Of a stretch of DNA of 64,000 nt, positions 1 to 64,000 are shown one piece after another. The notes beneath the pieces were generated by a model. The model made no database searches, was not told the origin of the DNA, and was given only the letters and a program-made list of their open reading frames with translations. The DNA is from Polyangiales bacterium. GTDB taxonomy: Bacteria; Myxococcota_A; Polyangia; Polyangiales; Polyangiaceae. The first letter of the stretch is position 1; each line of letters starts with the position of its first letter. Where the stretch lies: contig JBBRLQ010000001.1 in NCBI GenBank assembly GCA_038231275.1, positions 320,001 through 384,000 on the forward strand, read 5' to 3'. Both the position numbers and the translations under genes were made by a program.

Positions 1-2
1 AA

Positions 3-701
3 TACACGGACGGCGCGGCGGCCGAGGCGTTCGGGTGGAATGTGCTCGACGACTGGAAGGGGCAGAACGCGGCCGCGACGCTGAAGCTCTTCGATCGCCT
101 GAAGGTCCCCACCGGTGGACTCAAGCGAAACGACGACGCGCTCTCGACGTACGACGATCAAGAGTGGGGCTTCATCGATCTTCGTGTGTCGAACGCGCTG
201 CGCCGCGGCGGACGGACCGCCGACGCCGACGCGCTCGTATCGCTCGTCGTGCAGCGCGCGGCGGCGAATTTTTATTTGATCCCCGAGCTCTACGACGCGC
301 TCGCGCAAGGCGCCGCGCTCGGCAACTACACGGGCGCGGTGCCGATGGTGGGCTTCGGCGCGGGCGCGTACGTGATGACGATGCTCGATCGCGCGGGCAA
401 GATCGAGCCGAACGACTGCGCCGACGGCAAGGGGCACACGCTGCCGCTCGTGACATGCAACGGGCCGGTCCCCGACGCCGGTGCGACCGACGCGGCGACC
501 GAGGGCGGCGTGATCGTTCCTCCGCTGCTCGACGCGGGAGGTGGCGGCATCGACGGCGGCGGCACCGGTGCGGCACCGACGCCAGCGGGCGGCGGATGCG
601 GATGCAACGTGCCCGGCGGTGGCGACCGCGGACCGATTGCGCTCGCCCTCGGAACGCTCGCGCTCGCGCTCGCCGTGTCACGCCGACGCACGCGCAGATA
701 G
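3..701 (+). CDS. 3' part of a secreted six-hairpin glycosidase-like (GH15-like) protein with MYXO-CTERM sorting tail (truncated by window start)
   Basis: Frame open from position 3 to TAG at 699-701. LIPELYD...GNYTGAVPM resembles a GH15-like C-terminus. Ends GCGCNVPGG + hydrophobic helix + RRRTRR. Confidence 0.6.
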   Translation, partial: YTDGAAAEAFGWNVLDDWKGQNAAATLKLFDRLKVPTGGLKRNDDALSTYDDQEWGFIDLRVSNALRRGGRTADADALVSLVVQRAAANFYLIPELYDALAQGAALGNYTGAVPMVGFGAGAYVMTMLDRAGKIEPNDCADGKGHTLPLVTCNGPVPDAGATDAATEGGVIVPPLLDAGGGGIDGGGTGAAPTPAGGGCGCNVPGGGDRGPIALALGTLALALAVSRRRTRR

Positions 702-743
702 CGGGAAATTCAAGCGCAAAGCTGCATTCTGGTACGCTCGCAC

Positions 744-2351
744 GTGATGGCCGTTGGCGGGAGCAACGATCCTCGGATCGGCACGGTCCTCAAGGACAAG
801 TGGAGGGTGGACGCGCGTCTCGGGCGCGGCGGCGTCGCCACCGTCTACGCCGCGACCCACCGCAACGGCGACCGCGTCGCCATCAAGGTCCTGAACCGCG
901 AGGTCGCGCGCAACCCCGACATTCGCGGCCGATTCTTGCGCGAAGGCTACGCCGCCAACGCCGTCGCGCACCCCGGCGTCGTGCGCGTCCTCGACGACGA
1001 CACCACTCCCGAGGGCCAACCCTTCCTCGTCATGGATCTGCTCACCGGTGAGCTCGTCGACGCGCGGCGCATCCGCAAGGGCGGGCGACTGCCGCTCATC
1101 GAAGTGCTGCGCATCGGCGATCAGGTCCTCGACGTGCTGGCGGCCGCGCACGAGAAGGGGATCATCCACCGCGACATCAAGCCGGAGAACATTTTCCTCT
1201 GCGAGTCGGGCGAGGTGAGGGTCCTCGACTTCGGGATCGCGCGGATGCGTCAGGCGGCGGCGCAGGAGCTGACGGCAACTGGGATGCTCCTCGGCACGCC
1301 GGAGTTCATGTCACCGGAGCAGGCGAACGGCATCCAGGGCGCGGTGGATTTCCAGACCGACATCTGGGCGACCGGCGCGACGCTCTTCACGCTTCTCTCC
1401 GGCGAGGCGGTCCACGAGGCGGCGACCACGACCGCGCAGCTGCTCGCGACGGTCACGCGGCCGGCGCGCTCGCTGGCGTCGGTGACCCATGATTTGCCGG
1501 GCGCGGTCGTCGACGTGGTCGACCAGGCGCTCGCCTACGACAAGCAGGCGCGGTGGCCGAACGCGCGGGCGATGCAGCGCGCGCTGTCCGAGGCGGGCCG
1601 CGGAATCCTCACGGGCGACTCGTCGTACGCGGCGGTGCTGCGGCGCCCGGTCGTGGATCTCTCGAACGTCCAGGGGCCGATCAGCGACGACAGCACCACC
1701 GCCGCGCGCATCATGCCGATCCCGTCGAGCGAGCCGCCCGTGCCGTCGTCGGAATCCTTCCCGACGCACCCGCGACCGATGAACCGGCGGCCCGTGGACG
1801 AAGACGCGATGACCGTCGCCGAATCGCGGCCTCCGGTCTCGCCGCCGACGCGAACGGACGTGGACCTCCGCGGCGTGCCTCGCCTCCAAGCCGACGCCGT
1901 CCCAGTCTCCGAGGACGCGCCGACCCGCGTGGTCGCCGCCTATGCTCCCGAGCCCGAGGCCCCGACGCGCGTGTCGCCGCGTCAGGCCGACATGATGAAG
2001 ACGCTCCAGTACCACCCGCCCGCGGCGCCTCGTGGGGACGGCCCACGCCGGCCAAACGCCCACGACGACGAACCGATACCGCAGAGCAAGACGAGCGTGA
2101 TGCTCTCGCCGCCGATGTCCGCGCCCGTGCAGCTAGGCCTCGCCGACACGACCCGCATGCCCGCGCCCGAGCCGGCGTCGATGGGGGGCTTCATCCTCAA
2201 GAAGCGGCAACCTGCGCAGAGCGAGGTCCCGACCGTGAAGGCGCGCGCTCCCCGGAGCAGCGCGTGGACGAAGATCGCGATCGGCGTGGGCGTCGGAGTC
2301 CTGGTCTTGTGGGTGCTCCTCGTCGTCGTGCTGCGCGCCCTCTTTCGTTAG
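744..2351 (+). CDS. Ser/Thr protein kinase (Hanks type) with Pro-rich linker and C-terminal TM helix
   Basis: LGRGGVATVY, VAIKVL, HRDIKPEN, DFGIA, GTPEFMSPE; C-terminal hydrophobic stretch. Confidence 0.95.
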   Translation: MMAVGGSNDPRIGTVLKDKWRVDARLGRGGVATVYAATHRNGDRVAIKVLNREVARNPDIRGRFLREGYAANAVAHPGVVRVLDDDTTPEGQPFLVMDLLTGELVDARRIRKGGRLPLIEVLRIGDQVLDVLAAAHEKGIIHRDIKPENIFLCESGEVRVLDFGIARMRQAAAQELTATGMLLGTPEFMSPEQANGIQGAVDFQTDIWATGATLFTLLSGEAVHEAATTTAQLLATVTRPARSLASVTHDLPGAVVDVVDQALAYDKQARWPNARAMQRALSEAGRGILTGDSSYAAVLRRPVVDLSNVQGPISDDSTTAARIMPIPSSEPPVPSSESFPTHPRPMNRRPVDEDAMTVAESRPPVSPPTRTDVDLRGVPRLQADAVPVSEDAPTRVVAAYAPEPEAPTRVSPRQADMMKTLQYHPPAAPRGDGPRRPNAHDDEPIPQSKTSVMLSPPMSAPVQLGLADTTRMPAPEPASMGGFILKKRQPAQSEVPTVKARAPRSSAWTKIAIGVGVGVLVLWVLLVVVLRALFR

Positions 2352-2430
2352 GCAAAGACCGGCATTTTTGCGGGTTTTTGCGCGTCATTTTGCTAGCGCG
2401 ACGCGTCATCGTGACGCATAGTTCCGCCCG

Positions 2431-6824
<4,394 letters not shown>

Positions 6825-6825
<1 letters not shown>

Positions 6826-8276
6826 TGGGCAACCCCCGAGGGTTCCTCGAGCACGCGCGCGAGACGGACGACGATCGAAAGATCGCCGAACGCGTGAAGG
6901 ACTGGCGGGAGGTCGGGCTCCCTGCCGAGCCCGCGCGCCTTCGCCAGCAAGCGTCGCGGTGCATGGATTGCGGGATCCCGTTCTGCCACAGCGGCTGTCC
7001 GCTCGGGAACCTCATCCCCGAGTGGAACGATCTGGTGAGCGCTGGCAATTTCGATCGCGCGGCCGAGCGCCTGCACGCGACCAACAATTTTCCGGAGATC
7101 ACCGGACGGGTGTGCCCGGCGCCGTGCGAGGCGGCGTGCGTGCTCAACCTCGAAGAGCAACCGGTCACGATCAAGGCCGTCGAGCACGCCATCGCCGATC
7201 ACATCCTGTCTCGGCCGCTCGAGCCGGTCCTCGCGGCGGCGCGGAGCGGAAAGCGCGTCGCCGTCGTCGGCTCGGGCCCCGCCGGCCTCGCGTGCGCGCA
7301 GGAGCTCGCGCGCGCGGGGCACGACGTGACGCTCTTCGAACGAGACGATCGCGTCGGCGGCCTCCTTCGCTACGGCATCCCGGACTTCAAGATGGAAAAG
7401 GAGATCCTGGACCGGCGCGTCGCGCAGATGGTGGCGGAGGGAGTCACGTTCGCCGTCGCCACGAGCCCGACGGCCGCCCAGCTCCGGGCGTTCGACGCGA
7501 CGGTGCTCGCGATGGGCGCGCGTGTGGCGCGTGATCTTCGAGTGCCCGGCCGTGAGCTGGACGGTGTCCACTTCGCGATGGATTTTCTCACGCAGCAGAA
7601 CCGGCGTGTCGCGGGCGACGTGGTCCCCGACGCAGGCGCGATCGTCGCGACCGGCAAACACGTGATCGTCATCGGCGGCGGCGACACCGGCTCGGACTGC
7701 GTCGGGACGTCCATCCGCCAGGGCGCGGCGAAGGTGCTTCAGCTCGAGTTGATGCCGAAGCCGAGCCTGGTCCGAATGCCGCAAAATCCGTGGCCCGAGT
7801 GGCCGCTCGTCTTGCGAACCTCGTCGTCGCAAGAAGAAGGCGCGGAGCGCGACTGGGCGGTGTCGACCACTGCGCTGCACGGGAAGGACGGACGGGTCAC
7901 GGAGCTGGAGGCGGCGCGCGTGCGGCTCGTGAACGGACGCGCCGAGCCGCTCGAAGGCGCCGCGCCAATCACGCTGACGTGCGAGCTCGTGCTCCTCGCG
8001 ATGGGGTTCACGGGACCGGAGAAGGCGGGGCTCGTCGACGAGCTCGGCGTCGCCCTCGACGCGCGAGGCAATGTAATCTCTGACGCGAGCGGCCGAACGA
8101 GCGTGCCCGCCGTCTTCGCCGCCGGCGACGCGTCGCGCGGTCAATCGCTCGTGGTGTGGGCGATCGCGGACGGCCGCCGCGTCGCGCGCGGCGTGGACGC
8201 GAACCTCCGCGCGGGCGCCCGCGGAATGCGGCTCGTTGGTCAGAACAGCGCGACCTTCGGGGAGACGCTCAGATAG
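6825..8276 (+). CDS. gltD: Glutamate synthase small subunit
   Basis: TGATG overlap with gltB; RCMDCGIPFCH, GRVCPAPCE, GSGPAG, GGGDTGSDC, RGQSLVVWAI. Confidence 0.97.
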
Positions 8277-9103
8277 CCGCCGTAGCGGTCGCCGCCAGAG
8301 AGCACTCCGACGAGCCCGGTCACCGAGAGATCGAGCCACGACGCCGCCGCCCAAACGAGGCCGGCGGTCGACGTCAGCTGGTTTTTTTCGGGGCTCACGA
8401 ACGTGACGCTGCTCACGTCGGCGGCGATCGAGAAGACTCCGGCTTCATCCAAGTCGACGCTCAGATCGACGCCGACGAGGAGCGCGGTCGGACGCTGGCG
8501 CGAGATCGCCGCGCCTGGCTCGACGAGGCCGCCGACGTTGAGCACGCCGTGCACGCGCTTGATCGAGCGCCCCAAGAGCCCGAGCGCCTGGAAGCCTGCG
8601 CCGCGCGCGCCAGGGGCGAGGGCGACGCGCGGTCCGAGCTGCACGCCCGCCGCCCACGCGTCCCCGTCGTCGTGATCGTCTCCTCGCGTGTCGAACAGCC
8701 CGACCTTCGACGACAGCCAGATGTTGTCCGGCGCGCGATGGTCGAGCGCGAAGAGGCGATCGGGCGTCCCCTCGATCGCCCACGCGCCGTCGATGCCCAG
8801 CTCGACGTTCGAGGTGAGCCCGACGTCGACGTCGAAGTCTGGCGCGAGCCAGCGCCCCGCCTGTTCTCCGCGCACGACCCCGAACGCCATATCAGCGTGG
8901 ACGACGCCCGGCTTCTCGAGCTCCAGATCGTCGGGATCGAAGCGACGCCGAACGATCTGCGCCGACGCGTCGCCCGCCGCCATGGCGAGCGCGAAGGCGA
9001 GCAGCACGAACGGAGCGCGGCGGGGTTGCGGCAGATCAACAGGGTACGCGTCTCGTCCGCTCGCGCGAGTTTCTCGCGGAATTCGTGCTAGATCTTCGGT
9101 CAT
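8240..9103 (-). CDS. Predicted outer-membrane beta-barrel protein (start uncertain, probably downstream of 9103)
   Basis: Signal-like FVLLAFALAMAAGDASA, alternating amphipathic strands, terminal Phe (VSPKVALF). Confidence 0.6.
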   Translation of the reverse strand: MTEDLARIPRETRASGRDAYPVDLPQPRRAPFVLLAFALAMAAGDASAQIVRRRFDPDDLELEKPGVVHADMAFGVVRGEQAGRWLAPDFDVDVGLTSNVELGIDGAWAIEGTPDRLFALDHRAPDNIWLSSKVGLFDTRGDDHDDGDAWAAGVQLGPRVALAPGARGAGFQALGLLGRSIKRVHGVLNVGGLVEPGAAISRQRPTALLVGVDLSVDLDEAGVFSIAADVSSVTFVSPEKNQLTSTAGLVWAAASWLDLSVTGLVGVLSGGDRYGGYLSVSPKVALF

Positions 9104-9593
9104 GGTCAGGTCCAAGGGCGCTCAGGTCCTCGCCGTCGTCGCTGCGGCGTTCGCGCTCGGCGCGTGCGCGAGGGAGACCGGGGAGCCGGTCAAGAAGGAC
9201 ACAGCGGCGCCAGTCGTGCAGAAGTCGAACCTCGCCTTGGGCGCGCCGATCCCGGCGGGAGCCCCCATGGTGTCACTCGCGGACGTCGCCAAGAACCCGG
9301 CCGCGTACGACGGCAAGAGCATCACCACGACCGGGACGGTCACAGCGGTCTGCCAGTCGATGGGCTGCTGGATGGAGATCAAAGACGACGCGAGCCAGGC
9401 GCACATCAAGATGGCGGGCCACGGCTTCTTCGTTCCCAAGACCGCGTCCGGCCACAAGGCCAAGGTGATGGCGACGCTCTCGAGCGGCGGCGACAGCTGC
9501 GCTGAGGACGACTGCAAGCCCGAAGGCGCCAAGGGTGGCGGCGCGAAGCTCGCGAAGCTTCAGCTCGTCGCCACCGGCGTCGAGCTCGACTGA
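9102..9593 (+). CDS. DUF4920-family lipoprotein
   Basis: Lipobox ALGAC; VTAVCQSMGCWM and FFVPK motifs typical of DUF4920. Confidence 0.8.
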   Translation: MVRSKGAQVLAVVAAAFALGACARETGEPVKKDTAAPVVQKSNLALGAPIPAGAPMVSLADVAKNPAAYDGKSITTTGTVTAVCQSMGCWMEIKDDASQAHIKMAGHGFFVPKTASGHKAKVMATLSSGGDSCAEDDCKPEGAKGGGAKLAKLQLVATGVELD

Positions 9594-9769
9594 CCGCGCG
9601 CCTCCTCTAGGCCTGGACCGAGCTCGCCGGCGTGCGGCGGTCTTGCAGACTGCAAACAGAACCGCCTCGCCTGGAGCCGCCTGCGCGGCGCCGAAATCCT
9701 CGTAACGTCGAAGGAGACGGCGCCAAGCGCGGGGGTACGCGAATTGCGAGGTGAGCCCGCGAGGGACCC

Positions 9770-10528
9770 ATGATCCGCCGAAGAATCGCGTCGATCGTCC
9801 TCGCGCTCGTGGTTGGATGCGACACGACCGCGAACGACGCCGCCGACGGGGGCGCCGCCGACGGCCCCGCGGGGGTCACGCACGGCGATGGCTCGGCCGA
9901 CGACGGATCTGGACCTGGAGAAGCTGGCCCAGAGGCCTCGTCGGGCGACGCAACCCTGCCCGACGCCGCGATCGTCGCCGACGCGGGCGACGCAGGCGAC
10001 GCGGGCGACGCGCGGGTGAACGACGCGGGCGCGGATGCGCGCGACACCGGCACGATCGTCGACGGGAGCGGCTTCTTCGACGCGTCGGGCGACGACGCGG
10101 GGACGTGCAACACCATCGCCAACCCGGCGCCGCAGGTCGCGCAGGTGGACGTCGCCACAGCGCGCCCCGCAGCCACCGGCGGCAACATCATCGACGGGAC
10201 GTATTACAAGTCGCAAGACGTCAACTACACCGGCGCCGGCGGCTCCGCGGGACTCACTGGGTACGTCGTGCGTGAGACGCTGCTCGTGACGAATGCCGCA
10301 ACGGGTACGGCGCTCCTCACGTCGGTATTCGCCGACAACAACGGCACCACCACCGAGCGCCTCACGATGTCGCCGACGACAGGCGGCGGCGCGACGATCC
10401 TAACGTTCGTGTGCCCCGCGTTTGGTCCGAGCCCGACGTCGTACAACGTTCGCGTGGGGGCCGCGGGCCAAGTGCAGCTCGACATCTACATCTCGACCGA
10501 CCGCATCGAGACCTTCACGCGCCAGTAA
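9770..10528 (+). CDS. Hypothetical lipoprotein with DAG/DGG-rich linker
   Basis: GAGGGA upstream; lipobox VVGC; low-complexity linker then globular domain (GGNIIDGTY). Confidence 0.75.
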   Translation: MIRRRIASIVLALVVGCDTTANDAADGGAADGPAGVTHGDGSADDGSGPGEAGPEASSGDATLPDAAIVADAGDAGDAGDARVNDAGADARDTGTIVDGSGFFDASGDDAGTCNTIANPAPQVAQVDVATARPAATGGNIIDGTYYKSQDVNYTGAGGSAGLTGYVVRETLLVTNAATGTALLTSVFADNNGTTTERLTMSPTTGGGATILTFVCPAFGPSPTSYNVRVGAAGQVQLDIYISTDRIETFTRQ

Positions 10529-10544
10529 GACGGGGAGCGCATCG

Positions 10545-11153
10545 TCAGAACTTCAGCGTGACGTTGGCCTGCGCGCCTTTTGGGGCGGCGGCGGGAGACG
10601 GTGCCGTCGAAGGCGTGATCGACGTGCTGCCGAGGAACGACATTCCAACGCCGATCCCTGCGGCCGCGGCGCCGCCGGCAAGCATCGGGATGGCGAGCGA
10701 GTACTTGTCGAACTGCTTGTCGCCTTGGCCGAACGTCGCCACGACGACGATGCCGCCGATGATCGAGACGACGCCGATCGCGATCAGGATCGTCCCCAGC
10801 GTCTTCACCGTCGCGTCGCCGGTCTTCACTTGGACGTTCATCGGCCAGCGGTCCACCGTGACGAGCTCGTGTCCCGAGGACTGCGTCGGGCCGAGCGTCT
10901 CGAACGTGTAGATGCCCGGGGTCAGCTTGAGCTCGAGCGGGGCGATGCCGACGCGCTCGAACGTATCGATCTCGGGGTGGCGCGGCACCGGCCCCTTCGC
11001 GACGTAGATCTCGGTGTCCGTGTGATCGCTCGTGATGGTGAGCTTGGTCCCTTGCGGGTCCTCGATCTTGGGAGGCTCCGCGCGTGCGACCGGTGCAACC
11101 CCCAGCGAGGCCAGCGCCGCGCCGAGGATCGCGACGCCTCGCGCCGGCGTCAC
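10545..11153 (-). CDS. Secreted/membrane protein with PEGA-like N-terminal domain and two C-terminal hydrophobic helices
   Basis: GTG overlaps the NUDIX stop (GTGA); signal ending ARA; GIAPLELKLTPGIY. Confidence 0.65.
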   Translation of the reverse strand: MTPARGVAILGAALASLGVAPVARAEPPKIEDPQGTKLTITSDHTDTEIYVAKGPVPRHPEIDTFERVGIAPLELKLTPGIYTFETLGPTQSSGHELVTVDRWPMNVQVKTGDATVKTLGTILIAIGVVSIIGGIVVVATFGQGDKQFDKYSLAIPMLAGGAAAAGIGVGMSFLGSTSITPSTAPSPAAAPKGAQANVTLKF

Positions 11154-11554
11154 GAGACGCCGAGCAGCTTGTTCATCGAGGCTTCGTCCGCGGGCGTGAA
11201 CGGGTACTGGTCGAACTCCGCGCTCGCGACCCATTTGTACGCCGTCACCGCGCGCGACTCGAGCTTGTCGCCGAGCAGGCGGCACTCGTAGAGGAAGAGA
11301 TCGACGACGTAGTGCTCGTACGGGTGGCTCACGAAGCTGATGAGCTTGCCGACCTCGATGTCAGCGCCGAGGCGATGCAGCACCTCGCGCTTCAGCGCCT
11401 GCACGTCGGTCTCGCCCGGCTCGACGCGACCGCCCGGGAACTCCCACATGAGCGGCAGCACCGCGGTCGCGCGGCGCTGGGTGATGAGGTACTTTCCCTC
11501 CTGCTCCAGCACGGCGGCGACGACGCGAATCGTGCGGGGCTGCGAGCTCATCAA
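11150..11554 (-). CDS. MutT-like NUDIX (d)NTP pyrophosphohydrolase
   Basis: VVAAVL, WEFPGGRVEPGETDVQALKREVLHRLG (Nudix box with the final EE replaced by HR), PADE. Confidence 0.85.
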   Translation of the reverse strand: MMSSQPRTIRVVAAVLEQEGKYLITQRRATAVLPLMWEFPGGRVEPGETDVQALKREVLHRLGADIEVGKLISFVSHPYEHYVVDLFLYECRLLGDKLESRAVTAYKWVASAEFDQYPFTPADEASMNKLLGVS

Positions 11555-11555
11555 C

Positions 11556-12683
11556 TCACATTGCCACGCGGAACAGCTGCTGTCCCATCAGGAGGACGTC
11601 GCCGGAGCGAACCTCGGTCTCCTCGTACAGGCGGATGAAGGTGCCGTTCGAGCTTCCGAGATCGGTCAGCATGAGCCGGCCGTTCTCCCACGCGAGGCGG
11701 CAGTGGAGGCCCGACACGTACCCGTCCTCGGGGAAGAGCACGTCGCCGCGCTCGCGACCGAGGTGGACGCCGGTCTCGGGGACCGGGAAGGCGTTGCCGG
11801 TGGTGTCGCGGCCCGTCACGAGCGCGATGCGGCCTACGTACCCCTTCGAGGGCGCGCCGAGGCGCTCGACGCCGTCGGGGGTGGCGGGCTGCGGAGTGAC
11901 CGGCTCGAAGCGCAGGATTTCCTGCCCGATGCGGAAGATGCAGTTGGGACGAACCTCCACCGCGGCGTCGCGCTGGAGCTTCTTGTAGACGCCGTTGAGC
12001 GACGCGTCGTCCTTCACCATGATCTTGCCGGGCCCCGCGGGGCGGAAGGTGGCGTGGCGCGGCGAGAGGTAGCTGTCGCCGGCGAAGATGCCGCCGGCGT
12101 CGCGACCGACGGTGACGTTGCCAGAGGGCAAGGTGTAGGTGCCGGCTTCGCTGCCGTCGGCGCGCAGCGCGGTGAGCGAGACGGTGCCGCTCGACGCGAC
12201 CGGGGCCTCGGCGACGGGCGCCGCCGGACGGGCGGAGACACCTCCGAGGCGAAATCCGCAGGAGCCACAAAAGAGGTTGGTCGGCCCGTTCACGTGTCCG
12301 CATTGCGGACAGAGAACGGTCGCCGATCCGGGAGGCGCGCCGCCGCCCGAGGGCGCGGGGCCGACGTTGGACTGCCGCTCGGGCGCCTGCGCGACGGCGG
12401 ACGGCGGCGGAGCCGGACGGTACGCGGAGCCAGGCGCGAGCCCCGCCGGCACCGCGGCAGTGGATGCGAGAGACGAGGGAATAAAGGCGGGCGGAGGCAC
12501 CGGCGCAGCGGCGGGCGGAGGCTGCTGCGCGACGACGGCGGGCGAGGCCGCCTTCATGCCGTGCGGCGGCGTCTGCGGCGAAAACGGCTTAGGCGCAGCG
12601 TCACGCGGGAGCTCGGCGCCGCATCCCAAACAGAACTTGTAATGGTCCTGGTTGTCCTTGGCGCACTTCGGACAAGTGATCAC
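11556..12683 (-). CDS. Zinc-ribbon + tandem FHA domain protein
   Basis: CPKC..FCLGCG and CPQC..FCGSCG ribbons; two FHA motifs (VGR..SPRH..SLNG and LGR..SGLH..SSNGT). Confidence 0.9.
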   Translation of the reverse strand: MITCPKCAKDNQDHYKFCLGCGAELPRDAAPKPFSPQTPPHGMKAASPAVVAQQPPPAAAPVPPPAFIPSSLASTAAVPAGLAPGSAYRPAPPPSAVAQAPERQSNVGPAPSGGGAPPGSATVLCPQCGHVNGPTNLFCGSCGFRLGGVSARPAAPVAEAPVASSGTVSLTALRADGSEAGTYTLPSGNVTVGRDAGGIFAGDSYLSPRHATFRPAGPGKIMVKDDASLNGVYKKLQRDAAVEVRPNCIFRIGQEILRFEPVTPQPATPDGVERLGAPSKGYVGRIALVTGRDTTGNAFPVPETGVHLGRERGDVLFPEDGYVSGLHCRLAWENGRLMLTDLGSSNGTFIRLYEETEVRSGDVLLMGQQLFRVAM

Positions 12684-12746
12684 TGTGCCTCCACAAAAAA
12701 GCGCGTGTCGCGAACCGCTTCGCCCCCAAACAGGCGCGATGCTTTG

Positions 12747-12774
12747 AGTATCAAGACCCTATCAGAGGGGTCAA
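12747..12774 (-). promoter_or_regulatory. Putative sigma70-type promoter of the FHA-NUDIX operon
   Basis: Minus strand TTGACC-N16-GATACT. Confidence 0.4.
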
Positions 12775-12871
12775 GCGAAGTGCGCTTCTAATGGTCCCGG
12801 CCCGGGGTTAGGCTCCGCCTTCCAAATCAGCGGCGCCCTCTCGAGGTGCGCCGCGCAAACGGAGTCCAGCC

Positions 12872-13447
12872 ATGCCCGACGCGACCTTTCCGCCCATCAA
12901 CGTCCCTGGCACCGGCCAGCTTTACGCCCGCTTCGTGACCTCCCTCGGGAGCATCATCGTGCGCCTCGAAGAGCAGCGCGCGCCCGACACCGTGAAGAAC
13001 TTCGTCGGCCTCGCGACCGGCACCCAGCCCTTCACCGACCCGCGCGACGGGCAGCTGAAGGAGGGCGTGCCGTACTACGACGGCACGGTCTTCCACCGCG
13101 TCATCCCGAGCTTCATGATCCAAGGCGGCGACCGCCTCGGACGCGGCACCGGCGGCCCCGGCTACCGCTTCAAGGACGAATTCCACCCCGAGCTCCGGCA
13201 CACCGGCCCCGGCGTGCTCTCGATGGCCAACTCCGGCCCAGGGACGAACGGGTCGCAGTTCTTCATCACCGAGAAGGCGACGCCGCACCTCGACAACCGC
13301 CACTCCGTCTTCGGCGTCGCGGTGGGCGGCGCCGACGTCATCGGCAAAATCACCGGCACGCCGCGCGACGGGCGCGACAAGCCGAACACCGACGTGGTCC
13401 TCCAGAAGGTGGAAATCTTCCGCAGCGACACGCCCCCCGCGGGCTGA
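12872..13447 (+). CDS. Cyclophilin-type peptidyl-prolyl cis-trans isomerase
   Basis: FHRVIPSFMIQGGD, LSMANSGPGTNGSQFFI, HLDNRHSVFG. Confidence 0.97.
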   Translation: MPDATFPPINVPGTGQLYARFVTSLGSIIVRLEEQRAPDTVKNFVGLATGTQPFTDPRDGQLKEGVPYYDGTVFHRVIPSFMIQGGDRLGRGTGGPGYRFKDEFHPELRHTGPGVLSMANSGPGTNGSQFFITEKATPHLDNRHSVFGVAVGGADVIGKITGTPRDGRDKPNTDVVLQKVEIFRSDTPPAG

Positions 13448-13461
13448 CATTCACTGCGAGC

Positions 13462-14319
13462 TCACTGCAAGACGTTGTGCACGCCGGCGATCGGCCCGGA
13501 GGCGGGCGGCGCCGGCGGCGTCTTTTCGGCAACGTATTTTCCGACGCGCTTCTCGCGGAGGGCCGAGAGGCGCGCGAGCAGGAGGGCTCGCGTCTCCGGC
13601 GTGAGCGCGCGCGCGCGGGATACGGTGGTGATCGCGACGTCGGCGTCGTGGATCTCGCCCAGGCGCTTTTGGAAGCGCGCCGCTCGTTCGGCGAGGCCTG
13701 CGACCTCTTCGGGGAGCGCGCCGGCGAGGAGCTCGGCGGCGTAGCGCAGCTCCTTGTACGCGATGCGAAGATCGTGGAGACCGACGGCGTCGTCGGTGGG
13801 GACGTCGCTCAGCTTCTCGACCTGGCGGCGCGCGCTCTCGACGCAGCGGCGCGCGTATTTTCCAAGGTTTCTGTCTCGTTTTGGCAAGGCGGGCAGCGTC
13901 ACGAGTGCGCGGAGCAGGAGGCGCGCCTTCGCGAGCTCACCGCCCGAGACGCGCGCGACCGTCGCGCGGCGCAAGCGCCGCTCGCGCGCCGACCGAAGAG
14001 CGCGCCACGCGACGAACGAAGGCTCTTCCACGGCGACCGCGTCCAGCGTTTCGTCGAGCACCTCCTCGTCGCGGAGCTCGCCGGTCGCGCGAAACACCTC
14101 GGTGTACGCGAGGCGCACGGCGTCGGCGTGGAACCGCCCGTAGACCGGACGCGCCAATCGCAAGAGCGTGCGCAGGCGGCGTATCGCGACGCGCAAATCG
14201 TGGATCGCCTCTTCGTCGGCGTCCTTCACGACGCGCGGGATCGCCCTGCCCACCGCGACGTCGAGGCGCCGAAGCATCGGCGCGAGGAACGGCGAGATGC
14301 GGCGCGCGGGCGGCTTCAC
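13462..14319 (-). CDS. CHAD-domain (polyphosphate-binding) protein
   Basis: IHDLRVAIRRLR, LHDLRIAYKELRYAAE, LGEIHDADV; GTGA overlap with rnj. Confidence 0.9.
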   Translation of the reverse strand: MKPPARRISPFLAPMLRRLDVAVGRAIPRVVKDADEEAIHDLRVAIRRLRTLLRLARPVYGRFHADAVRLAYTEVFRATGELRDEEVLDETLDAVAVEEPSFVAWRALRSARERRLRRATVARVSGGELAKARLLLRALVTLPALPKRDRNLGKYARRCVESARRQVEKLSDVPTDDAVGLHDLRIAYKELRYAAELLAGALPEEVAGLAERAARFQKRLGEIHDADVAITTVSRARALTPETRALLLARLSALREKRVGKYVAEKTPPAPPASGPIAGVHNVLQ

Positions 14320-15974
14320 GTCACGACCTCGCGGATGACCTGGGCGATCGTCATCGGCTTGTACGCTAGCGCGCGGGCGAGGATGCGTCGAACCGCGAGG
14401 CGCGCGGCCTCGGCGATCGCGGCGTCGTCGGCGCTTCGAGGGAGCCCGGCGACCGCGGCGATCACCTCACGGCGGGCGTCGGCGAGGAGAGCGGCCTCGG
14501 TCCCTTCGTCGAGGACGCCGCGCGTGGCGAGTCGAACGTCGCGCGCGCGGCCGTCCGCGCCGACGATCACCGCGCACGAGACGATGCCCCCCTCGGCGAG
14601 CACCTCACGATCGCGGAGGACCGCCTTCGGAATCGCGCGGCCGCCGAAGACGTGGACGCGGCCGGCAGGGACGGTGCCGCCGCGAGCGATGCCCGATGCG
14701 GTCAGCTCGCCGACCTGGCCGTTCTCGAGGACGAGCACCTCTCCGACGCCGACCTCGCGCGCGAGCGCCGCGTGGCGATCGAGGTGATGGCGCGTGCCGT
14801 GAACCGGAATGAAGGCGCGCGGGCGGACGAGCTCCAGCATTCGCCGCTGCTCGGCGCGGTGCGCGTGCCCGCTGACGTGGATGCCGCGATCGGTCGCGCG
14901 CGTCCGCACGGTGACCCCGCGACGCAGGAGGTCGCCGAAGATGGCGTACACCTCGGGCTCGCGTCCGGGGATGATGCGGCTCGACAGCACGACGGTGTCT
15001 CCCTCGCCGAGCGCGAGGCCGGGATGCTCGCCGCGTGAGAGTCGAGCGAGCGCCGCGCTGGCCTCGCCCTGCGATCCGGTCGCGACGCCGAGGATGCGCT
15101 CCTTTGGGAGCTCTCGCGCACGATCGGCCGGAAAAACAAGGTCGCTGGGCCAGTCCAGGTACCCCGTCGCGTGCGCGACGCGCGAGTGCGTGCCGACGCT
15201 GCGCCCGAGGAGGACGAGCTTGCGCCCGGTCTTCTTCGCGATGTCGCCGAGGAGGCGGAGGCGATGGACGTTGGACGCGAAAATAGCGACGACCACCGCG
15301 CCCTTCGCGTCGCGCACGATCGGCTCGAGCGCGTCGCCCACGCCGATCTCGTCGCCCGCGTACCCCTCGGAGTCGATGTTGGTGGAGTCGCTGAAGAGGA
15401 GCGCGACGCCGGCGTCTCCCAGCTCCGCGAGTCGCGCGGTGTCGAACGCCTCGCCGTCGGTCGGCGCCTCGTCGAATTTGAAATCGCCGGAGTGGACGAC
15501 GGTCCCCACCGCGGTGGTGATGGCGAGCGCCGTCGCGTCGGCGATGGAGTGGGTGACGCGGATCGGCTCCACCACGAACGGCCCGACCTGGTAGCGCGTG
15601 CGCGGCGTGATCGCGACGAGGTTCGCGTGCTCGAGGACCTCGTGCTCGCCGAGCCGCTCGCGCACGAGCCCCAGCGCGTACGGCGGCGCCCACACCGGCA
15701 CGTCGAACCGGCGCAAGAGGTACGGCAGCGCGCCGATGTGATCCTCGTGCCCGTGCGTGACGAAGACGCCGCAGATACGGTCGCGGTACGCGTCGAGCGC
15801 CGAGAACTCCGGGTGCACGACGTCGACCCCGAGGCCGCGGTCGTCGAACGTGACGCCGCAGTCGACGAGCATGACCTGCCCGCCCTGCTCGAAGGCCATG
15901 CAGTTCATGCCGATCTCCCCCAGGCCTCCGAGGGGAAAAATGCGCAGAACGGCGGGGGACGGCGTCGCCACCAT
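14316..15974 (-). CDS. rnj: Ribonuclease J
   Basis: PLGGLGEIGMN, THGHEDHIG, VTHSIAD, SGDFK, DSTN, GSQGE, HVSGHA, PVHG. Confidence 0.95.
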   Translation of the reverse strand: MVATPSPAVLRIFPLGGLGEIGMNCMAFEQGGQVMLVDCGVTFDDRGLGVDVVHPEFSALDAYRDRICGVFVTHGHEDHIGALPYLLRRFDVPVWAPPYALGLVRERLGEHEVLEHANLVAITPRTRYQVGPFVVEPIRVTHSIADATALAITTAVGTVVHSGDFKFDEAPTDGEAFDTARLAELGDAGVALLFSDSTNIDSEGYAGDEIGVGDALEPIVRDAKGAVVVAIFASNVHRLRLLGDIAKKTGRKLVLLGRSVGTHSRVAHATGYLDWPSDLVFPADRARELPKERILGVATGSQGEASAALARLSRGEHPGLALGEGDTVVLSSRIIPGREPEVYAIFGDLLRRGVTVRTRATDRGIHVSGHAHRAEQRRMLELVRPRAFIPVHGTRHHLDRHAALAREVGVGEVLVLENGQVGELTASGIARGGTVPAGRVHVFGGRAIPKAVLRDREVLAEGGIVSCAVIVGADGRARDVRLATRGVLDEGTEAALLADARREVIAAVAGLPRSADDAAIAEAARLAVRRILARALAYKPMTIAQVIREVVT

Positions 15975-16025
15975 GGGCGAGGCTTCTAGCACGCGCCGCG
16001 CGCTGATACGCTACACGCTCGGCGC

Positions 16026-16940
16026 ATGGGCACCCTCGACAACAGGCGGTTCGTCATCGTCACCGGCAAGGGGGGCGTCGGGAAGACCACGGTGTGCGCG
16101 GCGTTGGCCGTCCACCTCGCGCAGCGCGGCAAGAGGGTGCTCGTGGCGATGTGCAACGCCAAGGAGCGCCTCTCGGCGATGCTCGGGAGCGATCTCATCG
16201 GCGCCGACGTCTCGAACGTCGCCCAGAACATCTGGGCCGTGAACATGGACCCCGAGCGCGCCGTCGAGGACTACGGGCTCATGACCCTCAAGTCGCGCAC
16301 GGTGTTCAAGCTCCTCTTCGACAACAAATACGTGCGGACCTTTTTCAGCGCCGTGCCAGGTCTCCACGAGTGGGCGATGCTCGGCAAAGCGTGGTGGCAC
16401 ACGACGGAGACGGACGAGACCGGCGCGCTCAAGTACGACACGGTCATCCTCGACGCGCCGGCGACGGGACACGGCCTCGACATGCTCCGCGTGCCCAAGG
16501 TGATCGTGGACGTCGTGCCACCGGGTCTCCTCCGTCGCGACGCCGAGCGCGCGTGGGCGCTCTTCCAAGACCCCAAGGCGTGCGCCGTCGTGCTCGTGAC
16601 GCTGCCCGAAGAGATGCCGACGACCGAGACGATCGAGCTTGCTGCAGCGCTTGGAGAGCTGCAGCTCCCGATCGCGCAGATCGTGGTGAACGGCGTGCTC
16701 CCTCCTCTCTTCTCGCGCCCCGAACGGGAGGCCCTCGAGAAGCACGCGGAGGGCGGGACCGCGCCGGGTGACGCGGCGATCGACGCGGGAAAGCACCGGG
16801 CGACGCGCGAGCGCGTGCAGGCCGAGAGCCTGGGACGCCTCGCCAAAGAGCTGCCGATCTCTCCGTCTTTTCTCCCGCTCCTCTTCGAGGACGCCGCAAA
16901 CCCGGCGGCGATTCGCGAGCTCGCCAAGCGCATCGGTTGA
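16026..16940 (+). CDS. ArsA/Get3-family P-loop ATPase
   Basis: GKGGVGKTT deviant Walker A; DAPATGH switch II; VTLPEEMP. Confidence 0.9.
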   Translation: MGTLDNRRFVIVTGKGGVGKTTVCAALAVHLAQRGKRVLVAMCNAKERLSAMLGSDLIGADVSNVAQNIWAVNMDPERAVEDYGLMTLKSRTVFKLLFDNKYVRTFFSAVPGLHEWAMLGKAWWHTTETDETGALKYDTVILDAPATGHGLDMLRVPKVIVDVVPPGLLRRDAERAWALFQDPKACAVVLVTLPEEMPTTETIELAAALGELQLPIAQIVVNGVLPPLFSRPEREALEKHAEGGTAPGDAAIDAGKHRATRERVQAESLGRLAKELPISPSFLPLLFEDAANPAAIRELAKRIG

Positions 16941-16965
16941 CTTCGTGTAAGTTCCACACGATTCT
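16937..16965 (+). promoter_or_regulatory. Promoter of nrtR with NrtR-type operator (TCGTGT-N7-ACACGA, 16943-16961) in the spacer
   Basis: TTGACT-N17-GATTCT ending 6 nt before the GTG; perfect 6-bp inverted repeat with GT-N7-AC core. Confidence 0.7.
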
Positions 16966-16971
16966 CCGGCC

Positions 16972-17679
16972 GTGCCCTACACCTACGACTACCCGCGGCC
17001 GGCCGTCACGGCGGACGCCTGCATCTTCACGATGCATGGGGACGATCTCGCGGTGCTCCTCATCAAACGAAAGGGGCAGCCGTTCAAGGGGCACTGGGCC
17101 CTTCCGGGCGGCTTCGTCGACAAGAACGAGTCTCTCGAGAAGGCGGCGGCGCGCGAGCTCGAGGAGGAGACCGGGCTCACCGGCGTGGCGTTCGAGCAGC
17201 TCGCGGCGTTCGGCGATCCGGGCCGTGACCCGCGCGCGCACACCGTCACGATCGTGTTTTTCACATTCATCCACGCCGAGGCCGCGATCGTTCACGCGGG
17301 GGACGACGCGGCGGAGGTCGCGTGGCACCCGCTTCGCACACTGCCGCTCGACGGCGCGACCCGCGCGTCGATGCCCCGCCTCGCGTTCGATCACGCGCGC
17401 ATCTTGAACCTCGCGCGGCACCGCCTGCAGGAGCGCTTGCGCGATCCCGCCCGTGAGTCGTCGTTCCAGCTGGTGCCGCAACATTTCACGCTGACCGAGC
17501 TCCAGCGCGTCTACGAGGCCGTGCTCGGGCACGAGCTCGACAAGCGAAACTTCCGCGCCCGCTTCGTCGGGCGCGGGATCGTCGAGCCCGTCGCCGCGCG
17601 TCGCACCGGGAAGCATCGCCCCGCGCAGCTTTACCGATGGACCGTTGCGAAGCGGCGCACGCGCGCGCGAACCGCCTGA
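16972..17679 (+). CDS. nrtR: NrtR-family transcriptional regulator (Nudix + winged HTH)
   Basis: WALPGGFV..ARELEEETG, DPGRDPR, LAFDH, FTLTELQRVYEAVLG..DKRNFR, HRPAQLY. Confidence 0.9.
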   Translation: MPYTYDYPRPAVTADACIFTMHGDDLAVLLIKRKGQPFKGHWALPGGFVDKNESLEKAAARELEEETGLTGVAFEQLAAFGDPGRDPRAHTVTIVFFTFIHAEAAIVHAGDDAAEVAWHPLRTLPLDGATRASMPRLAFDHARILNLARHRLQERLRDPARESSFQLVPQHFTLTELQRVYEAVLGHELDKRNFRARFVGRGIVEPVAARRTGKHRPAQLYRWTVAKRRTRARTA

Positions 17680-17712
17680 GGTCCAAAAAGGCGCTCTGGT
17701 ACTATCGCCCCG

Positions 17713-19152
17713 ATGTCCGCCCCGCATCCCATGCCTCCGAGCGTCTTGTCGCTCGACCTCGACGCGTTCGTGACCATCGCCGCGGCGATCCATCAGGGTC
17801 ACGCCGAAGCGCGGGCCACGTTCGAGTGCACGCTCGAGGCTCCGACGAAGAACCTCGGGTTCATGGTCCTCGCCGGCCTCGATCCGCTGCTGGATGCACT
17901 CGAGCGGTTCAAGCCCAAGCCCGAAGAGATCGAGTGGCTCGCGTCGATCGGCGCGATCGACGACGCCACGCGGCAGCTCCTCGGCGAGACGCGCTTCGCG
18001 TGCGACGTCGACGCGGCGCCCGAGGGCAGCGTCGTGTTCTCCGGAGAGCCTGTGCTCGCGGTCGAGGGCCCGTTCTGGCAAGCGCAGCTCGTCGGAGGCC
18101 TCGTCACGCGCGCGCTCACGCAGGCGACACTCGTGGCGACGCAGATGGCGCGCTGCGCGCTGGCGGCCGACGGGCGCGAGGTCATCGAGACCGGCGCGTC
18201 GAGCGCGTACGGACTCGCGGGCGGCACTCTCCTCGCCCGCGCGGCGTACATCGGCGGCGCCGGCGCGACGACATGCGCGCTCGCCGGTCGAAGGTACGAC
18301 GTCCCGTTGCGCGCCCCCCAGCCCGCGCGCGCGCTCACCGTGGCCGCGAGCGACGTCGCGACGTTCGAGAGCTGGCTGCAGGCCGCCCCCGCGCACGCGA
18401 CCCTTCGCATCGACGCCCACGACGCGCGCAAAGCGCTCGACCAGGCCGCGCGCGCGATCAAGAAAATCCACGGCAACGATAGCTGGGAGAAGCTCGGCTA
18501 CGCGCTCGAGGTGGCGGCCGGCGATCACGTCGAGGTCGCGCGCGCCGCGCTGCGCATCTTCCGCGCGCACGGCCTCAAGGAGCCGCTCCTCGTCGCGTCG
18601 GGCGGCCTCGACGAGTGGCGCATCGCCGAGCTCCGGCGCGAAGAGCCGCGCTTCGCCGCGTTCTCGGTCGACTCCCTCCTGCCCAACGGCGCCACGCGCA
18701 TTGCGCGCTACGATCTCGTCGCGATGGAAGAGGACGGCCGATGGGCGCCGCGCCTCCGCCTCGGCGACACCGTCCTCGCCTCGACGAACCCCGGCCGTAA
18801 GAAGGTGCTCCGCTACGTCGACGCCGACGGCCACCCGGTGTGCGACGTGCTCCACGCCGCGAACGAGCGCATCCAAGCGTCGAAGGACGCGCGCTTCGTG
18901 CACCGCGTCACAGGCTTCACGACGAAGGTGAGCGCGACGTCGAGCGCGCCGCTCCACGGCAACGTCATGCGGAGCGGCAGTCGCGTCGCCGCCGCCGAGA
19001 GCCCCGCCGTGAGCCGCGCTCGTGCACGCGCCGCCGTCGCGTCGCTCCGAAGCCCGAACCTCCGCCTCACGCGACCCGCGGTCTACCCCGTCGGCGCGAC
19101 CACGTCGCTCACCGCCCTCAAGGCGAAGCTCGTCGAAGAAGCGCTCCCCTAG
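17713..19152 (+). CDS. Nicotinate phosphoribosyltransferase (PncB)-like protein with degenerate active site
   Basis: Scaffold motifs AGL, APEG..VFSGEP, QAQL, RAAYIGG, VASGGLDE, TNPGRKKV retained; catalytic motifs replaced. Confidence 0.8.
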   Translation: MSAPHPMPPSVLSLDLDAFVTIAAAIHQGHAEARATFECTLEAPTKNLGFMVLAGLDPLLDALERFKPKPEEIEWLASIGAIDDATRQLLGETRFACDVDAAPEGSVVFSGEPVLAVEGPFWQAQLVGGLVTRALTQATLVATQMARCALAADGREVIETGASSAYGLAGGTLLARAAYIGGAGATTCALAGRRYDVPLRAPQPARALTVAASDVATFESWLQAAPAHATLRIDAHDARKALDQAARAIKKIHGNDSWEKLGYALEVAAGDHVEVARAALRIFRAHGLKEPLLVASGGLDEWRIAELRREEPRFAAFSVDSLLPNGATRIARYDLVAMEEDGRWAPRLRLGDTVLASTNPGRKKVLRYVDADGHPVCDVLHAANERIQASKDARFVHRVTGFTTKVSATSSAPLHGNVMRSGSRVAAAESPAVSRARARAAVASLRSPNLRLTRPAVYPVGATTSLTALKAKLVEEALP

Positions 19153-19175
19153 CTTCTGGTGGTCGAAGAAATGAC

Positions 19176-19213
19176 GAAGGCCCCTCTCCGCGGCGCGCGA
19201 AGAAGGGCCATCG
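19176..19213. terminator. GC-rich hairpin between convergent pncB-like and sod genes
   Basis: GGCCCCTCT...AGAAGGGCC imperfect stem; no clear U tract. Confidence 0.4.
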
Positions 19214-19237
19214 GTGCATTCTGCAACTATCGGGCGT

Positions 19238-19846
19238 CTACTTTGCGTTGGCCGGGAGCATCGACTCGGCGCGCTTCTCGACGACGTCCCAGTTGATGTT
19301 GTCCCAGAACTTGGCGAGGTAGTCCGGGCGCTTCGTCGCGTAGTCGAGGAAGTACGCGTGCTCGAACTCGTCGAGGATGAGCAGCGGGATGGCGAGCCAC
19401 GGCGTGTGGTTCTGGTGCTGCTCGACGACGTACACGTGGCTCTTGTGATCGAGGAACGACCACGCCCACACCGCCCAACCCACCGGCGCGACCTTGCCGC
19501 CGCCGAGGAGCTGCGCCTTGAAGTTGTCGAGGTTGCCGAAGTGCGCGTTGATCAGCTTCTCGGTGATCTTGCCGGGCTTGGTGCCGGTGCCGCCGAGGTT
19601 CTCGAAATACATCTCGTGGAGGACGACGCCGTTGTGCGCCCACGTCTCGCGGCGCTTCAGCTCGCCCCACTCGGAGTAGTGCGGGTTCGCCTTCGACACG
19701 TCCGCCTTCTCGAGCGCGGCTTGGATGTTGTTGTACTGGGTGACGTAGCCCTTGTAGAGGACGTCGCGGTGCTCGGTCAGCGCTCTCTCGGAGAGAAAGC
19801 CCTCGACCTTTCCCTCGAGAGGGAACGACTTCGGTTCGATCGCCAT
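19238..19846 (-). CDS. Fe/Mn superoxide dismutase family protein (ChrC-like variant)
   Basis: H..LYKGYV, NGVVLHEMYFENLG, GWA, LILDEFEHAYFLDY, NINWDVV. Confidence 0.85.
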   Translation of the reverse strand: MAIEPKSFPLEGKVEGFLSERALTEHRDVLYKGYVTQYNNIQAALEKADVSKANPHYSEWGELKRRETWAHNGVVLHEMYFENLGGTGTKPGKITEKLINAHFGNLDNFKAQLLGGGKVAPVGWAVWAWSFLDHKSHVYVVEQHQNHTPWLAIPLLILDEFEHAYFLDYATKRPDYLAKFWDNINWDVVEKRAESMLPANAK

Positions 19847-19983
19847 TGAATCACCTGCCTAGCAAAAGGTGGTTGAAGCTGGTTGGTGGTGGTGTCTCGT
19901 TTTGGGGGGTGGAGGATAGGCGCGCCGAGCGCGTTTTGAAAAGGGTGGAGGTGGGGTATTCTCCGGGCTGGAGGTCAGTGGGG

Positions 19984-20268
19984 ATGGCACCGTCCGTGAA
20001 TGCCGAGACGAGGCTTAGGATGGAGCGCGTCGTAGCGTCGTTCCGCCAGAAGCTGGCTGCGGCGCACGGCACCGACGTCGAATGGACGCGTCGCTACCGC
20101 TCGGGCGACGAGGGGGCCATGGAAGAGCTCGTCGTCGAGGCGTGCACGGAAGAGCGCGTCGCGCCGGCGGAATACCACGAGGCTCTGGACTCCGACCCCC
20201 AGCTGAGCGAGCTGCACCGTCGCTGCGTGCGCGAGGTGCTCCTCGGCGCGGTGCCACGGCCGCGGTGA
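19984..20268 (+). CDS. Small hypothetical protein
   Basis: GGAGG upstream; GC-rich third positions; 94 aa. Confidence 0.55.
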   Translation: MAPSVNAETRLRMERVVASFRQKLAAAHGTDVEWTRRYRSGDEGAMEELVVEACTEERVAPAEYHEALDSDPQLSELHRRCVREVLLGAVPRPR

Positions 20269-20323
20269 CGAAACCTGTCACGGATCGCCGCGCGATCGGC
20301 CAATCTACGGTGAGGAGACTGCC

Positions 20324-21319
20324 ATGAAGAGATTGATCGTGGGGCTCGGCATCTCGCTCGGGGCGGTCGTCGCGGCGCTGGCGTGCAGCGGAAAGACGAC
20401 CGAGGTGAGCGGCGGCGACGGAGGCTCGAGCAGCGGGACGAGCGGCACTTCGGGCGGGACCAGCGGATCGAGCGGCGGTTCGAGCGGATCGAGCGGAGGC
20501 CTCGTTTCGGGCTGTCCGGCGTCTCCGCCGACGGGCGGCGACGCGTGCAAGTCTGCGCAGCTCCAGTGCGAGTACGGAACGGACACGCGGCCGCTCTGCA
20601 ACACGATCGCGACGTGCGACGGCAGCAAGTGGAACGTCACGCCGCCACAGCAAGCGGGCTGCCCCACACCTCCGCCCGGCCCCTCGTGCCCGGCGAGCTA
20701 CGCAGCAGTCCCGGTGGGCTCGACGTGCACGACCGCGCAGAGCTGCACGTACCCCCAGGGAACGTGCTCGTGCGAGATCTACTGCGGACCACAAGGCCCG
20801 GTTGGTCGCGTATGCGACGCGGGGACTCCGCTCACGTGGGTCTGCACCGGTGCCTCGAACGGCTGCCCGGCGATTCGCCCCCACGCCGGCACGGCGTGCA
20901 CGCAGGAACAGCAATTTTGCTCCTACGGCGACTGCAGCGAGCCCGCGATGCGATGCGTGAACGGGGCATGGCAGCTTCAGCAGCAAGGCTGCCCCGTCTC
21001 GACGCGGACGAAGAAGCAAGAGATCCGCTACCTCGACGAGGCGGACCTGCAGGCGCTCACCGATCGCACGCTCTCGACGCGCCTCGCGACGTACCGCTAC
21101 ACGTCCGGTGATCCGTCGCAGCACCTCGGCTTCATCATCGAGGACGATCCGGAGAGCCCCGCGGTCATGAGCGATCGCGGTCACGTCGATCTCTACGCGT
21201 ACTCGAGCATGGCGGTGGCAACGCTGCAGATGCAAGGACGCGAGATCGCCGAGCTCCGGCGCGAGGTCGACGCGCTGAAGCGCGAGATCGACGCCTCGCG
21301 CAAAGCGCCTAAAAAATAG
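20324..21319 (+). CDS. Cys-rich repeat lipoprotein with C-terminal intramolecular chaperone (peptidase S74-like) domain
   Basis: GAGGAG RBS; lipobox ALAC; three CP..G..C..C.Y..C..W repeats; STRTKKQEI, YRY, LGFIIED, VDLY, terminal coiled coil. Confidence 0.8.
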   Translation: MKRLIVGLGISLGAVVAALACSGKTTEVSGGDGGSSSGTSGTSGGTSGSSGGSSGSSGGLVSGCPASPPTGGDACKSAQLQCEYGTDTRPLCNTIATCDGSKWNVTPPQQAGCPTPPPGPSCPASYAAVPVGSTCTTAQSCTYPQGTCSCEIYCGPQGPVGRVCDAGTPLTWVCTGASNGCPAIRPHAGTACTQEQQFCSYGDCSEPAMRCVNGAWQLQQQGCPVSTRTKKQEIRYLDEADLQALTDRTLSTRLATYRYTSGDPSQHLGFIIEDDPESPAVMSDRGHVDLYAYSSMAVATLQMQGREIAELRREVDALKREIDASRKAPKK

Positions 21320-21322
21320 GCT

Positions 21323-23236
21323 TCAGCGAGGCTTCGCGGCGACCACGTGGAGCTCGGCGGGAAGGCCCGGGAGGACCTTCCCGAGAAAAGCCTTCGTGCA
21401 GAACGCCGGGTCTCCCTGAACGAGGACGAGCGCGTCGGCCTCCACGGCGTACGCCATGGCCACCGGCTGCGCGCGTAAGCCGGGGAGGAGCGCGACGCCG
21501 TCCTTGGTGTAGAGGAACGCCCATCCGTTCTCCGGCCCGCGCGTGAACCCGATCGCCACCATCGTGGGCGTCGCGCGGTTCACGCTGGTGACGTTGACCC
21601 CCGCGCGACCGAGCTGCGCCGAGAGCTGATCGGCGGAGAGCTCCTGAAGGTGCCTTGCCGTCAGCGGTACGCTGCGCAGCTTGGCTTGACGGGCCTCGAT
21701 CGGATCGGTCGGCCCGCCGCGCGCGCCGCGGACGAGGAGGGGGATGCCGGCGATGATCTTGTCGCGCAGCGCCTCGGAGGCCTTGATGGCGCCGGGCTCC
21801 TTGGTGGTCGCGACGACGAAGAGGACCGCGCCTTCGTCCGCTCCGTACGCGACGGTCATGCTTGGCACCGCGAAGGGCAGAACCGTCGTCGCCACCGCGT
21901 CCAGGTGTGCCTCCGCGTGCGTCTTCTCGGGCGCAGCGACGACGGTCAGCGCGTAGAGGCACACTTGCCATCCGACGCCGTCCTTCGACCAGTTGACGAT
22001 GGTGTACTTCGGCGTGACGTTGTCCTGGCGAAAGTCGATCTTGCCGCCAGCGGCCACGACGCGCGCATCGAGACCTGCGCCGAACAGCGAGGAGAGCGTG
22101 CTCGCTCCTTGCGGAGAAGGATCGCTCGGAAGCGGCACCGAAGGCGCGCCGCCCGCGGCCCAGGTGCGGGCGCGTGGCGCGACGACGACGCCGGCGCCGA
22201 TGAGGATCGCCGCGAGCCCCAGCACCGACGCGCCGACGACGACGCGGCGTGAGGAGCGCATCGGGCTCGAGGGAGCTTGGGACAGCGTATGGCTCGCGGG
22301 AGATACCGTCTCGAGCGGCCATCCCGAGCCCGCCGGCGCCATCATCGGCCGCGCGCCGCCCACATTTCGCGCCGCCAGGGCGTTGCGAGCGGCGTCGAGC
22401 ATCTCTCCCGCGTTCGCGAACCTCTCGGCGGGGCGCAACGCGACCGCCTTCGCGATGATAGGCTCCAGCGCACCGACGTCGACACCACGCGCGCGGGGGG
22501 TCGGCCGCTCGGGGTCCACGATCTCCTGCCGCGGGTCGCCGGTGCGGCCATAGGGCGGTCGCCCCGTCACGAGCTCGACGTAGAGGAGGCCGAGCGCGTG
22601 CACGTCCGTCCACGGCCCCGTGCGCGCGTGGGTGATGTGCTCGGGGGCCGCGTAGGCCGGCGTGAACGGATTCGGGGCCGCCGTCGTCGTTGCATGCCCG
22701 GGGAGATCGTCCGGCGCGAACGCCTTCGCGACGCCGAAGTCGATGACGCGCGGGACGAAGGCGCCGCTCGTCGCCCGGACGATCATCACGTTGGAGGGCG
22801 TCAAATCCCGATGAACGACGTGCGCGGCGTGCGCGTGCGCGAGCGCGGCGAGGAGTGGCTCGAAGATGCTCCACGCCTCTGGCGGCGACAACGCGCGCCC
22901 GTACGCGAAGAGATGCTCCCGAAGGGTCACGCCCTCGACCCACTCCATGACGAGGTATGGGCACTGCGCGCCGTCGTCGGTGACGACGCCGAGATCGTAC
23001 GCGGCGACGATGTTCGGATGCCGGAGGCGCGTCAGCAGTCGACCTTCGTCGAGGAAGCGATCGACGTGCTGCCCGCGCGTCCCGGGCCCGTCGGCCGGGC
23101 CGAGGCGCAGGACCTTGACGGCGATCGGCGCGCCGAACGCGAGGTGGAGGCCCGCATAGACCTCTCCGAATCCGCCCTCGCCGACGAGGCGATCGACACG
23201 GTATCGGCCGTCGAGGATGCACGGAGCCCGCAGCAC
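21323..23236 (-). CDS. Membrane-spanning Ser/Thr protein kinase with extracytoplasmic C-terminal domain
   Basis: VGEGGFGEVY, IAVKVL, HRDLTPSN, DFGVAK, YAAPE, TDVHALG; TM helix. Confidence 0.92.
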   Translation of the reverse strand: MLRAPCILDGRYRVDRLVGEGGFGEVYAGLHLAFGAPIAVKVLRLGPADGPGTRGQHVDRFLDEGRLLTRLRHPNIVAAYDLGVVTDDGAQCPYLVMEWVEGVTLREHLFAYGRALSPPEAWSIFEPLLAALAHAHAAHVVHRDLTPSNVMIVRATSGAFVPRVIDFGVAKAFAPDDLPGHATTTAAPNPFTPAYAAPEHITHARTGPWTDVHALGLLYVELVTGRPPYGRTGDPRQEIVDPERPTPRARGVDVGALEPIIAKAVALRPAERFANAGEMLDAARNALAARNVGGARPMMAPAGSGWPLETVSPASHTLSQAPSSPMRSSRRVVVGASVLGLAAILIGAGVVVAPRARTWAAGGAPSVPLPSDPSPQGASTLSSLFGAGLDARVVAAGGKIDFRQDNVTPKYTIVNWSKDGVGWQVCLYALTVVAAPEKTHAEAHLDAVATTVLPFAVPSMTVAYGADEGAVLFVVATTKEPGAIKASEALRDKIIAGIPLLVRGARGGPTDPIEARQAKLRSVPLTARHLQELSADQLSAQLGRAGVNVTSVNRATPTMVAIGFTRGPENGWAFLYTKDGVALLPGLRAQPVAMAYAVEADALVLVQGDPAFCTKAFLGKVLPGLPAELHVVAAKPR

Positions 23237-23365
23237 CAGTGCATTCTAGCGCGCGAGCGGCTCGCCGGACGAGGCGCCCTATCGCGACGGCCGACCGAGG
23301 CTTCTCGGGCGCGCGCCCAAGTGTCCCGATGCGCCCCCAGCGCGCACGCGCTACCATGCCGGGTG

Positions 23366-24439
23366 ATGCTTCGCTCTGCCGGCGTTGCGCGCGCGCTCTT
23401 CGCGCTTACCCTCCCCGTTTTGGCGGCCGCCAGCTGCCGGAGCGAGTCGACCGTGACGCGGTCCCCCGGCGCATCGTGCGCGACGCCGCCGAGCGACAAG
23501 AGCGTCTGCATCGTCGCGCCCGGCGAGTTTCCTCCGTCCGACTGCGATCCTTCCGCGCACACCTGCGGCGCCGGCGGGCTCTGCGCGATCGACGAGACGA
23601 AGTGCGGCGCAAAGGCGACGTGCTTGCCACTCGCCACCAACAAAGGGCGCACCACCCAGGATTTTCGCATCCGCCGCCTCGCCATCGCCGCGCCCGACGC
23701 CCTCGCCGCGCTGCCGCTCCAGCGCGGCGTCATCACGCGCGACGTCGATCTTCCGAGCAAGGAGTGCGGCGAGGGCGGCCTCGGCACGTTCAACTGGCTC
23801 CTCCGCGTCGATCGCACCAAATCCACGCTGACGACCGGCGGCGCGCCGCGCAGCGCCGATCCGTTCGGCATCGGCTTCTGCTTCCACGATCACGACATCG
23901 CAGGCACGCGCGTCGGGCCGGTCACCGGCGTGCCTCTCACGCTGCGTGGCGACACCTTCACGTCGGCGGCGATCCCGAAGCTCACCGTCCCCATCTTCCG
24001 CGAGGACGGCTCGGCGATCCTCCTCCCGCTCACCAACGTGACGTTCAACGCGGTCACGCTCTCGCAAGGCGGCGACTGCATCGGCGGCTTCGACGATCGC
24101 GCGCTCGCCGCCGACTGCACCGACGACGCGACGAAGTGCTCCAAGTGGAAGACCGCCGGCGCGATCGCCGCGCACATCACGCTCGAAGAAGCCGATCTCG
24201 TGAACGTGGTCGATCTCGGCGCGAGCCTCTGCGCGGTCCTCACGAAGACCACGCCTGGCGCCGATGGAAAATGCGCGCGCGTCGGCGGAAAGATCACCGC
24301 CGCCGGCGACTACTGTTCGTCGACCGGCAAGGCCTGTGATTGCCAAGACAGCTTCTGGCTCGCCGCCACGTTCGCCGCGAGCGCCGTCACGATCAACGAC
24401 GGCGCGAGCGTGAAAGAGTGCTCGGGAGGTGGAGGATGA
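23366..24439 (+). CDS. Cys-rich hypothetical lipoprotein
   Basis: Lipobox AASC; many Cys; ATGA overlap with next gene. Confidence 0.75.
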   Translation: MLRSAGVARALFALTLPVLAAASCRSESTVTRSPGASCATPPSDKSVCIVAPGEFPPSDCDPSAHTCGAGGLCAIDETKCGAKATCLPLATNKGRTTQDFRIRRLAIAAPDALAALPLQRGVITRDVDLPSKECGEGGLGTFNWLLRVDRTKSTLTTGGAPRSADPFGIGFCFHDHDIAGTRVGPVTGVPLTLRGDTFTSAAIPKLTVPIFREDGSAILLPLTNVTFNAVTLSQGGDCIGGFDDRALAADCTDDATKCSKWKTAGAIAAHITLEEADLVNVVDLGASLCAVLTKTTPGADGKCARVGGKITAAGDYCSSTGKACDCQDSFWLAATFAASAVTINDGASVKECSGGGG

Positions 24440-25278
24440 GCCTGCGTAGGGTCGCCTCGTGCCTCGTGCCCCTCGCGGTGATCCTCGCCGGCGCGTGCAA
24501 GCAGGACGTCGTCTCCAATGATCGCCTCTGCACCCCCGGAAATTTCGTATTCTGCCGATGCAAGGATCGCTCGGAGGGCACCAAGCTTTGCCACGACGAC
24601 GGGATGGGCTTCGACGCGTGCTCGGCGTGTCAGCCGGGTGAAGAGGTTCCTCCCACGCCCGACTCGCTCGACGCGACGACGCCCGACGCGCCGGGAAAAG
24701 ACGCCGCCACCGACGCAGCGGAAGGCGCGCCGCCCGCCGCCGACAAGGCCGCGCCGGGCGACATTCTCGTCACGGAGGTCATGTACGATCCGTCGGGGGC
24801 CGAGCCAGACGGCGAATGGATCGAGCTCTTCAACGCCGCGTCGGCTCCGCGGCTCTTGAGCGGCCTTCAGCTGAAGGACGGCGGCAACCGCGTCGAGCCG
24901 ATCCCTTCGAATCCGCCCATCGTCCTGGCGCCGGGCCAGTACGCGGTCCTCGTGCGTGACACGGTCGCGGCGACCGCAGCAGGTGTACCGACTGGCGCGA
25001 TCCTCCTCGAATACGGCGCGGGGGTCGCGGTGTCGCAGGGGATCCTCCTCGCCAACAGCGCGGGCGGCGCCGTGTGGCTGATGGACGGGACGACGACGAT
25101 CTCCGGCACGCAATACGGCGGCTGGTTCACCCAGACCTCGCCCGGCGGGCATTCGATTCAGCTGCGGACGCTCTCGCTCGCCGCGAGCGGCACGCAAACG
25201 TCGTGGTGCCTCTCGGCGACGCCCTGGGGCACCGGCCCCGATCGCGGCACGCCCGGCGCCGCCAGCGATTGCCCCTAG
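24436..25278 (+). CDS. Lamin tail domain (LTD) lipoprotein
   Basis: Lipobox AGAC; ILVTEVMYDP..GEWIELFN; GTPGAA at the C-terminus. Confidence 0.85.
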   Translation: MSLRRVASCLVPLAVILAGACKQDVVSNDRLCTPGNFVFCRCKDRSEGTKLCHDDGMGFDACSACQPGEEVPPTPDSLDATTPDAPGKDAATDAAEGAPPAADKAAPGDILVTEVMYDPSGAEPDGEWIELFNAASAPRLLSGLQLKDGGNRVEPIPSNPPIVLAPGQYAVLVRDTVAATAAGVPTGAILLEYGAGVAVSQGILLANSAGGAVWLMDGTTTISGTQYGGWFTQTSPGGHSIQLRTLSLAASGTQTSWCLSATPWGTGPDRGTPGAASDCP

Positions 25279-25303
25279 GCTAGGCTAGGCTAGACCAAAC
25301 ACG

Positions 25304-25633
25304 TCAACGCATCCCGCCGGTGAGTAGCTTGTCGATCAAGTCTTTCGAGTAGGTCGACAGCTCGCGGAAGACGACGCCCATGCCGGGCGGATCCTTCTCG
25401 ACCCGCACGACCTCGCCGACGCCCTCGATCGTCTCCACGCCGTCCATGATCACGGTGAAGTGGAGGTTCACCTTCGTGCCGATCGCGAGCGGCTTGGCGG
25501 CTTTGATGAACACCCCGGTGCGCGAGATGTTCGTCACGTACTCCTGGATGAACGCATCGAAGGACTCGAACTCCTTGTTGATCGTCACCCGGTCGCTGCC
25601 GCCGCGCTTGTCTTCCTTGTCGTCGCTCTGCAT
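25304..25633 (-). CDS. Stand-alone PilZ-domain protein (myxobacterial TIGR02266-like)
   Basis: R...R motif, NISRTGVFI, GEVVRV, PGMGVVF. Confidence 0.85.
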   Translation of the reverse strand: MQSDDKEDKRGGSDRVTINKEFESFDAFIQEYVTNISRTGVFIKAAKPLAIGTKVNLHFTVIMDGVETIEGVGEVVRVEKDPPGMGVVFRELSTYSKDLIDKLLTGGMR

Positions 25634-25653
25634 GCCCAGCCCCGCCCTGCTCT

Positions 25654-27837
25654 CTACTTGCCTTGCAGATCGAACTGCTCGAGGTGGTAGTCCTTCCGCG
25701 GCACGACGTTGATCTTCCGCATGTAGCGGTTCTCGAGCTCGGTGACCGCGGGCTTCTCGGTGCCGGCGAGCAGATCGGCGACCGCCGGGTGCACGCTCAC
25801 CTGCACGGTGTAGCCAGGGAGGTCTGCGCGCTTCCGGCGGATCTCGCGGAGGATCTCGTACACGATCGTCTCTTTGCTCTGCAGCTGTCCGGTGCCGTCG
25901 CAATAGAAGCACGGCTCGTGGAGCAGGCGACCGAGGCTCTCACGCGTGCGCTTGCGCGTCATCTCGATGAGGCCGAGATCGCTGATGCGGTTCAGCGTCG
26001 TCTTCGCCTTGTCCTTCTGCAGCACTTCCTCGAGCGTGCGACGCACCTTCTCGCGGTTACTGTGCTTCTCCATGTCGATGAGGTCGAGGATGATGAGGCC
26101 GCCGAGGTTCCTGAAGCGGAGCTGGTAGGCGATCTCGTTGACCGCCTCCAGGTTCGTCTTGAGGATGGTCTCCTCCATGTCCTTGCTGCCCTTGCCGACG
26201 AAGCGTCCGGTGTTGACGTCGATGGCGGTGAGCGCTTCGGCCTGGTCGATGACGAGGTGACCGCCGCTGGGGAGCGGCACCTTGCGGGAGAGCGCGCGAC
26301 CGATCTCGTCCTCGATGCCGTACGCGTCGAAGATGGGCTCGTCGCCGTTGTAGAGCTCGATGTCCTTCACGCGCTCGGGCGCGAACATCTCGACGAAGCG
26401 GCAGAGGCGCTCGTATTGGTGCTTGTCGTCGATGACGACCTGGTCGATCTCGTCGGTGAAGAGATCGCGCGCGGTCTTGAGGACGATGTCGAGCTCGCTG
26501 GAGAGGAGCGTCGGGGCGCGGGCGCCTTCCTTCTTCTTCGCGATCTCGCCCCAAAGGCGGACGAGGTAGCCGACGTCGGCCTTGAGCTGCTTCTTGGTGA
26601 GGCCCTCGGCGACGGTGCGGACGATGAGGCCGCCGCTCGGGGGTTTCATGCCGTCGATCGCCTCGCGAAGACGGGCGCGCTCTTTCTCGGAGCCGATGCG
26701 CTTGCTGATGCCGATGTGATCGACGGTCGGGAGGTACACGACGTAACGGCCGGGCAACGAGATGTGGCTCGAGCAGCGTGCGCCTTTGGTGCCGATCGGA
26801 TCTTTGGTGACCTGGACGATGATCTCTTGGCCCTCGCGCACGACGTCGCGGATCGGGGTCGACTTGGAGATGCGGTTCGGGACCGCGCCGTTGCGGTTGC
26901 GATCGCGTCCGCCGCCCTGACGATCACCGCGGCCGCCGCGATCGCCGCCGGCCGCGCCACGCTCGCCGCCGCCACCACGCGGAGGCGCGGGCGCGCGCGG
27001 GACAGGCTCGCCCGGCTCGGTGATCGTGAAGCCCGGCAGGTCCAGCTCGTCGCCCCCCGCCGACTTGGCGACGGCCTTCGTCGTCGCGCGCGCCGGTTCG
27101 GAGGTGTGGGTCGCTTCGGCCGCAGGTGCGTCGCCTTCCGCCGGCGGAACGCTGTCCGGATCGCCGTCCCGCTCACCGTCGCCGTCTTCGTCGTTCCCGT
27201 CGTCGACGTCGTCGTTGTTCGTGTCGTCGTCGTCATCTTCGTCGCCGCCGTCGAGGGCGTCGTCCGCCGAGTCGTCGCTGCGAACGCTGGCGTCCGCCGC
27301 GGCGGCCTCGCCGAGGTCGGGCAAGGACGACGCGTCCGCCTCGACCTCCGACGCCGAGGGGGGCACGATCGAAGGCTCGGACAGGGCGGCTTCGGTGCCG
27401 CCGACGTCCGCGTGGCTGTCGGAGGGGGGTAGCGCCGCAACCGACTCCGCCCCCGGGATAGCGACCGCCGCCGTCACACCGTTCGCGACGCCGCTCTGGA
27501 CCGCCGCGGCCTCGGCCTCGTCGACCTCGTCCTCGGCCGGCGCCTCTTCGGTCGACGTTGCGTGCTTGCGACCGCCCTGGAGGTAGGTGTCGAAGTCGTC
27601 GGGGCGGATCAGATCCTCGACATGGAGGAACGCGGCGCGCTCCTGCCCGATGTCGATGAACGCGGCTTGGAGCCCTGGAAGGACACGCGTGACCTTGCCG
27701 AGGACGACGTTGCCGACCGAGCCGGCGAAGGGGTTGTTTTTCCGCTCGAGGTGAAGCTCGGCGATGATGCCGTCTTCGATGAGTGCGACGCGGGTTTCGC
27801 GAACGTCAACGCTGATGACGAGGAGATTCTTGGACAT
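25654..27837 (-). CDS. RNase E/G family ribonuclease with large acidic insertion in the S1 domain
   Basis: VLPGLQAAFIDIG, QVTKDPIGTKGA, IDVNTG, GLIILDLIDM, GLIEMTRKR, CFYCDGTG. Confidence 0.93.
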   Translation of the reverse strand: MSKNLLVISVDVRETRVALIEDGIIAELHLERKNNPFAGSVGNVVLGKVTRVLPGLQAAFIDIGQERAAFLHVEDLIRPDDFDTYLQGGRKHATSTEEAPAEDEVDEAEAAAVQSGVANGVTAAVAIPGAESVAALPPSDSHADVGGTEAALSEPSIVPPSASEVEADASSLPDLGEAAAADASVRSDDSADDALDGGDEDDDDDTNNDDVDDGNDEDGDGERDGDPDSVPPAEGDAPAAEATHTSEPARATTKAVAKSAGGDELDLPGFTITEPGEPVPRAPAPPRGGGGERGAAGGDRGGRGDRQGGGRDRNRNGAVPNRISKSTPIRDVVREGQEIIVQVTKDPIGTKGARCSSHISLPGRYVVYLPTVDHIGISKRIGSEKERARLREAIDGMKPPSGGLIVRTVAEGLTKKQLKADVGYLVRLWGEIAKKKEGARAPTLLSSELDIVLKTARDLFTDEIDQVVIDDKHQYERLCRFVEMFAPERVKDIELYNGDEPIFDAYGIEDEIGRALSRKVPLPSGGHLVIDQAEALTAIDVNTGRFVGKGSKDMEETILKTNLEAVNEIAYQLRFRNLGGLIILDLIDMEKHSNREKVRRTLEEVLQKDKAKTTLNRISDLGLIEMTRKRTRESLGRLLHEPCFYCDGTGQLQSKETIVYEILREIRRKRADLPGYTVQVSVHPAVADLLAGTEKPAVTELENRYMRKINVVPRKDYHLEQFDLQGK

Positions 27838-28182
27838 TTGAGGCAGGAGCTTTCCCGCCCGGCCGCGCACACCCATCACCCCGCCCGCCGCGAACGCCGT
27901 TGCCCTCGACCGACGCGACGGCCACATGGCGCTCGTCTCGTTCGTCGACGTAGTGCATCCGTTGTCCTGCGCGCACGGTGATCCTGGAGAGAAATCTGCG
28001 AGAGATTTGGAGTGTGGCCCTGCTCGGGCGCCCTCGACGCTTCCGACGTGGGAGCGTGGAGGGGAAATCTTTGGGGTTGGGGCCACAAATAGTGGCGCGC
28101 TACCCCGCGGCACTTGAACTAGCCGATCAGGGAACAGGTTGCCAGCGCATAAACGAGGCCCACCGGGTGCCCCTTAAAAGAG

Positions 28183-28266
<84 letters not shown>

Positions 28267-28507
28267 AGCTGCGCTCGGAACCGCGCAGCGACCCGCAGGT
28301 GTTACCGCTTCACTTCGGCGGGGACAAGCCAAACCTCTCGCGCGCCACTCCGACCTCGCTCACTCCGCGCCGAGGTGAAGGGTCGCTGGAAAATTTTTGG
28401 CGGGTTATCCGAACGATTTCATGCGGTAAGGAAATATGCTACACGTTTTGACCGATTCGGTCTCTCGGTCATTGCGAGGCGCTGGAAGCGAGGCCAGAGT
28501 GCGCGCC

Positions 28508-30832
28508 ATGCGAACCCGAGCCCTCGCCGCGCTTGCTCTTCTTACTGTGCTTTCGCCGCTTCGAACCGCGCGCGCGGCCGAACCGCTCCGCGTGTTCGTA
28601 GGGCGCGCGCCGAACACGACCGCTGCGAGCACGGTCGAAGGTCGCGCGCGGGCGACGGTGAACGCGTTCGTGCCGGCGGCGGCGCGGCTCGAGCTGCCGC
28701 GCGTCGACGTCGCGTCGCTGGGGGATGGAAGCAAGTTCGTTCGCTTCGAGCAGACGCACTTCGGTCTGCCGGTCATCGGGCGTGGCGCGGTGGTGCGGCT
28801 CGACGCACGCGGCGACGCCGTGCTCACCTCGACGAGCCTCGCGACGGATCTTCCGGCGAGCGTGACGCCCTCGGTGGCCGCGGGCGTCGCGGCGAAGACG
28901 GCGAGCGCGCGCACGGCGCTGGAGACGCGCGCCGACGACGCGCACCTGGTCCTCTTTCCGTCGCGCGCGACGGGGACCCCGCGCCTCGCGTGGGCGGTGG
29001 TGCCGGCGATCGTTCCGGGGTTGCCGACCGCGCCGCGCGTGATGGTCGACGCGCTCACCGGCGACGTGCTCGAGGCGCGCGATCTCGTCGTCTTTGCCGA
29101 CAAGGCGAAGGTCTACCCGACCAACCCCGTGAAGAGCCCGACCCTGCTCGACGTGACGCTCGGCGTGACCGCGGCATCGACGACGCTGAAGAGCGAGTAC
29201 ATCCAGTCGGCCAACTGCGTCGACAAGAAGACGGTGAAGAGCTTCAGCTACGGGGGCATCCCGGTCTCTCTCCACATCTGCGACATGGTGAACCTCGTCG
29301 CGCCCGACGCGAACGGCGATTTTCTCGTCGCGCCAGGCACCGACACCGACCCTGCCGACCCCTTCAGCGAAGTGTCGATGTTCTACCACGCGTCGCGCGT
29401 GCGCGATTTCTTCGCGTCGATGCAAGGCAACCCCGCGGCCGACGTCACCGTCGACAAACCGCTCCGGACGATCTCGAACCTCCAGCTCGCGCACGGCGTC
29501 ACGCAGGGGGATTTCACGGCCGCCGCGGATCCGAACACGCCGCTCGATCCGTTCCAGAACGCCTTCTTTTCCCCGGCGGGCGGCGGCCTCGGGCAGATCT
29601 TCGAGCAGCTCTACGGCTTCAACGCCGGCGCGATGTGGTTCGGCCAGGGACCGCGCAAGGACTACTCGTACGACGGCGACGTCATCTACCACGAGTTCAC
29701 GCACGCGGTCGTCGACAAGACCTTGCAGCTCACGCAGTGGCACATCGACGCGTACGGCGCGGTCGACTCGCCGGGCGCGATGAACGAGGGGCTCGCGGAT
29801 TATTTCTCGAGCGCGCTCGCGGGCGATCCGAACGTCGGCGAGTACGCGTCGAAGGACATCTCGCCGACGCTGGACGTCATCCGCACGCTCGACAACACCG
29901 ACACCTGCCCCAAGGCGGTGATCGGCGAGGTCCACTACGACTCGACGCTCTTCTCCGGCGGTCTCTGGGCCGCGCGTGCGTCGCTGGCCGACGACACGGC
30001 GCGCTTCAAGTACGACACTGCGCTCTACAAGGCGATGCTCGCGCATCCGGGGGACGGCGATCTCGGCTACCAGGATCTCGTCCAGCTGTTCCTCACGTCG
30101 CTGAAGACGGATTTGCCGACGGGCGCGACGGCGCTCGAGGCGGAGATGACGAAGCGCGGCGTGCTCCCGGGTTGCACGCGCACGCTGACGTTCACCGGAA
30201 CGGCGCTCAGCGCACCGACAGGCATCACCTCGCCTGGCGAGTACACCGCGCCCGGCAAGGGCAGCGTCGGCGCGACCGATCTGGCGCCGGGCCTCGTGCA
30301 GGTCGAGTGGAACCTGCCCCCGAGCACTGCCAGCGTGACCGTGACGTTCCAGAGTCGTCCGCAGGCGGCGGGCGGCGGCGGTCTCGGCGGAGGCGGTACG
30401 CCGTTCACTCCGGTCGTGCTCGCAAAGGCGGGCGCGGCGATCAAGTGGACGACCGCCGGCAAGCTCGCGCACGACGCGACGTCGACGGTGCCCGCCACGA
30501 GCAACGGCGGAAAGACGCTCGTGACGTACACCGCGCAGATCCCGGTCGCCGACGGCACGACGATCCTTTATGTGCAGATTGCAAACAAAGGCGACACCGA
30601 CGGCGGTTACACGGCGATCGCGCTCTCCGCGACGCCGGCCGACACCACGCCGCATGGAGACGACGCCGGAATAGGCGACACCCCCACGCCGGGCGGCAAC
30701 GCCGGCACGACGACGAAGACCTCGGGCTGCAGCTGCAACGTTCCGGGGGGACCGGCGCCGGCGGGAGGCTTGATGGCGGGCCTCGGCGCGCTGCTCGCCC
30801 TCGTCGTGCGCGTGCGTCGTCGCCGCCCCTGA
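28508..30832 (+). CDS. Secreted zinc metalloprotease (M4/M36 gluzincin-like) with propeptide and MYXO-CTERM tail
   Basis: Signal peptide; VRFEQTHFGLPV propeptide; NAFF, HEFTH, NEGLADYF, GEVH; GCSCNVPGG + TM + RRRR. Confidence 0.9.
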   Translation: MRTRALAALALLTVLSPLRTARAAEPLRVFVGRAPNTTAASTVEGRARATVNAFVPAAARLELPRVDVASLGDGSKFVRFEQTHFGLPVIGRGAVVRLDARGDAVLTSTSLATDLPASVTPSVAAGVAAKTASARTALETRADDAHLVLFPSRATGTPRLAWAVVPAIVPGLPTAPRVMVDALTGDVLEARDLVVFADKAKVYPTNPVKSPTLLDVTLGVTAASTTLKSEYIQSANCVDKKTVKSFSYGGIPVSLHICDMVNLVAPDANGDFLVAPGTDTDPADPFSEVSMFYHASRVRDFFASMQGNPAADVTVDKPLRTISNLQLAHGVTQGDFTAAADPNTPLDPFQNAFFSPAGGGLGQIFEQLYGFNAGAMWFGQGPRKDYSYDGDVIYHEFTHAVVDKTLQLTQWHIDAYGAVDSPGAMNEGLADYFSSALAGDPNVGEYASKDISPTLDVIRTLDNTDTCPKAVIGEVHYDSTLFSGGLWAARASLADDTARFKYDTALYKAMLAHPGDGDLGYQDLVQLFLTSLKTDLPTGATALEAEMTKRGVLPGCTRTLTFTGTALSAPTGITSPGEYTAPGKGSVGATDLAPGLVQVEWNLPPSTASVTVTFQSRPQAAGGGGLGGGGTPFTPVVLAKAGAAIKWTTAGKLAHDATSTVPATSNGGKTLVTYTAQIPVADGTTILYVQIANKGDTDGGYTAIALSATPADTTPHGDDAGIGDTPTPGGNAGTTTKTSGCSCNVPGGPAPAGGLMAGLGALLALVVRVRRRRP

Positions 30833-30862
30833 CGAACGCACAAAGTGCTAGGTTGCGGGCCC

Positions 30863-31693
30863 ATGAACCCGCTAGCCGAGATCTCTCTCGTCGTTCAGCG
30901 CGAGCTTCGCAAGAACCTGCGCAGCGTGAAGGGAATCATCCTCACGGCGCTCTCCATCTTCGGCGGCACAGGAACCGCGCTGCTCGCCGTGCAGGCCTTC
31001 CACCGCGAGTTCGCCAATGTCAGCGCGGAGGAGATCCGCATCGGCCAGCAGGAGCTCTTCACCAAGGTCTACAAGGACCCGGTCATGGGGAGCTACATGT
31101 CGACGGCGCCGCTTTCGCTCGTCTTCATGCTGGAGCTGACGATCTGGCTCGCGCCGCTCCTCATCGCGCTCTCCAGCTTCGACGCGATCTCGGGGGACAT
31201 CCAGCACCGGACGGTGCGCTACTGGACGGTGCGGACGCGTCGCGTCTCGTACTACGCGGGCAAATTCTTCGGCGTGTGGGCCACCGTCAGCACGATCGTG
31301 CTCGCGATGGACCTGTGCATGTGGATCGCCGCGATCGTGAAGGGCGAGCCGGCCGGCGCGACGCTGTCGTGGGGGATTCGCTTCTGGCTCGTCACGCTGC
31401 CGATCTCGGCGGTGTGGTGCGCGATCGCCACGCTCGTGGGATCGCTCTTCCGGACGCCGATCCTCTCGCTCCTCGTCACGCTCGCGGCGTTCTTCGCGAT
31501 CTGGCTCTTCGGCTTCGCGATCGCGCGCGGCGCGGAGGTCGCGTGGCTCACCTACGTGTACCCGAACCGCTACGACGTGATGCTCCTCTCGCCACGGGTC
31601 GAGAACGTCGGAGGTGGGCTCGGCATCTGCCTGGGGGCCGCCGCAGCGCTCACCGCCGCAGGCGTCGCGCTCTTCCAGAGGAGGGACATCTGA
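30863..31693 (+). CDS. ABC-2 type transporter permease
   Basis: About six hydrophobic helices; ends FQRRDI; TGATG overlap with the ATPase. Confidence 0.88.
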   Translation: MNPLAEISLVVQRELRKNLRSVKGIILTALSIFGGTGTALLAVQAFHREFANVSAEEIRIGQQELFTKVYKDPVMGSYMSTAPLSLVFMLELTIWLAPLLIALSSFDAISGDIQHRTVRYWTVRTRRVSYYAGKFFGVWATVSTIVLAMDLCMWIAAIVKGEPAGATLSWGIRFWLVTLPISAVWCAIATLVGSLFRTPILSLLVTLAAFFAIWLFGFAIARGAEVAWLTYVYPNRYDVMLLSPRVENVGGGLGICLGAAAALTAAGVALFQRRDI

Positions 31694-32799
31694 TGTCGGA
31701 ATCCCCCGAGATCGCGCCGCCGCCCGCGCCGCCGTATCCCGAAGCGAAGCTCGAGCCGAAGCCCGAGGTCGCCGGCGAGGCTGCCTCGCTCGACGGCACG
31801 AAGAAGAAGAAGCGCAAGCCGGTCGAGATCGCCGTCCGCCTCGTCAAGGTGACGAAGAAGTTCGGCGCGAAGGTCGCCGTCGACGACGTCTCGTTCACCG
31901 TGAAGATGGGCTCGGTGTACGGCCTCATCGGACCGAACGGCGCCGGCAAGACGACGACGTTCTCGATGCTCGCGGGCTTCCTCCAGCCGACGATGGGGCA
32001 GGTCGAGGTGCTCGGCCACGCGCCCACGCAGGTCGACGAGCTCCGCTCGCGCCTCGGCGTCTTGCCGCAGGACGCGCTCTTGCCCGCGCAGGACAAAGTC
32101 GGCGAGTTCCTGCGCCACGCCGCGCGTCTGCAGAACATCCCGCCCGACAAGGTCGACGCCGAGGTGCGCGACGTGCTCGCCGAGGTCGACGGCAAGGAAT
32201 GGTACGATCTGCGCTGCGGCAGCCTCTCGCACGGCATGGCCAAGCGCGTCGCGCTCGCGCAGGCGCTCCTCGGCGATCCGGACGTGGTGCTCCTCGACGA
32301 GCCCACCGCTGGCCTCGATCCGAAGGTCGCCTACGAAGTTCGTCAGCTGATCAAGGGGCGCAAGAAGCGCTGCACGATGATCGTGTCGAGCCACAACCTC
32401 CAGGAGCTCGAAGAGGTCTGCGACGCCGCGGCGATCCTCGATCGCGGGCGCGTCGTCGCGTCGGGCACGATCAGCGAGCTGACCGCCGCGAGCGAAGAGG
32501 TGCACTTCAAACTCGGGCGGCCGCCGGCCGGCGTCGCGGCGACCGGCTATCGCGACGGCAGCGGGCTTCCCCTCGCCGCGATCCGCGAGCTGCCGATCGT
32601 GAAGCGCGTGGAGTTCGACGAAGAGCGACGCGAGATCGTCTGCTACTTCGATCGCGGCGCGCCCGATCCCCGCGGCGGGGCCATCGACGCGGAGAGCGTG
32701 ATCGAGGCGGTCCTCTGGGTGCTCTTGAATCACCGCATCCGCATCGCCGGCGTCACGAAGGGGCGCGGTCTCGAGCAGCGCGTGATGGAGCTGACGTAG
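31693..32799 (+). CDS. ABC transporter ATP-binding protein
   Basis: GPNGAGKTT, LSHGM, LLDEP, SSH. Confidence 0.95.
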   Translation: MSESPEIAPPPAPPYPEAKLEPKPEVAGEAASLDGTKKKKRKPVEIAVRLVKVTKKFGAKVAVDDVSFTVKMGSVYGLIGPNGAGKTTTFSMLAGFLQPTMGQVEVLGHAPTQVDELRSRLGVLPQDALLPAQDKVGEFLRHAARLQNIPPDKVDAEVRDVLAEVDGKEWYDLRCGSLSHGMAKRVALAQALLGDPDVVLLDEPTAGLDPKVAYEVRQLIKGRKKRCTMIVSSHNLQELEEVCDAAAILDRGRVVASGTISELTAASEEVHFKLGRPPAGVAATGYRDGSGLPLAAIRELPIVKRVEFDEERREIVCYFDRGAPDPRGGAIDAESVIEAVLWVLLNHRIRIAGVTKGRGLEQRVMELT

Positions 32800-32898
32800 C
32801 GCGGCAGAGACACGCCAGTTCGTGCGATTTAGACGCGGCGGAGACGCCGACGCGCGCGTGGCGTATCGTCGCGGTGCGCGCTAAGGTGCCCGCCCTTC

Positions 32899-34062
32899 AT
32901 GGTTCGCGTCGCACGAAAGAGCTGGCCGGAGCCCTCCGCCACGGGCGCGCTCGTCCTGCGCCCGACGCAGCACCTCCTCGTGTATGCGCGGGCGCATTCG
33001 CTGACCGGGACGATGGCGTTCGACGACGGCGAGGGAGGCGGCGGCGTCGTGGTTCTCTCCCGAGGGCTCGTGCACAAGGTGGACGCGCCGCGCGCGGGCG
33101 TGTTCTTGGGAGCGCTCGCGTACGAGCTCGGCCTCGTCGACGCGCGCACCCTCGACGCAAGCCTCCAGGCGCTCTCGGAGGGCGGCGCGCGGAGGCACGG
33201 CGAGATCCTGCTGGCGGGCGGCGCGATCAGCTACCCGCAGCTCTCGGTCGCCCTCATGGAGCAGGCGCTGCGGAAGCTGACGTACCTCCACGGGCTGCCC
33301 GGTCGCGCGTTCTTCTCGTTCTACGACGGCTTCGACGCCCTGCCGACGTGGCCCGCCGATGGGCCGCGCACCGATCCGCTCCCCGCGGTGTGGCGCGGCT
33401 GCCGCGATTTCGTCGCGCCGGAAATTCTGCGCGACATCCTCGGTCGGCTCGGCGACGGCGCGTGGCGCCTCCCGAAGAAGGCGCCGCTCGTGGAGTTCGG
33501 CTTCGACGCCGAGACGCTCGCGATGGCCAGCGATCTGCGCGAGCCGATGACCGTCGAGGAGCTCTTGAACCAAGCGAGTGGCGCGCGCGGACTGGCCGAG
33601 CGCCTGCTCTACGTGCTCGCGATCACGAAGAACCTCGAGCTCGCCGACGAGGTCACGCCGCCGCCTCCGCCGGTGAAGGAGCGCGAGTCCCCCGACTCGG
33701 GCACGTACCAGCGGCTCATCTCGTTCGACCTGCGCACGCCGTTCATGGGAAAGCCCGGCACGGCGGCGCCTCCGCCCGAGCCACCCCTCCTGCCGCCGAC
33801 GCGCCACGAGATCCTCGAGCGCGTGCGGACGGTCGCGGCGGAGTCGCACTACGAGGTTCTGCGCGTCTCCGCGGCGGCGACCGACGAGGAGATCCGCGCG
33901 GCGCATTTCCGGCTGACGCGCGCGTGGAGGCCCGAGCGACTCCCGCCCGACCTGGCCGACGTCCGCGATCCATGCGGCGTCGTGCGTTCGCACATGGACG
34001 CGGCGCTCCGCACGCTAACCGATCCCGAGAAGCGCACCGAGTACGACGCGAAGCGCCGCTGA
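32899..34062 (+). CDS. DUF4388-like N-terminal domain + degenerate DnaJ (J) domain protein
   Basis: HYEVLRVS..EIRAAH..WRPE..LTDPEKRTEYD; the HPD motif is absent. Confidence 0.75.
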   Translation: MVRVARKSWPEPSATGALVLRPTQHLLVYARAHSLTGTMAFDDGEGGGGVVVLSRGLVHKVDAPRAGVFLGALAYELGLVDARTLDASLQALSEGGARRHGEILLAGGAISYPQLSVALMEQALRKLTYLHGLPGRAFFSFYDGFDALPTWPADGPRTDPLPAVWRGCRDFVAPEILRDILGRLGDGAWRLPKKAPLVEFGFDAETLAMASDLREPMTVEELLNQASGARGLAERLLYVLAITKNLELADEVTPPPPPVKERESPDSGTYQRLISFDLRTPFMGKPGTAAPPPEPPLLPPTRHEILERVRTVAAESHYEVLRVSAAATDEEIRAAHFRLTRAWRPERLPPDLADVRDPCGVVRSHMDAALRTLTDPEKRTEYDAKRR

Positions 34063-34066
34063 ACGC

Positions 34067-35950
34067 CTATTTCAGCGCGTCGACGAAGCGCCGGTCGCCT
34101 TCCGCGATCAACGCTACGCATCGCCGGATGTCGGTCGGGCGGCTCTGCTTGGGATCGAGCGCGGCGTCGTAGCAGAGCCAGCCGGTCTTCGCGGACCGGA
34201 CGGCGAGCAGCTCGGCGCGCATGACACCGTACTTCGGGTCGTCGGGCTCGCCCCACACGCCGCTCGCCGTGGACAGGATCGCCATCGGCTCGTTCGCCGC
34301 CTCGCCTTCGCCGGGCGCGCGGAGGAGCGAGCGACCGCCCATGCCCGCCGACGCCGGGAGGGTCGCGCGCGCGTCGAGGGCGCCGAGCACATCGAGGAGC
34401 GTCGCGTGGACGTCTTGCGAGTACGTGCGTCGCGACGCGTAGCCCGCGAGCGCGGCGCGCTGCGCGTCATCGAGCGCGCGCGGTCCGGCGAGGAGCCACC
34501 CCGGCACGCGCAGCTGCTCGTCGAAGAGGTTGGTGAGGTGGTAGAGGCCGCCGTGCTCGCGGAACTCTTCGCCGTGATCGGAGACGAAGAGGACCATCGT
34601 GTCGTCCCACCCGGACGTCGCGCGCAGGTCTTTGACGAAGCCGGCGACCGTGCGCTCCTGAAGAAGGACGCTATTTTTATAGTGATTTTGGAGATCGGAG
34701 ACGTACGCGAGCGGTGAGTCGGAGTGCGGCGCGTTCGGCTGCAGCGCCGGATCGACGCGGTACGGCCAGTGCGTGTTCGAGAGATGAAGCACAGCGAAAT
34801 ACGGCTGGCCGGCCGGCACGCGCCGCACGAAATCGAGCACGCGCGCGGTCGCGTTCTCGTCAGGCGCGCCGATGTGCGGATCCGAGGCATCCCCGAGGTC
34901 CGCGGCGCTCGCGATCTCGTCGATCCCCGCGCGTTCGAGGAACGCGCCGAAGTCGTCGTACCGGAGGTTCTGCGCGCCGATGTACGCGGTGCGGTACCCG
35001 GCGGCGCGCGCGATCTCCCATAGGACGGGCGCGCGGTGCATCGTACGGAAATCCGACTCGGGGCCCAAGCCCGTCCAATAGAGGACGCACGACGTGAAGG
35101 TGCCCGACGACTGCACCGTGAGCCGGCCGAGCGACACGCGATCGGGCGCGACGTCCTCGAGGAAGCGGCCCCTGCACGCGCGCGGATCGGAGCACATCGC
35201 GTCGGCGCGAACGCTCTCGGTGATCACGAAGACGATGTTCGGTCGATGCGCGGGGACCGGCAGGGTCGGGAGTGGCGCTGGCTCGCGGAGGGAGATGCCG
35301 CGGCGCGCCCAGCCCTTGCCGGTGACGCCGTCGTGCACCGCGTGCATCAGGCCGTGGATGAAGCACGTGTCGGGCGGCGCTGCTTGCAGCGATCGCGACT
35401 CGACGAAGTCGATCCAAAAACAGTACGACGCGCCGAGAAATGCAAGCGTCGGCACGAGCGGCCACGCGCTGCGAACGCCCGCGGCGCCACGTCGCGCGCA
35501 ATAGAGGATGACGGCGACGGCGGCGACGCCGATGAGCGCCATGAGGACGATCGACGCGCCCCACGACGCGAGCCACGCGCCGAGCGTTCCGCGGAGCGCG
35601 ATGCCGAGGCGCACCGTGTCGCGCGCCATGTACGCGTGAAACACCTGAAAATAGAGCGCCTGCCCGCCGTATGCGAAGAACGCGAGCGGCGCGACGAAGA
35701 GCGCGGTGAAGACCGCGAGACCCGCGCGGGCGGCGGCGCTGCGTGCTCCGAAGAAGCGCGACGCGAGCCACAGCGGGCCGGCCCAAAACCCCGCGCTCGC
35801 GAGCGACGAGCCGAAGTAGTTGAGCCACTCCTTCGCCGGAAAGACCGAGAGCGAGCGGCCGCGCAATAGGAGGTCCATCGCGATCGCGAGGCCGGTCGGC
35901 GCGAGGAAGTAGAGGACGGACCGCGGTCGCTCTCCGAGGAGCTTCGTCAT
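34067..35950 (-). CDS. Membrane-anchored alkaline-phosphatase-superfamily (sulfatase-like) transferase
   Basis: Several N-terminal TM helices; PNIVFVITESVR, GTFTS, THWPY, SDHGE, RVP. Confidence 0.8.
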   Translation of the reverse strand: MTKLLGERPRSVLYFLAPTGLAIAMDLLLRGRSLSVFPAKEWLNYFGSSLASAGFWAGPLWLASRFFGARSAAARAGLAVFTALFVAPLAFFAYGGQALYFQVFHAYMARDTVRLGIALRGTLGAWLASWGASIVLMALIGVAAVAVILYCARRGAAGVRSAWPLVPTLAFLGASYCFWIDFVESRSLQAAPPDTCFIHGLMHAVHDGVTGKGWARRGISLREPAPLPTLPVPAHRPNIVFVITESVRADAMCSDPRACRGRFLEDVAPDRVSLGRLTVQSSGTFTSCVLYWTGLGPESDFRTMHRAPVLWEIARAAGYRTAYIGAQNLRYDDFGAFLERAGIDEIASAADLGDASDPHIGAPDENATARVLDFVRRVPAGQPYFAVLHLSNTHWPYRVDPALQPNAPHSDSPLAYVSDLQNHYKNSVLLQERTVAGFVKDLRATSGWDDTMVLFVSDHGEEFREHGGLYHLTNLFDEQLRVPGWLLAGPRALDDAQRAALAGYASRRTYSQDVHATLLDVLGALDARATLPASAGMGGRSLLRAPGEGEAANEPMAILSTASGVWGEPDDPKYGVMRAELLAVRSAKTGWLCYDAALDPKQSRPTDIRRCVALIAEGDRRFVDALK

Positions 35951-36064
35951 CACGCGCGCACGCCAGCCGGCCATTGGCCGTGGACTCTACCGCAAACCGG
36001 CGAGCGGTCGGATCTCGGCGTCGAGTGGCCGGCGCAGCGGCACGCGAAGGCGCATGGATCATGG

Positions 36065-36949
36065 ATGAACGCAGGATGGATGCTGCGCCCCCCTTCGCCG
36101 CGCCTCGAGGAGGGCAACGCCTTGGTCGTCGCCGCGGTCGCGATCGTCGGGGGAGCGTTGGGGCTCGAGCTGGTGCTTCAAGTGGTCGGCGCGCCGACGT
36201 TCGGGTTGCTCGGCACGGGCGGCGAGCGGCTGTGGGTGGCGCTCGTCACGGCGGTGATGAGCGGCGGGCTCGCGGCGATCGCGACGCGCGCCACGACGCC
36301 AGGTGGTGCCATCGCGCTCTGCTTCCTCGCGTTGCCGGCCGGCCTGATGAACACCGTCGTGTGCTTGATGGGTGTATGGGCGATGAAGACCGGCATCTCG
36401 CTCGACGGCATGATCTTCTGCACGCTCTGCGGAGGCATGTACGGAATCATCCTCGGCGGCCCGCTCGGCGCATTGCTCGGCTTCGTGTACGCGTGGCCGA
36501 TCCTCGCGTTCGTGCGCGCGCGCCGCGACGGCTCGCTCGACGCGTCCGATCGCGTCCTCGTGTGGACGGGAGGCTTCGCGGTCGTGATGGGGACGGCGAC
36601 CGCTGGGCTCGCGTTCGCGAAGCGCGGCGTCGACGTGGCGGTGTGCTTTCACATCACGATCGCCGCGCTCGGCGCCGTCGCGCTCGCGATCGGTGGCGTG
36701 CGTCGTTTTCTTCGCGCGCGCTGGCTCCGCGCAGTACGGGCGGGTCGCGTCGCGGATTTCTGCGTCGTCCCGGGGCTCGACCCGCGCTGGGACACCGACG
36801 GCGCACTTCCGTTCGCCGGCGAGCCTCTCTTCGCGTGCGACGCGCTCCTCGTGCGCGCATCCGACATCGTCATCGCGACGGCCTACCGCGACCGGGTCAC
36901 GCCCCCCGCGCTGGCGCTCGTGAGATCGGACGAGCGAGATCAGTCCTGA
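36065..36949 (+). CDS. Hypothetical multi-pass membrane protein
   Basis: About six Gly-rich hydrophobic helices; coding-like codon bias. Confidence 0.7.
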   Translation: MNAGWMLRPPSPRLEEGNALVVAAVAIVGGALGLELVLQVVGAPTFGLLGTGGERLWVALVTAVMSGGLAAIATRATTPGGAIALCFLALPAGLMNTVVCLMGVWAMKTGISLDGMIFCTLCGGMYGIILGGPLGALLGFVYAWPILAFVRARRDGSLDASDRVLVWTGGFAVVMGTATAGLAFAKRGVDVAVCFHITIAALGAVALAIGGVRRFLRARWLRAVRAGRVADFCVVPGLDPRWDTDGALPFAGEPLFACDALLVRASDIVIATAYRDRVTPPALALVRSDERDQS

Positions 36950-37620
36950 GGAGGCTTCCACGTCGCGGCGAACCGAAAGCGATCGAGGGGAACGCCTTCG
37001 AGCGCGCCTCCCTGCTCCGGCGACGCGAACTCGAGCCGCGCATCCCGCGCCCCCGCGAGCTCCAGCGCCGCCTCGACGAAGCCCACCGTCGAGCTCGTAT
37101 AAATCCCGTTCATGTGCGACGGGATGATCGAGAGCTCGACCTCGAGGAGCCCGGTCGACACGTGCAGCGAACGCGCGCGTGAAGGCTCGAAGAAGCGATT
37201 GAACGCGTAGTGGACGCGCTCCGCCATCGCCTCGGGCGATCGCGTCTTCAGCACAGGCTTCCAAAGCCCCTGCACGACCGAGCTTGCCGACCAGCGCGAC
37301 CGCGCCTCGATGAAGCGTCCCGTCGAGACCCCCTTCAGCCGAGCCGCGGTGCAATAGAGGAGGACGAGCGGCGCGACGTCGTAGTCTCCCGCCGCGACGA
37401 AGATCTGATCGTAATAGGGCGCGACGTCGGGCCGCCCGAGCGCGCGCAAGAACGCCGCCCGACCGCCCGCGAGACGCTGGTCGATGTAGTCAAGGGCGGT
37501 CCGGAACGCGTGCCCGCGCACGCGAAAGGGGCCGGCGCCAGGCGCAAATTCGCGCGGCCCGACGGGATCGTAACGCCACGGATCGGCGGTGAGCGATGGG
37601 CGAATGGAGGGGTTCAGCAA
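36940..37620 (-). CDS. Hypothetical protein, resembles myxobacterial DUF2378/V4R-like proteins (start uncertain)
   Basis: VRG..F start and GFVEAALELAGA..RFAATW end pattern; family assignment is weak. Confidence 0.55.
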   Translation of the reverse strand: MLNPSIRPSLTADPWRYDPVGPREFAPGAGPFRVRGHAFRTALDYIDQRLAGGRAAFLRALGRPDVAPYYDQIFVAAGDYDVAPLVLLYCTAARLKGVSTGRFIEARSRWSASSVVQGLWKPVLKTRSPEAMAERVHYAFNRFFEPSRARSLHVSTGLLEVELSIIPSHMNGIYTSSTVGFVEAALELAGARDARLEFASPEQGGALEGVPLDRFRFAATWKPPQD

Positions 37621-37812
37621 AGGATCCTGCGACCCCGAGAACGGCAGTGAGGGGTGCGAACTTGAGCCGACGGGTCAGGAGCAGTTGCTAGGGGCAGATC
37701 TGGTGGACGGTGACGTCGCCACACAGTCTACACGTGCCCAGCGAGCGCTGCAGGAGGAGAACCGGGGGATCACGTGAACGCCGAGAGCGGACTCAACCGG
37801 CGAAAATCTTTG

Positions 37813-37901
37813 CGGAGAGGGCGGGATTCGAACCCGCGGTCAGGTTTTATCCCGACGCCCGCTTAGCAAGCGGGTACCTTCGGCCACTCGGTCACCTCTC
37901 C
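37813..37901 (-). tRNA. tRNA-Ser (GCT), CCA not encoded
   Basis: GGAGAGG acceptor; CCCGC-TTGCTAA-GCGGG anticodon arm; long variable arm; GGTTCGAATCC. Confidence 0.97.
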
Positions 37902-37926
37902 AAGGTCGTCGTAGCGGACGCGCGGC

Positions 37927-37954
37927 AAAGTACACGAAAGCGCAGCGCCTTCAA
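37927..37954 (-). promoter_or_regulatory. Putative promoter of tRNA-Ser(GCT)
   Basis: Minus strand TTGAAG-N16-TACTTT followed by a GC-rich discriminator. Confidence 0.45.
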
Positions 37955-38049
37955 GCGGCGACGGCATCTTTGGGGAATTTCTGCGTTTTTTCGTGGGTGG
38001 CAGCGGGCTCAAGGGTCCGGCCACCGAGCCGTTCTGCCCGGTGACAACC

Positions 38050-39192
38050 ATGTTTTGGAACCGCACCAAGGCCGACGAGCCCAAGTCCTCCCCTCCGCTC
38101 GCGTCCCTTTCCGCCGCGGGTCCTGTGTCGCTCGACCGACCCGTCGACGCTGACAAGGCGCTCGACGCCGTGGGAGCGCTTCTCCGGGCGATGGGAAAAT
38201 CCGCGTTCGACACCGACGAGTCGCTCGCGATCGCGATCGCGCACCGCTTCGAGCGCTGGGCGCAGCACGTCACGATCGGCGGACGGCACCCTGACGACAT
38301 CGCCGAGTCGGCGCCGAGGCGCGGGCGCGACGTGGCCGGGATGATCCGTGACTTCACCGAGCATCGGAAGCTCGAGCAGCGCTTCGTGCACGAGTCGGTC
38401 GGCGAGCTGCGCGTGCTCGTCTGGAGCTTCGTCCGCAGCGTGCACAAGGGCCTCGCGTCCGAGAGCGCCGACGCGGAGCGAACGAAAGAGCAGATGTCGC
38501 GCCTGCACGCCGCCGCACTGGGCGTCTCGATGGACGAGCTGAAGCGCGAGGCCCTGAACGCGGTGACGACGCTCGACACGATCCTCTCCGAGCGCTCGAA
38601 GCGTCAGGCGGCGCAGGTGACCGAGCTCGGCGAGCGTCTGCGCACGCTGGGGCGGCAGCTCGAGGAAGCGCGGCGCGACAACGATCTCGACGGCCTCACC
38701 AAGGTCGGGAGCCGGCGCGCGTTCGACGAGCGCCTCGAGCGCGTTGCCGAGCTGTCATCGCTCGCGGGGACGGATGCGTGCCTCGTCTTCGTGGACGTCG
38801 ATCACTTCAAATCCGTGAACGACAAGCTCGGGCACGCCGTCGGCGACGCGGTGCTGGCGCGGGTCGCCGACGCGATCTCGCGTGCGTTCTTGCGGAAGAC
38901 GGATTTCGTCGCGCGCTACGGCGGCGACGAGTTCGGCGTCCTCGTGCAGGATCTGGGCGTCGACGGCACGCGGAAGCTGTGCGCGCGCCTCCTCGAACGC
39001 GTGCGCGAGCTCTCGTTCGACGACGTCGCGCCGGGACTCAAGGTGACGTCGTCGATCGGCGTCGCAGAGCTCGCACGCGGCGAGTCGCACGGCGAGTGGC
39101 TTCGCCGCGCCGATCAGGCCTTGTACGCCGCGAAATCGGCGGGGCGCGACCGCACCGTCGAGGCGGACGTCGAGGCGAAGGCCGCCGAGTAG
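38050..39192 (+). CDS. Diguanylate cyclase (coiled coil + GGDEF)
   Basis: DGLT, DVDHFKSVND..GH..GD, RKTD I-site, RYGGDEF, AD.ALY.AK..GR. Confidence 0.95.
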   Translation: MFWNRTKADEPKSSPPLASLSAAGPVSLDRPVDADKALDAVGALLRAMGKSAFDTDESLAIAIAHRFERWAQHVTIGGRHPDDIAESAPRRGRDVAGMIRDFTEHRKLEQRFVHESVGELRVLVWSFVRSVHKGLASESADAERTKEQMSRLHAAALGVSMDELKREALNAVTTLDTILSERSKRQAAQVTELGERLRTLGRQLEEARRDNDLDGLTKVGSRRAFDERLERVAELSSLAGTDACLVFVDVDHFKSVNDKLGHAVGDAVLARVADAISRAFLRKTDFVARYGGDEFGVLVQDLGVDGTRKLCARLLERVRELSFDDVAPGLKVTSSIGVAELARGESHGEWLRRADQALYAAKSAGRDRTVEADVEAKAAE

Positions 39193-39199
39193 TCCGCTT

Positions 39200-39559
39200 T
39201 CACGCGACGCTGCGCTCGACCTGATCGAGCGCGCGACGCAAAAGGAGCACTGGCGCCGTGCGGGCGCCGCGCGCGAGGACCCGCCGGCCGAGCGCGCGAT
39301 CGGGAGTGACCACGGTGTACTTGCGAGACGCGCCGTCGAGCTCGACCATGCGGAGGATCTCGTCGTGTGCGCGGCCAGAACCGCCCGCGTAAAGCACTTT
39401 CACCCCACTTCTCAGCGCGCCGTGGGGCAGGTCGAGCTGACCGGCCCCTTCGAACACGACGATGGAGGGTGTGCCATACGCGCGCGCGAGCCGGCCGAGG
39501 CCGTCGATGAGGCGGTGGCGTGCAGAACCTGTGACTTCGTTGCCGTCGATGAGGAACAT
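39200..39559 (-). CDS. Small NYN/PIN (YacP-like) domain protein
   Basis: LIDGNEV, VVFEG, AHDEI, VVTPDRAL. Confidence 0.7.
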   Translation of the reverse strand: MFLIDGNEVTGSARHRLIDGLGRLARAYGTPSIVVFEGAGQLDLPHGALRSGVKVLYAGGSGRAHDEILRMVELDGASRKYTVVTPDRALGRRVLARGARTAPVLLLRRALDQVERSVA

Positions 39560-39697
39560 GACGGATTCCAAAGCAAGCGCTCGGCCAACCGTCGTCGCGG
39601 CGAATATCACGCCGTTCGTCATGCGCGTCGAGTGTCCCGGACGATCGGAGGCCGTCCCCGGACACACGTCCCACCGAACGCGCTCACCCGAACGCGC

Positions 39698-40504
39698 TCA
39701 CCCGAACTGTACCGACCGTTTCGTGAACGATCCGTACGTGAACCCTTCGATCGGGAAGCGCGCGGCCTCGGCGCGACCGATCGACGCGCCGAGCGCGATC
39801 ATCACCGGCACGAAATGCTCGTGCGTGGGCAGCGCCATCCGAACGCCGGGCCCACGCTCGCGGTACTGAACGAGCGCGTCCACGTCGCGCTTCGCGAGGC
39901 TCTCCGCACAGAACGCGTCGAACTCGCTCGCCCACGCCGGCACCGGCGCGCCCGGCTCCCACGAGATCGCCCGCATGTTGTGCGTGAGAAAGCCGCTGCC
40001 GATGATCAGGATCCCCTCGTCGCGCAGCGGCGCCAGCGCCTTGCCGAGCGCGACGAGCTTGGCCGGATCCATCGTCGGGATCGAGATCTGCAGCACCGGC
40101 ACGTCCGCCTCCGGGTACATCGGCAGGAGCGGCACGTACGCGCCGTGGTCGAGCCCGCGCGTCTCGTCGTCCTTCACCGGGTGCGTCGCCGCGAGCAGCT
40201 CGTGCACGCGTTTCTTCAGCTCCGGCGCGCCTGGGGCCGCGTATTTCACGTCGTAATACTTCTGCGGGAATCCGTAGAAATCGTAGACGAGCGGCAGCGT
40301 GCGCGACGCGCCGAGCGTCACGGGCGCGGCCTCCCAGTGCGCCGAAATCATCAAAATTCCCTTTGGCCGCGGCATCGCCTTCGCCCACGCCGCGAGCTCC
40401 GCAAGCCACGCGTGGTCATCGAGCGTCAGGGGCGAGCCGTGGGCGAGAAACACGGCGGGCATCGCGGCGCCTGTGTCTGCGGTATGGGCGGCTCCGTCGG
40501 TCAT
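39698..40504 (-). CDS. Class III extradiol dioxygenase (4,5-DOPA dioxygenase/YgiD-like)
   Basis: FLAHGSP, SAHW, YDFYGFP, GLDHG, GSG.LTHN, PTHEHF. Confidence 0.92.
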   Translation of the reverse strand: MTDGAAHTADTGAAMPAVFLAHGSPLTLDDHAWLAELAAWAKAMPRPKGILMISAHWEAAPVTLGASRTLPLVYDFYGFPQKYYDVKYAAPGAPELKKRVHELLAATHPVKDDETRGLDHGAYVPLLPMYPEADVPVLQISIPTMDPAKLVALGKALAPLRDEGILIIGSGFLTHNMRAISWEPGAPVPAWASEFDAFCAESLAKRDVDALVQYRERGPGVRMALPTHEHFVPVMIALGASIGRAEAARFPIEGFTYGSFTKRSVQFG

Positions 40505-40595
40505 CGAAGGAGGTTAAGACGTCCGCCGTCGCCCCACAATTGCGCGGGCGAGAACAGTGAGCTCCCGGCGCGGTCTGCCTCGGTGCGGGCGCGAA

Positions 40596-41522
40596 TCAGA
40601 AGGCGTTCGACGGGAGGCGGAAGATGAGAAAGGTCCGCGTCGTGTCGCCAGGTCCTACGTAATGGAACGCGTCGCCGCCGTTCGGCGTGTACCACATCCA
40701 TCGCGCAGCCGCGGGGACGCCCTCTTTCCCGTTGTCGCTCTGGCAGGCGATTTGGAACGCGCCGGTGTTGTCGCTGTTGTCCTCGCCGACGGCGAGGGTG
40801 CCGACCGCGCCAGGCGTGACCGCGCCGGTGACATCGACCCATCCGCCGCTCGTCGTGCTCTTGTCGCCAGTGCCCGCGTTGCAGGCCGCGATTTGCTGCG
40901 CGACGGTGGCTTGCACGGGACCGGGCGCGGGTGCGATGTACTCGACGCCGGTGGCGCACGCCTGCCATCGGGAATCGCCGGTGAGGACGACGGAGCCGCT
41001 CGCCGCCTTCAGCTGGCCGATCACGCCTTGCGTCGTGGCGTGATCGGCCCACGCGACGATGTAGAAGTACGCGTGGGCGGGCGCGTCCTTGCCGGGGACC
41101 GCGAACGACTCGGGGCCGACGCCGAGGGGGCAGCTGAAGATTTCGCTCGCGAGCGTGGCCGGCGCGACGGGCGTGTACGTGGTGACGCCGTTCACGTCGC
41201 CCCAGCCGAAGCCGTACGCATTGTCGGCCGTGAGCACCGCGGTGATGTCGGGCGCGGGTCCCCATGGGCTCCCGTCGCTGCCCGCGTCGGTCGGCGCGGC
41301 GTCGGGGCGCGCGGCGTCGCTCGTTGGTCCTGCGTCGCGCGCCGCGTCGACTTCGGCGTCGCCATCCAGCGAGGGCGGCGGCCTCCCTCCGTCGCTCGGG
41401 ATCCCTCCTGCGTCGTCGATCGGCGCCGCACCAGGCGACGCCCCGTCATCGGCGGCGGGGGCATACGCGCAGGCCGCCGCGAGGAGCACGGTCGAAGCAA
41501 AGATCGAAAGACGCGCGCGCAC
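40596..41522 (-). CDS. Hypothetical lipoprotein with DAG-rich linker and beta-rich C-terminal domain
   Basis: GGAGG RBS; lipobox AAAC; TADNAY, ARWMWY. Confidence 0.75.
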   Translation of the reverse strand: MRARLSIFASTVLLAAACAYAPAADDGASPGAAPIDDAGGIPSDGGRPPPSLDGDAEVDAARDAGPTSDAARPDAAPTDAGSDGSPWGPAPDITAVLTADNAYGFGWGDVNGVTTYTPVAPATLASEIFSCPLGVGPESFAVPGKDAPAHAYFYIVAWADHATTQGVIGQLKAASGSVVLTGDSRWQACATGVEYIAPAPGPVQATVAQQIAACNAGTGDKSTTSGGWVDVTGAVTPGAVGTLAVGEDNSDNTGAFQIACQSDNGKEGVPAAARWMWYTPNGGDAFHYVGPGDTTRTFLIFRLPSNAF

Positions 41523-41536
41523 GATGCCTCCAGCTG

Positions 41537-41622
41537 TTTACGACGTAAATGCGGTCGGTACCGTGGCCGAGAATACGTGCCGGTCAAGGCTGGCATGCCT
41601 CGGCCGTCGGCTTACGTCGTAA
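41537..41622. promoter_or_regulatory. Pair of palindromic operator-like sites TTACG(A/T)CGTAA
   Basis: TTTACGACGTAAA at 41537-41549 and TTACGTCGTAA at 41612-41622. Confidence 0.55.
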
Positions 41623-41655
41623 AGTATCGGTGCGAGGCAGGAGGGCCGTGTGGGC

Positions 41656-41994
41656 TCAGGAGGGCGCGAGGCGGATCGCCTTCTCGGGGCACGCGACGAC
41701 GCACAGGCCACACGAGCGGCACGCGTCGGCGTTCGGAGTGTAGGCCGTCTTCTTTCCGTGGACGCGCAGCTTGAGCCGGACGAGCAGGCCGAGCGCGCGG
41801 TACTCGGCCTCGTCGATCGTCCGGACCTCGAAGACGTCGTATGGACACACCTGCACGCAGTCGCTCTTTCCCTCGCAGCGCGCGCGATCGACGACGGGGC
41901 GCGACGCGCCGGGCGACGCTTTGCACTCTTCGCCGGGCCGGTCGGGGTGCGCGGCGGCGCGCTTCGCCTTCTCGGGATCGCGAGACGTCGGCAT
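41656..41994 (-). CDS. Dicluster ferredoxin
   Basis: CEGKSDCVQVCP and CRSCGLCVVACP. Confidence 0.9.
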   Translation of the reverse strand: MPTSRDPEKAKRAAAHPDRPGEECKASPGASRPVVDRARCEGKSDCVQVCPYDVFEVRTIDEAEYRALGLLVRLKLRVHGKKTAYTPNADACRSCGLCVVACPEKAIRLAPS

Positions 41995-42068
41995 GGCGGG
42001 TAGATCTACCACGGGCCGTGTACGCTGCCGCTCGCGAGGGGCGTAAAGGAGCGTAAAGGAGCGACGCG

Positions 42069-42692
42069 ATGAAGGTGATCCTCTTCGGAGCGACCGGCAT
42101 GGTCGGACAGGGCGTGCTGCGCGAGTGCCTTCTCGACGCGGAGGTTTCTCAGGTCCTCGCGGTCGGGCGCGCCGCGACGGGGCAGACGCACGACAAGCTC
42201 CGCGACGTCGTGCTCGCCGATCCCGGAGACCTCGCATCGATCGCGTCGGACCTCGCCAGCGTCGATGCGTGCTTCTTCTGCCTCGGCGTGTCGGCGGCAG
42301 GCATGAGCGAAGCGGACTACCGGCGCGTGACGTTCGATCTCACCCTGAAGGTGGCGCGCCAGCTCCTCAAGGCAAACCCCAATGCGACGTTCATCTACGT
42401 CTCCGGCGCAGGAACCGACTCGACCGCGCGCGGAGGGACGATGTGGGCGCGCGTGAAGGGCGAGACCGAGAACGCGCTCCTCGCGATGCCGTTCGCGGCG
42501 GCGTACATGTTCCGGCCTGCGATGATCCAGCCGCTGCACGGCATCCGATCGCGCACGGCGCTCTACCGCGTCGTGTACACGATCCTGTGGCCGATCTTGC
42601 CGCTGGCGAAATCGCTCGTCCCCGGCTTCGTCACGACCACCGAGCTCGTCGGGCGCGCCATGCTCGCGGTCGGCAAGCGCGGCGCGCCGTAG
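42069..42692 (+). CDS. NAD(P)-binding Rossmann epimerase-like protein; possibly truncated by a premature TAG (frame continues to 42737)
   Basis: GATGMVG, CFFCLG, YVSGAG, ARVKGETEN, FRP. Confidence 0.88.
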   Translation: MKVILFGATGMVGQGVLRECLLDAEVSQVLAVGRAATGQTHDKLRDVVLADPGDLASIASDLASVDACFFCLGVSAAGMSEADYRRVTFDLTLKVARQLLKANPNATFIYVSGAGTDSTARGGTMWARVKGETENALLAMPFAAAYMFRPAMIQPLHGIRSRTALYRVVYTILWPILPLAKSLVPGFVTTTELVGRAMLAVGKRGAP

Positions 42693-42749
42693 AAGGTCCT
42701 CGAGAACCGGGACCTCAACGAGCTCGGCAAGGCGTGACGCGCAGAGCGA

Positions 42750-43184
42750 TCAGAGCAGCTTCGCCGAGAGCGTGATCGGCGTCGCCGCGAGGGCCTTCGA
42801 GACCGGGCAGCCCTTCTTCGCGGTTTCGGCGATCGTCTGGAACTTGGCGGCGTCGATGCCCGGCACGCGCCCCTCGAGCTCGAGCGCGATGGTCTTGATC
42901 GCGAAGCCGCCCTCGACCTTTTGCAGATCGACCCCTGCCGTGACGCGAAGCTCCTCCGCGACGTGGCCAGCCTCGGTCAACGCGAAGGCGAGCGCCATCG
43001 CGAAGCAACCGGCGTGAGCGGCACCGATGAGCTCCTCCGGGTTGGTCCCCGCTTTGCCGTCCTCGCTCTGGAAGCGGGTGTTGAAGCCGTACGGCTGGTC
43101 CGTGAAGGCGCCGCTCTGCGTCGTGAGCGCGCCCTTTCCGTGAAGTCCGTCGCCCTGCCAACGTGCCGTGCTCTTGCGGATCAT
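42750..43184 (-). CDS. osmC: OsmC-family peroxiredoxin
   Basis: GTNPEELIGAAHAGCF, AKKGCPVSKAL; AAGGAG RBS. Confidence 0.95.
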   Translation of the reverse strand: MIRKSTARWQGDGLHGKGALTTQSGAFTDQPYGFNTRFQSEDGKAGTNPEELIGAAHAGCFAMALAFALTEAGHVAEELRVTAGVDLQKVEGGFAIKTIALELEGRVPGIDAAKFQTIAETAKKGCPVSKALAATPITLSAKLL

Positions 43185-43264
43185 GTCGATCTCCTTCTTG
43201 GGTCTCGGTCACTTAATGGACGCGGCCCCCGACCGCAATCCTGCCCGCGCTCTATACTCGAGCC

Positions 43265-45028
43265 GTGCCGCACTCTTCGGTCCGCCCACCCGACGACGCG
43301 CACGGCGCCGCGCGCGCGATCGTCGAGGGGTTCGACAAGCACTACCGTCTCTTTCGCACCATCAGCGCGCAGGCCAAGCAGCGCTTCGAACGCGGCGACT
43401 GGACCGGCGTGCAGCGCGCGAGCGTCGAGCGCATCGACATGTACGATCGCCGCGTCGAAGAGGGCGTGCGCCTCGTCAAGGAGCGCTGCCCCGCTGCGGT
43501 GAACGAGGCGCTGTGGCCGGCCATCCGGCTCGCCTTCATCACGCAGCTCGTGAACCACCAGCAGCCCGAGCTCGCGCAGACCTACTTCAACTCGGTCGCC
43601 ACGCGCGTGCTCGGTCGCGCCTACTACAAGAGCGACGTCATGTTCCGGCGCTCGGTGGTCTCGGCCGAGCACATCGAGTCGATCCAGAAGACGTGGACTT
43701 GCTACTACCCGCAGGATCAGGGTCTGCGCCCGATGATCCGGCAGGTGCTGACGGACCTTCAGCTCGCGAACGCGTGGGAGGATCTCGAGCGCGACATCCG
43801 CGCGATGATCCAAGCAATACTCGAGTTCGTGCCGGGCGCGCGCGAGGTCCACACCAACGCGCAGGTCCAGGTGCTCTCGTCCCTCTTCTACCGGAACCAG
43901 GCGGCGTACCTCATCGGCGTCATCATCAACGGACACGAGCGCACGCCGTTCGCGGTCCCGATTCGCCACAACGGCCGACGCGAGCTCTACATCGACGCGC
44001 TCCTCCTCCACCGCGCCGAGCTTGGCGCGCTCTTCTCCCTCGCGCGCGCGTACTTCAGGGTCGACATGGAGGTGCCGGCGGCGTTCATCTCGTTCTTGCG
44101 TTCGATCTTCCCCGACAAGGGGAACGCCGAGCTCTACACCGCGCTCGGCCTACAAAAGCAGGGCAAGACCCTCTTCTACCGCGACATGGTAGAGCACCTG
44201 CGGCACTCGTCGGACGACTTCGTCCCCGCGCCCGGCGTGCCCGGCATGGTGATGGTCGTCTTCACGCTGCCGTCGTTCCCCTACGTCTTCAAGGTCATCC
44301 GCGACGCCTTCGAGGCGCCCAAGGACTCCGATCGCGCGCGCGTCATGGCGCAGTACCAGCGCGTGAAGAACCACGATCGCGTGGGGCGCCTCGCCGACAC
44401 CCTGGAGTTCGCCGACGTCGCGTTTCCGCTGAGCCGCTTCTCGCCGGCGCTCCTCGAAGAATTGAACGCGAAGGCGGCGTCGGCGATCGAGCGCGTCGGC
44501 GATCGCGTCGTCATCAAGCACATGTACATCGAGCGGCGCATGACCCCGCTCGATCTCTACCTCCGCCAGGCGGGGGGCGACGAGGAAGCCCTGCGCCACG
44601 GCCTCCGCGAGTACGGCAACTGCGTCCGCGAGCTGGCCCTCGCCAACATCTTCCCTGGCGACTTGCTCCTCAAGAACTTCGGCGTCACGCGCTTCGGCCG
44701 CGTCGTCTTCTACGACTACGACGAGCTCGCGCTCCTCACCGAGTGCAACTTCCGCGATCTGCCGACGGCCGTGCACGACGAAGACGAGTATGCGGCGGAG
44801 CCGTGGTTCTCCGTCGCGCCGAACGACATCTTCCCCGAGGAGATCCCGAAGTTCCTCTTCCCCGAGGCGCGATGGAAGGCGATTTTCTTCGAGGAGCACC
44901 CGACGCTCTTCACGAGCGAGTTCTGGCGCACGACGCAGCGCCGGGTGGCGGCGGGAGAGCAGCTCGCGTTCTTTCCCTATCCGCTCACCCGCCGCTTCCC
45001 GCACGCGCACGTGGAGGCGGGGAGCTGA
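43265..45028 (+). CDS. aceK: Isocitrate dehydrogenase kinase/phosphatase
   Basis: AQTYFNSV, GKTLFYR, APGVPGMVM.VFTLP..VFKVIRD, HDRVGRLAD, NIFPGDLLLKNFGVTR, VVFYDYDE. Confidence 0.95.
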   Translation: MPHSSVRPPDDAHGAARAIVEGFDKHYRLFRTISAQAKQRFERGDWTGVQRASVERIDMYDRRVEEGVRLVKERCPAAVNEALWPAIRLAFITQLVNHQQPELAQTYFNSVATRVLGRAYYKSDVMFRRSVVSAEHIESIQKTWTCYYPQDQGLRPMIRQVLTDLQLANAWEDLERDIRAMIQAILEFVPGAREVHTNAQVQVLSSLFYRNQAAYLIGVIINGHERTPFAVPIRHNGRRELYIDALLLHRAELGALFSLARAYFRVDMEVPAAFISFLRSIFPDKGNAELYTALGLQKQGKTLFYRDMVEHLRHSSDDFVPAPGVPGMVMVVFTLPSFPYVFKVIRDAFEAPKDSDRARVMAQYQRVKNHDRVGRLADTLEFADVAFPLSRFSPALLEELNAKAASAIERVGDRVVIKHMYIERRMTPLDLYLRQAGGDEEALRHGLREYGNCVRELALANIFPGDLLLKNFGVTRFGRVVFYDYDELALLTECNFRDLPTAVHDEDEYAAEPWFSVAPNDIFPEEIPKFLFPEARWKAIFFEEHPTLFTSEFWRTTQRRVAAGEQLAFFPYPLTRRFPHAHVEAGS

Positions 45029-45035
45029 ACATCGC

Positions 45036-45225
45036 CTACTTCACGTCCCGCAGGACGAAGTCATCCTCCGCGTCGGGCATCAGGCGATGGCGATCGCGAA
45101 CGAACGCACGGATTGGCTCGGCGGACGCCCCGGCGCGTTTGCCAGATCGCGGTGTGAAACTCCGTGGCCACGAAGAGCGGCACAGTGAACAAGAGGAGAA
45201 GTGCGGCGCGGAGCAGCCGTGCCAT
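45036..45225 (-). CDS. Putative small membrane protein, possibly frameshifted
   Basis: TAGTGT 7 nt before ATG; MARLLRAALLLLFTVPLFVA; stops at about 45061 as read, or at 45036 if one base is removed near 45113. Confidence 0.35.
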
Positions 45226-45271
45226 CCAGGCCACACTACAGATTCAGCCGACCTGGCGCTCGTGCGCGTCG

Positions 45272-45541
45272 TCAGCGCAGTCGAGCGAGCTGACGTGCCG
45301 CGTTCGCGGCGAGCGAGGCAGGCGCAGAGCGCAACCGCGCGCGAAGCTCGTGGCTCGCGTGCTTCGACCGCGTGGGATCCATCTCACAAAACGTCATGCC
45401 GATCGTCAGCCCGAGGAGCACGCTGAGCACGAAGATACGCAGGCGCCCGAAGCGTAGGCGCATGAGCAGCGGACGCACGCTGTCGGGATCGACGAGCTCT
45501 ACGTCGTGCAGTGAGAGAAGGATGGTCGCTCGACTGTTCAT
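45272..45541 (-). CDS. Small hypothetical membrane protein
   Basis: GAGGG RBS before ATG; one TM (IFVLSVLLGLTIGMTF); 89 aa. Confidence 0.5.
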   Translation of the reverse strand: MNSRATILLSLHDVELVDPDSVRPLLMRLRFGRLRIFVLSVLLGLTIGMTFCEMDPTRSKHASHELRARLRSAPASLAANAARQLARLR

Positions 45542-45723
45542 TTGCCCCTCGCGACGTCGCGGCGAGGGGTTGCATGGACCGTGCGCACGGCGAGGCACGC
45601 GCGCTTTCGCGGATCTACGCGACGCCCTGGTTCGCGCGTGAACCAGGTCGCTGAGGGCCAACGGCAGCAACCCCCGTGTGGGATGCCGCCGCGCGAGCGC
45701 CGCACCTTCTCGGAGGAGCGGTG

Positions 45724-46704
45724 TCACGGCGTCAGCAGCCGCTCGCTCAGCTCCCAGAGACGCTGCGCGGAATCCGGATCGATCGAGCTCGACGCAACTT
45801 CGGACGGAATGCTGTCCGCGGTGAGGGTTCTCGGCTCGTCGTCGAGCCGGGAGATGTCATTGTCCTTCAGATAGACGCCTCCGATCTCGGCGAGCAGCGG
45901 ACTCGTCGCCGCGAACACGATGGTGCTCGCGCCTTGGGGCAGCGTCTTCTTGCCACGCTCCGGATCGATGATCGGCTTACCGGCTTCGTCGATCAGCCCC
46001 ATCGCCCGTAGCGCGTCTGGCCCCGCCGAGTTGTTCAAGCCCGTGCCGACGACGACCCCAGGATGCACCGCGTAGCCTCGGACTCCGTCTCCCGCCCAAC
46101 GGCGATCCAGCTCGACCGCGAACAGCACGTTGGCCTTCTTGGACTGCGCGTACGCGGCCCGAGAATCGTAGCCCGTGGCGAAGTTCGGATCGTCCCACCG
46201 GATCTGGCCGAACCGCTGCGCGCCGGACGACACGTTGACGACGCGGGCGCCATGCGCCGCGCGGAGGGCGGGCAAGAGGCCGAGCGTTAGCTGAAAATGA
46301 CCGAGGTGACTGGTGGCAAACTGCAATTCGTAGCCGCGCGCGTCCCGAACGAGCGTCTTCGAAGGAAGCGGAGCGGCGTTGTTGACGAGGATGTGGAGCG
46401 GACGCCGCGAGTCGAGCCAGCGGGTCGTGAACGCGTCGATCGACTTCGGGTCGAGAAGATCCAGTTGGCTGACGTCGACGCGTGCAAGTCCGGCGACCGC
46501 GCGGGCGGCGCGGTCCGGTTCGCGCGAGCCCACGGTGACGGACGCGCCAGCCTTGACGAGCGCGCGCGTCGTTTCGAGACCGAGCCCGGCGTGGCCGCCC
46601 GTGACGATGACGTTCTTGCCACCGAGGTCGATGCCGGCCAGGACCTCGTCCGCAGTCGACGCTGGGGTGAATCCGGTCCCGATGGGGTGCTGTTTGTGGA
46701 TCAT
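45724..46704 (-). CDS. Short-chain dehydrogenase/reductase (retinol dehydrogenase-like)
   Basis: TGGHAGLG, LVNNA, HLGHF, VSS, YAQSK, VHPG. Confidence 0.95.
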   Translation of the reverse strand: MIHKQHPIGTGFTPASTADEVLAGIDLGGKNVIVTGGHAGLGLETTRALVKAGASVTVGSREPDRAARAVAGLARVDVSQLDLLDPKSIDAFTTRWLDSRRPLHILVNNAAPLPSKTLVRDARGYELQFATSHLGHFQLTLGLLPALRAAHGARVVNVSSGAQRFGQIRWDDPNFATGYDSRAAYAQSKKANVLFAVELDRRWAGDGVRGYAVHPGVVVGTGLNNSAGPDALRAMGLIDEAGKPIIDPERGKKTLPQGASTIVFAATSPLLAEIGGVYLKDNDISRLDDEPRTLTADSIPSEVASSSIDPDSAQRLWELSERLLTP

Positions 46705-46790
46705 GTCACCCGTACTTACGGCTCGTGACGACTCTTCGATTGGAAGGATCGGACATTTCATCTTCGCGCCGGCTTGAACGCCAGGCTTGG

Positions 46791-47579
46791 ATGCGCGAGA
46801 ACGAAGGGGTGACGCAAACGATCGAGTCGATCTCGACCTTCCCGCTCTCGCGCTCGGTCGAGAGCGTTCGTTCCATCGCATCGATCGGCGGTCGCGCCCA
46901 TCGCGTCGATCGGCTCCCCGATGGCAGAACGTGCCTGGTCGTCCGCGTGATCGAGGGAGGGCGCGGCGGCGACGTGACCGTGGTGGGCCCGCGGACTCGC
47001 GCGCTACTCAAGGATGCGACCGGCTTCGTGCAGGCGGTGATCCTCCAATTCAAGCCTGGCTGGGGGACGCCACTGCTCGGCGTGGCCGCGAACGAGCTGA
47101 CCAACGAGTTCGTCACGCTCGAAAACATCTGGGGCCGCTCGGGTCGCGATCTCGCGTACGAGCTCCTCCGCGCGAAGAGCGTTCCGGAGATGCTCAATCG
47201 GGTCGCGCGCGCCTTCGCCGCCCGTACCCGGCAGACGTTCGAGCCCACGTCAGCACCGCTCGCGCGCCACGCGGCGCACATGATGGAAGAAGAGGAGGTC
47301 CAGGTCGGAAGCGTCGCGGCTCGCCTCGGTGTCACGACTCGGCACCTCCATCGAGCCTTCGCCGAGAACATCGGCATCGGGCCGAAAGCGTTCGCGCGGT
47401 CGGCTCGCCTTCAGCGCGCCGTGCGGAGGGCTGCGACCTCGAACGATTGGGCCCGCATCGCCGCCGACGCCGGCTACTACGACCAAGCGCACCTCATTGC
47501 CGACTTCCGGGAGCTCGTTGGCCTCACCCCGGGCGCCTTCGTCAAGCGCGCCCGCGAAGGCGGAGCTCAGTCCGGCTGA
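46791..47579 (+). CDS. AraC-family transcriptional regulator (divergent from the SDR gene)
   Basis: LPDG, VVGPRT, C-terminal HTH (GIGPKAFAR, GYYDQAHL..FRELVGLTPG). Confidence 0.92.
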   Translation: MRENEGVTQTIESISTFPLSRSVESVRSIASIGGRAHRVDRLPDGRTCLVVRVIEGGRGGDVTVVGPRTRALLKDATGFVQAVILQFKPGWGTPLLGVAANELTNEFVTLENIWGRSGRDLAYELLRAKSVPEMLNRVARAFAARTRQTFEPTSAPLARHAAHMMEEEEVQVGSVAARLGVTTRHLHRAFAENIGIGPKAFARSARLQRAVRRAATSNDWARIAADAGYYDQAHLIADFRELVGLTPGAFVKRAREGGAQSG

Positions 47580-47649
47580 GGGTGCTCGGTCGACGCTGCG
47601 GCGACAGGTCGAGGACGGGTGATCCGCGCCGGCACGCCGGACCGAAAAA

Positions 47650-47739
47650 TGGCGGAGGAGGAGAGATTCGAACTCCCGGACAGCTTGCACCGTCGGCGGT
47701 TTTCAAAACCGCTGCCTTAGACCACTCGGCCACTCCTCC
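47650..47739 (-). tRNA. tRNA-Ser (TGA), CCA encoded
   Basis: GGAGGAG acceptor; GCGGT-TTTGAAA-ACCGC anticodon arm; long variable arm; GTTCGAATC; GCCA end. Confidence 0.97.
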
Positions 47740-47935
47740 GAAGCTTGTTTTTAGCGGCTCGCGCTCATCGCGGCGAGTATCTTCGACCTCCTCGTCTCGC
47801 TGCCGGCAGTTCTACCCTAGGTGCGGAGGTGGAAATCCCCGCGTCTGTCGGTCGAGTCGTCCGCGGGCGGCGCCACGGCACGAATTGGCACGTGCTCCGC
47901 CGCGATTTTGCCGCGATTTGAGGGCACCTGGCGGG

Positions 47936-47951
47936 TGGCGCACGGGTTGCT
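47936..47951 (+). promoter_or_regulatory. Putative sigma54 (-24/-12) promoter
   Basis: TGGCGCACGGGTTGCT = GG-N10-GC with TTGC; ATG lies 12 nt downstream. Confidence 0.55.
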
Positions 47952-47962
47952 ACGTGACGCGC

Positions 47963-48631
47963 ATGCTTCGCCCCTTCAGAGCCCTGTTTTTGGCTGCGAC
48001 GATTGCGCCGGTCGCTGCGGCGTGCGGCGGCAAAGCTTCGTCGGACGGGGGCGCCGTCGGGTCGAGCGGGGCAGGCGGGTCCAGCGGCGGCGGAGGGACG
48101 TCCAGCGGCGCGAGCGGCGCGAATGGCGCGAGCGGCGCGAATGGCTCGAACGGCGCGAATGGTTCGAGCGGCGGCCAGGGGAGCACGTGCGAAGGGGACC
48201 TGGCCGGCCCCTGCATGGTGTGCAACGGCGGCTTCGCGAGCACGGTCCCGCCACGTTGCCGTCCAGGCGAGTGGATGCAATGCCCGGCCGGCAGCACCGA
48301 GGTCATCTGTTCGGGCGGCACGCTCGGCGCTGCATGCGATCCGACGACGGGCGCGCCGGGCTGCGCATCCCAAGCGCCGCACTGCGGGTCGAAGCAGTGC
48401 ACGTTGAACCAGGTCTGCGTCCGCCTCGGCGACGCGGACGGTGGCAGCGACGCGGGCTCGGCCTTCTCTTGCGAGCCGTTTCCCGGGGCGTGCGCAGTGC
48501 CGAACGTTACGCGCGCAGAGCAGTGCACGTGCCTTGCGGGCCACCTCTCGCCCGACGCCGGCGGGACGACGTGTGCGAGCTACACGTGCGACCAAACGAG
48601 CGGGCGACCCGAGCTCACCTGCCAGCGCTGA
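47963..48631 (+). CDS. Cys-rich lipoprotein with Gly/Ser/Ala/Asn repeat linker
   Basis: Lipobox [24 protein letters not shown]; many Cys. Confidence 0.75.
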
Positions 48632-48786
48632 ATGAAGCGAAGCGCAGCGGAGCGAAACGACTCCTGACGGAGAGGCCGGCATGGCGCCGGCGGCGACGGA
48701 CTGCGGGGCGCGAGGCGGCGATCGGGGGGGGCTACCGCTATGCCGAACAATGCGTATGTTCGTCGTCATACCGGAGAAAAGACCCC

Positions 48787-49485
48787 ATGATGACCCTCAG
48801 GCGCGCAAACGAGCGTGGCCACGCCGAGCACGGCTGGCTCGACAGCTACCACACGTTTTCGTTCGCAGATTACCACGACGACGAGCACATGGGCTTCCGC
48901 GCCCTGCGCGTCATCAACGAGGATCGCGTCGCGCCGGGCAAGGGATTCGGCACGCACGGGCATCAGGACATGGAGATCATCTCGTACGTTCTCGAAGGTG
49001 CCCTCGAGCACAAGGACTCGATCGGCACCGGCAGCGTCATCCGCCCCGGCGACGTGCAGCGCATGAGCGCGGGCACCGGCGTTCGCCACAGCGAGTTCAA
49101 CGCGTCGAAGGAGGAGCAGGTCCACTTCCTCCAGATTTGGATCACCCCCGACAAGGCCGGCCACGCGCCGGGCTACGAAGAGAAGAGATTCACCGTGGAG
49201 GACAAGCAGGGGCGCCTCCGCCTCGTGGCGTCTCCCGACGGACGCGACGGGAGCGTGACCATCCACCAGGACGCGACGCTCTACGCCGGCGTCTTCAAAG
49301 AGGGCGAGCGCGCGACGTTCGAGATCGCGCCGAGGCGGTACGCGTGGGTCCACGTCGCGAAGGGCTCGGTGCGCGTGAACGGCGAGGTCCTGCGCGCCGG
49401 AGACGCCGCGTCGTTCGACGAGGCCGGGAAGATCGAGATCTCCGGGCAAGACGCCGGCGAGGTGCTCCTCTTCGATTTGGCCTAA
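48787..49485 (+). CDS. Pirin family protein (YhhW-like)
   Basis: [48 protein letters not shown]. Confidence 0.95.
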
Positions 49486-49518
49486 TTTCAGCCCGATCGA
49501 GGCTGACGAGCGGCTCGC

Positions 49519-50043
49519 TCAGTCGTTCTTCGCGCCGCCGGCGATCCAGCTCGCGATGAGCGCCGCGTCGTCGGCGCCGAGCGCCGGGCCTCCGAGCGGC
49601 ATCTTTCCGCCGCATGGCGTCGGGGTGCCGGGGTTGATCTTCTGAAAGAGGATGCTCGCCCCTGTGTCGCCCGGCGTGACGCGCGTGCCCTTGCCGCCGC
49701 ACTCGATGCCCGACGTCGGCGTGCCGACGAGGTTGGTGTAGGCGGCGGCCTTGCTCGTCATGTCGAGGTGTCCGTCGGTGACGCCCGCGCCGGTCGCGGT
49801 CGTGTGGCAGAGGATGCATTTGATCTGGATGATGTCCGTGTAGATCTGCGTGAACGTCGCGGGCGTGGTCGCGTCGCCGCCGGCGTCCCCGCTGCCGCTC
49901 GATCCACTGGAGCCACTCGAGCCACTGGACCCGCTCGATCCGCTGGAGCCGGCGTCGACGTTGGGCGGGTTGCTCTTCGAGCTGCTCGAGCAGCCGGCGG
50001 CAACGGCGAGCGCCGCGATCACGATCGAGCCGAAAAACCGCAT
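49519..50043 (-). CDS. Monoheme c-type cytochrome lipoprotein
   Basis: GAGGAG RBS; lipobox AAGC; SSG repeats; CILCH; KMP; WIAGGA. Confidence 0.8.
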   Translation of the reverse strand: MRFFGSIVIAALAVAAGCSSSSKSNPPNVDAGSSGSSGSSGSSGSSGSSGSGDAGGDATTPATFTQIYTDIIQIKCILCHTTATGAGVTDGHLDMTSKAAAYTNLVGTPTSGIECGGKGTRVTPGDTGASILFQKINPGTPTPCGGKMPLGGPALGADDAALIASWIAGGAKND

Positions 50044-50054
50044 GAACGTGCTCC

Positions 50055-50792
50055 TCAAAAGGTGTACCGAAGCGCCAGCGCGGCGTCGATCATGAGCGGT
50101 GTGTCGCTCACCGCGCCGGTCTTGGCGAAACCCTTCGCGTCACGAATGCCGCCGCCGACGCCGAGCGCGAGGTGGCGGTCGACCATGTACCACTCGACGC
50201 CGATGCGCGCGCCGAGGTAGAGGCCGAGCGACTCGGCGTCCTTGAAGCCGAGGTACGCGAACGCGCTCTTCGCGATGTCCGCCTTCATCGCGCCGAGGCT
50301 GCCTTGCCCGTAGAGCGCGACGCGCTCGCTCACGTGCACCGTGAGCCGCGCGCCGCCGCCGAAGCCGTAAATGGGAAACGCGCGCGCCTTCGAGGGATCT
50401 TGCGCGACGGACGTGTCGGTCAGCGCGATCTCGCCTTCGCCGAAGAGGAGCAGCCACTTGAAGAGCTCGTAGCCGGCGTCGACCTGAAACCACGGCGCGG
50501 TCGGCGCGACCTGACGGAAGCGCCCCAAAAAAGCGAGCGCGCCGATGCGCGACTCGACGACGATCCCTTTTTTCCGCGGGATCGGCGGCGGTGCGTCCTC
50601 CTCTTGAGGCGCGGCGGGCACGGCAGCTGTGGGAGACGACGGAGACGGGTTCGCGTCGGCCTTCACCGCGGCCTCGATCTGCTCCTCCGTCGGCGCGGGC
50701 GCAGGCTCCGCGGCGCGCGCGCGCGAGGTGAAGGCCGTCGCGAAGAGCGACGCCGCGAGGAGGACGGCACGGGCCACACCGACGCGCATCAC
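50055..50792 (-). CDS. Predicted small outer-membrane beta-barrel protein
   Basis: Signal ending ARA; Pro-rich linker; amphipathic strands; terminal LRYTF. Confidence 0.7.
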   Translation of the reverse strand: MMRVGVARAVLLAASLFATAFTSRARAAEPAPAPTEEQIEAAVKADANPSPSSPTAAVPAAPQEEDAPPPIPRKKGIVVESRIGALAFLGRFRQVAPTAPWFQVDAGYELFKWLLLFGEGEIALTDTSVAQDPSKARAFPIYGFGGGARLTVHVSERVALYGQGSLGAMKADIAKSAFAYLGFKDAESLGLYLGARIGVEWYMVDRHLALGVGGGIRDAKGFAKTGAVSDTPLMIDAALALRYTF

Positions 50793-50811
50793 GCCGAGGA
50801 TACCGAAGAAG

Positions 50812-51579
50812 CTACTTGAGCAGCCACCCGAACAGCATGTGCTTCGTCGTTTGCCGGGAAACCTGGGCGATCGAGTCGACCAGCGGGATCTCCTTCGGGC
50901 AGACCTCGACGCAGTTCTGCGCCTTGCCGCACCCGTCGACGCCGCCCTCGTCCATCAAGGCCTCGAGGCGCTCGGCCGCGTGCATCTTGCCGCTCGGGTG
51001 CAGGTTGAAGAGGCGCACCTGGTTGATCGCCGCGGGGCCGATGAACGTCGAGCGCGCGTTCACCTGCGGGCACGCCTCGAGGCAGCAGCCGCACGTCATG
51101 CAGCGCGAGAGCGGGTACGCCTCCTCCTGGTTCTCCTGCGACTGGCGAGGACCGGGGCCGAGCTCGTGCGAGCCGTCGAGGTTGACCCACGCCTTCACGC
51201 GCTTCAGGTCCTCGAACATGCGCGATCGATCGACGGCGAGATCGCGCACGAGCGGGAACTTCGTCATCGGCTCGAGCGTGATGGTCTGCCCTTCGGGCGC
51301 GATCTGATCGACGAGCGCGGTGCACGACTGGCGCACGCGGCCGTTCACGAGCATCGTGCACGCGCCGCACACCTCTTCGAGGCAGCTCGCCTCCCACACC
51401 ACCGGCGCGACCTTCGTGCCGTCGGCGGTGACGGGGTGACGCTGGATGTGCATGAGCGCGCTGATGACGTTCATTTGCGGGAGCCACGGGACGGTGAACT
51501 CTTCCCAACGGCGCGTGCTCGGATCGTCGGGGCCGTCCTGGCGGCGGATTTTCAGGCGAACGGTGCGTTCGATGGCCAT
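50812..51579 (-). CDS. sdhB: Succinate dehydrogenase iron-sulfur subunit
   Basis: SCLEEVCGAC, CMTCGCCLEACP, CGKAQNCVEVCP. Confidence 0.96.
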   Translation of the reverse strand: MAIERTVRLKIRRQDGPDDPSTRRWEEFTVPWLPQMNVISALMHIQRHPVTADGTKVAPVVWEASCLEEVCGACTMLVNGRVRQSCTALVDQIAPEGQTITLEPMTKFPLVRDLAVDRSRMFEDLKRVKAWVNLDGSHELGPGPRQSQENQEEAYPLSRCMTCGCCLEACPQVNARSTFIGPAAINQVRLFNLHPSGKMHAAERLEALMDEGGVDGCGKAQNCVEVCPKEIPLVDSIAQVSRQTTKHMLFGWLLK

Positions 51580-51609
51580 CGCGATCTCCAGGCTCCTTCT
51601 TCGAGTCCG

Positions 51610-53688
51610 CTACTCGGCGTTGGACGAGCTCTCGCCGCTCGTGGCAGGCGCGCCCGCCTTCACCGGAACGGACGTGCCGCCCTTTGTAGTGCCGCTCGTG
51701 GCGCTCGCGGCGCTCGCGGCGCCCGCTTGTTCGTAGCGTCGCGGGCGCGGCTTGACCAGGCTGATGTCGACCTCGTCCGTCGCGTGGATCGACTTGCCGC
51801 AGAGGCCGTAGTCGAGCGACCGCACGTATTTCACCGTCGCGCGGTCGCCGTCGCCGCCCTCGTGGAGTGCCATCGTCGTCCGTAGCCAGTTCTTGTCGTC
51901 GCGCTCCTTGAAGGCGGGCTTGAAGTGCGCGCCGCGCGACTCGTCGCGGTTCTTGGCGCCTTGCGCGATGACGCGCGCGACGATCAGCATATTGTTCAAG
52001 TGCCGGACGAACTGCGCTCCTTGGTTGGCGCGCGTATGCGTGTCGGTCACGCCGATCTTCGTGGCGCGATCGCTGAGCTCGTCGATCTTGGCGATGACGC
52101 GCGTGAGCTCGACGTTGTCGCGCTCGACCGTGCAGCCCTCGAGCATCGTGCGACCGAGCTCTTCGTGAAGGACGTACGCGTTCTCGTCGCCGCTCATCTT
52201 CAGGATGGCCTCGTACTTCGCGCGCTCGCCCTTCTCGGCCTTCTCGAAGAGCGACGTCGGCAAGTCCCACGCGCTCTTGGCGACGTTCTTGCGGTACGAC
52301 GCCATCGCCGGACCGGTGACGAGCCCCGCGTAGATGCACGACAGGAGCGAGTTGGCGCCGAGCCGATTTGCGCCGTGGTACTGGTAGTCGCACTCGCCGG
52401 CGGCGTAGAGGCCCTCGAGGTTCGTCGCCTGATTGCGCGGCGAGCCCTTCACGAGCGAGCCGTCGGCCGTGCGCTCGAAGTCGACCCACAGGCCGCCCAT
52501 CGAGTAGTGCACCGCCGGAAAGACGCGCATCGGGCTCGTGTACGGATCCTCGCCGACGAACTTTTCGTAGATCTCGAGGACGCCCGCGAGCTTCTTGCGA
52601 AGGAGATCCGACGGCAGGTGGGAGACGTCGAGGTAGACCTCGTTCTCGTTCTTGCCGCTCTTCGGGTTGTAGACGCCGCGCTTTTCGTGGAAGCACTTCT
52701 TGAAGAGCTCGCGGCTCGCGATGTCGCGCGGGACGAGGTTGCCGTAGCCCGGGTATTTGTCCTCGAGGAAGTAGTCGCGGTCGCCCTCGGGCACGTCGCG
52801 GCCGGCGCGGCCTTCTTTGCCGTCGCGCGGCACCCACACGCGGCCGCCTTCGCCGCGCACGCTCTCCGAGATGAGGCGGAGCTTGTCGGCGCCGGGGATG
52901 GCGGTCGGGTGGACCTGAATGCACTCGCCGTTCGCGTAACAGGCGCCTTGTTGGTAGACGGCGCTCGCGGCGGTGCCGGTGTTGATGACGCTGTTGGTCG
53001 AGCGGCCGAAGATGATCCCGGACCCGCCCGTCGCGAGGCAGACACAGTCGCCGGGGAACGCCTTCACGAGCATCGACTTCAAGTCCTGTGCGACGATGCC
53101 GCGCACGATGCCGCCATCGTCTTTTACCACCGAGAGGAAATCCCAGAACTCGAATTTGCGGACCATGCGCTCGCCGGGGACGACGATGCCTTTGTCGTCC
53201 TCGACCTCGAGCGTCTCGTAGCGGCGGACCTGCTCATCGAGCGCGTAGAGGAGCTGCTGGCCGGTCGTCGCGCCCGCGAACGCGGTGCGATGGAAGAGCG
53301 TGCCGCCGAAGCGGCGGAAATCGAGGAGCCCCTCCGGCGTGCGATTGAAGGGGACGCCCATGCGGTCGAGCATGAAGACGATCCCGGGCGCCGCGTCGGC
53401 CATTCCCTTTACGGGCGGCTGATTCGCGAGGAAATCGCCGCCGTAGACCGTCTCTTCGAGATGGACCTGCGGCGAGTCACCCTCGCCCTTGGTGTTGACG
53501 CTCGCGTTGATGCCGCCCTGCGCGCACACCGAGTGCGAGCGCTTCACGGGGACGAGCGAGAAGAGATCCACGGGGACGCCGGCCTCGCAGAGCTTGATGA
53601 CGGTGGTGAGGCCCGCGAGGCCGCCGCCGACGACGATGACCCGCCGGACTTTGCCCGAGTCGCTGTAGGTGACGCTTTTCTGGGCCAT
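51610..53688 (-). CDS. sdhA: Succinate dehydrogenase flavoprotein subunit
   Basis: GGGLAG, RSHSVCAQGG, QVHPT, SESVRGEGG, HYSMGG, HGANRLGANSL, ESRGAH. Confidence 0.97.
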   Translation of the reverse strand: MAQKSVTYSDSGKVRRVIVVGGGLAGLTTVIKLCEAGVPVDLFSLVPVKRSHSVCAQGGINASVNTKGEGDSPQVHLEETVYGGDFLANQPPVKGMADAAPGIVFMLDRMGVPFNRTPEGLLDFRRFGGTLFHRTAFAGATTGQQLLYALDEQVRRYETLEVEDDKGIVVPGERMVRKFEFWDFLSVVKDDGGIVRGIVAQDLKSMLVKAFPGDCVCLATGGSGIIFGRSTNSVINTGTAASAVYQQGACYANGECIQVHPTAIPGADKLRLISESVRGEGGRVWVPRDGKEGRAGRDVPEGDRDYFLEDKYPGYGNLVPRDIASRELFKKCFHEKRGVYNPKSGKNENEVYLDVSHLPSDLLRKKLAGVLEIYEKFVGEDPYTSPMRVFPAVHYSMGGLWVDFERTADGSLVKGSPRNQATNLEGLYAAGECDYQYHGANRLGANSLLSCIYAGLVTGPAMASYRKNVAKSAWDLPTSLFEKAEKGERAKYEAILKMSGDENAYVLHEELGRTMLEGCTVERDNVELTRVIAKIDELSDRATKIGVTDTHTRANQGAQFVRHLNNMLIVARVIAQGAKNRDESRGAHFKPAFKERDDKNWLRTTMALHEGGDGDRATVKYVRSLDYGLCGKSIHATDEVDISLVKPRPRRYEQAGAASAASATSGTTKGGTSVPVKAGAPATSGESSSNAE

Positions 53689-53704
53689 GGCTTCGTCCCT
53701 CGGA

Positions 53705-54499
53705 TCAGTGGGAGGCAGAAGGAGCGGGCGCCGCGGACGGTGCAGGCGGCGCGGATGGTGTAGGCGCCGCGGCCGCGGGCTCTTCGACCGGGAGCGGCGG
53801 GGCGGGGCACACAGGAGACTCCGGCGACGAGACGAAGAGCGGCGAGCCGGTCGCCAGCGCGACGACGGTCGCCGACGAGAGCGTGAAGAGCGCGGTGCCC
53901 GCGAGACCGAGACCGAACGCCAGGCGACGCTTCCCCTCGACGGTCGCCGCGCGTTTGGTGCGCACGAGGTAGCCCCACGTGCCGGCGGCGAAATGGATCG
54001 TCGTCGCCGCGAGACCCACCAAGTAGAAGAGGGCGTTCCAAGGGATGAGCACCCCGGCGGCGCTGCTCGTCCCCGACGACAGGTACGACGCGAGGAACGT
54101 GTGCTTGCTCACCGCGTCGATCCCCTGCGCGTGCTGCGACAAGTCCATCACGTACGCGTGGTACGCGATGAAGACGAGCGCGGCCCACGCCGAGCCACGC
54201 ACGAGCAGGCGCCAATTGGCCGCGTACGGCGAGTCGGCGGGCGGGCGACCCGGCCGCACGAGGAGCACGACCCCGTAGAGCGCGTGGAACGTGAGCGGCA
54301 CGTAGACGAGCACGATCTCGAGCAGCGAAATGAACGAGATCGACAGGCCCCACCGCGCTACACGCGCGATCGCCTCTTGCCCCGCGAGCGCGCGCGACTG
54401 GATGAGCACGTGCACGATCACGAAGATCCCCATCGGCACGACGCCCGAGAGGGCGTGCAGCTCACGTGCGCGCGAAGGTTCGTCGGCGGCGGCGGTCAC
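53705..54499 (-). CDS. sdhC: Succinate dehydrogenase cytochrome b subunit (single five-helix anchor)
   Basis: LHALSGVVPMGIFVIVH, PLTFHALYG, further His in TM helices; upstream of sdhA. Confidence 0.85.
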   Translation of the reverse strand: MTAAADEPSRARELHALSGVVPMGIFVIVHVLIQSRALAGQEAIARVARWGLSISFISLLEIVLVYVPLTFHALYGVVLLVRPGRPPADSPYAANWRLLVRGSAWAALVFIAYHAYVMDLSQHAQGIDAVSKHTFLASYLSSGTSSAAGVLIPWNALFYLVGLAATTIHFAAGTWGYLVRTKRAATVEGKRRLAFGLGLAGTALFTLSSATVVALATGSPLFVSSPESPVCPAPPLPVEEPAAAAPTPSAPPAPSAAPAPSASH

Positions 54500-54524
54500 G
54501 GTAGGCTAAGCCTGTAGGGGATAC

Positions 54525-56420
54525 GTGAGTCGGTCGTCAAGCCGCGAGCGCGCCAAAAAGGCTTTTCTTTACGTGCTTTTTTGCGCGGGGCTGTCGTGTG
54601 CCGCCAGCGCGGCGTGTGGGGGCGGAGGCAGTGAAGCGCGGCCCGTGGCGAGCCTCGCGACGTCTCCCGCTGCAACCAAGGCGTTCGCGTCCATCCAGCG
54701 TGCGTTCGACGCCGCCGACGGATCGACGCCGGGCGCCCTTCGGCTCAAGCTCGAGGCGTTCCTCGCCGAGTTCCCGAAGGACGGCCGCGCGCAGCTCGCC
54801 CGCGCGTACTTGGCCCTCGAGCACACCGACGTCGGCGACTGGGCAGCGGCCGAGAAGGTGCTGGCGACGCTTCGGAGCGTCCCACCGGGGACCACCCGAG
54901 ACGTGGTGACGGTGGCCGAGGCGCGGATGCTCCGCCACGAAAGAGAGCCCGACGCCGCCCTCGACGTGCTTCGGCCGCTCGTCGGCAAGATCGTCGACGC
55001 GACGGTGCGAGAGCTCTTCGTGGAGGAGATCACGCGCGCAGCGCTCGAGGCGCACCGCGACTTCGAGGCGGTCGCATACATGGACGCGTGGCTGCGCGGC
55101 GTCGGCGAGGACAAGCGCGAGCGGGCGCTGGTCAAGCTGGAGGTGGAGCTCGCGAAGCTCCCCGAGGCCGTGCTCGAGCAGTCGTACCGGGCCATGCGCG
55201 CGAACCACACCGTGCTCGGCTACGGCGCCGACACGCAGCGCCTCATCGCCGAGCGCATGGCCGCGACCGCCATCGCGCGCGGCGATCCGACGCTCGCGCG
55301 GTGGCTCCTCGACGGAGACGCCGGTCCCACGTTCGTCGGCGGAGACGCGGGCGTCGCGCTCGGCGAGATCGCGACGAGCAAGCGCGGGCTGACGAGCTTC
55401 GCGGGCCGCACCGTGGGCCTGCTCCTCCCCACGGCGTCGGTCGATCTGCGCGACGAGGCCGCCGACGTGGCGCGCGGCGTCGCGTGGGCGCTCGGCCTCC
55501 CGCGCATGGATCCGACGACGAGCGACGGCGTCCACTTGGTGACGCGCGACGACGGCGGCGACGCGGCGCGCACCGAGGCGGCGCTGGAGGAGCTCGCGGG
55601 GGAAGGCGCGGGCGTCATCCTCGCGGCGCTCGACGCACGCACCGCCGATCGCGCGCTCGCGTGGGGGGAGGTGCACCAGATCGCGGTCGTCGTGCTCTCG
55701 GCACCCGAGCGCGTGCACGGTGGTGATTGGGGCTTCGTGCTCGGCCAATCGCGCGACGAGGAGCTCGCGGCGATCGCGGACGAGCTCGCCGCGCGCAACA
55801 TCGCGAGGGCGGCGGTGGTGGGCTCGGCGCCGACGCCGATCCTCGAAGGGCGAGGATTTCCGCTCTTTCTGCCGCTCGTGGGGTGCGACGTGGAGGCGCA
55901 GCAGGCCGGCGAGCCACGATTTCCGCTGGCGAGTTGGTCGAAGCAAGGCGTGCGCGTCGTCGTGGTCGCGGGTCCCGTCGAGTGCGCGCGCGACGTCATC
56001 CGCGAGCTCGGCGCGAGCCACAAGCCCGCGACCGTGGCCCTGACGCTGGACGACGGATCCACGACCGCGCGCGCGCCCGGCGTCTCGCTCCTCGCGGCCA
56101 CGGCTGGCGTGGTGCCGGTGCTCGCCGCGCGCGCCGCCGACGTCCCGCAGCCCGACGTCCGCGCCTACATGACCCAGTTCGGCGCGCGCCCGAGCTGGTG
56201 GACGGCGCTCGGACGTGACGGCGGCGCGCTGGCCCGCGCCGCGATCCTGGCGTTGCCCCTGGACACGCTCGCCGATCCCGCGGCGGTCGGGCAGAGGCGC
56301 GCGCTCGTTCAATTCCGCATGGCCACGGCGACCTCACCGCTCTGGACGACCGAGGCGACGGGCTTCGCCGGCGCGCACATGATCAAGCGCAAGGTGCGCG
56401 TCGTCGACCTCCCGCGCTAG
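54525..56420 (+). CDS. LpoA-like lipoprotein (helical/TPR-like N-terminus + periplasmic-binding-protein fold)
   Basis: Lipobox-like SAAC; TVGLLLP, LVTRDD, ALGRDG. Confidence 0.65.
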   Translation: MSRSSSRERAKKAFLYVLFCAGLSCAASAACGGGGSEARPVASLATSPAATKAFASIQRAFDAADGSTPGALRLKLEAFLAEFPKDGRAQLARAYLALEHTDVGDWAAAEKVLATLRSVPPGTTRDVVTVAEARMLRHEREPDAALDVLRPLVGKIVDATVRELFVEEITRAALEAHRDFEAVAYMDAWLRGVGEDKRERALVKLEVELAKLPEAVLEQSYRAMRANHTVLGYGADTQRLIAERMAATAIARGDPTLARWLLDGDAGPTFVGGDAGVALGEIATSKRGLTSFAGRTVGLLLPTASVDLRDEAADVARGVAWALGLPRMDPTTSDGVHLVTRDDGGDAARTEAALEELAGEGAGVILAALDARTADRALAWGEVHQIAVVVLSAPERVHGGDWGFVLGQSRDEELAAIADELAARNIARAAVVGSAPTPILEGRGFPLFLPLVGCDVEAQQAGEPRFPLASWSKQGVRVVVVAGPVECARDVIRELGASHKPATVALTLDDGSTTARAPGVSLLAATAGVVPVLAARAADVPQPDVRAYMTQFGARPSWWTALGRDGGALARAAILALPLDTLADPAAVGQRRALVQFRMATATSPLWTTEATGFAGAHMIKRKVRVVDLPR

Positions 56421-56609
56421 GAGCCTCTGCCGCGGTAGGCCGCGACGTCACGCGTGACGGATTGCGCAGGTGCCCACGTCGCGCAATCCGCCTGCCTCTT
56501 GCGCAAGCAAAATTCCCCGTAAAATGCAGGCGCCGAGGCCTCACGGCGGCGGCATGTCCGTTGCTTTATCCCGTCGCGGAGGCCAGCGGTGGGATTGCCT
56601 GCGATTGCC

Positions 56610-58156
56610 ATGAACGGAATGACGAGCGCAAAACGCAGTCGGCGCGTCGGCCACTACGAGCTGCTCGCGCCGATCGCGCGGGGCGGAATGGCGACCGTCT
56701 ACCTGGCGCAGCGTGTCGGACCCGGAGGGTTCGCGCGTGTCTTCGTTGCCAAGCGCCTCCACGCGCACCTCGCGGAGGATCCCGAGTTCGTCACGATGTT
56801 CATGGACGAGGCGCGCATCGGCTCGAGCCTCCAGAACGTCAATGTGGTCCCGGTCCTCGACGTCGCGCGCGCGGGCGAGGACGCGGTGCTCGTCCTCGAG
56901 TACGTCCACGGCGTCTCACTCGACGTGCTGCTCTCCGACGTCTCCGGGCTCATGGGCTCGTTCCCGGTGCCGATCGCGCTGGCGATCATCAACGGTGTCC
57001 TCGCGGGCCTCCAGGCCGCGCACGACGCGGTCGATCACCGCGGGGAGTCACTCCAGCTCGTTCATCGCGACGTCTCGCCGCAGAACGTGATCGTCAGCGC
57101 CGAAGGCGTGCCGCGCCTCATCGATTTCGGGATCGCGAAGGCGACGTCGAGCTCCCACGTCACGCGCGTCGGCTTCTTCAAGGGGAAGCTGGCGTACATG
57201 ACGCCGGAGCAGCTCCGCGAAGGACGCGTCACGCGCGCGGTCGACATCTACGCCGCGGGTGTCCTTCTGTGGGAGATGCTCGCGGGCCGCCGCCCGTTCG
57301 AGCACCGCGAGGGCGCACTTGGTCGAGGCGAGTCCGCGCCGGTGCCGCCGCTCGGCGAGGTCATCGCGGCCGAGCAGGGCTTCGTCTCCGCAGAACGTCG
57401 CCGCCAGCTCGAGCTCCTCGAGCCGATCGTCGCGCGCGCCGTCCACCCGTCGCCCTCCGAGCGCTTCGCGACGGCCGCCGAAATGAGCGCGGCCCTCACG
57501 GCGGTGGCCCGAAGCGTGACGACCCTCGAGCTCGGCGCTTGGGTCCGTGACGTCGGCGCCGCACACCTCGAAGAGCTCCGGACAACCCTCGCCGTCGCCC
57601 AAGGCACCGCCTTCCATCGGCGCGCCTCCTCGCCCGAGATGGAGTCCCCGCAGAGCGCGCGAACGAGCGAGATCGTACCGCGCACCACCGAATCAGACCT
57701 CGACTCCTGGTCCGCTCGGCGACGCACTCCCGCGCTCACGGCAGCGTTGGTGCTGCTCGCCGCGGCCTTCTTCACGCTCGCCGCCGTGCTCGTCGTCTCA
57801 CGATCCTCGCATGTGCAACGGGTCGACGCGACGCGCCCGTCCGCGCCACGGCTCGCCGGCACGCCGGAGACGACGCTCGCCACCTCCAGGTCCACCACAA
57901 CGAGCGCGACGCTGCCGCCCGCTGCAACCACGATCGACGTCGGCGCACACCTCGCGACCCCACCGCCCACCGGCCCCGCGCCCACCGCCGCCGCGACCCC
58001 CGACGTCCCGCGCGTTCATTGGCACCGCGCTGCCTCGCCCCAGCGCACGGACGCTCCGCCCTCCACCCCACCGCCCGCAGCAAGCCACCCTCGCCGTGCG
58101 ACACGCCCTTTTACATGGAAGGCACGCGCAAGGTCTTCAAACCCGAGTGCCTATAA
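56610..58156 (+). CDS. Membrane Ser/Thr protein kinase with apparent frameshift near 58079 (as read, the ORF runs to 58457)
   Basis: IARGGMATVY, HRDVSPQN, DFGIAK, KGKLAYMTPE, TM helix; shifted frame ends CDTPFYMEGTRKVFKPECL*. Confidence 0.88.
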
Positions 58157-58205
58157 CCCCTCTCGCCGAGAACGTGGCGTCGCAGCGCGCGCGGCCATCT
58201 TCCGC

Positions 58206-58721
58206 TCAGGCCAAGGTAAGGAGACCACGCTCGACGAGCTCCTGCGTGGTCATCGGCTCATAGCGCTCACCCGGCGTCCAGCCCGGTGGCTCGCTTTCCG
58301 TGTACCCACAAAAGTCACACATGCGGATGGTCGCGCCGTTCTGTGCACTCTTCAGCAATCGCAAGTCGTCCGTCGAGCACCGTGGACACCGTCTCTGTGT
58401 CTGCAAGACGATGGTTTGCCACAACACGTCTCGAATTCGCATCGCGAGCGCATCTAGCGAGGAAGGCTTCACGTCACGAAATCTTCGGAGCGTGACCAAA
58501 GGGTCCACGTCTGCCTTCGCTACTGGAAATTGCGAGACGTCCAGCGCGGACAGCTGCCTCAGGCCATACACTTCCGCCGCCACTCCGAGCGAATCGAGAT
58601 GGCTGTGGGTCCAACGCGCAAGGGTCGCCACGAGGGCTTCCAAGTCGCCCTCCGGAACCTGCGCGAGAACCCCGACCAGACGGGTGTGCAATGACCTCGC
58701 AGCCATGCTTTCTTTTGCCAT
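58206..58721 (-). CDS. Candidate immunity protein with C-terminal Zn ribbon
   Basis: Starts 4 nt after the Rhs stop; visibly more AT-rich; CPRC..CDFC. Confidence 0.65.
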   Translation of the reverse strand: MAKESMAARSLHTRLVGVLAQVPEGDLEALVATLARWTHSHLDSLGVAAEVYGLRQLSALDVSQFPVAKADVDPLVTLRRFRDVKPSSLDALAMRIRDVLWQTIVLQTQRRCPRCSTDDLRLLKSAQNGATIRMCDFCGYTESEPPGWTPGERYEPMTTQELVERGLLTLA

Positions 58722-58725
58722 TCAG

Positions 58726-61700
58726 TCACACGGGAAATGCGGTTATCAAATTTCCATGGCTATCGGTGATTACTGTGATCACCGATGTGGCACCACCGCC
58801 ATTATTCAACGACGATTGACCGATGATGTTGCCGGCTCCGAGGTCGACCGTGCGCTGGAAGGCTACATCCTGCCCCATGGCGATCGGCTGAACTGGCGCG
58901 CTCACGACGGCATTGCTCTGCAGAACCGCGCGAATGTCCGCCTCCGGGACGGTGAAGACCGAGCGGTTATTCGCCGCCGGCCGGTCGAAGTGCCCCTCCC
59001 GGACGTGCTCCCATCCCGCCGAGACCGGTTGTCCGTTGTCGCGGCGGGGCGTAAATCTCGTCCGCCCGTTCGCGAGGTTGATACGACTCTGTGCGCATGA
59101 GAGACCGAGCGGGTCGACACGGTGCGTCGGTGAACCATCGAAGCCGCTTAGATTCAGTCCACCGTCGAGGCCCAAGGGATCCGGACTCACCCAACGTCCC
59201 CTCAGCGCGTCGAAGTACCGGAACCGCGTGTACGCTAGCCCTGTCTCGTCATCGAAGTACTGCCCCAACAGCCGAAACGGCGACTCCACCGCCTTCGCGC
59301 CTGGCTCCCGCCACGTCGCGGTGACCGTCCCCCACGCCGCCTGCGCCGCACTCCACGCCATGCGCCCGCTCGCGTCGACGAGCTCCTTCGGTGTTCCGAG
59401 GTGGTCGACGACGTACGTGAACACCTCGCCCTGCTCCTCCTGAAGAATTGGCGCGAACGAACCGCGCGCCCCGTGTACGAACACGCGTTTCCCCCGCTCG
59501 CTGTCGATCTCCTGCGCCAGCACGTCCCCGTCCCACAGGAACGACACGGTCCGCACCCGCTCCGGCTCGATCTTCAGCGCCTCGTCGCTGGCCGGAACGA
59601 GGTCCTTCCGCACGCGACGCCCGAACGCATCGTACGTGTATAGTGCACGCGTTCCGTCGGGCAGCTCGACTTCCCTCAGTCGATCGCGGCAGTCCCACCA
59701 ATAGGTGGTGACCTTGCCGTCCGCGCTCGTCTCGCTCACCCGCCGCCGTCGCGCGTCGTACTCGAGCGATCCCTCCTCCGTCTGGAGGAGGACGTTTCCC
59801 TCCGCGAGAGTCCAAGGCGACGCGCGCGACGTCAACCCCTCCACCACCGCGCTCAGCGAGCCCGCGCCGTCGTAGTAGAAGACCTCGTGTCGCTTGCCCC
59901 GCTGCGCTTCGATGAGCTGGCCTACCTCGTCGTACGCGTAACGCGTCTTGCCCCAGCGCGAGTCGTCGATACCCGTCACGCGGCCGTTCGCGTCGTAGGA
60001 CCACTTGCGCTCGGTCAGCACCCGCTGCGCTTCTTCGCCCGTGCGTGACGCGCTCTTCGCGATCCTCGACTCCAGGCGGTCGAGCGCGTCGTACGTCGAC
60101 ACGATGTCGACCAGCGCCTTCGCCGACTGCCGCCGAGTCTCTCGCCCTAACGCGTCGCGCGTGATCGCCACTTTGTGGCCATCGTGGTCGACGCCCAGCA
60201 AGCTGCCCGCCCGGTCGTAGGAGTACTTCGTCGTCTCGCCAGCCGGCAACTCCCGCGACGCCCTCCGGCCCCGCGCGTCGAGCGTCGCCTTCACCGCAAG
60301 GCCGTTCTGGACCTCGGCGATGACCCGGCCGAGCGGGTCGCGTTCGAGCTTCACGGTCGTCTTGCCGCTGTGCTCGATGACCGACGCCTCGAGCAGGCGG
60401 CCCTGCTTGTCGCGCGTGTACTTCTGCGGGCCATGCGAGCTCGTCTCTTCGACGATGTTCCCCAGTGGATCGTAGGCGAACTCGCGGAACGTCTCGTCCG
60501 GGTAGTCGACGCGGCGGAGGTTTCCGGATTTGTCGTAGCCGAACGTCAGGGTACGGCCGTCGAAGGTGCGCTCTTCGATGACGCGGCTGCCGCGGTCGTA
60601 CGCGAACTCGTACACCTCCTTCTTCGGGTTCGTGATGGTCCGCAGGCGCTCGGTCCCGTCGTACCCGAACGTCCACGTCAGGCCGTTCGGCAGAACCTGG
60701 CGCACGAGCACGCCCGTGCCTGCGTACTCCATGCGCGTGACGCGACCCATCGCGTCGACCTGGCGCGCGACGTTGCCCAGCGCGTCGTAACCGAGTTGCA
60801 CGCGCGTGCCGTCGGGCCTCGTGATCACGAGCGGCCGACCCATCTCATCGTACTCGACCCGCGTCACGCGGTTGAGCGCGTCCGTTTGCGTCAACGGACG
60901 GCCAAGAGGGTCGTACGTGTACGCCATCGAAGCGCCCCTCGCGTCGGTCTCCTTCACGAGGTTCTGCTTCTCGTCGAACGCGTACGACGCCAGCATCCCG
61001 TCGCCTCCGTACACGTACGTCAGGTGGCCAGCGCCGTCGTAGCCGATTTGGAACGACTCGCCTGTGGGCGCATGCACCTCCAGCGGCGCCCCCTGCGCGT
61101 TGTACGTCCAGGTCGTGACGTGCCCCTCGGGCGAGATCCGCCGCACGAGCAGGTCGCCGCGGTAGACCGAGATCGTCTCGTTTCCCGCCGGGTCGATCGC
61201 CTTCACGCGGTTGCCGCGCTCGTCGTACCCGTACTCCCAAGCCTCGCCGGCGGCGTTCTTCTCCGTGAGAATCAGCTTGTCGGCGTCGTAGGTGTACTCG
61301 GTCGCGAGATCACCATCTGGCGTCGACTCCTTGAGCAGAGCGCCGTTCGCCCATGTGTAGACGCGCACGTGTTCGCCGGCCGCCACCGTCACACCGGCCT
61401 TCAGGTCGTACGTGAGCTCCACGTCGTGGAGCCCACCGTCGCCCCACGTGTGTACGCATCGCCCCGTCTCGTCGTCGTAGGAGTAGTAGAAGGAGACGCC
61501 GTTCTTCAGCGTCGTCTTGACCATGCGGTGGAGCGCGTCGTAGGCAAAGTGCTCTGCGTGCCCGAGGGCGTCGGTGGCGCGCGTCAGCTCGCCGCGCGGC
61601 GTGTACGCATAGACGACCGCCTGATGCTCGCCCCCCTCGGCCCAGGCGCCCACGCGCAGAATGTTTCCACGCGCATCGTGGGTGAGACGAAGCTCGCGCC

Positions 61701-62343
61701 CGACGGCGCGCACGGTCGTGAGGCGCCCCGACGCGTACACGAAATGGACATGATTTCCCCAGGAATCCTGGATCGCGCGGATCATTGCGGGACCGCCGGG
61801 CGCGAGCGGCGAGAACGTTCGTGTGATGCGCGTCGTCAGGTCCTGCACTTCGTACCGATCGTCCGCGCCGCGCGTGATCGAAAGGTGCTTGCCGCGCACG
61901 ATGACCGTCGCGCCAGCCGCCACGTCGGGGAGTGGTTGGTTGCGCCCGGTGGGGCCGCGCAGGACGAGCACGTGGTCGACGACCGCGATCCACTGGTGCA
62001 GCTCGTGCGTCCACCCGCCGCGCCCGAGCGGTGACGTCTCGTCCGCGAGCGCCGAAAAGTACATGCGCCGCCAGGCGACGGGGATCGGACCGGGCAGCGC
62101 GAGCTCCAGCGCGTCGTCGATCACTTGGCCGCTGATCACCTCGACCGGGTGACCCTCTCCTCGGCACTCGGTCCCTTCCTCGTCTGCGTCGCCGCCCGCG
62201 CCCTTGGCGCCCGACATGCCCGCTCCACCACCTTGCACGAGAGCATCGTTGGTCTGCGCGACAGAGCCCGCTTGGACGTTGTTGGTCGTCCGAGTCCCCG
62301 TGGTGGCCGGGGTCTTGCCCCCTTGAGCATCGACTTTCGCCAT
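58726..62343 (-). CDS. Rhs/YD-repeat polymorphic toxin (DUF6531 + Rhs core + C-terminal toxin)
   Basis: GHPVEVISG..LGRGGWTH; many YD repeats; DHLGTP; GQYFDDETGL; PDPLGL..DPLGL; 124-aa tip. Confidence 0.95.
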   Translation of the reverse strand: MAKVDAQGGKTPATTGTRTTNNVQAGSVAQTNDALVQGGGAGMSGAKGAGGDADEEGTECRGEGHPVEVISGQVIDDALELALPGPIPVAWRRMYFSALADETSPLGRGGWTHELHQWIAVVDHVLVLRGPTGRNQPLPDVAAGATVIVRGKHLSITRGADDRYEVQDLTTRITRTFSPLAPGGPAMIRAIQDSWGNHVHFVYASGRLTTVRAVGRELRLTHDARGNILRVGAWAEGGEHQAVVYAYTPRGELTRATDALGHAEHFAYDALHRMVKTTLKNGVSFYYSYDDETGRCVHTWGDGGLHDVELTYDLKAGVTVAAGEHVRVYTWANGALLKESTPDGDLATEYTYDADKLILTEKNAAGEAWEYGYDERGNRVKAIDPAGNETISVYRGDLLVRRISPEGHVTTWTYNAQGAPLEVHAPTGESFQIGYDGAGHLTYVYGGDGMLASYAFDEKQNLVKETDARGASMAYTYDPLGRPLTQTDALNRVTRVEYDEMGRPLVITRPDGTRVQLGYDALGNVARQVDAMGRVTRMEYAGTGVLVRQVLPNGLTWTFGYDGTERLRTITNPKKEVYEFAYDRGSRVIEERTFDGRTLTFGYDKSGNLRRVDYPDETFREFAYDPLGNIVEETSSHGPQKYTRDKQGRLLEASVIEHSGKTTVKLERDPLGRVIAEVQNGLAVKATLDARGRRASRELPAGETTKYSYDRAGSLLGVDHDGHKVAITRDALGRETRRQSAKALVDIVSTYDALDRLESRIAKSASRTGEEAQRVLTERKWSYDANGRVTGIDDSRWGKTRYAYDEVGQLIEAQRGKRHEVFYYDGAGSLSAVVEGLTSRASPWTLAEGNVLLQTEEGSLEYDARRRRVSETSADGKVTTYWWDCRDRLREVELPDGTRALYTYDAFGRRVRKDLVPASDEALKIEPERVRTVSFLWDGDVLAQEIDSERGKRVFVHGARGSFAPILQEEQGEVFTYVVDHLGTPKELVDASGRMAWSAAQAAWGTVTATWREPGAKAVESPFRLLGQYFDDETGLAYTRFRYFDALRGRWVSPDPLGLDGGLNLSGFDGSPTHRVDPLGLSCAQSRINLANGRTRFTPRRDNGQPVSAGWEHVREGHFDRPAANNRSVFTVPEADIRAVLQSNAVVSAPVQPIAMGQDVAFQRTVDLGAGNIIGQSSLNNGGGATSVITVITDSHGNLITAFPV

Positions 62344-62654
62344 CAGCCGATGATGATCTTCGCGTTGACCATCATGGTGACCAAATCGTGGAGCGGCGCA
62401 GGTTGCGACGGCGCGTTGCCCGGAGGCGTGATCTCCAGGGTGCTGCCCTCGAGCACCATCGGGCCGCCGGCGATCGTCACCTTCGACGCGGTCTGCTTCG
62501 CGGACTGCGAGTCCGCCATGTACGGGAACGGCGCTGGAACGCCAGGGGGCGTCGCCGGTGTCATCGGCGGAATGTTGCTGACCGCCGGCGGACCGACCGC
62601 CATGTGATGGGTCGTCGTAGAGGCAACGTTCTTACCGCCGATGGTCGTGCCCAT
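62343..62654 (-). CDS. N-terminal portion of a DUF4150 (PAAR-like) domain
   Basis: GAGGGG RBS; VGPP..PAPFPY..KVTIAGGP..GS pattern; TGATG overlap with Rhs. Confidence 0.6.
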   Translation of the reverse strand: MGTTIGGKNVASTTTHHMAVGPPAVSNIPPMTPATPPGVPAPFPYMADSQSAKQTASKVTIAGGPMVLEGSTLEITPPGNAPSQPAPLHDLVTMMVNAKIIIG

Positions 62655-62789
62655 GTTCTTCCCCTCGCATGCGCTCCCGTGGCGGACTCACCGGCTCACG
62701 GAGAGGCTGCCACGGCTCGCGCGGCTTCGCCAGCCAGCGAGCCGTCAGCCAAACGGATGACAAAGGCGAGAGAAGCGAGAGAAGCGAGG

Positions 62790-64000
62790 CTACAAATTCC
62801 GCACGCGAGGCGGAGCGAGCACGACGTGCTCGACCTCGATTTCGTCTTCCACGCAGAGATTCTGCAACTCCACACGTACGCGCGGATCCGCGCATTGCTC
62901 GGCGGCGACGCGGAGGCGCGCGCGCGTCTCGGGGCCGCCGCTCGCGACCAGCGCCGCCGCGGCCGTGCAGCGCGCGGTGCTCTCGATGGACGGCCCTTCG
63001 ACGAGCGACCAGAGCTGCTCGGCGGAGAGTGCGGTCGCGCGGTAGTCGCCGGCGCCGTGCGCCGCGCGCGTCAGCACTTCGCGCGAGGCCGCGTTCACGA
63101 AGTCCGTCGTCGGGTCTCGTCGCTCTTCGCGGGCGCGCTGGATCGATCCGCGGAGCCGCTCGAGGACGGCCTCCCGCCTCGCGGCGTCGCTCCCGTGCAG
63201 CTGAAGACGGAGGGCGACGCGGGGCCCTCGGACGAGCACGATGTCGTCCCCCTTCGGATGCGCGTAGTCGAGGTCGCGGTACGCGAAGAAGCGCGTGCGC
63301 GAGCTGCCCGTGACGAACACCCCGTCGAGGCCGATCGCGATGCGCGACGCGCGGCGGAAGAGCGCAGCGCCGCCGAGCGCGACGACGACGTACCCCACGA
63401 GCGCCGCCATCACGCGCGGATCGTGGAAGAACGTGCGCGTGGAGACGGACGCGAGGCCGACGACCATCGCCGCAGTGAGCGCCATCATCGCCCCCACGGC
63501 CGCGCGCGTCTCGTGCGTGACCGCGACGGCGTCGAACGAGATCTCGTCCCCCGCGACGTCGGCGTTCTGCGGATCCGCCTCGTCGACGACGGGCGCGACC
63601 ATCGCGTCGACACCGGCGCGCGTCAGCGCGGTCCAACCGATCGCCGCGATCGCCGCGGGAATGCCCCACAGCGCCAGCATCGCGATCGTCGCCGACGCCG
63701 GGCCCGACGCCGCCCCGCCAGGGAGATCGTACCCAGTCCATACGACCCACGCTGCCGCCAGCGCTGCGGGAATCGCCGTCAGCGCGCGCGTCGCCGACGG
63801 GTGCGCCGCCATCCACATCCGCGGCGCCGCGAGCGGATCACGGTTCCCCGCCCGCACGCGCGCGCGGACGACGGTGCGCGCCGCGAAGCCGAGGAGCGCT
63901 ACCGCCGTCGCGCCGAGCAGGACGAAGACGCAGCCCGCCACTGCGCTGGTCGTCGCGTGCCCCAACCGATCGACGAGGAGCTGCACGACGGGCCAATCAT
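62790..64000 (-). CDS. Hypothetical membrane protein (5' end probably outside the window)
   Basis: Frame open to the window end; about five TM helices; IGLDGVFV beta-rich domain; helical C-terminus. Confidence 0.7.
   Translation of the reverse strand, partial: DWPVVQLLVDRLGHATTSAVAGCVFVLLGATAVALLGFAARTVVRARVRAGNRDPLAAPRMWMAAHPSATRALTAIPAALAAAWVVWTGYDLPGGAASGPASATIAMLALWGIPAAIAAIGWTALTRAGVDAMVAPVVDEADPQNADVAGDEISFDAVAVTHETRAAVGAMMALTAAMVVGLASVSTRTFFHDPRVMAALVGYVVVALGGAALFRRASRIAIGLDGVFVTGSSRTRFFAYRDLDYAHPKGDDIVLVRGPRVALRLQLHGSDAARREAVLERLRGSIQRAREERRDPTTDFVNAASREVLTRAAHGAGDYRATALSAEQLWSLVEGPSIESTARCTAAAALVASGGPETRARLRVAAEQCADPRVRVELQNLCVEDEIEVEHVVLAPPRVRNL

Follow-up and report, generated by a model that had tools for sequence, protein, structure and literature searches.

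The window, meaning the whole stretch of 64,000 nucleotides that was analysed, holds an open reading frame for a protein with the fold of nicotinate phosphoribosyltransferase (NAPRTase) from which the known active-site residues have disappeared, and which we call the pseudoenzyme. It lies directly behind a gene for the regulator NrtR. The features of the locus are as follows.

16026–16940, + strand: gene for an ArsA/Get3/BagA-like P-loop ATPase, a syntenic neighbour
16937–16965, + strand: candidate nrtR promoter read from the sequence, with TTGACT at 16937–16942, a 17-nt spacer that is the palindrome, and GATTCT at 16960–16965
16943–16961, no strand: candidate operator for NrtR, the perfect palindrome TCGTGT-N7-ACACGA (core GT-N7-AC)
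16972–17679, + strand: nrtR gene (NUDIX domain and NrtR winged-helix domain), 33 bp upstream of the pseudoenzyme reading frame
17701–17706, + strand: TACTAT hexamer, outside any detected promoter
17713–19152, + strand: pseudoenzyme reading frame, 479 aa, ATG start, no internal stops
17755–18093, + strand: N-terminal part of the open-faced sandwich domain (Pfam NAPRTase_N, residues 15–127)
18103–18747, + strand: ex-catalytic alpha/beta barrel (residues ~131–345)
18796–19122, + strand: C-terminal part of the sandwich domain (Pfam NAPRTase_C, residues 362–470)
19238–19846, − strand: Fe/Mn superoxide dismutase-like gene, a member of the conserved syntenic block

An earlier, sequence-only reading of this DNA had described an intact frame of 479 amino acids, colinear with PncB from end to end, and both points were confirmed. 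The public gene call (P0001) starts six codons downstream, at the ATG at 17731, and gives 473 aa. The TIGR01513 alignment covers residues 14–464 (model positions 4–450 of 452), and phmmer aligned residues 27–476 to residues 27–478 of 2f7f_A with an E-value of 2e-35. A Pfam search recognised the NAPRTase_N and NAPRTase_C parts, and the catalytic family PF04095 gave no match at E ≤ 0.01. The TIGR01513 score was 258.8 bits, below the cut-off of 297.4, and the protein fell under the cut-off for all nine of the nine NCBIfam NAPRTase models. An AF2 model was confident and compact (pLDDT 90.9, pTM 0.91); its best Foldseek match was 2f7f (TM 0.89, rmsd 2.7 Å, 25% identity), and human NAPRT (4yub) matched with a TM of 0.74–0.76. 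NAPRTase clusters and no others were returned by an ESM Atlas search, and there was no match in PADLOC or PHROGs. The pseudoenzyme is a paralogue of the long (TIGR01513-type) nicotinate phosphoribosyltransferase, and the model predicts that the three-part fold has been retained complete.

The available text of PMC4442680 gives Y17, T162, R163, H205 (the phospho-histidine), S206, R262 and K333 as active-site residues of the E. faecalis enzyme. Positions were mapped by phmmer to 2f7f_A and by MAFFT with canonical homologues, and the numbering fits the crystal-structure paper. None of the seven residues is kept: they have become D17, A162, S163, A205, R206, E266 and D334, respectively. All the motif substitutions that had been proposed by eye (TDxY to LDLD, FGxRR to TGASS, TSN to TTC, GTxAH to APQPA, DTY to DAH, RxDSG to EVAAG, GVGT to SVDS and YKL to YDL) were seen in both alignments. 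In 122 NAPRTase homologues that do not belong to the clade and are of similar or greater divergence, Y17, R163, H205, R262 and K333 were retained in 114, 118, 120, 120 and 116, respectively; among 113 homologues of the pseudoenzyme clade the canonical residue at positions 17, 163, 205, 266 and 334 was found in 0, 0, 1, 0 and 0, with the same figures for 26 genomic loci. Orthologues with the same losses, suggested earlier as a check, thus do exist, Y17, R163, R262 and K333 being absent from every one of these homologues and loci.

Several of the replacements are themselves conserved. In the 113 homologues, position 17 is D or E in 106, position 266 is E in 101 and position 334 is D or E in 103, and R194 (113), W221 (112) and R232 (111) are newly conserved. 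Position 17 is R in the short forms described below, and the positions of the known phosphate-binding motifs, all of which have been lost, are variable in the clade. In the full-length subfamily the conserved charged set in the old pocket consists of E159, R193, R194, R232, E266 and D271. Three catalytic positions have thus turned into conserved acidic residues, and with the geometry taken from alignment to the 2F7F numbering the pocket of the full-length subfamily appears to be charge-inverted. By the same alignments the pseudoenzyme is devoid of every known residue for the binding of nicotinate, PRPP or ATP and of the phospho-histidine.

A homologue search returned 208 matches, and PF04095 was found in none of the best 120 of these 208. 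Among the genomes sampled, the pseudoenzyme clade is confined to one GTDB family of Myxococcota. FastTree recovered it as a clade of 39 rows with a support of 100, and in an IQ-TREE tree (LG+C20) the 22 pseudoenzyme rows lay on one side of a branch with an SH-aLRT of 100, their sister being the canonical pair P0130/L070 (support 96). The clade has a single origin and is old; its subclades are mutually only about 30–35% identical, and 35 columns are invariant across 63 sequences. The dN/dS values (NG86, six closest pairs) were 0.12–0.23 for the whole gene and 0.13–0.21 for the ex-catalytic barrel, as low as in the N-domain and similar to those of the neighbouring genes for ArsA (0.13–0.30) and NrtR (0.07–0.28). 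Purifying selection maintains the coding sequence. The claim that random decay does not explain the substitutions is therefore borne out by the dN/dS values, by the orthologues with the same losses and by their grouping in one clade.

No clade-wide conserved column was found between residues 199 and 300, and all 19 of the short forms examined are missing 55–90 residues within about 199–330. The barrel was shortened at least twice independently, because one group of short forms (P0116–P0120 and P0122) is nested within a full-length subclade in both trees. Conservation of the N-terminal sandwich part spans the whole clade, and the C-terminal part has the clade-specific conserved residues R362, Y368, D370, H381, R386, R420 and R424. 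Judged from these alignments, the barrel core is dispensable and the sandwich domain is the part that stays conserved. The AF2 model of the short form P0177, built on a 10-row alignment, had a pLDDT of 67.3, with 127 residues below 50, and is usable only in its N-terminal half. The gene as a whole is also evolutionarily dispensable: it was not detected in 47 of 121 genomes of the family with the A1 profile. Internal stops occur in four of the matches listed from relatives (G031, G100, G017 and one short form). A search for longer homologues at E ≤ 1e-40 found no fused form of the pseudoenzyme, which is weak evidence; the long representatives P0128, P0136, P0176, P0187, P0192, P0208, P0219, P0252, P0262 and P0265 were all canonical, and eight of these ten were isochorismatase (PncA-type) fusions.

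The same genome carries a second, canonical pncB, as the sequence-only reading had proposed to look for. This paralogue (G000:C6, 470 aa) has FGQRR, GTMDH, DTYD and RIDS motifs and a lysine at the K333 position, is followed by a CN_hydrolase+NAD_synthase gene (nadE), and lies elsewhere in the genome; it is only about 24–26% identical to the pseudoenzyme. It matches PF04095 with 25 bits against a cut-off of 20.8 and was missed by that family at E ≤ 1e-5. TIGR01513 was added as a genome probe because PF04095 is too insensitive for NAPRTases of the long type. The active enzyme found alongside the pseudoenzyme is of the C6 type in G000, G019, G021, G023 and G098, of a distant "type 4" in G071, G045, G037, G108, G104 and G117, and a NamPT in G120 and G057; of 18 genomes with short forms, 17 also have an A-type canonical gene. 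In G031, G080 and G111, which are 96–98% complete, searches with TIGR01513 (E ≤ 1e-8) and PF04095 (E ≤ 1e-5) turned up no active enzyme, and the pseudoenzyme was the sole NAPRTase-like gene found. Many other genomes have a canonical enzyme and no pseudoenzyme.

We then considered the link with NrtR. According to the available text of Rodionov et al. (2008; PMC2330246), NrtR regulons are governed by a regulator with Nudix and winged-helix domains through an upstream palindromic site with a GT-N7-AC core, a motif that the palindrome at this locus contains. The palindrome precedes nrtR, not the pseudoenzyme gene itself. Exact copies stand before nrtR in the window and five distinct relatives, L048 and L021 have versions with at most one mismatch, and the 9.28-Mb genome holds only two exact copies. 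The other sites in this genome are the second exact copy (C2:138438) and near matches; the genes beside them are Hsp70-like/DUF2760, kinase and glucokinase genes, and no NAD genes were seen there. The layout of TTGAC followed by the palindrome recurs in L004, L006, L007 and L048. A strict sigma-70 scan of positions 15800–19400 gave no promoter-like site at all, the candidate nrtR promoter included. The pseudoenzyme gene had been credited with its own −10 element, TACTAT; the hexamer exists, but a −10 of its own is unsupported because the scan was empty and relatives have no conserved counterpart of the hexamer. It is more likely that the gene rides on the nrtR promoter. In a search of sequencing runs no RNA run was listed, and one DNA run held 0.99 of the query words and may be the source.

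Of 28 related loci, 15 have nrtR directly upstream of the pseudoenzyme gene and in the same orientation, as do L046–L048 (third subclade) and L052; no nrtR match was found near the gene in 12 of the 28. At loci without the pseudoenzyme nrtR still stands behind the ATPase gene in 7 of 16, and NrtR therefore has no need of the pseudoenzyme. The gene after a second NrtR paralogue of this genome (C4) encodes an unrelated protein of 479 aa that has no Pfam match (hhalign probability 0.2). The ATPase gene is close to the pseudoenzyme gene in all but five of the 28 related loci, and in three of these five there is no upstream sequence; it is present as a single copy in 114 of 121 genomes of the family, with or without the pseudoenzyme. 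The block of genes for RNase J, ArsA, NrtR, the PncB-like protein and SOD is inherited synteny.

Among the explanations that we weighed, an ordinary NAPRTase whose residues are shifted or compensated in a way that alignments miss is very improbable. The full-length colinearity with TIGR01513 would suit it, and JGI records label homologues "nicotinate phosphoribosyltransferase", but two independent alignments agree that no active-site residue is kept, three cationic or aromatic positions have turned acidic and every NCBIfam cut-off is missed. We give just as little credence to a relic that has no function and is being lost, a reading that is already largely refuted: 479 codons are intact in DNA of 70% GC, dN/dS is low, invariant columns persist in an old and divergent clade and the model is confident and compact, against which stand the patchy distribution with repeated loss and the few internal stops. 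That the protein serves as an adaptor or client of the adjoining ATPase is suggested by the closeness of the two genes, which persists near short and third-subclade members despite inversions (L034, L051, L046 and L047). This also seems improbable, if less so than the two foregoing readings, given that the ATPase is near-universal and stays beside RNase J where there is no pseudoenzyme, that the two genes lie on separate contigs in G045, G010, G017, G057, G049, G114, G077 and G036, and that the whole block is syntenic by inheritance.

A regulatory or poison subunit would form a heterodimer with an active NAPRTase or NamPT, D17 and D334 taking the place of the trans-acting tyrosine and lysine. 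According to the available text of PMC4442680, the NaPRTase active site borrows Y21 and K396 from the partner monomer for its completion, and it is exactly these two trans-acting positions that are conserved acidic residues in the pseudoenzyme; moreover, most pseudoenzyme genomes have some active type II PRTase, and the short forms almost always have the A-type gene. A partner of this kind, which the sequence-only reading had put forward as a heterodimer with an active PncB, is disfavoured because the active enzyme that accompanies the pseudoenzyme comes from one of four lineages, depending on the genome, and because the searches of three near-complete genomes yielded no such enzyme. The many genomes with a canonical enzyme only, and the low identity between the pseudoenzyme and its own canonical paralogue, speak against it as well, and we regard it as unlikely. 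Somewhat less unlikely, yet still doubtful, is a neofunctionalised enzyme, in which the acidic pocket that the full-length subfamily has acquired by remodelling would catalyse another, PRPP-independent reaction on a pyridine or nucleotide substrate. The newly conserved residues of the old pocket and the barrel dN/dS, equal in lowness to that of the N-domain, favour it, and the charged set E159, R193, R194, R232, E266 and D271 could equally be a new active site. However, the same clade tolerates the repeated loss of 55–90 barrel residues and has no clade-wide conservation between 199 and 300, the short forms have R at position 17, and the known phosphate-binding motifs are gone with their positions left variable.

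We consider it somewhat better than an even chance that the protein is a pseudoenzyme maintained by selection as a probably non-catalytic accessory of the NrtR regulon. A new, non-enzymatic role tied to NAD regulation is most likely because the substrate-binding residues were lost and yet the gene was kept clade-wide. The earlier suggestion that selection keeps the protein for a purpose other than NAPRTase catalysis agrees with the orthologues, the clade, the dN/dS values and the second pncB; between a non-catalytic role and a new activity, the data lean towards the former because the barrel core is dispensable. As a regulon accessory, the pseudoenzyme gene would be co-transcribed with nrtR and de-repressed as the NrtR effector, which is ADP-ribose in characterised NrtRs, rises. 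The protein would act without phosphoribosyl transfer, as a binding or regulatory protein that is probably dimeric, and its working surface would lie in the sandwich domain and the old pocket between the subunits rather than in the barrel core. Since the pocket of the full-length subfamily is presumably charge-inverted (Y17 to D/E, R262 to E, K333 to D/E), anionic substrates should be unable to bind; the pocket may be self-closed by new salt bridges, or it may take up a partner or a positively charged ligand. Salvage proper would be left, in this genome, to the canonical paralogue adjoining nadE. A more specific proposal, which we offer as speculative and rather doubtful, is that the type II phosphoribosyltransferase fold here provides its first regulatory pseudoenzyme, an NrtR/ADP-ribose-induced dimer whose pocket (D/E17′, E266, D/E334′) has gone over from binding anionic nicotinate, PRPP and ATP to sensing either a partner protein or a positively charged pyridine nucleotide (NAD+, NMN or NR), and which thereby adjusts the output of NrtR or the salvage of NAD in myxobacteria.

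NAPRTase and NamPT are textbook enzymes of NAD salvage and drug targets, and our literature search found no published description of a dead NAPRTase paralogue. Given the NrtR link, the inverted pocket and the deleted barrel, a conserved clade that selection maintains although it is stripped of catalysis would give bacterial NAD homeostasis an additional, non-catalytic layer, and it would serve as a natural experiment to show what still matters in the fold once catalysis is gone. Many proteins of the clade are annotated "nicotinate phosphoribosyltransferase" in public records, so that genomes would be wrongly credited with the Preiss-Handler step. Homologues from Pendulispora species are named in NCBI records, and bench tests therefore look feasible.

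The locus resembles the NrtR regulons of PMC2330246, as far as its available text describes them, in that the regulator adjoins a gene of the NAD-salvage type and has an upstream GT-N7-AC palindrome; here, however, the putatively regulated neighbour cannot be a salvage enzyme. A word search of the same text found no mention of myxobacteria or deltaproteobacteria. With the NaPRTase of E. faecalis (2F7F/4MZY) and human NAPRT (4YUB) the pseudoenzyme has in common the fold and domain order, the open-faced N/C sandwich, the irregular alpha/beta barrel and the structural residues G55, G105, R147, R176, G182, T186, P360, R367, D378 and G422. It differs from them in the replacement of all seven active-site residues, the missing PF04095 match, the score below the family cut-off, the apparent inversion of pocket charge and the partial deletion of the barrel in relatives. 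The sister lineage P0130/L070, canonical and also from Myxococcota, shares the PGRK motif with it, whereas L070 retains the TDLY, FGLRR, GTMAH, DTYD, RLDSGD, GVGT and YKL motifs that the pseudoenzyme has lost and adjoins a gene of the isochorismatase family (PncA-like), not nrtR; P0128 is an isochorismatase–NAPRTase (PncA–PncB) fusion with a PF04095 match. The phage NAD reconstitution enzymes of the NamPT family (Namat) also place a type II PRTase fold in an ADP-ribose/NAD context, but they are active and of the PF04095 type, unlike the pseudoenzyme, which has no PF04095, PHROGs or PADLOC match. HisZ, a regulatory pseudoenzyme paralogue derived from a tRNA synthetase, works with the ATP-phosphoribosyltransferase HisG and is likewise a catalytically dead paralogue under selection; its partner is known, whereas the phyletic pattern found here speaks against a fixed active partner.

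The frame at 17713-19152 (+), which the sequence-only reading had described as intact, is indeed uninterrupted over 479 codons, in DNA of about 70% G+C; the public gene call (P0001) starts six codons downstream and gives 473 aa. In a Pfam search of this protein, here called the pseudoenzyme, two domains were found:

Residues 15-127: NAPRTase_N
Residues 362-470: NAPRTase_C

The catalytic family PF04095 was not matched in this search. The NCBIfam model TIGR01513 aligned from end to end (residues 14-464 on model positions 4-450 of 452) with a score of 258.8 bits, below its cut-off of 297.4, and all nine matching NCBIfam NAPRTase models scored the protein under their cut-offs. The closest solved structure was the E. 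faecalis NaPRTase 2f7f_A (E 2e-35, residues 27-476 vs 27-478). An AlphaFold2 model built from alignment A1 (63 sequences) was confident (pLDDT 90.9, pTM 0.91) and superposed on 2f7f with a TM of 0.89, an rmsd of 2.7 Å and 25% identity. The TIGR01513 alignment and this superposition bear out the claim of a PncB scaffold colinear along its whole length, and the fold match together with the substituted motifs indicates that the scaffold is whole and the motifs are gone.

According to the available text of PMC4442680, the active site of the E. faecalis enzyme consists of Y17, T162, R163, H205, S206, R262 and K333 (Y21, L170, R171, H213, S214, R318 and K396 in human NaPRTase), the Tyr and Lys being supplied by the other monomer. 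The numbering of our 2f7f_A alignment agrees with the residue numbers in that text. The pseudoenzyme has D17, A162, S163, A205, R206, E266 and D334 at these sites, so that none of the seven canonical residues is kept. Every motif substitution listed in the sequence-only reading was reproduced by the 2f7f_A alignment and by a MAFFT alignment with canonical homologues of related genomes. Since Y17, R163, H205, R262 and K333 are present in 114, 118, 120, 120 and 116 of 122 homologues outside the clade of such paralogues, the motif loss goes beyond plain divergence.

A search of 5.8 billion proteins gave 208 matches, the best 120 of which were examined. PF17767 was present in all and PF17956 in nearly all of these 120, PF04095 in none of them; the source names among the matches listed include Polyangiaceae, Myxococcales and Pendulispora, and many JGI records among them are labelled 'nicotinate phosphoribosyltransferase'. 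The substitutions are shared by orthologues: in an alignment of 113 of the 119 non-self proteins listed (six shorter than 440 aa were left out), the canonical residue at positions 17/163/205/266/334 was retained in 0/0/1/0/0 proteins, and the counts were the same in 26 genomic loci of relatives. Among the 113 homologues some old motif positions drift freely, such as the FGxRR site (DGAAT, AGASS, ASAAT etc.); others are now conserved with a different residue (D/E17 in 106, E266 in 101, D/E334 in 103), and R232 (111), R193 (R/K, 113), R194 (113) and W221 (112) are newly conserved. Pairwise Nei-Gojobori estimates on 27 coding sequences of GC-rich DNA (the window and the 26 loci) gave dN/dS of 0.12-0.23 in the six closest pairs (0.18 for the window against the relative's locus L004), which is far off neutrality. 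The values by domain were 0.07-0.25 (N), 0.13-0.21 (barrel) and 0.15-0.30 (C). For the neighbouring genes in the same pairs we obtained 0.13-0.30 (ArsA-like ATPase, five pairs), 0.07-0.28 (NrtR, four pairs) and 0.17 and 0.24 (RNase J; no value was obtained for two more pairs, and two were missing).

Searching 1.84 billion cluster representatives with a profile returned 5412 matches at E<=1e-3. A FastTree tree of 161 rows (of 149 new representatives the 124 with 380-560 aa, 14 family members and 23 window or locus sequences) was computed, and each row was scored for six motifs. Forty-one rows had 0-1 motifs, and 39 of them grouped in a single clade (support 100, stem 0.94); P0141 and P0258, which make up the remainder, are isolated degenerate forms that branch off in other parts of the tree. 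In a short IQ-TREE search (LG+C20+F+G4) on 69 selected rows (22 pseudoenzyme, 47 canonical), all 22 pseudoenzyme rows again fell on one side of a branch (SH-aLRT 100), and their sister was the canonical pair P0130/L070 (support 96); L070 retains every motif and adjoins an isochorismatase-family (PncA-like) gene. Judged from these sequences, the clade has a single old origin. Among 301 sampled genomes of the phylum, only the window's family and genome G144 gave matches at E<=1e-95, and the G144 sequence proved canonical. Outside the clade, P0141, P0168, P0190 and P0258 are isolated, independently degenerate homologues retaining 1-2 of the six motifs, P0141 and P0190 being tree neighbours of the canonical L043; catalysis may have been lost repeatedly in the NAPRTase family.

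The clade has three subclades, full-length (with the pseudoenzyme), third (L046-L048) and short (about 400-450 aa). Columns with at least 80% identity over all 39 clade rows fall in three stretches, 34-124 (N-domain), 142-198 (first barrel segment) and 335-466 (C-domain), and residues 199-300 hold none; clade-specific conserved residues include D/E334, E339, W344, R347, R362, Y368, D370, H381, R386, R420 and R424. In each of the 19 short forms examined, 55-90 residues are missing inside ~199-330. In both trees, a short group (P0116-P0120, P0122) is nested within the full-length subclade, next to P0040 (489 aa), so the barrel core was deleted at least twice. This repeated loss is our main ground for favouring a non-catalytic role, which would reside in the sandwich domain and at the surface between subunits.

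The gene order around the pseudoenzyme is as follows:

(-) RNase J
(+) ArsA/Get3/BagA-like ATPase
16972-17679 (+) NrtR, Nudix-related NAD regulator
17713-19152 (+) pseudoenzyme
19238-19846 (-) Fe/Mn SOD-like protein

The ATPase gene was found in 23 of 28 related loci (three of the other five are without upstream DNA), and nrtR in 16, directly upstream on the same strand in 15; one or both also adjoin genes of the short and third subclades. Within the GTDB family, 114 of 121 genomes have a single copy of the ATPase, whether the pseudoenzyme is present or not, and in 16 loci from genomes without it the ATPase position is unchanged and NrtR is still next in seven. The entire block is inherited synteny, and we therefore give weight only to the nrtR-pseudoenzyme pair, separated by 33 bp, and to the known link of NrtR with NAD salvage. 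In the same bacterial family, NrtR is also found close to canonical NAPRTase genes (L033, L035, L036, L043). The window's NrtR, at 172 bits, stays under the cut-off of 400 set for the NCBIfam NtrR equivalog; it presumably keeps a complete Nudix box (GX5EX7REUXEEXGU) and, by its sequence, might double as an active ADP-ribose pyrophosphatase. A second NrtR paralogue of this genome (G000:C4:329727-330443; 2228-2941 in locus L069) has NUDIX and NrtR_WHD domains and is followed (3052-4488) by a Pfam-less 479-aa protein with a signal-peptide-like N-terminus, which is unrelated to NAPRTase (hhalign probability 0.2). The SOD-like neighbour matches Sod_Fe_C strongly and Sod_Fe_N at 18.4 bits, below the cut-off of 27; in relatives, the same syntenic position is taken by either of two types of SOD-like gene, with 83-92% and 28-33% identity to the window's. 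At 20324-21319 (+) lies a 331-aa protein with many cysteines and an N-terminal stretch rich in Gly and Ser; it is conserved in L004 (66% identity).

A search for a second, canonical pncB in the genome had also been proposed, as had a heterodimer of the pseudoenzyme with an active PncB. Such a gene exists (G000:C6): it encodes 470 aa with FGQRR, GTMDH, DTYD and RIDS, matches PF04095 and retains Y, R, H, R and K at all five key sites; the next gene encodes a glutamine-dependent NAD synthetase. G000:C6 is the likely working NAPRTase. It is intriguing for a heterodimer that the Tyr and Lys donated in trans are exactly the positions turned into conserved acids. In 22 of 121 genomes the profile matched with 340 bits or more, motif states being checked in a subset of these; the co-resident active PRTases differ among the genomes.

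Table. Active PRTases co-resident with the pseudoenzyme, by genome (G000, own genome).
C6-type: G000, G019, G021, G023, G098
Distant 'type 4' (TDGYK, GTMGHE, DTFD, RYDSGD, YKL): G071, G045, G037, G108, G104, G117
NamPT: G120, G057
Fragments only: G078, G025, G100
Active PRTase not found: G031, G080, G111 (96-98% complete); G010, G064, G017 (<85% complete)

Of 18 genomes with short forms, 17 also have an A-type canonical gene. A canonical gene occurs in many genomes that have no pseudoenzyme. With the variety of co-resident PRTases, this makes it unlikely that the pseudoenzyme forms a fixed heterodimer with an active PRTase. The 'type 4' lineage (~480 aa; L053 in G071:C1, L054 in G045:C3, L055 in G037:C40) reaches only ~100 bits with TIGR01513 on a very long branch (2.98), and seems to be the sole candidate active enzyme in several genomes. 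In G056 (C11:2332974-2334270) a canonical-type NAPRTase is read as ORFs of 218 and 256 aa in two neighbouring frames, owing either to a frameshift or to an assembly error.

The pseudoenzyme reading was thus essentially right: this is a NAPRTase paralogue maintained by selection and catalytically stripped. The literature searched held no relevant description of a dead nicotinate phosphoribosyltransferase or inactive pncB paralogue, and the clade is so far undescribed there. As the best-supported mechanism, the pseudoenzyme would be a non-catalytic, probably dimeric accessory protein of an NrtR operon; the path from a protein dead as an NAPRTase to the ligand it would bind is one that we infer.

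The TACTAT hexamer read as the gene's own -10 is real (17701-17706, +), but it is not conserved and lies outside any promoter detected by the scan. A candidate operator was found in the gap that separates the ATPase stop codon from the start of nrtR:

16937-16965: TTGACT + TCGTGT-AAGTTCC-ACACGA + TTCT

A -35-like hexamer and a weak -10-like one flank the palindrome, which fills the 17-nt spacer separating them. Five distinct relatives (L004, L006, L007, L011, L020) have an exact copy 5' of nrtR, and L048 (third subclade) and L021 have one with at most one mismatch. Only two exact copies occur in the 9.28-Mb genome; the window scan gave a single 0-mismatch palindrome, and matches with up to 2 mismatches were at chance level. 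The genome also has 87 sites of the form CGTGT[AG]-N5-[CT]ACACG at <=1 mismatch (e.g. G000:C2:138438-138456, C1:502418, C29:33407, C3:225211), many with an inner ...TGCAC signature; those inspected adjoin Hsp70-like/DUF2760, protein kinase and glucokinase genes, and they may be another regulator's motif. In L046 (third subclade), three copies of the near-palindrome CGTGGATCGGCCACACC, spaced by 27 bp, lie ~60-114 bp 5' of nrtR and may form a lineage-specific operator array. The main text of PMC2330246, the paper on NrtR, does not mention myxobacteria; in it, NrtR sites carry a GT-N7-AC core. The candidate operator is a perfect 6-7-6 palindrome with this core, and would fit autoregulation by NrtR, in which case the second cistron would be the pseudoenzyme gene.
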